The translations under genes were made by a program, and so were the position numbers. Source: Plasmodiophora brassicae (taxonomy: Eukaryota). From it: a stretch of 64,000 nt of DNA. Numbering within the stretch: position 1 is the stretch's first letter; every line of letters starts with the position of its first letter. This document shows, one piece after another, positions 1 through 64,000 of the stretch. Where the stretch lies: NCBI GenBank assembly GCA_036867785.1, contig CP145419.1, positions 806,001 to 870,000 of the forward strand, written 5' to 3'. The notes under the pieces are model-generated. The model was given only the letters and a program-made list of their open reading frames with translations, was not told where the DNA came from and ran no database searches.

Positions 1-1693
1 TGCTCGTCAAGTTCGCGAACATCGGCAATTAGTCGAACCTGCTCCAAGTTTGTTGCGGTGAACGTGTTGTTGTTCGATTGGATACTCTGACGGAGGACCT
101 GCGAAGTGCCGGGATTCCCATTATCCAGTTTCGTCCAGACACGTCTCGAAGGCCGCACGCGAAGAAATCCGGTCTCGACCATGTCGATAATGCCTTTGGC
201 GTACATCCAAGTTAGAATAGACAGCTTGGTGGTTCCATTCCGATCCGAGACATCGACATAACCTACACCGCCATGGTCACCTGCAGCACAAATGTCGCGT
301 ACATGATCCTTCACAACGGTTTCTTCCAAATAGCATCTCTGGATGTTCGACAGCTGCTGCGCATCGATCTCCTTGCAGCAAATAGTGACGCACTGGCCAT
401 TGCTGTCGGGACGCCGAGCCGCACGCCCTGCCTGCTGAACGAAATCCATTGGACTGCTTGGTAGGCCGTATTGGACGATCAGTCCTACGTCCATGCGGTT
501 GATACCCAAGGAGAAAGCAACCGTGGCTACCATAATGGCGGACTGGTGCTGCTCCCAGCCTAGCTGCTGACGTTCGCGTACAGGTTCAGGCATACCTGGA
601 AGAAGATATTAGACATCGTAGCTCTCTGTTGGTAACTATTGTTTTCGTACCACCACGATACTTGAAGACCGGCCGAGACGGAGGAACATGTTTGACCAAC
701 AGATCATGCACCTTATCAGCGTGTTCTCGCCGCAACACGTAGACAATGGCCGCATTGCCATCATCGCAACGAGAGATGATATTAATAAGCATCGCGTCTG
801 CGTTCGCCATGGCCTCGCAGTGCACAAACCGATGCCCGACATTGGTGCGTGCAGACGGGGCCCAAACGACATTGTTTGCATCGATGTCGAAATGCATCAG
901 CATGCGGGGTAAACGACGCTTTGACAGAGTAGCCGTCAATACCAGAATAGGGCAGAGCAATCGCACAGCGATCAGAGCAGCGCGATGATAGTCTGCGCGG
1001 AACCGTTCTCCCCATTGTATAGCGGTGTCCCCTTCGTCGAAAGTAACGAACGAAACATGTGTGAGAGTCGATGGACACACTTGGAATAGTCGTACAAACA
1101 TTTCGGGACTGATGAACAGGAGTTTCAGTCCCTTCCCGAAACGGGAATATATTGCCTGTCGTTCAGTCGGCGTTCTGGTACCTGTTCAACATGCGATTTA
1201 GAGTCGAAACGACATAGTGCATTGACAATGCACAACCGTTGACAATGTCTACTGTGCCCTTGAAGTATTTACAGGCCTGTTGATACTGATCAAGTATCAA
1301 GCTGTTCAACGGTGAAACGACGATGCCAGTGCCTGGAAGCTCCTTGGCAGCCGCCTGGTACACAAGCGACTTCCCGGAACCTGTTGGGCTAACGAACAAG
1401 GTTGAACGGCCGTCCACGATTGACGTTATTGCTTCACGTTGACCAGGTCGGAGAGAACGAATCCCCATTGCACCCATGAGCTCCTCGGTCCCTGAAGTCT
1501 TCCGCCGAGCCATCTCCCGCCGAGCCATCTTATGGCATGATGCGTTCTCGTTCGGGACCATGAGACGTTTCATGGTACGTGCAAGCAGAAGACAGACTAC
1601 AACGCCCTCGCGTTCGACGACGACCGGCGCTTGGTTGCAATTTGGCGCGATGGCCGGAGAATCTTTGAACTGCGCAAATAGAATCCTCTCCAT
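1..1693 (-). CDS. RecQ-family SF2 DNA helicase, spliced, runs off the left edge of the window
   Basis: Motifs LRPGQREAI, SPTGSGKSLVYQ (I), IVVSPLNSLILDQ (Ia), LLFISPE, FDEGDTAIQWGERFRADY (II plus aromatic loop), LTAT (III), VATVAFSLGINRMDV (V), QQAGRAAR (VI). Two GT-AG introns (~1183-1238, ~596-650) join the frames, and the frame stays open to base 1. Start codon uncertain. Confidence 0.9.
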
Positions 1694-1728
1694 TGTATGT
1701 AGCTACCTATGTAGCTACATCGTGAAAT

Positions 1729-2698
1729 CTATGCTCCTCCACTGGAATGTGGGAGGGCGCTGCCTCCTGGAAGGCGGGACCAAATGCCGTTTCTATGCAG
1801 GAATTTGTGTTAGAAATCGCTCACAGCTTCTAGAGCGGAATGTGGGAGCGCGCCGCCTTCCTGGAAGGAGAGGCCAGATGCCGTTTCTATGCAGGAATTT
1901 GTGTTAGAAATCGCTAGCAGCTTCTAGAGCGGCGCCTGGCGGCGGGCCCTTCATGGCTGCGGGCTCCCGCCGGGTCGCCCTCCGCCTGCGTTCCCACTAT
2001 GCTCCTCCACTGGAATGTGGGAGGACGCCGCCTTCCTGGAAGGAGAGGCCAGATGCCGTTTCTATGCAGGAATTTGTGTTAGAAATCGCTAGCAGCTTCT
2101 AGAGCGGCGCCTGGCGGCGGGCCCTTCATGGCTGCGGGCTCCCGCCGGGTCGCCCTCCGCCTGCGTTCCCACTATGCTCCTCCACTGGAATGTGGGAGGA
2201 CGCCGCCTTCCTGGAAGGAGAGGCCAGATGCCGTTTCTATGCAGGAATTTGTGTTAGAAATCGCTAGCAGCTTCTAGAGCGGCGCCTGGCGGCGGGCCCT
2301 TCATGGCTGCGGGCTCCCGCCGGGTCGCCCTCCGCCTGCGTTCCCACTATGCTCCTCCACTGGAATGTGGGAGGACGCCGCCTTCCTGGAAGGAGAGGCC
2401 AGATGCCGTTTCTATGCAGGAATTTGTGTTAGAAATCGCTAGCAGCTTCTAGAGCGGCGCCTGGCGGCGGGCCCTTCATGGCTGCGGGCTCCCGCCGGGT
2501 CGCCCTCCGCCTGCGTTCCCACTATGCTCCTCCACTGGAATGTGGGAGGACGCCGCCTTCCTGGAAGGAGAGGCCAGATGCCGTTTCTATGCAGGAATTT
2601 GTGTTAGAAATCGCTAGCAGCTTCTAGAGCGGCGCCTGGCGGCGGGCCCTTCATGGCTGCGGGCTCCCGCCGGGTCGCCCTCCGCCTGCGTTGCCACT
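1729..2698. repeat. 175-bp tandem repeat array: four full near-identical units plus two diverged partial units
   Basis: CTATGCTCCTCCACTGGAATGTGGGA recurs at 1997, 2172, 2347 and 2522 (period exactly 175), with partial/diverged units at ~1729-1837 and ~1838-1996. Confidence 0.97.
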
Positions 2699-2731
2699 TG
2701 GTCCGTTTGCCCGCGGATGGCCCTGCCATTG

Positions 2732-2940
2732 TCCATAGTTAGCTGCGCCGTTATCCATAGTTTCCATAGTTCCGGGCAATATCGCATATCTGCATATCAC
2801 CGTACGAAACCCGAGCGTATTGCTTGCAAACTATGGAGAGTGGCAGCACCTGGCAGCCGAAATTAGACGAAAAAGTGCGTCGCTCGTCCAGTCCGCCATA
2901 CATCGTCGAGGGTCCGCTTCCCGTTATCCATAGTTAGCTC
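2732..2940. repeat. Cluster of five TCCATAGTT motifs
   Basis: Forward copies at 2732, 2754, 2763 and 2927; reverse copy AACTATGGA at 2829; longer match CCGTTATCCATAGTT at 2748 and 2921. Confidence 0.8.
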
Positions 2941-3013
2941 CACAGACGATTATACTACACGGCTGATATACCATCACCGTTGGGACGTCACAGGTGCCAT
3001 CAAAGCGGACGCC

Positions 3014-3835
3014 ATGCCGAACAACGTGCGGACGGCATATAAGGAGTTTGAAGTGTTTGCGCCGGATGTGTTCCGAGCGCACTTCAACAAAACGAAAGCG
3101 AAGTTGGGATGCCACCTCAGGAAGGACAAGGGCGGTCGCAAGTTAGGGAAACGTACGTCCGTCGCTGTACTGATCATTGCCACGTTTGCTCCATCTTTGA
3201 CATACGTTATGTTTGTATGTGAAGGCCCTAAGATCGACGATTCGGATCCTTGTAGTTCCACCGGTGATGAAGATTTTGAGGATACACCCATGGAGCACGG
3301 CAGTCGCAAATCTCTTCGCCTCTCGGAGCTGCCTGAGAGCTCATCCGAATTCACACAAGCTGTCGAATTCAAAAACCCGCCAGTCTTTGCAACGGTTTAC
3401 ACGGACCCAGACACCAACAATGATCGGGTACTCGTTGTTGCAGTGATGCACTCCGGCGCGTCCGACTTCAATTTCAAACTTTCGGACGATGCAAGTACTG
3501 CCATCATCGCCTACACCTGGCCTGAACCCGCATATAATGTCCAACTGCTGTTCAAGAAAGAACTTGCCAGTAAGACACTCGAAGCATATCATCCCAAGCT
3601 AGTCGCCATCAAGCGTGAGCTTGAACAGTTCCGTGACACTATTCAGGATCCTGCCACAGGGGCAGTGCACGTCAAGCTGCCGATCCCTGTTCAGACCGAG
3701 GTGGCGACTTGGTCGAAGCAGGCGACAGCCCGTTCAGATGGGACCACGTTAATTCTGTGGGAACTGAAATCGTTTGAGAGGGCCTACACGGTCACTCGGG
3801 AGGCCACAACCGTGGTAGTTGAGAAAGAGACGTGA
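3014..3835 (+). CDS. Orphan/hypothetical protein, probably TE-associated, with a likely intron at ~3152-3224
   Basis: 273-aa open frame with globular-looking composition (PPVFATVYTDPDT...YTWP...YHPKLVAIKRELE...VKLPIPVQ); AT-rich 3' flank; lies between the RecQ/array and the hAT relic. Confidence 0.65.
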   Translation: MPNNVRTAYKEFEVFAPDVFRAHFNKTKAKLGCHLRKDKGGRKLGKRTSVAVLIIATFAPSLTYVMFVCEGPKIDDSDPCSSTGDEDFEDTPMEHGSRKSLRLSELPESSSEFTQAVEFKNPPVFATVYTDPDTNNDRVLVVAVMHSGASDFNFKLSDDASTAIIAYTWPEPAYNVQLLFKKELASKTLEAYHPKLVAIKRELEQFRDTIQDPATGAVHVKLPIPVQTEVATWSKQATARSDGTTLILWELKSFERAYTVTREATTVVVEKET

Positions 3836-4036
3836 CTCCATTAATATAGAACCCGATTTCCTGATATCTCCAGCAAACTTACGTATTACTACAGGTTAAT
3901 GGATATTCGCTGGTGTTCCGTTTGTACCACTGGTTAGGAACCGCCTTGATCATCCTCCTGAATCGTGACCAATGGCGGATTCCCGCAACTCCCCGTCTGA
4001 GGCTGCTGGCGATTGCCACAACTCGGAATATGTGGA

Positions 4037-4277
4037 TACCTCTGTGGCTGAATATGTTACTCAGTTACCTTGCATGGCGCATGACTTGCAACTGGCGGCG
4101 AAGGGCCTGCAGCGCCTCCTTAAGTTTTGATGAGTCGCAAATCTTCTTCACTAGTAATTCTCGAAACGTGCAATCGCGACGTCCATGGTCTTACCGGATT
4201 TGATGCCATCCTTAACCGCCAGCCGCAAGACATGCGCCATGCAAGGTAACTGAGTAACGCATTCAGCCACAGGGGTA
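4037..4277. repeat. Inverted duplication of the hAT CxxH-coding segment
   Basis: 4037-4104 is the reverse complement of 4210-4277 with a few mismatches; both arms encode VAExVTQLPCMAHxLxLAxK. Confidence 0.9.
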
Positions 4278-4920
4278 GTGTGCCAGCCGCTGTCCCGTGT
4301 GCGGGTACAGCACGCGAACGAAACCCAGAATGCAATGCTTCGTCCCCCAATTCTCGTCGATGTAGTGCACCGTGCCGACGACCATGTAACCACGCTTAGC
4401 GGAAGAAGTCCACATATCGGACGTGAATCCAGGGCGCCTGTCCTTTCGGTCTGTGTTTAACAGCGCCCTGACCCTGTTCTTCTCCTCTCACCACCGATTC
4501 AGTACACGTGCGCGAACCGTATCCCGTGATGGAAGCCGGCACTCGGGTCTCAGCGAGTCACAGAACTCCACGAACTCATCCAGCTCGACAACGGTGAACG
4601 ACTGGAAATGAGTGACAATCCAGTCGATCAGTTTTCGGCCCGAGTACTCTCTGTCGACGTTGGTGAAATCAGCAGAAGGCATAACCTTCCGTTTCCCACC
4701 AACCGTCGAACCGCCTCCTTCACTCTTGAAGTAGTGTCTAGTCTTGCCCTGATTGACGGTCGGTTGCGACGGCGCGGTGTACACGTCACTGTGTTCGCTG
4801 ACGAGGTGGCGACGGTAGTATGACGTGTGTTTGACCTTGCAACGCCGCGATTTGTTCTTCGATGCACATGGAAGACAGAACCACGGGGCCACATGTCCTG
4901 CATCGTTCCCAATGACGCCA
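4151..4920 (-). pseudogene. hAT-superfamily transposase relic with BED-type zinc finger
   Basis: CLPC...RRHLVSEH (BED-like), FTVVELDEF...LRPECRLPSRDT, in-frame TGA at 4488-4490, then TSDMWTS, TVHYID, PHTGQRLA, and a deletion/frameshift to LPCMAHVLRLAVKDG (CxxH motif). Confidence 0.88.
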
Positions 4921-5137
4921 TGAACGTTGCTACTGCTCGCCGCGGCAGTCTGCCACACACAAGTCCCGAGAGTCGAGACTGCACCCACAAGTCCGCAGAC
5001 CGTCTGCAGGTCCGTGGGTGGCAGGGCGCGCTATTTATAAGTACCCACCGACCTGGTAGGCAGAAGAGTACTCGGACGCGCGACGGTACAGCTGTGCTTA
5101 GAGCGGCGCATTGTAGTCGTCGCCGGAGGCACCCGCC

Positions 5138-5476
5138 ATGAAGGTCAACACGCACGTTCGCGACAGGCAGATCGGCATCGAGTGCGGCGATGGCGTGCAG
5201 GCAGTGAAATGGCTCGGTGCGTCCATCCAATAGGGGTCCACTGGCCCGATAGCTGAACGAAGGGGCGCGCCGTCTGCAGCCGACGCCAGCCTATGTCGGT
5301 ATGACGGCGCGTTTGGCGTTAGCTTAGGCGTGCCGGTAGCCATGCGAACCGACACGAGTCAGGTTCTGGACATGACGGCGCCGATTGCGTCCTGCCTCGA
5401 ACACGGAGCCCATGTCTGGATCGTGCTGCCCGGCGACGACCGCAATTCGATCGTGCCAACGACGACGACGGAGTGA
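5138..5476 (+). CDS. Small 91-aa protein resembling the Par3/HAL N-terminal ubiquitin-like domain; 2 exons; absent from the ORF track
   Basis: Exon 5138-5216, GT-AG intron 5217-5279, exon 5280-5476 gives MKVNTHVRDRQIGIECGDGVQAVKWLADASLCRYDG...LEHGAHVWIVL, similar to the histidine ammonia-lyase N-terminus pattern (VHVRG...VPC...VGWLG..A..RY). Confidence 0.75.
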
Positions 5477-5550
5477 GGGAGCGCCCAGGCCACATCGGCA
5501 CGGGCGCGCTGTTGTTTATATAATATAAATCAATACTCTACAATTGTATT

Positions 5551-8500
5551 CTACGGGCTGGCCAGCGCCGAACTCGACGCCGGAACGACGACACTCTCCG
5601 ACGAGCGCTGCTCCTCTTCAGACCTGTCCAGATCGTGCCCCGTTCTCCGTTTCTTGCTGCTGCCGGTGCTTCGAACGGACGCGGTGTCACAGTCCTCGCT
5701 GTTGTTGTCCACGTCGGTCAGCTCATCGGCCGCATCGTCCTGTTCAGCGCCCTCCAGGTCGGCGCTGCTGTTCAGCGGATGCGGACGAGACCTCGACGGG
5801 CGACGCTCCTCGCGATACACGTCGGGCGATGATGTCGGCACGCGCCTGGACTCATGATCCGCATGGTACTGTCGTCGTGCTGCTGGCGGTTGCTCGTCGC
5901 TGCGAGCCGATCCGCTCTCGGAAGACGACGAGTCATCGGTCGGCCTGCTGTCCACGCCGTATTCGTGGTCGTCAACGTTCCCGCCTACGAACGGAACCTG
6001 CAGGTGACGTCGCAGCTGCTCAATGATGACCAGGTAGGGTGACGATGACACCGAGCGCGGCCGACCGACGCCACCATGCGACGGCGATCCTCCACTGCCG
6101 AAATGATGGTACGATTGCGACTCGTATGCACCTGTGGCGAAAGGCGATCAGCACGGAGCCCGAGACAGAGGTTCCATCCACCGCATCGTACGTTGCATCC
6201 ATCCGAGCATCCATTCCCATTGGTGCCGGTGGACGGCCATGTACGCCGCCAGAGGTTCGCACGCGTCCATGCTGCGCAGCATGTACGCGATCGAATTGAC
6301 AGTGAAGGCGGCATGACCAGCCGAATAGGCGCGAATCTGGTACGACACGCCAGACTCGAAGTTCATCAGCTCCATGATGCGCTGCGCCTAATCCAAGCGG
6401 TGTTAGGGCGATGCCGAGCAGCGGCTGTGGCCCGTACCTGTAGAGAGTCGGCGATCTGGACAATGCCATGGAATAGGTCGAAGTAGGGCTTGACTTGGTC
6501 GGCATTCGCCTTGATAACGCCATCAATAATGATCTTGTTGACAGGTTGCAAGTACGGCAGGTATTCATATGACCTGCGACACGACTTAGCAACAGTGCAA
6601 CCATCAAACCTGGACCATCACCATACCTGTGCACAAGAATATCCACAACACCGGAGACATCGCCGCCGTTCATCAGGGCTCTCTCGTAAAACAATTCGCA
6701 ATTAACAATGATTAGGTCGAGATCGGTCAGCGCCCACAGAGGGCCGGGCAGGCTTGTTGGAGGTCTGATGCCATTCTCACCGAAGCATCCCCGAACAACT
6801 GTGCCCATGACTCTATACACGGTGTGCAAGTCGGGCTGAACAATGCGATTGCCCATGATCGTCGTGTGTTTCGGGTAACCGGGAAGCTGCGAATCCCGAC
6901 CCAGTGTTAAATGCCCTAAACGGGCAACCGCCGATAGACGGACGAGATACTGTCGAGCGTATGGACCGCTCTCTGCCCAACGAAGGAGAACAGCAAACAG
7001 TTGATGGAAGCGGACCCAGTGACGCGACGCCGTGTCGACCAGGCGCATCAGGGAGAATACAACTTCCTGACATAGCGTCCGAGGAATCTCCCCCGAGGAC
7101 GACGACGGGATGCCTTCCTCGTCGGCTTCATGTTGAATTGGGGAGCTGTACGGGGGCAGCGGAGGAGTGTTCGCCGGGATCGGCGGCGTTTCATGGGCGG
7201 AAACCGTCTCGAGGCAAACCGAGAGCACGCTCCCAAATGCCTCGCGCGTGTTCTTGTCGCGACAGTTGAGAAGGAAATCAGACAGTACAAGGATGCGACT
7301 GCCGAATTCACGAAGAAACCACTTCGCGATATCGACATCGACAGAAGCCTCCACCCGGAGCTGAGCGAGAATCGTGCACGCGTCGGCGGCCCCAGACACA
7401 CTGCGAGCCAGGACATCCAATGCGAAACGCGTCGCCAGTTTCAGCACCATAGGTTGGCTTGAAATCGGCTCAGTGGCATTCAAGGATAAGACTTCCCTGA
7501 TGAATGAGACGGACGTCGAATCGAACAGTTGACGATCGCGGAAGAACCGGTTGTTGCTGACAGTGATCTCTTCCAGGATCTTCTCTGGAACATTACACTG
7601 AAAGAAGTTCACATATGCTGCTCAGCAAGAACCGACGAGGGCACGTACCTGCATTCCCACAGGAGCTGGAGCTTCGTCAGTGGAAGGTCTGACCCTTTCA
7701 TACACCAGCATATACGCGTTCTTCATGTTATCCTCGCCACCGAACGCTTCGTCCCCGAGCTTGTCGATGGAAAATCGTCGGACGATCTGGTCATTGAACT
7801 CCAGCCAGGCCGGCATAGGCGCAGATCGATCGCGGATGTAGCTGTAATAGTGGCCAGCGTCGGCAGTCCCGATGTGGATAATGACCCCAGCAAGTTCATA
7901 GTCTAACTGCTCAGGGACTGCACCTTCAGAGCTCGCAGATTGCAATTGTGGTGTCAGGGCACGTTTTGTGTAAGGCTCCATGTTGACGCGAAGCGGGAAC
8001 TCAAACCGGTTGTTGAGCTTCTCGTTCATAAAGGTCTCAAAGTTCAGCTCGAACCTAAACGCGCAAAGTCAGCTTATACCGGCAACATTCAGACGTACGC
8101 CATGCCTCTTCAAGTGGAATATTAATGTGTTCGGAAGATCATCCAGGACCACTCTTTTGAATGTGGTATTCGATCGGGTGCCACAAGAGTCACAGTTTAC
8201 GCCGCTGAGCTTTTCGCCAGCGATATATGCATCGAGTGACTCGGCGAGATTACGAAACCCCTTCACTTGAAGCGAGACGTTCGAGAACTCCTCACGTTGC
8301 TCTCGGACGGAATTGCAACCGCCCTGGCACAACATTTGATTGCAAAGATGTCCGCCAAATGTGTCCTTCAACAGGGACTCGTGGGCAGAACCTTTGAGGG
8401 CCGATTCTATTCGGTCGACAAGCACGTTGAAAAACTCCTGAGCGTCCTGTTGTACACGAACGTCAATCGGCCTTCCAGATTCATCAAGGTAGGATGAGCA

Positions 8501-11500
8501 GAAAGAAGCTGTGCAGTACGCTGAGCTAGCAGACAAGGCCATGTTTGCCATCAGCTTCTGCAACTCGAACAGCAAAGCGCGGTGGTGCCGAAGCGTGTCG
8601 CTGAGGGAGCCGTCATCGTCAATGACTTTCGCTTCGATCAACCCTTTTCGAAGCTTGGGAATCATAAACAGCTGAGAACACAGGGCGTTCATGTAGCACG
8701 TCGTTCCCTGATTGATAAGACCAGCATAACCGGTCGTAGATCGCATCAAGGCCTCAGGCTCGTAGTCGAATCCACGCCGAATGCAGGCATCGTCAGATTC
8801 CTCTGGCGATGCCGGTGAGCAAATTCGTAGTAACGAGGCGATGGCCGTTGAATAAGCTTCCGGAGAGGACGAGCAGATCAAAGTCACACACGCAAACGCA
8901 GTACGTCGCGTGGCAGCCGATCGACACTTGGGCATGAGCCCGAAAAGGCAGTCATCAAGCAGTATTTGCACCGCGCCGGCCCGAGTCGCAATGTCGCAAA
9001 GAGACGGATGCGCTGAACAGAAGACTAGCAGAGTGTCGAGGATCCCCAGAAGCAGTTCGTCAGAAGACGACGCCGAAAGTGTTTCCAGAGGCGCTTCCGT
9101 CGACGTATGTCCAGCAAGCGCGACCACGAAACGTTGGACTAGCGATGCATACGCTTCTGGGGATATCGACTGTGCTGCCTTGAACCGTTCCGAAAGCAGC
9201 TGCTTTAGCAGTGAGAAGAATTGCCCACACGGCGCAGATTCCACTTGGTGAAGAAGCGAGATCAGATAGTCGAGGACGAACACATGGACGGATTGATCAC
9301 GCTGACAGAGGATATATAGAGCATCCCGAGTCTGGTCTCGAATAGATTTCACACGACAGGTCAGTGCTTTGTGGACGATTGAGGTGACCTCGGGATTGCG
9401 GATGCGGGTAAGAACGAGTTCGGGGACTGTCGTTGCGCACCACAGCCACAAAGAAAGAGCAAAGTGGACGACACAAGTCGGCGCCCAAGCAGCGTTACCC
9501 CGGTAGCATGAACGCTCCGTCGCAGACATCCGTTCCACAATGTTAAGAGCACGATCGTGCAACCGGTCCAGCTGAAGCCAATCCATGAGACCCGGCCCCA
9601 GAGGCGGCGCGTCCTGAATGGGGCTGCCGGTCAGCCCATTGTTCGACCCAGGCCGAAGCATCTTGAGTAAAGCCAAGGCAGTTTTCAATAAAAGAGCGAG
9701 GCAGAAGAGAGCAGGATCATCATCCGAGTTCAATTTTCTACAAATTCAGTGAATAACACCATACAGGCATAGTAATAAGCGAAGACCTACTCTGCGCTAA
9801 GAAGTACATTGTAGAGGTGCCGAAGACCGCCGCTCGCAAAGAACGATGACGACCAGTCATTGATAGCGCGTGCATTTTCATCTTCAACATCAGCATTATT
9901 TGCAACGGCAGCAGGGAAAGTCTGCAAGACAGAGCCAGTGATGTCGCCAGATGAAGACTTCGACGACGACGATATGGAATCAGCATCGCCAGCATCAGTT
10001 TCGTAATCTGTCGAGTCATCGTACAGGCCGGAAACGACGTCCTCGTCCATGGCCGTATGCTCTTGAGAAACGAAATTCTGAACAATTTGAAGTGAATACA
10101 TCAGACGGAATGGGGATGAAGCGTCAAAGAGCCGCGACCAATCTGGCTCAGAGCCACCCAAAGGCATATCAACAATTTTGTGTTTCAGCGACGGGTTCGA
10201 AGGAATGCCCATTAAAAGTCGCCAAACCTGCCCTGATAGACGGTCATCGCCCAGCTCAAGGGCTCGAAATAAAATGCCAAAATATTCATCAGATGACGAC
10301 AAGATATCGCGAGGAGAACCTTCACCTTCGGGCCCACAACCCTCGACAAAACCTTTCGCAGCCAGCGATTTGATTTCGTTCCATACAAAGTTGGCAGTGA
10401 AACGCTCGGCGCCTTTCGTGTACAGGTTGATAAACGCATTCAAATTGAAGATGCGGGACCCCGAACCATCAGGTTCACCAAATTCCTCAAGAAACTGACT
10501 TGCGGAACGACAAATCCCGTTCGACAACCCCCTAGCAACAGCGGAAAGCGAAACGAAGGTCGCAAGCTGGTCGATCGAGAATGATGGGGCACCGGCAGAA
10601 AATGAATTGAACAACTTCGAAACGGCAGTGACCGCGACATCAGTAAGGCGGCCGGTTGTCCCAAGTAACGCTGATTGTGGCTGCTGCTGTAGGGCAGAGG
10701 ATGGCGCAGAACCGACAATTCCCTCCGCTCCGCCCAGCTCTCGATGCCTTACCGACACCATCAGATGAATAGGGTGGGCTGGTGAGTAACGGGTATACCC
10801 GCACGCCCCGCCAACTTGTCGTTTCCGCTTGTTTCGACGATGAGACCCGCCGTTGACACCAATGCGCTTCGCGGGGCTACAAATGTCAGCAACAACGCGG
10901 TCATCGAGGCTGGGGGATAACTCCGCACCATTGACGAACAGCCGAACAAGCACTGGATCGACGCCCAGACGATCAGCGATGCAGACCCGCAAATACCGAA
11001 CCGTCGAGCGGGCCGATTGACTAATAAGCCAAGGGGTCTGGCCGGAAAACGTCATACGGAATGAAACGGACGACAATTCGTCGGGCAGATGTCCATCTTT
11101 GCCATCGGATAGGCGGGAATGCCCGTGACTCGGATTGTCAGTTTGAGACCAGGGGATTTCAGCTAGACACTGGGACGCAAGTCGTAGTAAACGACGCAAA
11201 CGAGGAACGTCTCGCGAATCGATGAACGTGACCATCCTCGTCATAATTCCACGAATATGGACAGAACGATGACAGGAAAACAGTTGGTTCAACAGTGCAA
11301 TCGCCGATGAAGAAACCCGATTGTCTACGGCGCTAAGCAATATCGTCCAAATGAAACCAACGCCATCGAGATCACATGACGGAGACAAAACGAGATGGGG
11401 GGCTGAGGAAATTCTTCCTGCCACATAATTGACATGGAGGAAGTACTTCTCAATGCACGCGTAAGCTGACGGTGTTACATAGGCCGCGTCCATAGCGCAG

Positions 11501-14118
11501 AGCTTATCGGCAAACAGGTAACGTATTGCATCAGTGGCCAAAGCATCACCACCGAATGTAATCGCATCTTGAAACCATTCGAGGACCATGTCACGTTGTC
11601 CTGCACTGATAGCCCTGTCGAAAAGCGATTTCCAAAGCATATCGACGTGGGAAGCACTGAGACATAGAGATGATTCGCTCAGCAAGAACCGAAGAAACTG
11701 CAGCCGTATACGGATATGATCCAAGAATGAGCAACTACGGTCCTCGTGGTCAACTGCGGATTCGGTAGAGAAAGAAGCGGCAAGGTCCTCTTGTACAGTC
11801 GTATCTCCCCGAGAGGCGACAGCACGGTCGACAAAGGTTGCGAGCTCGATGAAGAACGAAGCCATAAGCTGACAATGATGGTCAAGATAATCTAGAGCTT
11901 CCGAGCGAGAACAATAAGGCGACAACTGTTGGACAGCTTCGTCGACGTCGGCGTTGTTAACGGAGCCAGCATTCAGGGTACGTTCATAGAACGCCGAAAC
12001 TTCAGGAAACGATGATGCAATATCCTGGACCAGTCGCATGTTCTCGATTACGCAGCTCTGCTCTTGGATTTTCAAGCCAGCACGAACGAGAAACTGAGTG
12101 CGACTGGAGAGTTTGCTGTCGCTGGCCAGGGGTTGCCGGCCAGAGGATACCCGATTAACATGCTTCAAGTTAGTACTGCTACCAGTGCGAGACAGCGGGA
12201 GCGATTGAACGTTCAACATTGATTCAAGTCGAAGGCGAGCCTCGCGAGAGAGTTCAGCAGAGCCGTTTTGCATTGCATTCCACATCAGGTCCAGAGCCGT
12301 CATATCATCAATCCCTAGTCGAAGAATCAAGTCCAAGGTATGCACGACGTAGTCCTTCAGGTTGACGCTGCTGACTCTTTTCAGAAGATGCTTAATGTGC
12401 TCCGGCGATAGGTCAAACGAGATTTCGTCCAGCACAGTATAAAGAATCTCTGCGGCGATCTCATCTTGCCAACGGATGGCACGCTGTATAGCTGACCAGA
12501 TCAGATCAAGGTGACCGAACGTCAATTCCCCTTCACGGCATATGAAGCGAAGAAGCTCGCTTGCACGCTTCATCAGCTGAGGATGAGCATGCTCGCCGAA
12601 CGCATCCTCCCAGACATGATGCTCGTCCATCCATACAATGAACTTGTGGGAATCCAGCCATTGCCAGCGAACAGCTGCCCATCCACCGTCGGCGCCGCTC
12701 CGGCAAGACCGGCTGTACATGTCATTGTTCTTACAGACATGCATGGTGTCATGCAAGAACTCCATGCCGTTGAGCTGCTTCTCAACAATAGGCGACCGGA
12801 ACCGCTTCAACGCAACGTCGAGTTCGAACTCGTCAAGCCTTCGAGCAGCAGTCGCTTTGCCTGAGATACGAAGAAGAGGGACCCGTAAAATCATGACGAA
12901 GTCAGAAAGGAAATCTTTCGTCAGGCCACGTAGCTCGACATCAGTGAGGGACAGGATCGTCCCAGTCAAACTCGAGACGATATCCTCGATGAACTGCTTG
13001 GCAAACTCATTGGTCAACAGGACCGACAGCTGCCTGACAATGAATGCGATTGTGCGGAGCTCATCGATCGACGCATGCGGTACGGCCCGAACTCGGTCCA
13101 AAAGCAGGTCGAACCCGCTCAGACGGCCAAACTCGTTGATGACTTCAGGCAGTAGATCGCCACCCATCGCCGGGCCACGGTAAACAGCGAATTGATCCGA
13201 TGAATCTTCGCTCAATGAGGTCGCAGCCCATTCCTCATTGAAGACGACCTCAACGCCAGCAGACTGTCGGCCACCCACTGCGATCGACATATGAGGTGCG
13301 AGACGGCCGCACGTTCGTGGCAGGGTCTCGTTGTACGTCGACGCCCAGTTGTCATATGCGATACGAAGGTGACCTTCCGGCGTCACGCTGACGACTTGGG
13401 CCGTGTACCATTTGCTGACGTGGTCCAGGCAGTCGACTTTGGATCCGGCAGTGAGTTCGGCACGCCACGGTTCCAGCGGCGCGGGCAACGATGCATCCAG
13501 CGGTGAGAGATACGGTGACACAAGTGGAACCGCCTTCTCGATCGACAGTGCACCAAAACGTTGCGATTGCACTTCGATCCCATATCGACCATTGACAAAG
13601 TTCAGGACCTTAACGGCCTGAAGATGGCCTTCTGGATCGACCCAGTGACAGAAGGAGTGGCGGCGCAGTGACGATGTCCAATGGTTCACTAGGGGTTCAA
13701 CCGACAGAGCATCCTCATCGGCCAGGCGTCGTTGGTCGAACTGGTAGATGGAGCCGGATCGATCAGTCAACAGCCGCGCCATATGAATGGCGTTCAGGGC
13801 ATATCTGTCATCGCGTTCCTCGAGAATGTGCACAGCGAGGCGAACCAGAGCAAGCAGAGCAGCCGCACATGCAGGCGCTGCTCCTTGAACCGATGTCAGC
13901 ATTGACGATCCCGGCGATACAATGCTCTGCGTAATCCTCAGAATATATCGCGCGATCACATCGAACTGGGCGTCCGTGCAATGCACGATCTCGTCGACGA
14001 CCCGGCCAAGCTTGACGATGGCGCCGACGAGGTCGGCTGGGGCGCCGGCCCCGTTCTCCAGACGTTCCACGAGTTGCAGTATCCCCTCGAGCGACATGGG
14101 CGGCGCGTCGGTCGACAT
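5551..14118 (-). CDS. Large ubiquitin C-terminal hydrolase, USP9X/USP24/USP34 type (peptidase C19), multi-exon
   Basis: Cys box GYAGLINQGTTCYMNA, QQDAQEFF, His box YELAGVIIHIGTADAGHYYSYIR...WLEFND, NAYMLVYER; long helical N-terminal region; acidic C-terminal tail. Start taken at MSTDAPP (14118). Confidence 0.93.
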
Positions 14119-14221
14119 GGACGGCCGCCCCGCGGTGCCCGTCTCCGCCCGACGATAATGGTTCAGACGACCGACGAGGTCAGGGCAATAAAAATGCAGA
14201 ATGGCACAATAACGTGCGCGC

Positions 14222-16415
14222 ATGTTTTGCGTCGGGGCTTTGCTGGGGGCCATACGGCCATACCGCAACATAGGTGAGGTTATAACATACACAGCCAGGG
14301 TCCACTGTCGGCACTGACAAACTGGTTAGTGCCACACCTGCCCCATTGTGGGGGGAACCCTTGCAGCGACTTGCACGGGTATCAACGGGCAACCGTCGGT
14401 GGCACGGCTAGGCCCGTTCCGGTCCGCGACGCCGACGTCGACGCCCGTCGAGAATCCCGGGCCCGTGTTGCGCACGATCTTGTCGAGCCATCACGAACGC
14501 ATGTATGCTCGACCATGGTCTGCGAAGCTACGTGCAGCGTGATCCAGGCAGCCAAGTTCGGCGGATCACACACCAGGAGACCGTTGGTCGGGGTAACACG
14601 GACGACCGACGCGGTACCTTGCGCCGAGACCGAGGTCGGTTTGCCGCCATGGAGGCAAAGCCTGGCCGGATGTGTGCAGTATTACGCCACCCGTGAAGAA
14701 CTCTGCCAAGGGAATGCAGGGGCAGTTGAAACTTTACTGATGCCCTGGCTCGTCTGCCTGAGGGGCAATGCGGACCCGTACACTGATTGATGACGCCCAT
14801 GACACACCTGCACAGGCCACGTTGCACGCGCGCCCTACGAAATTCGTCTGTAAACAGGTACGGCGTCGTCTCTAACGCTCACCAATGTGTCGCTGGGCGA
14901 TCTGCAGCAACTGTTAACCTGTCGACGTCTCTCCCCGACAGGACGGTCGTTCCCTGGTTGAAGCCATGAATCGTGCTGAGTACACCTGGTAACATTGAAC
15001 AAGGGATGAACCCAGAAACAGGCGAGCATCTGTTTGCCGTACTGTGGCAGAAGATAATTAACACGGGTACGGGAAGCGTGGCACTCGTCCAGCCGGGTAC
15101 CCAGATATGATCGGAGGGCGGGCACGTTACCCAGAGCCAGTTGAGTTTGACCGGAAGCGACGTGTGTCGAACGAGTGATTACAGGGGGAGGGTGATCATG
15201 CAAGTCTTCGCTGGCGCAGGAGCCTGGAGTACGTACGACCGACGGCGCGCCCACCGCTAACAGCACTGACGTTCTGTTCTCCTCCAGTCCGTCGACTGTT
15301 TCGCTCGCGCCGGTCGTCGCGAGCTCGCTCGGTATCGCATCGGTAGGCGGCCGACGTCGCCGGACGCTCGATGGCAGGCGGCGTGGATGGGCTGACCTTC
15401 GTGAATGGCGCAGGACGCCAGAGAAGGTTGTGACGGCAGGCGACCCGGCCCACACGGGGGTTGCCAGTCGACAGCAACATGCCGACCGGGCCGGCCTGCA
15501 ACGCCCCACGTCGCCCGTTGCCTGGCTGGACCAACGCGGCGCCTTCATCGAGCTCATCACGAGACGGGCATCGCAGCACGACCTCACCCGCAACGACAAA
15601 TTGGCGCTGGCGTGCTCGTACTTGCAGGTGTGGTCGCCCGGAATCTGTCATTCGGGATTGCCTTCTGACGATGATCTGGCGTCGTTGCCCAGGCGACAGA
15701 CGTGGCCCCCGACCAGCGCGACATTCGCGAATCCGCCCCGTTTGTGCAGGTGGGATGTGCATCCAATCGGATCATCTGGGTGGGTTGGTCATTTGACTCT
15801 CGCGTTCCCTAGGGCGGAGAGCATTGCATCGCCAGCAGCGGCACGAGCAATGGGCGTGCCCCGTATGCTCAGGTGTGTCAGTGCCTGCGGGCTTCGCGCG
15901 TGACATGGACGGGCTGACGTTTGATCTTCAATACTGAACTAGACGATGGAAACGGGGCCGACTGTTACCGGCAACGGGGCGTTGACGGATGCCTTCGCAG
16001 TGTCAAGGCGTGGCGCCGGTTCATGTCAACCATTCGGGACCATTGCCGCACCGACCCTGTTGCCTGCTGCGTGCACATAATACATTGACTCACGATCGAG
16101 TGTTGCAGCCCCAACTCGCTGCCTGTGTGCCGTCGAGCTCGTACGCCGCTGCTGGTTGCCCTCGTCGATTCAGTCAACGCAACATCGACGATACGGTCGT
16201 TGCCAGTGTTGGCCAAGGACAACGTGTTGACGGCCTGGTGCGAGGCGTCGTCAGTCGAATTCGTCCCCCGGAGACGAACATACGACCGTCGGCGACAGGT
16301 TCCAGGCGCGAACCGGGGAACGGCAACCCGGGCCGATCGTGCGGTCGGAGGATCATCACCCCAGCCCCGTTGTCGTGTCCGGCGCTCCTCCCGACTCGTA
16401 CCGAGTAGCTTGTAA
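14222..16415 (+). CDS. Probable multi-exon hypothetical protein; structure unresolved
   Basis: A series of GT..AG intron-like segments separates short open frames (SVDCFARAGRRELARYRI; WLDQRGAFIELIT...LALACSYLQ; LLVALVDSVNATS...). No recognisable domain. Confidence 0.35.
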
Positions 16416-16518
16416 ATCGATTGCTTTGGAATGCATGGTAAACATCGGTCAGCGTGCACGTCGCGGTACGCTCACAAGGTTACAGGGTCCGTCTGCGATC
16501 AGCGGTTCATATAGACGT

Positions 16519-16648
16519 CCTCTGCTCGACGCTGCCGTTGACATCGCCACGTCGACGCCGGCGTCGCGCACGTTGCTGATGTCGTGATGTCATCAGCGAC
16601 AATAAAAGGAGCGATGGGCGTGGTCCGGCACCGTGTTTGATGTCATGC
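16519..16648 (-). pseudogene. Decayed paralogous fragment of the secreted zinc-finger gene at 25528-26442
   Basis: The reverse complement matches 25681-25811, including an exact 22-mer GTGGCGATGTCAACGGCAGCGT and an exact 15-mer GTCGCTGATGACATC. Confidence 0.75.
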
Positions 16649-17062
16649 GCAAGCTCCCATACGGGTTGCCGTCCGACAGCTTGTCAGAGGTGACGACATA
16701 TCGTGGAACCGCTGCTGGAAAACGTGTGGCGATGTCTGACAAAGGCGCCGGCGCCGGTGCCCACAGTCAGCCTGGGCTCGTAGGGCGCGCTGGAAATGTC
16801 ACTGACGTTACTACGGTCGCCTCGGCCGATACGTTGGCGGTCGCACGCGTTGATACCGTTGTGTCCGTCGCGCCGATGCCATTTGCTAAATTGCTATGTA
16901 GGACGCGGAACCCCTATGTAAAGAGCACCCAACTGTGGTCGTGGGGCACCGATCCTGAGCAACAGTCGGCGTTGTCGCGTCCAGTCGTCGTGAACGGTCT
17001 GCGTGTTTCTATTTTTGCATACAAGTCCGCGTGTGGTCGGCGGCTGTCGTTGCACGGTTCCG

Positions 17063-17895
17063 ATGACGCTGCCCATGTTCTGGGGCGCCGTGCTCGTCGC
17101 CTACTCGGTGCCTGCGTCTTTGTTCATATTTCTGATATATCCACGCATGCAGCTGTTTGGTACGCTTCGCTGGAGCGCTCCTTCGCATGTCTGTGGGCCT
17201 GAGTTCAGCTCCTGTAGTCACGTTCGTATTCGGCGTCGCGGCCTGGATCTTGGCAATGGTCGCCACCAGCATCATCGGTTGTGCGTTCACATCCGCCCCA
17301 CTCATCCTCGCCATTTCGCTCGTCATGCTGGAGCTGTTCCGATTCTGCCTGATCTACATGTATCGCGTCGTCCAACCCGTCTTCGCTCGCACCTCTGTCA
17401 ACGCGGTTAAATTCCCTGTCGACGACCTGTCGTCCTCGCTTGCAGGTTTACCGGTTGGATGTCGCATGAACGTCTGGCGACTCTAACGTGTTCGCTGTGC
17501 TAGCTGGTCTGGGCTTTGCCACTGTTCAAGCCGTCGTCATCTTCGGAAGCGTAGTGGATTCCGCCGTTGGCCCGGGTATGTTCAGCTCGCAGTCGTGCCC
17601 GAACCTGCCCTTCTTCGTATCCGCCAGCATTACCACATTCCTGCAGGAGATCACACAGATCTCCCTGATGGTGGTGGCGTTCGCTGCCGTCCCAGACCGC
17701 ATGATCCACGCCCGACTGGCTGTGGCCCTCCTACCGGTCGTCATTCTGCACGCCGTCAGTGTCTTCGCCAACGAACTCGTAGCGTCATGCACGGTCGCCC
17801 TGCCACTGCAGGCTGTCGTCGCGGTCCTCGGCGCCATCATGGCCGCTGTTGCAACGAGGCGGCAATCTTCCCGACAGCATCTGAAGCAATTGTAA
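17063..17895 (+). CDS. APH1: Gamma-secretase subunit APH-1
   Basis: MTLPMFWGAVLVAYS N-terminus, LELFRF, AGLGFA (GxxxG region), GPG...SCP, VILHA; multi-TM hydrophobic pattern; 2 introns. Confidence 0.85.
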
Positions 17896-18049
17896 ACCCC
17901 GTATTATATATTTCAACGTCAGCGATGGCCGTGTTGCTCGTGTGCCTGTCCAGATTTGGCCCGCTCCACTGACGCACTTCTTCATCTACCGTCGCGCACT
18001 GCGGCCGCTGCCTCTACGGGCCTGTCTTTTGGAACAAGTGCCTCTTCGT

Positions 18050-19787
18050 TTACTGATACTTGTTTCGTAGTCGTGCGACAAGGCCTGCTGGTTTCGTGGG
18101 TGGCGCTCCTGTCGCGCCTGCTTTCGTCGCGTCGGTCGACCCGACAGCATAGCCGGCTTCGGTGACGAAGAGCAGAAGGTTCCTAGCGTCGGCGATGTTG
18201 GGCGATTGTTCCGCTTGGGGCAGCTGTGCGAATGGAACCGGCCGGAAGTACTCTGGGCGGCGTGGGGCGATTCGTGTCTTGGAGAACCCTTTCGCAGCGA
18301 GCCCCTGCAGGCGCTCGACGAGTCTGCACCAGTGGCTGTGCATGTTGGCGGCCAGTGTCGTCACCAGCGATTCGTCGACGACGGCCACCGTATCGGATGG
18401 TTCCAAGGTGTACCCCGAGGCGATGATACTTCGCACCATCTGATCGGTGAACTCGTAGGTGACAGATGAGCGCACACCGAGGAACAGGGCGCTGTCCTGG
18501 CCGGCAAGAACGGCGTCGGCCGCCGTCTTCAGCCATATCTTGGCGTTGTCTCGCACCCATGTCAGCTTCAACCGGTCGTTCACCGTATGGCACAATTCGA
18601 CGAGGTCGGGAGACAGGTCCACAGCGCTGGTGTCGATCGTCGGCAACGCCGATGCCGTCGCCAGCGCCGCCGGGCTTGAATCCTGTGCCGCTGCTGCCGC
18701 TGCGGTACCGAAGCCGTTCGCCATGACGTTCTTCACGAACTGCGACAAGCTGATCGCCGACGCAAACCTCAACTGGATGATCTCCACCGTCGACAATCCC
18801 GTCCTGTGTGTAATGTCGACCTCGTCGCCCTTCCCCGTCGCTGGCGTCACCGACAGGACGTTCCTGGACTGGATGCGGATCGGCTCGATCCACCCTTCCG
18901 AGCTGATCTCCAGCCGGTGCCGGGGGCCGTTCACCCGGACCACCACGTCGGCGGCGCCCATCTGCCCCTGCAACTTCGTCGACCGGAAGCATTGCATGAC
19001 GTCGTTGGTCTCCAGGTCGCGCTCCTCCCAGACATCCTCGTTGTGGCTGGAGTCGCCCAGCGCCTGTGCACCAATCTTAGGGCACTGCGTCATATACAGT
19101 GCGAACTGCGGGGCTGCACCCCACCTTGGAAGCCACGGTCACGCGTGATCCGACGGCATCCAGGACCGCGCCTGATATCGTGCCCGCCAGCGTCACCCGC
19201 TCCCGCTTGAACTGCTCCGACAAGTCCGCCATGGCGTGCTTGAGCCTGCTGAGGATCTGCCGGTTCTCCTGCGCCCGAACGTGTTACCAATGCCGCGTTT
19301 CGAATCGGGCCCCCGGTGTTCGTACCATGGCGTCCTCGGGCGTGCACCCCGCGAACATGGCTTTGGCGACGTCGAGGATCTGGACGAACACTTCGTTCTC
19401 CTGCTGGACGAGGTCGCCCCACCTGTCGATGGTCGCGTTCTCTGCCTTGATCTCGGCGAGCTCGCGGCGTAACGTCTCGAGCGACATGGGCGGGGACAAC
19501 GGCGGTGGCAGCAGGATCTTCAGGTTCGCATTGGGCGGCAATCTGGGCGGAGGTTTCAACGGCGCCGACGGCGACGTTGGCAGGTCGGCCAGCAGCCTGG
19601 ACTTCAGTTGCGCCGGCAACGGCGGCGGCGTAAGCACCTTCTTCGCCAGGTCGGGTGCGCCCGCGTCGCTGATGCAAATCTCTCGCAGCAGGTCGGAAAT
19701 AGCCGACTTGTCGGCGTCCAGTTTCGCATCGATCGTCTTCCCGGCCGTGCCTCGCCCATCATCGTCGTCCGCCTTCGGGCTCGACAT
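18050..19787 (-). CDS. Proline-rich/coiled-coil protein with a PH-like region and C-terminal RyR (ryanodine-receptor repeat)-like domains
   Basis: IDTSAVDLSPDLVEL and LAANMHSHWC...PVPFAQLPQAEQSPN...LLFVTEAGYAV match the RyR repeat pattern (LAENxHxxW...LVxFxxLPExE); introns at ~19270-19325 and ~19068-19126. Confidence 0.7.
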
Positions 19788-19856
19788 TCTGACGCCAGAT
19801 TCGATTCGGACGGTACGACCCTTCGATCGCCCGCCTCGGTAGGATCGCTCTGCGCG

Positions 19857-20375
19857 ATGGTCTTTGGCCCACCGCCACCACCACCACCACCACCGCCGCC
19901 GCCGCCGCCACCGTCAAATGGTCGCGCTCCCAAGACAACGCCTCCCATTCAAGCGGACACTGCATCGGATACGTGGGAGGACAGGTACCCGTTGCATGGT
20001 GCCGCAATGCACGGGGACGTCCCTGACGATGTCGGCGCCGACATTGACGCATTGGACGACGAGGGGTGGTCCGCGCTTCACTATGCGGCCTGGAACGGTC
20101 ACGAGTCTGCGGTCAAGCGCCTGCTCGCGGCAGGCGCCGACGTGAACGTCAGGGCGTGCCCGACATTGTCGACCGCGTTGCATTACGCTGCCGGCATGGG
20201 ATACCCAAACGTCGTCCGTACGCTGGTCGATGCCGGTGCCGATACGACCGCCCGTGATGCCGATCGCAGAACGCCTGCGCTCGTCGTCGACTGCATCAGA
20301 CCGGACAAGGACTTCGCCAACCGCCTGGGTCGCGTCTCCGACGCCGTCTGGGACAGCATTCGCGCTGAACTGTAA
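19857..20375 (+). CDS. Small ankyrin-repeat protein with N-terminal polyproline
   Basis: GWSALHYAAWNGHESAVKRLLAAGADVN and STALHYAAGMGYPNVVRTLVDAGAD; a (CCA)n(CCG)n tract encodes ~15 Pro. Confidence 0.88.
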   Translation: MVFGPPPPPPPPPPPPPPPSNGRAPKTTPPIQADTASDTWEDRYPLHGAAMHGDVPDDVGADIDALDDEGWSALHYAAWNGHESAVKRLLAAGADVNVRACPTLSTALHYAAGMGYPNVVRTLVDAGADTTARDADRRTPALVVDCIRPDKDFANRLGRVSDAVWDSIRAEL

Positions 20376-20538
20376 TCGACATTCATTGATTATATAAGGT
20401 GCCGGACGTTTCGGCCGTTGAGCGTCTCCGGCTTCCAGTCCCTGGGTCGCACCTGTATCGTTGTCGTGACGTGCCCGTTGCTGCCTGGGCACCGCACCAC
20501 GACTTCGGCAACGACACGCGGTAGACGAACGCGGAACG

Positions 20539-21265
20539 ATGATGTCGGTGGTCGTCCAGGAAGACCAGCACGGGTCACGCCGGCAGCGCGGGCTGTTGCT
20601 GTTGAGCGCTGGGCACGTCGAGGAGGCCCTCCAGTACCTGGTCGACTCGCTGCAGTATGAAGGGCCGTCTGCTGTAATCGAAGCGGCGCTCGCCGAGGCG
20701 CGCTGCCTGCTGGACCAGCAGGACGGTCGCGACGAAGACGACGACGACGACGAATACGAATTCGTCGACGACGACGCCGACAGGGATGTCGTCGAGGCAG
20801 CGTACCAGTCGGTACGTGCCGGTATGCAGGAGCTGTCCAGAGGCCACCTGGGGCGAGCTATCATGCACCTGCGTACGAGCGTTATACGCGCCCTGCCCTA
20901 ACCTTGCGCCGCTGACCCCGGCTTGTTCAGGCGACGCCGTCAAGGTCTGCCCTCACGTCGCCGCCAGGCCGCTCGTGGATGCGCTCATGAAGAAGGCGGC
21001 AACGGTAGAGGACGACTGGTGCGCGACCGTCGTTGTTCCGACTCATCTGACTTGCGCGTGGCAGTATATGGAACGGGGGGCGTATCACAAGGCGATTCAT
21101 TTGTACAATGAGTGCCTGCGCACCAACGACGGTGACGCGGACGTGTACAGCCAGCGGGCAGTGGCTCAGCTGGCACAGGGAAACTCGACCGCCGCCCAAC
21201 TCGATTTCCTGATGGCAGACAGGATCGCGTCCGCCCACACATCGAGTGGCCGTCTCGCAGCCTAG
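20539..21265 (+). CDS. TPR-repeat protein, spliced
   Basis: RGLLLLSAGHVEEALQYL; ERGAYHKAIHLYNECLRTNDGDADVYSQRAVAQLAQGNSTAAQLDF. Confidence 0.75.
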
Positions 21266-21437
21266 TCGCCGTACACCTAGCCATCCATTCGTTGGAATAC
21301 ATAGTCACGTGGACGATCGTTGAATCATGTAGACGTCGCGATGCTGGCCGAAACCGCCTCGGCCCCTGCTCACTAAGTTTAGTGAACGGCAACTCGCATT
21401 CGAGCAAGCGAAGCATGCAGACGAAAGTTGCGCACGA

Positions 21438-21690
21438 AAGAAGGAGAGCTTCAGGTGAAGGTTCAATCCATCCAAGGGGATCTCATCAACGGTCTCGCCG
21501 CGCGAGGCAAGTCGATGGCAGAAATCCAATTTTCATGCCAGCAGGATTCCAGGTTCCAATGAACTACCGAATCCGGAAACATGTTCGCAAGAATGTTTCG
21601 AATATCTGCGATCGACTTGCCGGCATGGCGAGATCGTTGACAAGATCCGCCTGGACGAATTGAACTTTCACCTGAAACTCCCCCTTCTTC
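21438..21690. repeat. Imperfect inverted repeat (~90-bp arms, ~65-70-nt loop) made of two convergent decayed coding fragments
   Basis: 21438-21529 pairs with 21597-21690; arms read GELQVKVQSIQGDLINGLA (+) and GEFQVKVQFVQADLVNDLA (-). Confidence 0.85.
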
Positions 21691-22658
21691 AGACGAAACT
21701 CTTGCTGAACCTTTCGTCTTGTGCAGTCTGATCAGGACTGAGCTCCAAATCACTGAACGGCAACGTTCCTGAAGTCATGAGCGAAACGGCGCCGTTACAG
21801 ATGGAAGGCCGCTTGAGAGTTGAGAGTGGGGGAGACGCTCCGTCACAGTCTGGATCATCGTTGTTCCGATGGCGTCGCTGCGATGGCTGGACGATGACAC
21901 CGCGACGTCATGTGAGGGCATCCATGGCACTGCAACTACGATTCCCGCCGAATTCAACGGCGCCGCCGTATTCGCGTCGCTTCAGAGCCGCCTCTTGTAG
22001 ACAAGCGTATACGACCTACGCGCGCTTCCGGCACCGCTGACGCATCCTAAACAGATCTGGCCACGACGACCTGGCGAGGTTGAACGCGAAATGCCAACGC
22101 GAGTTCGAAATCGTAACGTTTCTCGTCGCATCGCCGGCTGCCCTCGGTGCTAATCAATCATGGGCGGGTAGAACAGCGAACGATTACACGTCCTAAAACT
22201 GGAGCCGCCGATCAGCAGTGCCGACGACGGACAGCCAGCAGACGAGGCGACCAGGATGGGTTCGCCTGCCAGCCGACCCGAAGACGATGGCGTCGTCGCT
22301 GGCGGTGACGGCGAACCCGGTGCCGACCATCACGACCACCAGCCTGGGCGGTGGCAGTGCCGTCCCGAGTTTCGGCAGCATTTCGAATCGGTGCTCGCAT
22401 CGCTGAAGGACCAGATGTCCATCGAGCCGCCCGTTCTTTGATACATTCCTCCGATGCCCAGCGGCGTGCCGCGTGCGAGACCGACCAGCGAAGTTATGTA
22501 ACGCAAAGATATCTTCGTGACATGCAGCAGATAACCGGCGACGACCAGAAATAGACCAGTTCTATTTCCAGACCCTGGAGGTCCGTGCGTTCTATTCTCA
22601 GCACTCCGGGCACGGCACTGGCCCAGGCCGGTACCCGTTGTCCTCGTCCTGGACGACG

Positions 22659-24824
22659 ATGCCAGACTGGCGAATGCGTCGCCAATGGTTACATGGCGTT
22701 GATGGTCTGACGAGATCGACAGCGGCTGCCGTCGCGGCCCTGGCCGTGATCGCCATCTGCATCACGGTCGACCTGCGCCGCAAGGTCCTCGTGTCGACCT
22801 GCGCCCGATCGGCTACGGCACCACGCGTGACCCACGTCGAGTTTGCGGGCGTCCACCACCACCGATACCACCTGTACCGAATGCGACCCAGGGCCCTGGA
22901 CACACCCACCGCCGACACCGTCATCGTGTTCGTCCCCGGGCACAACGCCCACTACGGTTCCGCCGTCAACCTGCTGGCCGCATCCGTCAACTCCCATCGA
23001 TCCATTCTTTACTTCACGGTGGACCTGCAGGGCGACCCGTCGGCCCTAGACGCAAACGTTGCCACCGACGCGGCCGTCTTTGTCCACGAGTGCGTCTCGG
23101 CCCTGCACCGGCAGTACCCGGGCGTCCCCATCAGCGTCATCGGGCACTCCATGGGCGGCGTCATCGCCAGAGCGGCGCTGGCGCGGTCGCCGCCCATCCC
23201 GGCTGCGTCGTTGCTGATCACGCTGAACTCCCCGCTGCGTATGCACCCGTTCGCCCCCGACGCGCGTTTCCAGCGGCTGTACGACGTGAGCGCTCCTGAC
23301 AACGTCGCCGTCGTCTCGGTCGTCAGCGGGTACCTGGACACAACGGTGCACTCCTCGCTTGGCATTGCCGATCTGGCGCTGACGATCTTCACGGGGTCCA
23401 TCCCGACCGTCTGGACCGACCTGGGCCACGACGCCGTCCTGCGCTGTGCCACCCTGGGCGTCAAGCTGATCGACGCGGCGACGACGACGACAATGACGAC
23501 CACTACCAACACCAGCGAGCGCCTCGCGTCGATTCGGGCGATCCTGCTCGGCCCCGACCGGCAATCCTCCCGTCAATGTGGAGCCCTGCTCCCGATGAAC
23601 GTCGCGCCGGTGCCGTCGGGCGCCTTGTGCTCGACCCGTGTCCGGCACCTGTCGCTCGCGTACGGTGCTCGACCGACCGAGATCCAGCGCACGGCGACAG
23701 CCGTCCTGACGTCGCCGGCCACGTCGAACTGGCACCGGTACTTCCTCGAAGGGTTCCTGCCGATCGTGTCCACGTTGCGGGTCGCCGGACCACCGTCCAC
23801 GATCTTCGTCAGGACGTCGGAGACGTTCACGGGGGAAGGGCGGTGGTTCAGGCGGGCGTCTGGCGCATTTCCGATCGCGTTCCATCCTAGTGGCGCGAAT
23901 GGCGTCATCGTCACGTTGTTCCTTGACCCGAAGGCGACGTACGTGGTGTCGCTCCAGGTCGATTTGCTGGGCACGCTCGTGAACGCGCTGCGGTACGCCG
24001 GGTGGGCGTCGCTCTTCCCCGCCTGTGCCGTCCTCGTCATGTACCGAGGCGCGAACGTGCTGCAACACCCGGTCGTGTACGCCCTGGGCGTCCCGTGCGT
24101 CTCCTGGGCGATCTCGACAGGGGCAGCGTGCCTGTTCGGCTCGGCGATGCCTCCGTTCGGTCTCCTCCTAGTCCACATCGTGTTCTGGGTCGCGTCGGCG
24201 ATCTTGGTCGTCCTGTTGTTCCTGTACACGCGCTTCCAGTCGTCGACCGTTAAGCGCCGGTCCCTGGCGCTGTTAACACCCGGCAACCGACGACGGCTGA
24301 TCGCGAGTCTGGTGCCGATCCTCGTCGGGTTGACGTTGTGCGTGTCGCCCTGGGCGACAGTGGCGCTGGTCTGGATCGTGTTCACGATCGTGTCGCCCAG
24401 CGCCGCCGTCGTGCCCGGCCTGTACGGGCTGGTGGTGCTCCTGAAGACGCCGGCGGTGATCGCGGCGATTCTCTGGATGCACAAGTCGCGGTCGCTGGTG
24501 TGGTTCAACCCGGGCGGCCATGGGCACGGCACGCTGCTGTCGCCGGACGTCTTCATGGTCGTGCCTTTGCTGGCGCATATGTTGATTGCGATCGGGACCG
24601 ACGTCGACGGCTACACGTTCCCGGCCCGGATTCGCGGCGTGTGCCTGGCGGGCGCGCTCGTGTCCGCCGCCATCCAGTTCAGGATCTTCCTGCTGGCGTA
24701 TGTCATCACGGCGCTGTCGTACTGCTTCCTGGGCGATCTCGCCTACCAGCAGTGGCAACGGGCCGTCCAAATCCGACTACGGAAACGCAGGTCGCTGCTT
24801 CCCGACGTCGGAGATCAGTCGTAG
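22659..24824 (+). CDS. PGAP1: GPI inositol-deacylase (PGAP1/Bst1 family)
   Basis: VIVFVPGH, YFTVDL, lipase motif IGHSMGGVIARA, LITLNSP, SGYLDTTV, VWTDLGHDAVL; multi-TM C-terminus; single long ORF. Confidence 0.88.
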   Translation: MPDWRMRRQWLHGVDGLTRSTAAAVAALAVIAICITVDLRRKVLVSTCARSATAPRVTHVEFAGVHHHRYHLYRMRPRALDTPTADTVIVFVPGHNAHYGSAVNLLAASVNSHRSILYFTVDLQGDPSALDANVATDAAVFVHECVSALHRQYPGVPISVIGHSMGGVIARAALARSPPIPAASLLITLNSPLRMHPFAPDARFQRLYDVSAPDNVAVVSVVSGYLDTTVHSSLGIADLALTIFTGSIPTVWTDLGHDAVLRCATLGVKLIDAATTTTMTTTTNTSERLASIRAILLGPDRQSSRQCGALLPMNVAPVPSGALCSTRVRHLSLAYGARPTEIQRTATAVLTSPATSNWHRYFLEGFLPIVSTLRVAGPPSTIFVRTSETFTGEGRWFRRASGAFPIAFHPSGANGVIVTLFLDPKATYVVSLQVDLLGTLVNALRYAGWASLFPACAVLVMYRGANVLQHPVVYALGVPCVSWAISTGAACLFGSAMPPFGLLLVHIVFWVASAILVVLLFLYTRFQSSTVKRRSLALLTPGNRRRLIASLVPILVGLTLCVSPWATVALVWIVFTIVSPSAAVVPGLYGLVVLLKTPAVIAAILWMHKSRSLVWFNPGGHGHGTLLSPDVFMVVPLLAHMLIAIGTDVDGYTFPARIRGVCLAGALVSAAIQFRIFLLAYVITALSYCFLGDLAYQQWQRAVQIRLRKRRSLLPDVGDQS

Positions 24825-25527
24825 AGCACTATATTGTTAAATAATATTCTTCACAGTAACTCCTCTAGAGATCCGTGTCCAGATGACCCGCTTCTCCAAT
24901 CACCTCTGTCTGTGCGGGACCATCTAATTAAGAATAGGTTGATGGCGCGAAAGTGGCATCAGAGGCCGTCCTGGACGAGTCTCAATCCGTACAACGTGGC
25001 CGTTCAGGAGCACCGATCCACACGATCGTTGGCATCACCCCAAAAGTCTGCTGGCAGCGTCTACATCAACAATCCTCACACGAGCTAGTTTCTTCGCTCA
25101 GCAATGTCATGCAGTATTGATGTCAAGCCGTGACAAGCAAATGCGGCGCCGAGAAAGGCCTACACGAGAGTCATTGCTGCCGTTGACGTCGTGGTTACCA
25201 AGGCCGGAGTGGGCTCAGGCCTGTATTTCGCCTTGCGCCCGAACAAGGGCACGCAGCTAGCCAGTGCATTCAATGTCGACCTTGATGTCATTTTCGAAAT
25301 GTTCCACGATGCTGACGCGAGGAACGCCATCGTGGCATTCGATATTTGTTCTGAGGACGTGGGGCGAAAAGCACGTCGTGTCAGACATGCCTACATATGT
25401 ACATAGGGCTATCCTGTTCCGGACAGGATCATACTGCGCGCGGACAGCCCAGGCCATGGAAAACCTGCGCCCCTGGCCTGGCGCTTTCTGCAAGCTGTTG
25501 CTGGTGCATCCACGAGCGACGTTGACA

Positions 25528-26442
25528 ATGGAGCTTTGGAAACTCTTCGCGTTGGTCTTCGCGTTCTTAGCCGGCCGCTGCGCTCTCGGTGCCGACGACG
25601 ACGTCGACAGCGACGTAGCCAGGACCCGAGACTTCGACCTGAATATGGCATGGGATGCCCATCGAGACCCACATCACGGCATGACGTCGAACGCGGTGCC
25701 CAACCACGCCCACCCTCCTTTCATGGTCGCTGATGACATCTCACAGGGAACAAACGATATCGGCAACCTGGGCGACGAAGTGGCGATGTCAACGGCAGCG
25801 TTGGGCCGAGGTCGTGTTCCAGCGTCGTACGCCATCGGTCACCAGCTCAGCGGCATCCCAAACTGGGCACCGGCGAACGTCGTCAGGTGCATGCCTGACT
25901 TTGGTAGGCAGGATTCCGTGGCCGACAGTCAACACCAGCCTACGACGTATAACGTTGGTGCTGGGGCGACCATATCCTGGACAGCTGCAAAGGACACACC
26001 AGATACGTGTATCCATTGCGGCAACCAGCTACCCAGATTTTCGTGTACCCATTGCGGCAAGCGGCTGTCCAGCGCATTTAGCCTAAGGCGGCACCTGACA
26101 ACCCACTACAAGCAACAGCAGAATACGATGTCTAACGTTGATGCTGGTGCGTCGACATCCGCTTCGGTCCCAGACAACACACACGTTACGGGTATCCATT
26201 GCCGCAAGAAGGTATCCCACCAAGGTAAGCTGCAGCGGCACCAGGCGCCCAGTTGCACGGTTACGTTCTCAAGGTGGTGCACAACAGTTACGTGTGTCGA
26301 TTGCGGCAAGCAGGTACTCGGCAGAAGTCTAGCGCGGCACCAGAAACGCAGTTGCCCGGCACTCCTGCTGCGCAAGTCGTATTGCCCACATTGCCGACAC
26401 CAGGCCGAGTTCAGCCGCCCTGATACCATGGGCCGGTCGTAA
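25528..26442 (+). CDS. Predicted secreted C2H2-type zinc-finger protein (304 aa), candidate effector
   Basis: Signal-peptide-like MELWKLFALVFAFLAGRCALGA; DFDLN motif; canonical finger FSCTHCGKRLSSAFSLRRHLTTH; further fingers CVDCGKQ...LARHQKRSC and CPHC...FSRPD. Confidence 0.8.
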   Translation: MELWKLFALVFAFLAGRCALGADDDVDSDVARTRDFDLNMAWDAHRDPHHGMTSNAVPNHAHPPFMVADDISQGTNDIGNLGDEVAMSTAALGRGRVPASYAIGHQLSGIPNWAPANVVRCMPDFGRQDSVADSQHQPTTYNVGAGATISWTAAKDTPDTCIHCGNQLPRFSCTHCGKRLSSAFSLRRHLTTHYKQQQNTMSNVDAGASTSASVPDNTHVTGIHCRKKVSHQGKLQRHQAPSCTVTFSRWCTTVTCVDCGKQVLGRSLARHQKRSCPALLLRKSYCPHCRHQAEFSRPDTMGRS

Positions 26443-27109
26443 CAAACCCCAGAAATGAGCAGGCACCGCTCTTTTCGACGAATGCACAGAGACCTCAGCG
26501 CTCTTTTATACGAATTGGCTGGTCGTACCTCGCTGGACGTATACCGGACGGCACGGTTCACACGGAAGGGGACGTCGCTGGCCCAGTCGCCCGCCTACGT
26601 TCGGCAGGGGTCACCGCAGCAGGATGCTGGCAAACGCAGGGCTGGCACGATGACCCGAAACGTCGCCATTTCCAGACGTCGACGTCTGCCTGCAGGTGAC
26701 AGGCAGGTCGAGCAGCGTCCAGACAGGCGCAGGGCGCGCGCCGTCTTGGAACCGCACCGTGACGTAATAACCTGCCCGGGCCGTGAGAAGCCAGTGTCCC
26801 ATGACCCCATGCATGTGTCCGTGATTTCGTCATGCAGGCAGGCCCCTTTGGTGTTGCCCCGCTAGCAGACTGCCGCCGGCACACGACGGGTAATCGACAG
26901 GGCCTACCCCATGCTACCAGCAGCGCGGTTACAGGAGACGACCGGAACCTGCGACGAGGGGCCCAAGGTCTTGTCAGAGTGATTGAGGCTGTGAGCCCCG
27001 CGACGATAGCATCCGCGCTCGTCATGCCGTCGACGTCGGGGTCGATCTTCGGCAACATCTGCAGGGGCCACGACGTGCCATCCCTGACGGGGGGAGGGCG
27101 AACGCTGTA

Positions 27110-27664
27110 TTAGTTAGAGCAGCCGCGGCAACCACAATGGGTGCACTCCACCGTGCGGTCCTCCGGCAGGGATTCCTTCGGCACGCGGCAGATGCAGGTC
27201 GTACCGAAGTTATGATCCCTGGTCTGGATGCACTGCAGGCAGCACAGGCGTTCGTAACCTTGCTGGCAAGGCGGGCCGTCAGACCATGTCGCCAGCGACG
27301 CACGCGTCCCCGCCGATGCCGTACCTTCTTCCATTTGGCAATTAGGGCCGCATCGGCGTGCTTCTCCCGCAGACAGAAGTCGTAGACCTCGCGTGATATC
27401 TTCCGGTCCTGCCACATGTCGAATATGTACCTGGAGCGTTCATGGGTGATCCGGAATATGGGCCCTATCGAGCAACGCGCAGCGTCAGTGGCAGGCGCAT
27501 GCGCTTGCGCGCGCTCCATCCTGACAGAGCGCCTCGTTCTTGCGCTTGCCGTCATGCGACTCCGTCTCCGCATCACGCATGCGCTGGTTGAGCTCCTCGA
27601 GCGTCTCCTCGAGGACGTCGAACCCGTCGGGCACCCGTGTCCGCGCCGTCCTGATCCGCGGCAT
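27110..27664 (-). CDS. BUD31: Splicing factor BUD31/G10, 3 exons
   Basis: MPRIRT...[24 protein letters not shown]...[20 protein letters not shown]...[11 protein letters not shown]...[10 protein letters not shown]. Confidence 0.96.
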
Positions 27665-27849
27665 CACCGCCGCCGGGGTTCGCAATCACCGCCACGGACT
27701 TCGACGAGCACCGGTACGTACATACGTCCCGCGATCCCCCAGGTCGCTCGGCAACCTGATTTGCGTGCAAACCCTCCAGCCACCGCCCGCCCCAGGCACG
27801 CGTCAGTCGCAGGCGGGACCAGGACGTCCCATGCGGCGTGCCCCGCAGG

Positions 27850-29990
27850 ATGGAGTCGGCGTCCTGTGGCGGCGCTGGACGGCGAGGTATGCGCGGCGAC
27901 CCGCGTGCGCCGTCGGAGGTCGGCAGTCGCGGAGTGCGCGCGCCCCGAGGCCTCTCCCACGAGGGTTCCTTGCGTGTCCTGACCGATGGTGGCCCGATGC
28001 CATCCCGAGTCGGGCGGCAGGAGCGTCGGCGTCGGCGGCGGCGAGCATCGCGATCGGCGCACGCGTCGCTGCACGTCTGCGCGGAGGACCGTCGAGGCCA
28101 TCCTGAAGGCGATCGGGAAGCAGGTATACGCGCGGTGGCCGGGAACTACGCGCCCCCCCGGTCGTGAACTCGTCAGCAGGTCGTGCCGTTCGTACTGCCC
28201 CGTCACGTTACGAGCCTTCGTGCCGTCGCGCTACATGATACGATCGTGGATGCCATCGGCACTCAGGTGGCCGCCCTCTCCCCTGTTGCCGTCGGCCGGA
28301 TGCCCCGCGTCTGACCGTGGCGGCGCCCCAGATTGTCCCGTTCTCGTTGCCCCATCACATCCTGAGCGCCAAGGAGCCCGCGTTCCGCTGGATCAGGCAG
28401 AGTCAGTGGCGTGCTGCCGCCCCGTCCCTGTGCCTGTTGACCGTCTCATTGCGTGCTGCCAGATCACTATGGGACGGTGCCGAAGCCGAAACCGCTGCCG
28501 CCGGACGAGACCGCCATTTGCGACTGTGCCGCACATGGCGGGTGCTGCAACGACGACTCGTGCCTGAACCGAATGCTGCTGTATTCGTGCCCACGTACCC
28601 AGGATGCGTCTTGCTGCGTTGGGTATGCAGCGTCTGACACGACCGTCTAGCGCACTGCCCTGTCGGGGACCGCTGCCATAATCGGTTCCCGAATGGGAAA
28701 TCGGGCGATGCACCCGCAGAGCGCTTCCTGACGGAATCCACAGGATGGGGTCTTCGTGCCACGGCGCCGATCCTGGCAGGGCAGTTTGTCATTGAGTATC
28801 GCGGTGAGGTCATCTCGCAGGCTGATGCGGAGGCGCGCATGGAGAAGGCCTTTTCTGACGGTCCGCGATTCGCCATTGTCACGCTGCACTGCCCGTTGAG
28901 CGCCCCCCTCGTCGTATGCAGGCTTCAGGGATACGTACATCATGCATCTCGGCAACGATATGCTCCTCGACGCCCGGCACATGGGATCCGATGCCAGGTT
29001 CATCAACCACAGGTACGTTGTGGCGTACACCGTCTTCGTTTCCAGCGACCGACCTCGCTATTCGCATCTCAGCTGCAATGCCAATTGCCATGTGCAAAAG
29101 TGGAAGGACGGCAGCGTCGAACGCATCGCCATCTTCGCCAGTCGGGACATTGCCGCTGGCGAGGAAATCACGATGGACTACGCGTTCGATGACGCGCGCT
29201 GCCAAATCAAATATGACTGGTAACCTGCCTGTTCTCGTCTTGATCGCTGCGTACGCTGAGAGCACCCGGTCCATCGCAGCCGATGCGGTGCTTCAAGCTG
29301 TCGGCGCCTGATAGGCCGGCGCGACATGTCTGACGCCGATCTTCATCAAACGGTTTGATTGTTTCCACGACGAAGGTTGCCATGGGCTAACGCGTGCGTG
29401 TAGGTTGCGTCCGACGACGAGTGTCTCGAATGCGGTCAGAATGGGTCCCTGTTATTGTGCTCCTTCTCTCAGCGGGGTGTCGTATGTCACCGAGCGTTCC
29501 ATCTCGAATGTGGCGGTTTGACCCAGGTGTGCGCTGATGTTCCCGTCTTGCCTCCATGTTGCTGATCAAAGGTGTATGCCAGATGCCCGACCGCAGCGCG
29601 ACCTGGTTCTGCCCCTGCCACACGTGCGACGTGTGCATGAGTGGAGCCGTCATCGTCCAGTGCGCCGTACGCTAATGCGTCGTTGCTGAACGGATCATGG
29701 CCTAACGTCGATGACCTGGCAGACGTGCTGTTCTGCCTGGTGTCGACGGCACTGCTCTCCACTAGTCCCGACGCGCCCCGATCGTGCCATTGTGTTTCGC
29801 CATTGCCGACGTTGCGCAGAGGTTGGCATCTGTGCTGCATTGTTTGCTGTTCCTAGCTGTATCGCTTATGCCCTCTGGGCAGGACGGCGGCTCGTCCGAG
29901 TACCTAGCGTCGGCGATCTGGAAGCACCTGCTCCGGGATCACGACGCCTATTCCGTTCCGGTCGAGTTCTCGTTACCGTTCCGGAGGTGA
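27850..29990 (+). CDS. NSD/ASH1/SET2-type histone lysine methyltransferase (AWS-SET-postSET plus PHD/C5HCH-like fingers); ends approximate
   Basis: CLNRMLLYSCP, GWGLRA, FVIEYRGEVI, ARFINH-SC, GEEITMDY, CRCGASSC; downstream DDECLEC...FHLEC...WFCPCHTCDVC resembles the NSD PHD5-C5HCH module. Confidence 0.85.
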
Positions 29991-30157
29991 CTGAATCGCG
30001 CACCGCTACCCACATTGTCTGAAATGAAAGCCTCTACCGTCGTCATCGATGCAATTATGCTGGTCGTCGTCTGCAGATAGGGATGTACGTAGCAATAATA
30101 CAGTGTGTAGGGTGCGGATAGCGAATAAATACGTGGAGCTGGCGTCCCCTGACATCA

Positions 30158-33100
30158 TCAAGGTGTCGGCATGCTGTCGTCTGAGTCGGATGTCGACAAT
30201 GTGGACGGTACGCCTATAGACGACGCGCGCGTTAGTCCTCTGACGACCACGACGCGCGTTGTGCGACTACCTCGAAGGACAAGACGACGGCGCGAAAGCG
30301 GGATCTCCCCATCGCTGACGTTGCCGGGTTGTCGCACAACTGGGATGAACTCGCCGGACGACAAGCAGTCGGGCCCGCTGGTCGCCATGGACGACCAGCT
30401 GGCTGCCGACGAACCGTCCGACTCGCTTGAGTCGCTGCTGGGGTCGTCCGAGGCCTCGAGCAGTGCAATCGAGAGCGTCGGGCGCATTAGGTTGTTCGGC
30501 GTGACGATACGTCCCGACGACACGGTAGAGGGCGCTGGAGACGCAGCAGGAGCCACTGCCGGTGGAACAACCGGTCCAAAGCACAGGTCGGGTGCCGCAG
30601 CGACTTGGATGACGACGGCGATGCCATCCCCGGACGGAACGCACAGGACCCGGACCTCGTCGTCGACGTCGTCCCGGTGACGCGGTGCACGACCCTCGCT
30701 GCCGTCTTCGTCGCTGCCGTACTCCTCGATGAGCGCCGGCGGGTCGGGATGAATGATCTGGGCGTCGAAGTCGCCCTCGACCTCGCTCCCGTAGTCGGTC
30801 ATGTTCGACTGGTCGAACTCGAGCGCGTTCTCGTCCTCGTCGATGTTCTCCATCTCGAACTTGTCGACGCGGACGATTTCGTATGGCATAGGGATCGACT
30901 GGCGATGACCACCGCGCGCCTGCAGGTTAACAGCAGGGCCCAGCGCAGAAGGCCTTCTGGGAGGTTCGCGTTGCCGCACCTGGCGAAGTGAATCGACGAC
31001 GACGGCCGCCTGCTGATGTTTCGGCATGGGGACGTCGACGCTGTGCGCCTCCGGATACAGGACCACGGGCGGTATCGACCCGAGAATCTCGATGGACATT
31101 GCGACCACTGTGATCATATCGCACCCCGCCCGGATCGTCAGCGGATGCAGAGACAGGCGCACCAGATCCGGCGATATGACGTCGATGTCTCCGTTGCACG
31201 TGGTGTCAGCACAGGCGTCACGAGGTTCCACAGGACGATCCCCGTGCGGGTCATCGTAGGAGAGACACAATCGCAACAGCAAGTTGAGGATCGACGGATC
31301 ACTGGCGTTTGCCGGAGGCGCAGGCGACGCAGGCTTGGCAGGCGGGATGATAATATCAGCGACAGGATACGTAATGGCGGTGGCGTTCAGTGCCAGCTCA
31401 TCGAGAATGACTTGTTCGGTCAGCTCGCGTAGGCTGTCGTGGTCAAGCAGTTCGGTCGGGAGGTAGTCGGCGCGGTCGTTGGCTGGACCCACAACCTCGC
31501 TGATGACGCGTTGGCATACCGAGTCCAGGATGCTGCAACCGCTCTCAGGCCGGGCAGCAACTTCATCGTCCTCCCATCTGTCGCCGATCTCCGGTACAGC
31601 GATTGACTCTTCTGGTGTACCTGCAGGGCGACCACGCGACTGTTTCGAATCAAGGACCTACCGGACCATACCATGGTCGTTAGAAATCGACACTACACGC
31701 GTAGACATGGCAAAGTACGAACCGTGAACGGGAAGCCGTTGCCAGGAACAATAGTGGAGCTGAAAGGCAGCGTGACAATAGGAACAGGACTGGGGACGGC
31801 GGCAGCGGGATCGAGCACTTTCTCCTCGGGATCCGTAATGGTACTTTGTCCACACGTGGCCACTGGAGCGGGAGGCGCCATCGTCGGTCGTAAAGCGTCC
31901 ACGTCGGGTTCAAGCTCCCTTGCCGGCGCTGGAGCAGGTGGGGGACCCACCTGAACTGTTGGCGCCTGGGAAGCATCACCAGAGACTGGTTTCGTTTCGA
32001 ACGTCGTCACCGCCGCTTCCTCCTGAATGGTTTCGAGCTGTCTGGCCAGCGCGGCTAAATGCGCAGGGCGAACGTAAGTTCGTCGAACTGGCGGCTTACG
32101 CTTCTTCTTGACGGCCTGCTCGACGTAGACCCTATCGAGTAATGCGATTGGGGTTAGAACCTGGGCGGAGCTGCCATGAACCGTTAGGCACTCACTTCTG
32201 CTGGCCTTCCATCCATCGACCAAACGCGTTAGGGTCGACATTCTCGTCCAAGGTCGCGCTCCTTTTGCTGCCGGTCCTTGATGCCACAACACTTGATTCT
32301 CGATTCGATACGGGTGCAGGTCTGCGAAAGCGCGTTAGCGTGCACTATCTGGCAGCCACACATCGACCCAATACAGTGTTTCTTTCGTTGACGTGTGCGA
32401 AGTGGCTCGCGACTTGGACGGTGGCGCTGTCTGACGTCGGTTCCCGGCAGATGGAGATACTCTCCGTACCAGACACGTCTTGTTGTCAACACTGGGCTTG
32501 GTTCGGTCAACACCTTTCGACAAGAGGCGCTCCTCGTTGAGCTCTGCGCGTATTCGAGCGCGCGCCACATACAGTTCGCGAACACGAGCCTCCATCTCGT
32601 TGTAATCAAACGAGTCCGAATATCGCGACTTGCCGGAGACGGTCTTGCGAACAGGATCGTCCGTGCGCGAGAAGCGACTCGGGGCAATTCCCTGGCATTC
32701 CCTGAGGACGGCCAGTTGCTGTAGTTCTTCAACACGATGCGCCGCCTGTTCCGTCTGTTCCTGGATGCTTTGGGCGCACGATGCTGCGTGCTCCTCCAGC
32801 TCGGCCATTTGGCGTTCCATCGATGATACATCGACGCGAACACGTTCGAGACGCGGGCGACTGAGGCCGACCGCGTCCAATTGTTTGGACAGTTTGCTGA
32901 CTGCCGCCCCGATGGATTCCAAACCAGGAAGAGCACCTGCCGGTTCGCTGGGCTGGGCCACTGGTTTCGCCTTGGTTTCGTCCACGAACTCCTGGATGGC
33001 GTGCATCTGCCTCTCGTGCATCACCTGCAATTCGCGATGATGCTGCTCGATCAGCGCCTCTTGACGTCGACTGTGCTCCGCCTGCGACCGGATCGCTTCT

Positions 33101-33894
33101 TTCGCGAACGCCTCCTGGATGGCAGCAACAGTATCCAGTACCGCTTCCGTACTGATGCGGGGCGCCATCTCAAACGCCGACTCGTCCGAAGGATGCCCAA
33201 CACCATCATGGCCATCGTCGTACGTAAAGTCGGCCTCTTTGATGGTCGGGGGCGACGCCGGCTTCGGTCTGATCAGTACCGGTACGGGCGTAGGCGTTGC
33301 CATGTTTCGACTCGTAACCGTCTGGTCCTTCTCAGGTGCGGCTACAGGTTGACGTGTCGCTCCCTGTACGGGAGGACGCCTTGGCGACCTGGCTGGTTTC
33401 GCTGGCAGCACCTCCGGTTTCGTGGACGGTTGGTGACGGAAGACGGCAGGCGACTTAGACGAACGCGCCTGACGAGCTGGTTTAGGACCGGTTACGATGA
33501 CGGGCGATCGGGTGAACTTGGTCCTGGGCGAACGTTGACACGCGTCGGTGTTTGCGGCCGCCTTCCCAGGACGGCGAGGGTTCGGCGTCCTCACAGGCGA
33601 GCCGTTTGGCGCGGCAAGGAACGCGTGGACGGCATCGACGAAAGCGGAATCGTTGCCAACGTTCCCGAACAGCTGCCGTAGGCGTTCGTCACGAACGCAC
33701 AGGTCCGCCTGATCGTCACTGACGAGATGGGCGGCCAGGCAGGCACGCATCGGCCCGACCAGGTCGGCAACGGGCGCGTGCCGCTCGACGACGACATCCG
33801 GCGTCGACACGGCCGTCAGCCCGGACACGAACACGCCGCCAACGCCGGGCACACGTCGTGGCGACGGCGATGAACGGGGTCGCCGCACCGACAT
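30158..33894 (-). CDS. Large low-complexity/coiled-coil hypothetical protein, multi-exon
   Basis: Three long same-strand ORFs (32335-33984, 31693-32292, 30158-31492), Pro/Ser/acidic with coiled coil; DERLRQLFG is weakly SWIB-like. Confidence 0.6.
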
Positions 33895-34149
33895 CCAAAA
33901 TGACAGGACTAGGAGTGTCTGATTTATTGAAATATCACGACACGGACGCGACGGCACTGGCCCCCGCGGTGGAAGACAATGCACAGCCCATCGCGCCAGT
34001 CATCTTGCCACTGCGAACTGCTGTGCAGGGATGTGCAGTTCGCGTTACTGGCAGGCGGTGCGGTCGCTGAGGTAGAAAATGACGGTAGGGGAGCGCCGAG
34101 CGCCCGACGCGCGCAGGGCGCACGCAGTCCGTCGACGGCACGTGTCATC

Positions 34150-34515
34150 ATGTCGAAGAAGGAGTCGGTGCTCGACCTGAACAAGCATCTCGACCAGCCC
34201 GTGCTGGTGAAGTTCGCCGGCGGTCGCGAGGTTACAGGAATCCTGAAAGGTGCGGGTGTGGTGTGTGTGAGTGTTGTTGCCCTGTCGATGATCGTGACGG
34301 TCGTCACAGGGTATGATCCGCTCGTCAATATCGTGCTGGACGAGACCGTTGAGTATATCCGAGAGGCGGATGACCCCTACCGTCTGACCGACCAGACACG
34401 TAACCTGGGCCTTACGGTCTGCCGTGGCACGGCCGTCATGCTGATCGCGCCCGTCGCCGGATCCCAGGAGATCGACAACCCGTTCGTCCAGAACGAACAG
34501 CCGTCGTTGACATAA
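34150..34515 (+). CDS. LSM7: U6 snRNA-associated Sm-like protein LSm7
   Basis: MSKKESVLDLNKHLD...VKFAGGREVTGILKG|YDPLVNIVLD...TRNLGLTVCRGTAV...EIDNPF; 60-nt intron 34250-34309. Confidence 0.96.
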   Translation: MSKKESVLDLNKHLDQPVLVKFAGGREVTGILKGAGVVCVSVVALSMIVTVVTGYDPLVNIVLDETVEYIREADDPYRLTDQTRNLGLTVCRGTAVMLIAPVAGSQEIDNPFVQNEQPSLT

Positions 34516-35095
34516 ACGCGTTGTTCCTGCCAATCTGTGCTGCGACGGCGAAGATAGGTTTATTTGTTGTCCACGTTGCCGTTGCGCCCGCCGAGTGCAG
34601 ACCTGGCCGCCGATGCGTGGTACAGAGGGGAGTGGCTGCGCTGATGTGAAACGTGATCGGTCGTCGCCGACTGGACGCAGAGATTGGCGGGAAATGTTTT
34701 ATCGTCCCGCGGGACGACGCGAGGTTTTCGTCCCGCGAGAGTCGAGACGAATCCGCATTGTCGACCCGCGCAGGATGTGCCTAACGCGCTATTCGATTCA
34801 TCGTGCACCAATCCTCGGCGGTCGTCGTTTTGGTCGTGACAAGCAGGTCAGGACACGTAAGATTCATGCAGTTAACGTTAACTATATGTACCATCAACAC
34901 TGTCTGCAGACTGAGCCTCATTCACTTAATGACGGAAGTGACCGGGAACAATGACGTCGCTGCGAAATTGTGGAGTGGGTGGCACCCCTCGTCGCGCCGT
35001 CCCCTAGCGGCTAGCGCTACGGAATTCCATATTGCGGCACCGCTGGTTGATCATGGCCGTTCCAGATGACAATGGCCTCTGGGCCACGATCGGAG

Positions 35096-64000: not shown

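What the first reader, a model, noticed from the sequence alone, without database searches (positions are those of the whole stretch)
1..3835. RecQ helicase + 175-bp array + orphan ORF in divergent layout: candidate novel mobile or maintenance module
Seen: an intact spliced RecQ whose longest ORF starts ~35 bp from a homogeneous tandem array, followed by a motif cluster and a divergently oriented orphan ORF. The two ORFs are AT-richer than neighbouring host genes and adjoin a hAT relic. Known: RecQ helicases occur as cargo in AcademH transposons and as telomere-linked helicases next to tandem repeats in fungi. Inference: this may be one end of a helicase-encoding element, with the array as origin, promoter or binding platform.
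Basis: partly seen in the sequence, partly recalled or inferred. Interest (0 to 1): 0.75.

Follow-up and report, generated by a model that had tools for sequence, protein, structure and literature searches.

The report
RecQ helicase on probable Crypton transposon
The helicase gene at the left edge of this clubroot-pathogen window belongs to a two-gene unit (a recombinase-like gene plus the helicase) found in identical copies on two chromosomes, most likely a new kind of Crypton-type jumping gene. The neighbouring repeat array and orphan gene are not shown to travel with it.

Summary
The window is Plasmodiophora brassicae Pb3A chromosome 12. The described features are all present:
- a spliced RecQ-family helicase on the minus strand (3-1693, two 55-nt introns, running off the left edge);
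- a 175-bp tandem array (1729-2698);
- a CCATAGTT motif cluster (2733-2935);
- a divergent orphan ORF (3014-3835);
- a hAT-like relic (4151-5030).

The gene table of the Pb3A genome paper settles the main question. The helicase model occurs twice in identical form, on chromosomes 1 and 12. Each copy lies beside an identical 699-aa gene just left of the window. By eye that gene carries a tyrosine-recombinase R-K-H-R-W-Y pattern; no tool tested this. The outer neighbours differ on both sides and the Chr12 ones are ordinary genes.

So the helicase is cargo of a two-gene repeated unit, best read as a Crypton-like transposon with an accessory RecQ. This pairing was not found in print.

The orphan is not part of the unit. 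The chromosome 1 copy has a different neighbour, and the orphan's own paralog lies on chromosome 17. Whether the array belongs to the element or to its flank is unresolved. The telomere-linked and Academ readings are not supported.

The parts
3..595 (-). RecQ-family helicase, exon 3. It holds Helicase_C motifs V-VI and an unassigned C-terminal region. The frame is open to the window edge. Public models instead splice 194-266 and end at a stop at 29-31.
596..650 (-). RecQ intron 2, 55 nt, GTACGA..TTCCAG
651..1181 (-). RecQ exon 2 (second half of the DEAD domain, motifs II-IV)
1182..1236 (-). RecQ intron 1, 55 nt, GTTGTG..GAACAG
1237..1693 (-). RecQ exon 1, from the annotated ATG (1691-1693) through motifs I and Ia. 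It contains a 15-bp duplication at 1498-1530.
1697..1720 (.). Perfect palindrome ATGTAGCTAC-ctat-GTAGCTACAT. It can also be read as 9-bp arms with a 6-bp spacer CCTATG. It lies between the RecQ ATG and the array and is a candidate recombinase core site or promoter element.
   Evidence: It is the only perfect 10-bp-arm inverted repeat in the 64 kb; first-order Markov resamples give a mean of 0.5 per window.
1729..2698 (.). Tandem array: one diverged 94-bp short unit, then about 5 units of 175 bp at 98-99% identity. GC is 0.63. Stops occur in all frames.
2726..2939 (.). Motif cluster of 5 CCATAGTT sites (4 on the plus strand, 1 on the minus), which read TATGG on the opposite strand. The 19-mers at 2726-2744 and 2921-2939 are 89% alike and are related to 1690-1708.
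2991..3835 (+). Orphan gene PBTT_07699. A splice-acceptor-like CAG lies at 2991-2993. The ORF runs from the ATG at 3014 to the stop at 3833-3835. An in-frame 72-nt intron at 3153-3224 is removed in the e3 model. Homology to the Chrm_17 paralog covers 2996-3781 only.
4151..5030 (-). hAT-like transposase relic, N-terminal half, broken over three frames. Context only; not part of the helicase unit.
   Evidence: Atlas lead; negative

Best explanation
Bases 1 to about 1700 are the right-hand part of a mobile or recently mobile unit of roughly 6-7 kb carrying two genes. One is a 699-aa tyrosine-recombinase-like gene just left of the window. The other is this divergent RecQ-family helicase. The unit is best read as a Crypton-type DNA transposon that has gained an accessory helicase.

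Shown:
- The helicase has a RecQ-like SF2 core.
- Two identical helicase models exist, on chromosomes 1 and 12. Each lies beside an identical 699-aa gene, and the outer neighbours differ on both sides.
- In the older short-read assembly the pair sits alone on a 6,377-bp contig.

Inferred:
- The 699-aa protein is the recombinase. It would cut the unit out as a circle and reinsert it by site-specific recombination at short matching sequences, as proposed for Cryptons.
- The helicase assists, either by unwinding or resolving the recombination intermediate or by helping the circle to be copied.
- The right end lies either at the palindrome at 1697-1720 or beyond the array near the CCATAGTT/TATGG cluster. 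I rate these about even.
- If the array is inside the unit, it carries the helicase promoter, since the ATG is only 35 bp away.
- The orphan ORF is a flanking, 5'-truncated member of a P. brassicae-only gene family. The hAT relic is separate debris.
For: Organism and chromosome.

RecQ core:
- Pfam DEAD and Helicase_C.
- PDB best hits are RecQ 4tmu at 4e-34, BLM at 1e-32 and E. coli RecQ at 2.8e-31.
- TIGR01389 and TIGR00614 are the top NCBIfam hits.

Copy number and neighbours:
- In the Pb3A Table S5, 3 of the 9,364 rows held have PBRA_009686 as top hit. They are PBTT_00720 and PBTT_07698 (identical, 493 aa) and PBTT_03628 (585 aa, 61% similarity).
- 2 of the 9,364 rows have PBRA_009687 as top hit: PBTT_00719 and PBTT_07697, each next to an identical RecQ copy.
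- The outer neighbours differ. On Chr12 they are PBTT_07696 and PBTT_07699; on Chr1 they are PBTT_00718 and PBTT_00721.
- P0004 is recorded on 2 contigs, the longest 2,102,640 bp, which is the length of Chrm_01. PBRA_009686 is on a 6,377-bp contig.

Recombinase reading:
- In the first 400 residues printed I read ..ILGR....SRQK....HSLRRG....GGW....LEY.. in that order.
- By hand count these are R167, K196, H283, R286, W310 and Y321. The spacing resembles Cre as I recall it.

Crypton features, from passages read:
- No TIRs; short terminal direct repeats; most CryptonS termini are TATGG; recombinase sites are two inverted repeats around a 6-8 bp spacer (PMC3212892).
- Active Cryptons insert by matching a terminal 5-mer to its target and prefer gene-proximal intergenic DNA and 5' UTRs (PMC9977147).

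Matching features in the window:
- The palindrome at 1697-1720.
- The TATGG-containing motif cluster.
- Loss of the orphan paralog's first exon exactly upstream of 2996.
Against: - The recombinase assignment was not tested by any tool. The sequence lies outside the window and is known to me only from a supplement, where it is cut at 400 residues.
- Only two copies are seen, the ends are not mapped, and no empty site or polymorphism was seen.
- Accession numbering leaves exactly four slots between SPQ99128 and SPQ99123. This suggests isolate e3 has the same Chr12 insertion, so there is no evidence of recent movement between isolates.
- The repeat summary of the Pb3A paper lists no Crypton class.
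- A third, diverged helicase paralog (PBTT_03628) sits between NDUFV2-like and RPL13-like genes. The helicase family therefore also has a cellular-looking member.
- One perfect 10-bp-arm palindrome per 64 kb is near chance expectation (mean 0.5). Only its position is notable, and that was judged after the fact.
Confidence: 0.6

Rival explanations
1. Dispersed segmental duplication of a resident two-gene block. The block would be a domesticated recombinase-like gene plus a lineage-specific RecQ paralog, with no transposition machinery of its own. The array would be an ordinary minisatellite in a shared upstream region.
For: - Only two copies are seen.
- A third paralog lies in a housekeeping context.
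- The Chr12 copy is probably shared with isolate e3.
- No Crypton class appears in the published repeat table.
Against: - The pair is identical at protein level over 699 + 493 aa, while the genes immediately outside differ on both sides.
- The pair collapsed into its own 6,377-bp contig in the short-read assembly.
- By eye the recombinase-like catalytic pattern is intact, which is not what domesticated Crypton genes usually show according to PMC3212892.
Confidence: 0.2
2. The first reader's module: RecQ, array, motif cluster and orphan ORF form one mobile or maintenance unit.
For: - The features are tightly juxtaposed and divergently arranged.
- The orphan is also multi-copy, with a paralog on Chrm_17.
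Against: - The Chrm_01 RecQ copy has PBTT_00721, a different protein, where the orphan would be.
- The orphan paralog shares only 2996-3781 and has other sequence on both sides.
- No second RecQ or recombinase-like row lies near it within the rows held. Its own row, PBTT_09621, is beyond the part of the table that is held.
Confidence: 0.05
3. Telomere-linked RecQ helicase of the fungal TLH / Y' type, sitting next to subtelomeric tandem repeats.
For: - A multi-copy RecQ-like gene lies next to a tandem array.
- Such families are described in fungi (PMC4522978 passages).
Against: - TTTTAGGG and its complement each occur once in 64 kb, with no array of them.
- At least 18 annotated genes lie to the left, including MCM2-like and UTP11-like ones. 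62 kb of genes lie to the right.
- There are only two copies.
Confidence: 0.02
4. An AcademH-type DDE transposon carrying a RecQ helicase.
For: RecQ helicases are reported as accessory genes of Academ elements (PMC3627910 passage).
Against: - The only gene shared by both copies besides the helicase reads as a tyrosine recombinase, not a DDE transposase (by eye).
- No terminal inverted repeat was found at the visible end.
Confidence: 0.03

Closest known systems
Crypton DNA transposons (tyrosine-recombinase elements; CryptonS of stramenopiles, CryptonF of fungi and algae)
   Same: - A recombinase-like gene with the R..H-x-x-R..Y order (read by eye).
- Few copies with unrelated flanks.
- No inverted terminal repeat at the visible end.
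- TATGG-containing motifs and an inverted-repeat-plus-spacer site near the presumed end.
- Position just upstream of a gene.
   Different: - The unit carries a second gene, a RecQ-family helicase. The Crypton paper I read reports only a C48 peptidase or a GCR1_C domain as extras.
- The host is a rhizarian.
- The ends and the recombinase were not verified here.
AcademH transposons
   Same: A transposon-borne RecQ-like helicase as an accessory gene.
   Different: Academ elements move with a DDE transposase (recalled). Here the partner gene looks like a tyrosine recombinase.
Fungal telomere-linked RecQ helicases (Magnaporthe TLH, Ustilago UTASa, yeast Y', Zymoseptoria subtelomeric RecQ)
   Same: A multi-copy, diverged RecQ-like gene next to tandem repeats.
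   Different: - The chromosomal position is internal, among ordinary genes.
- There are no telomere repeats.
- There are two copies only.
Cellular RecQ helicases (bacterial RecQ, BLM, RECQ1/4/5, WRN)
   Same: A helicase core alignable over about 330 residues at 30-36% identity.
   Different: - No detectable RecQ zinc-binding, RQC or HRDC domain.
- Motif II reads DEGD rather than DEAH (read from the sequence; the canonical form is recalled).
- Scores are below the curated RecQ family cut-offs.
Starship / Enterprise giant elements of fungi
   Same: A tyrosine recombinase mobilising additional cargo (search listing, abstracts only).
   Different: - Those elements are tens to hundreds of kb long.
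- They have a DUF3435 'captain' gene.
- They are restricted to Pezizomycotina.
- The unit here holds two genes in about 6-7 kb.

Membership tests
RecQ helicase family | SF2 core (DEAD/ResIII plus Helicase_C) most similar to RecQ | tested here: met
   Pfam DEAD and Helicase_C. The PDB top hits are all RecQ-family: 4tmu 4e-34, BLM, RecQ4, RecQ5, RecQ1 and WRN. TIGR01389 and TIGR00614 are the best NCBIfam hits.
RecQ helicase family | Score above the curated family cut-off (TIGR00614 recQ_fam) | tested here: not met
   158.8 bits against a cut-off of 219.8. TIGR01389 scores 173.6 against 640.2.
RecQ helicase family | RecQ C-terminal zinc-binding and RQC winged-helix domains | tested here: not met
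   Pfam at E<=10 on P0009 (283 aa, including 86 aa beyond the window) finds only Helicase_C. By my count, 110 of the 118 other listed RecQ relatives carry PF16124; P0001 and P0009 do not. The AF2 model of P0009 is unusable at pLDDT 37.
Crypton (tyrosine-recombinase DNA transposon) | Encodes a tyrosine recombinase with the R-H-R-Y catalytic residues | not testable with these tools
   The gene lies outside the window. I read its first 400 residues only in Table S5 and recognised the pattern by eye. The sequence is not a stored protein, so it was not sent to any tool.
Crypton (tyrosine-recombinase DNA transposon) | Repeated copies at unrelated sites | tested here: met
   There are two identical gene pairs, on Chrm_01 and Chrm_12, with different neighbours on both sides. 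Only 9,364 of the 10,521 table rows were held.
Crypton (tyrosine-recombinase DNA transposon) | [quoted passage not shown] | not testable with these tools
   The left end and the second copy are not available as DNA. Candidate right-end features are the palindrome at 1697-1720 and the TATGG/CCATA sites at 2733-2935.
AcademH | DDE Academ transposase next to the helicase | tested here: inconclusive
   The only shared neighbour reads as a tyrosine recombinase (by eye). Unannotated DNA of the unit could not be searched.
Telomere-linked helicase (TLH / Y') | Location within the subtelomere, adjacent to telomere repeats | tested here: not met
   There is one TTTTAGGG and one CCCTAAAA in 64 kb. Ordinary genes lie on both sides.
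hAT transposon (the relic at 4151-5030) | hAT-type RNase-H-like transposase domain | tested here: inconclusive
   Pfam and PDB searches are negative. In the ESM Atlas 23 of 30 hits carry PF27041 ZBED1_RNase-like, score 0.94, with 176 of 256 shared features. The D-x-W-T-S and C-x-A-H motifs are seen by eye (recalled signatures).

The most novel reading that the evidence does not exclude
This is a previously undescribed class of Crypton-like element, the first from Rhizaria, that carries its own RecQ-family helicase. It moved recently enough to leave two identical copies. The palindrome at 1697-1720 or the TATGG-type motif cluster serves as the recombinase site. The 175-bp array is a subterminal platform or promoter, possibly built up by the recombinase acting on the CTATG cores that recur in every unit.
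Probability: 0.4. Interest if true: 0.7.

Novelty: new variant of a known kind. Interest (0 to 1): 0.55.

Why it matters
Cryptons are the least understood eukaryotic DNA transposons. Their activity was first observed only recently, and how they increase in copy number is unclear (PMC9977147 passage). An element pairing the recombinase with a dedicated helicase would suggest a route for replicating or resolving the intermediate. It would parallel bacterial integrative elements and extend the host range to Rhizaria.

For P. brassicae genomics there are three practical consequences:
- The unit explains an assembly break in the older genome.
- It shows that the public RecQ models are probably truncated at the 3' end.
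- It flags a repeat family that the published repeat table does not name.

Tried and rejected
- Orphan function. Pfam, NCBIfam and the ESM Atlas gave nothing. The AF2 model on a two-sequence alignment had pLDDT 35 and was not used.
- RecQ C-terminal domain. The AF2 single-sequence model had pLDDT 37 and was not used, so no fold search was run.
- Rfam on 1-6000 gave only one sub-threshold lncRNA match at E 0.28.
- Self-BLAST of 1-5200 against the window found no second copy of the helicase, array or orphan. tblastn of the paralog's first exon against the window found nothing.
- Close helicase relatives outside P. brassicae. The best non-self hit among 1.84 billion representatives is 34-36% identical. 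The word-based search gave the same picture and did not return PBTT_03628.
- Literature. No paper holds PBRA_009686, PBRA_009687 or PBRA_008430. Five papers hold P. brassicae together with RecQ; none concerns this gene, judged from the listing only. Two hold Plasmodiophora together with Crypton, both irrelevant by title. Four hold Crypton together with RecQ. I read passages of two, and they treat the two topics separately.
- Codon-usage scoring of the disputed 3' region. The host-trained model favours the open frame (+14.1 against -14.7 bits). The small RecQ-trained model is uninformative.
Full report
**Identity of the window**

Homology searches with the helicase exon and the orphan ORF return only Plasmodiophora brassicae proteins. 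The orphan's own record sits on a contig of 1,206,894 bp. That is the length of Chrm_12 in the Pb3A telomere-to-telomere assembly (supplement Table S2 of PMC11191646). Mean GC of the window is 0.592.

**Check of the observation**

The RecQ gene:
- It lies on the minus strand with exons at 1237-1693, 651-1181 and <=3-595. The two introns (1182-1236 and 596-650) are each 55 nt with GT..AG ends.
- The splice pattern reproduces the public models PBRA_009686 (P0001) and the Pb3A model (P0004).
- Pfam finds DEAD/ResIII and Helicase_C.
- Of the 111 PDB sequences at E<=0.001, the leaders are all RecQ-family: Cronobacter RecQ at 4e-34, BLM at 1e-32, and E. coli RecQ, RECQ4, RECQ5, RECQ1 and WRN.

The array, motif cluster, orphan and hAT relic:
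- TRF gives a period of 175 bp, 4.9 copies and 99% matches at 1837-2698, preceded by a 94-bp short variant.
- In register the array begins at 1729, 35 bp from the annotated ATG at 1691-1693. It has stops in every frame.
- All 5 of the 5 CCATAGTT matches in the window fall at 2733-2935. The expected number is 0.65, and 0 of 100 shuffles reach 5.
- The orphan ORF (3014-3835) matches no family.
- The hAT relic is negative in Pfam and PDB. In the ESM Atlas, 23 of 30 hits carry PF27041 ZBED1_RNase-like at 0.94, which I treat as a lead.

One statement fails. The two ORFs (GC 0.52-0.54) are not AT-richer than the adjacent USP9X-like gene (0.53-0.56). They are AT-richer only than genes further right.

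**The helicase is divergent and longer than annotated**

- Among 1.84 billion representatives, the best hits other than its own records are 34-36% identical generic RecQs.
- It scores below NCBIfam's RecQ cut-offs.
- It lacks the zinc-binding, RQC and HRDC domains. By my count, 110 of the 118 other listed relatives carry PF16124.
- Public models place a third intron at 194-266 and end in a 54-residue tail in another frame.
- An independent ORF record (P0009, 283 aa, from a 2,488-bp Logan contig) shows the exon-3 frame stays open for 86 codons beyond the window's first base.
- Host-trained codon usage favours that frame, +14.1 against -14.7 bits.
- I therefore think the models are truncated and the gene encodes roughly 610 residues. 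This is an inference.

**The decisive evidence: the gene table of the Pb3A paper**

Of the 10,521 genes in the table, 9,364 rows were held, and cells were cut at 400 characters.

- Three rows have PBRA_009686 as top hit. PBTT_07698 is the window's gene. PBTT_00720 on the 2.10-Mb Chrm_01 has an identical 493-aa model. PBTT_03628 is a 585-aa paralog at 61% similarity.
- Each identical copy lies next to an identical 699-aa gene (PBTT_07697 and PBTT_00719 = PBRA_009687). These are the only 2 rows with that top hit.
- The outer neighbours differ. On Chr12 the order is PBTT_07696 | pair | orphan PBTT_07699. On Chr1 it is PBTT_00718 (by eye a hAT C-terminal fragment) | pair | PBTT_00721, an unrelated 315-aa protein.
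- In the short-read e3 assembly, PBRA_009686 lies on a contig of only 6,377 bp, and PBRA_009687 carries the next locus tag. This is what a collapsed two-copy repeat of about that length would give. That the two genes share the contig is an inference from consecutive locus tags.

**What the 699-aa protein is**

In the printed residues I read ..ILGR.., ..SRQK.., ..HSLRRG.., ..GGW.., ..LEY.. in that order.
- By hand count these are R167, K196, H283, R286, W310 and Y321.
- This is the tyrosine-recombinase catalytic set, with spacing close to that of Cre as I recall it.
- The reading is my own, from a supplement. The sequence is neither in the window nor a stored protein, so no profile search was run on it.

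**Fit to Cryptons**

From passages read in the Crypton literature:
- Cryptons encode a tyrosine recombinase, lack inverted terminal repeats and have 4-6-bp terminal direct repeats.
- Most CryptonS termini are TATGG.
- Recombinase sites are typically two inverted repeats around a 6-8-bp spacer.
- Extra genes reported are a C48 peptidase or a GCR1_C domain, not a helicase (all PMC3212892).
- Active Chlamydomonas Cryptons pair a terminal 5-mer with a near-identical target, prefer gene-proximal intergenic DNA and 5' UTRs, and rise in copy number (PMC9977147).

In the window:
- The only perfect 10-bp-arm inverted repeat in 64 kb is ATGTAGCTAC-ctat-GTAGCTACAT at 1697-1720. It can also be read as 9-bp arms around CCTATG. 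It sits in the 35-bp gap between the helicase ATG and the array.
- Chance expectation is 0.5 per window, so only its position is notable, and that was judged after the fact.
- The CCATAGTT cluster reads TATGG on the other strand.
- Related 19-mers lie on both sides of the array, at 1690-1708, 2726-2744 and 2921-2939.

I cannot tell from one copy whether the element ends at the palindrome or beyond the array.
- For inclusion of the array: a helicase whose ATG is 35 bp from the array needs its promoter there.
- Against: the element could rely on a junction or outside promoter, and the array's edge copies are the diverged ones (92% against 98-99%), as in a minisatellite that grew in place.

**The orphan is a neighbour, not cargo**

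- It has a paralog (PBRA_008430 / PBTT_09621) on the 747,440-bp Chrm_17.
- tblastn shows homology only over window 2996-3781, including the in-frame 72-nt intron at 3153-3224. The sequence at both ends is different.
- The paralog's first exon is absent from the window, and a splice-acceptor-like CAG sits at 2991-2993.
- The simplest reading is that whatever lies upstream (element, array or both) replaced the 5' end of this gene copy. This is an inference.

**Position**

- Eighteen table rows to the left, PBTT_07680 reads MCM2-like, and PBTT_07695 reads UTP11-like.
- To the right lies a 2,800-aa USP9X-like gene.
- The telomere repeat TTTTAGGG, named in PMC6823432, occurs once on each strand.
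- The telomere-linked helicase reading is therefore rejected.
- Accession numbers of the e3 long-read annotation leave exactly four slots between the hits of PBTT_07694 and PBTT_07699. This hints that e3 has the same insertion, which is a weak inference.

**What remains open**

- The exact ends of the unit, and whether the array belongs to it.
- Whether the recombinase is really one.
- Whether further copies exist among the 1,157 table rows not held or in unannotated DNA.
- Whether any isolate has an empty site.

No P. brassicae DNA outside the window was reachable with these tools. The supplements of the bioRxiv pangenome preprint were closed; I read only passages of its text.

**Novelty**

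- In the held library, four papers contain both 'Crypton' and 'RecQ'. The two I read passages of treat them separately. I saw the other two only as titles.
- None links P. brassicae with Cryptons or names these genes.
- A Crypton-like unit with a RecQ-family helicase is therefore, as far as these searches reach, a new variant of a known kind.

Noticed in passing
window 4037-4104 and 4210-4277: A 68-nt inverted duplication (88% complementary, 105 nt apart) lies at the truncated end of the hAT-like relic. Both arms encode the ..QLPCMAH.L.LA.. stretch. It looks like a fold-back rearrangement at the break.
   Followed up: partly
window 29-266: Public RecQ models (P0001, P0004) splice out 194-266 and end in an R/S-rich 54-residue tail. 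The unspliced frame stays open to the window edge and for 86 more codons in P0009, so the annotated 3' end is probably wrong.
   Followed up: partly
window 3153-3224: An in-frame 72-nt GT..AG intron of the orphan gene is retained in the Pb3A model (273 aa) and removed in the e3 model (249 aa). The retained intron is also letter-identical in the Chrm_17 paralog model P0006.
   Followed up: partly
outside the window (Pb3A PBTT_03628): A third, diverged paralog of the helicase (585 aa, 61% similarity) lies between NDUFV2-like and RPL13-like genes. It may be the cellular source of the element's helicase or a domesticated copy of it.
   Followed up: no
window 1498-1530: A 15-bp tandem duplication inside RecQ exon 1 gives the repeated peptide MARREMARR.
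   Followed up: no
outside the window (Pb3A PBTT_00718, PBTT_00212): A small family of 233-243-aa proteins reads by eye as hAT C-terminal dimerisation domains. One of them directly flanks the Chrm_01 copy of the recombinase-helicase pair, just as a hAT N-terminal relic lies near the Chrm_12 copy.
   Followed up: no
window 62001-64000: GC rises to 0.725, with long overlapping open frames on both strands. A 35-bp x 3.2 tandem repeat lies at 56150-56261.
   Followed up: no
window 1707-2935: The pentamer CTATG or its complement occurs 17 times here: in the palindrome spacer, twice per array unit, and in all five cluster motifs. Only 1 further occurrence lies in the rest of the first 5,200 bases. 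It may be a shared recombination core, but most occurrences are array copies and so are not independent.
   Followed up: partly
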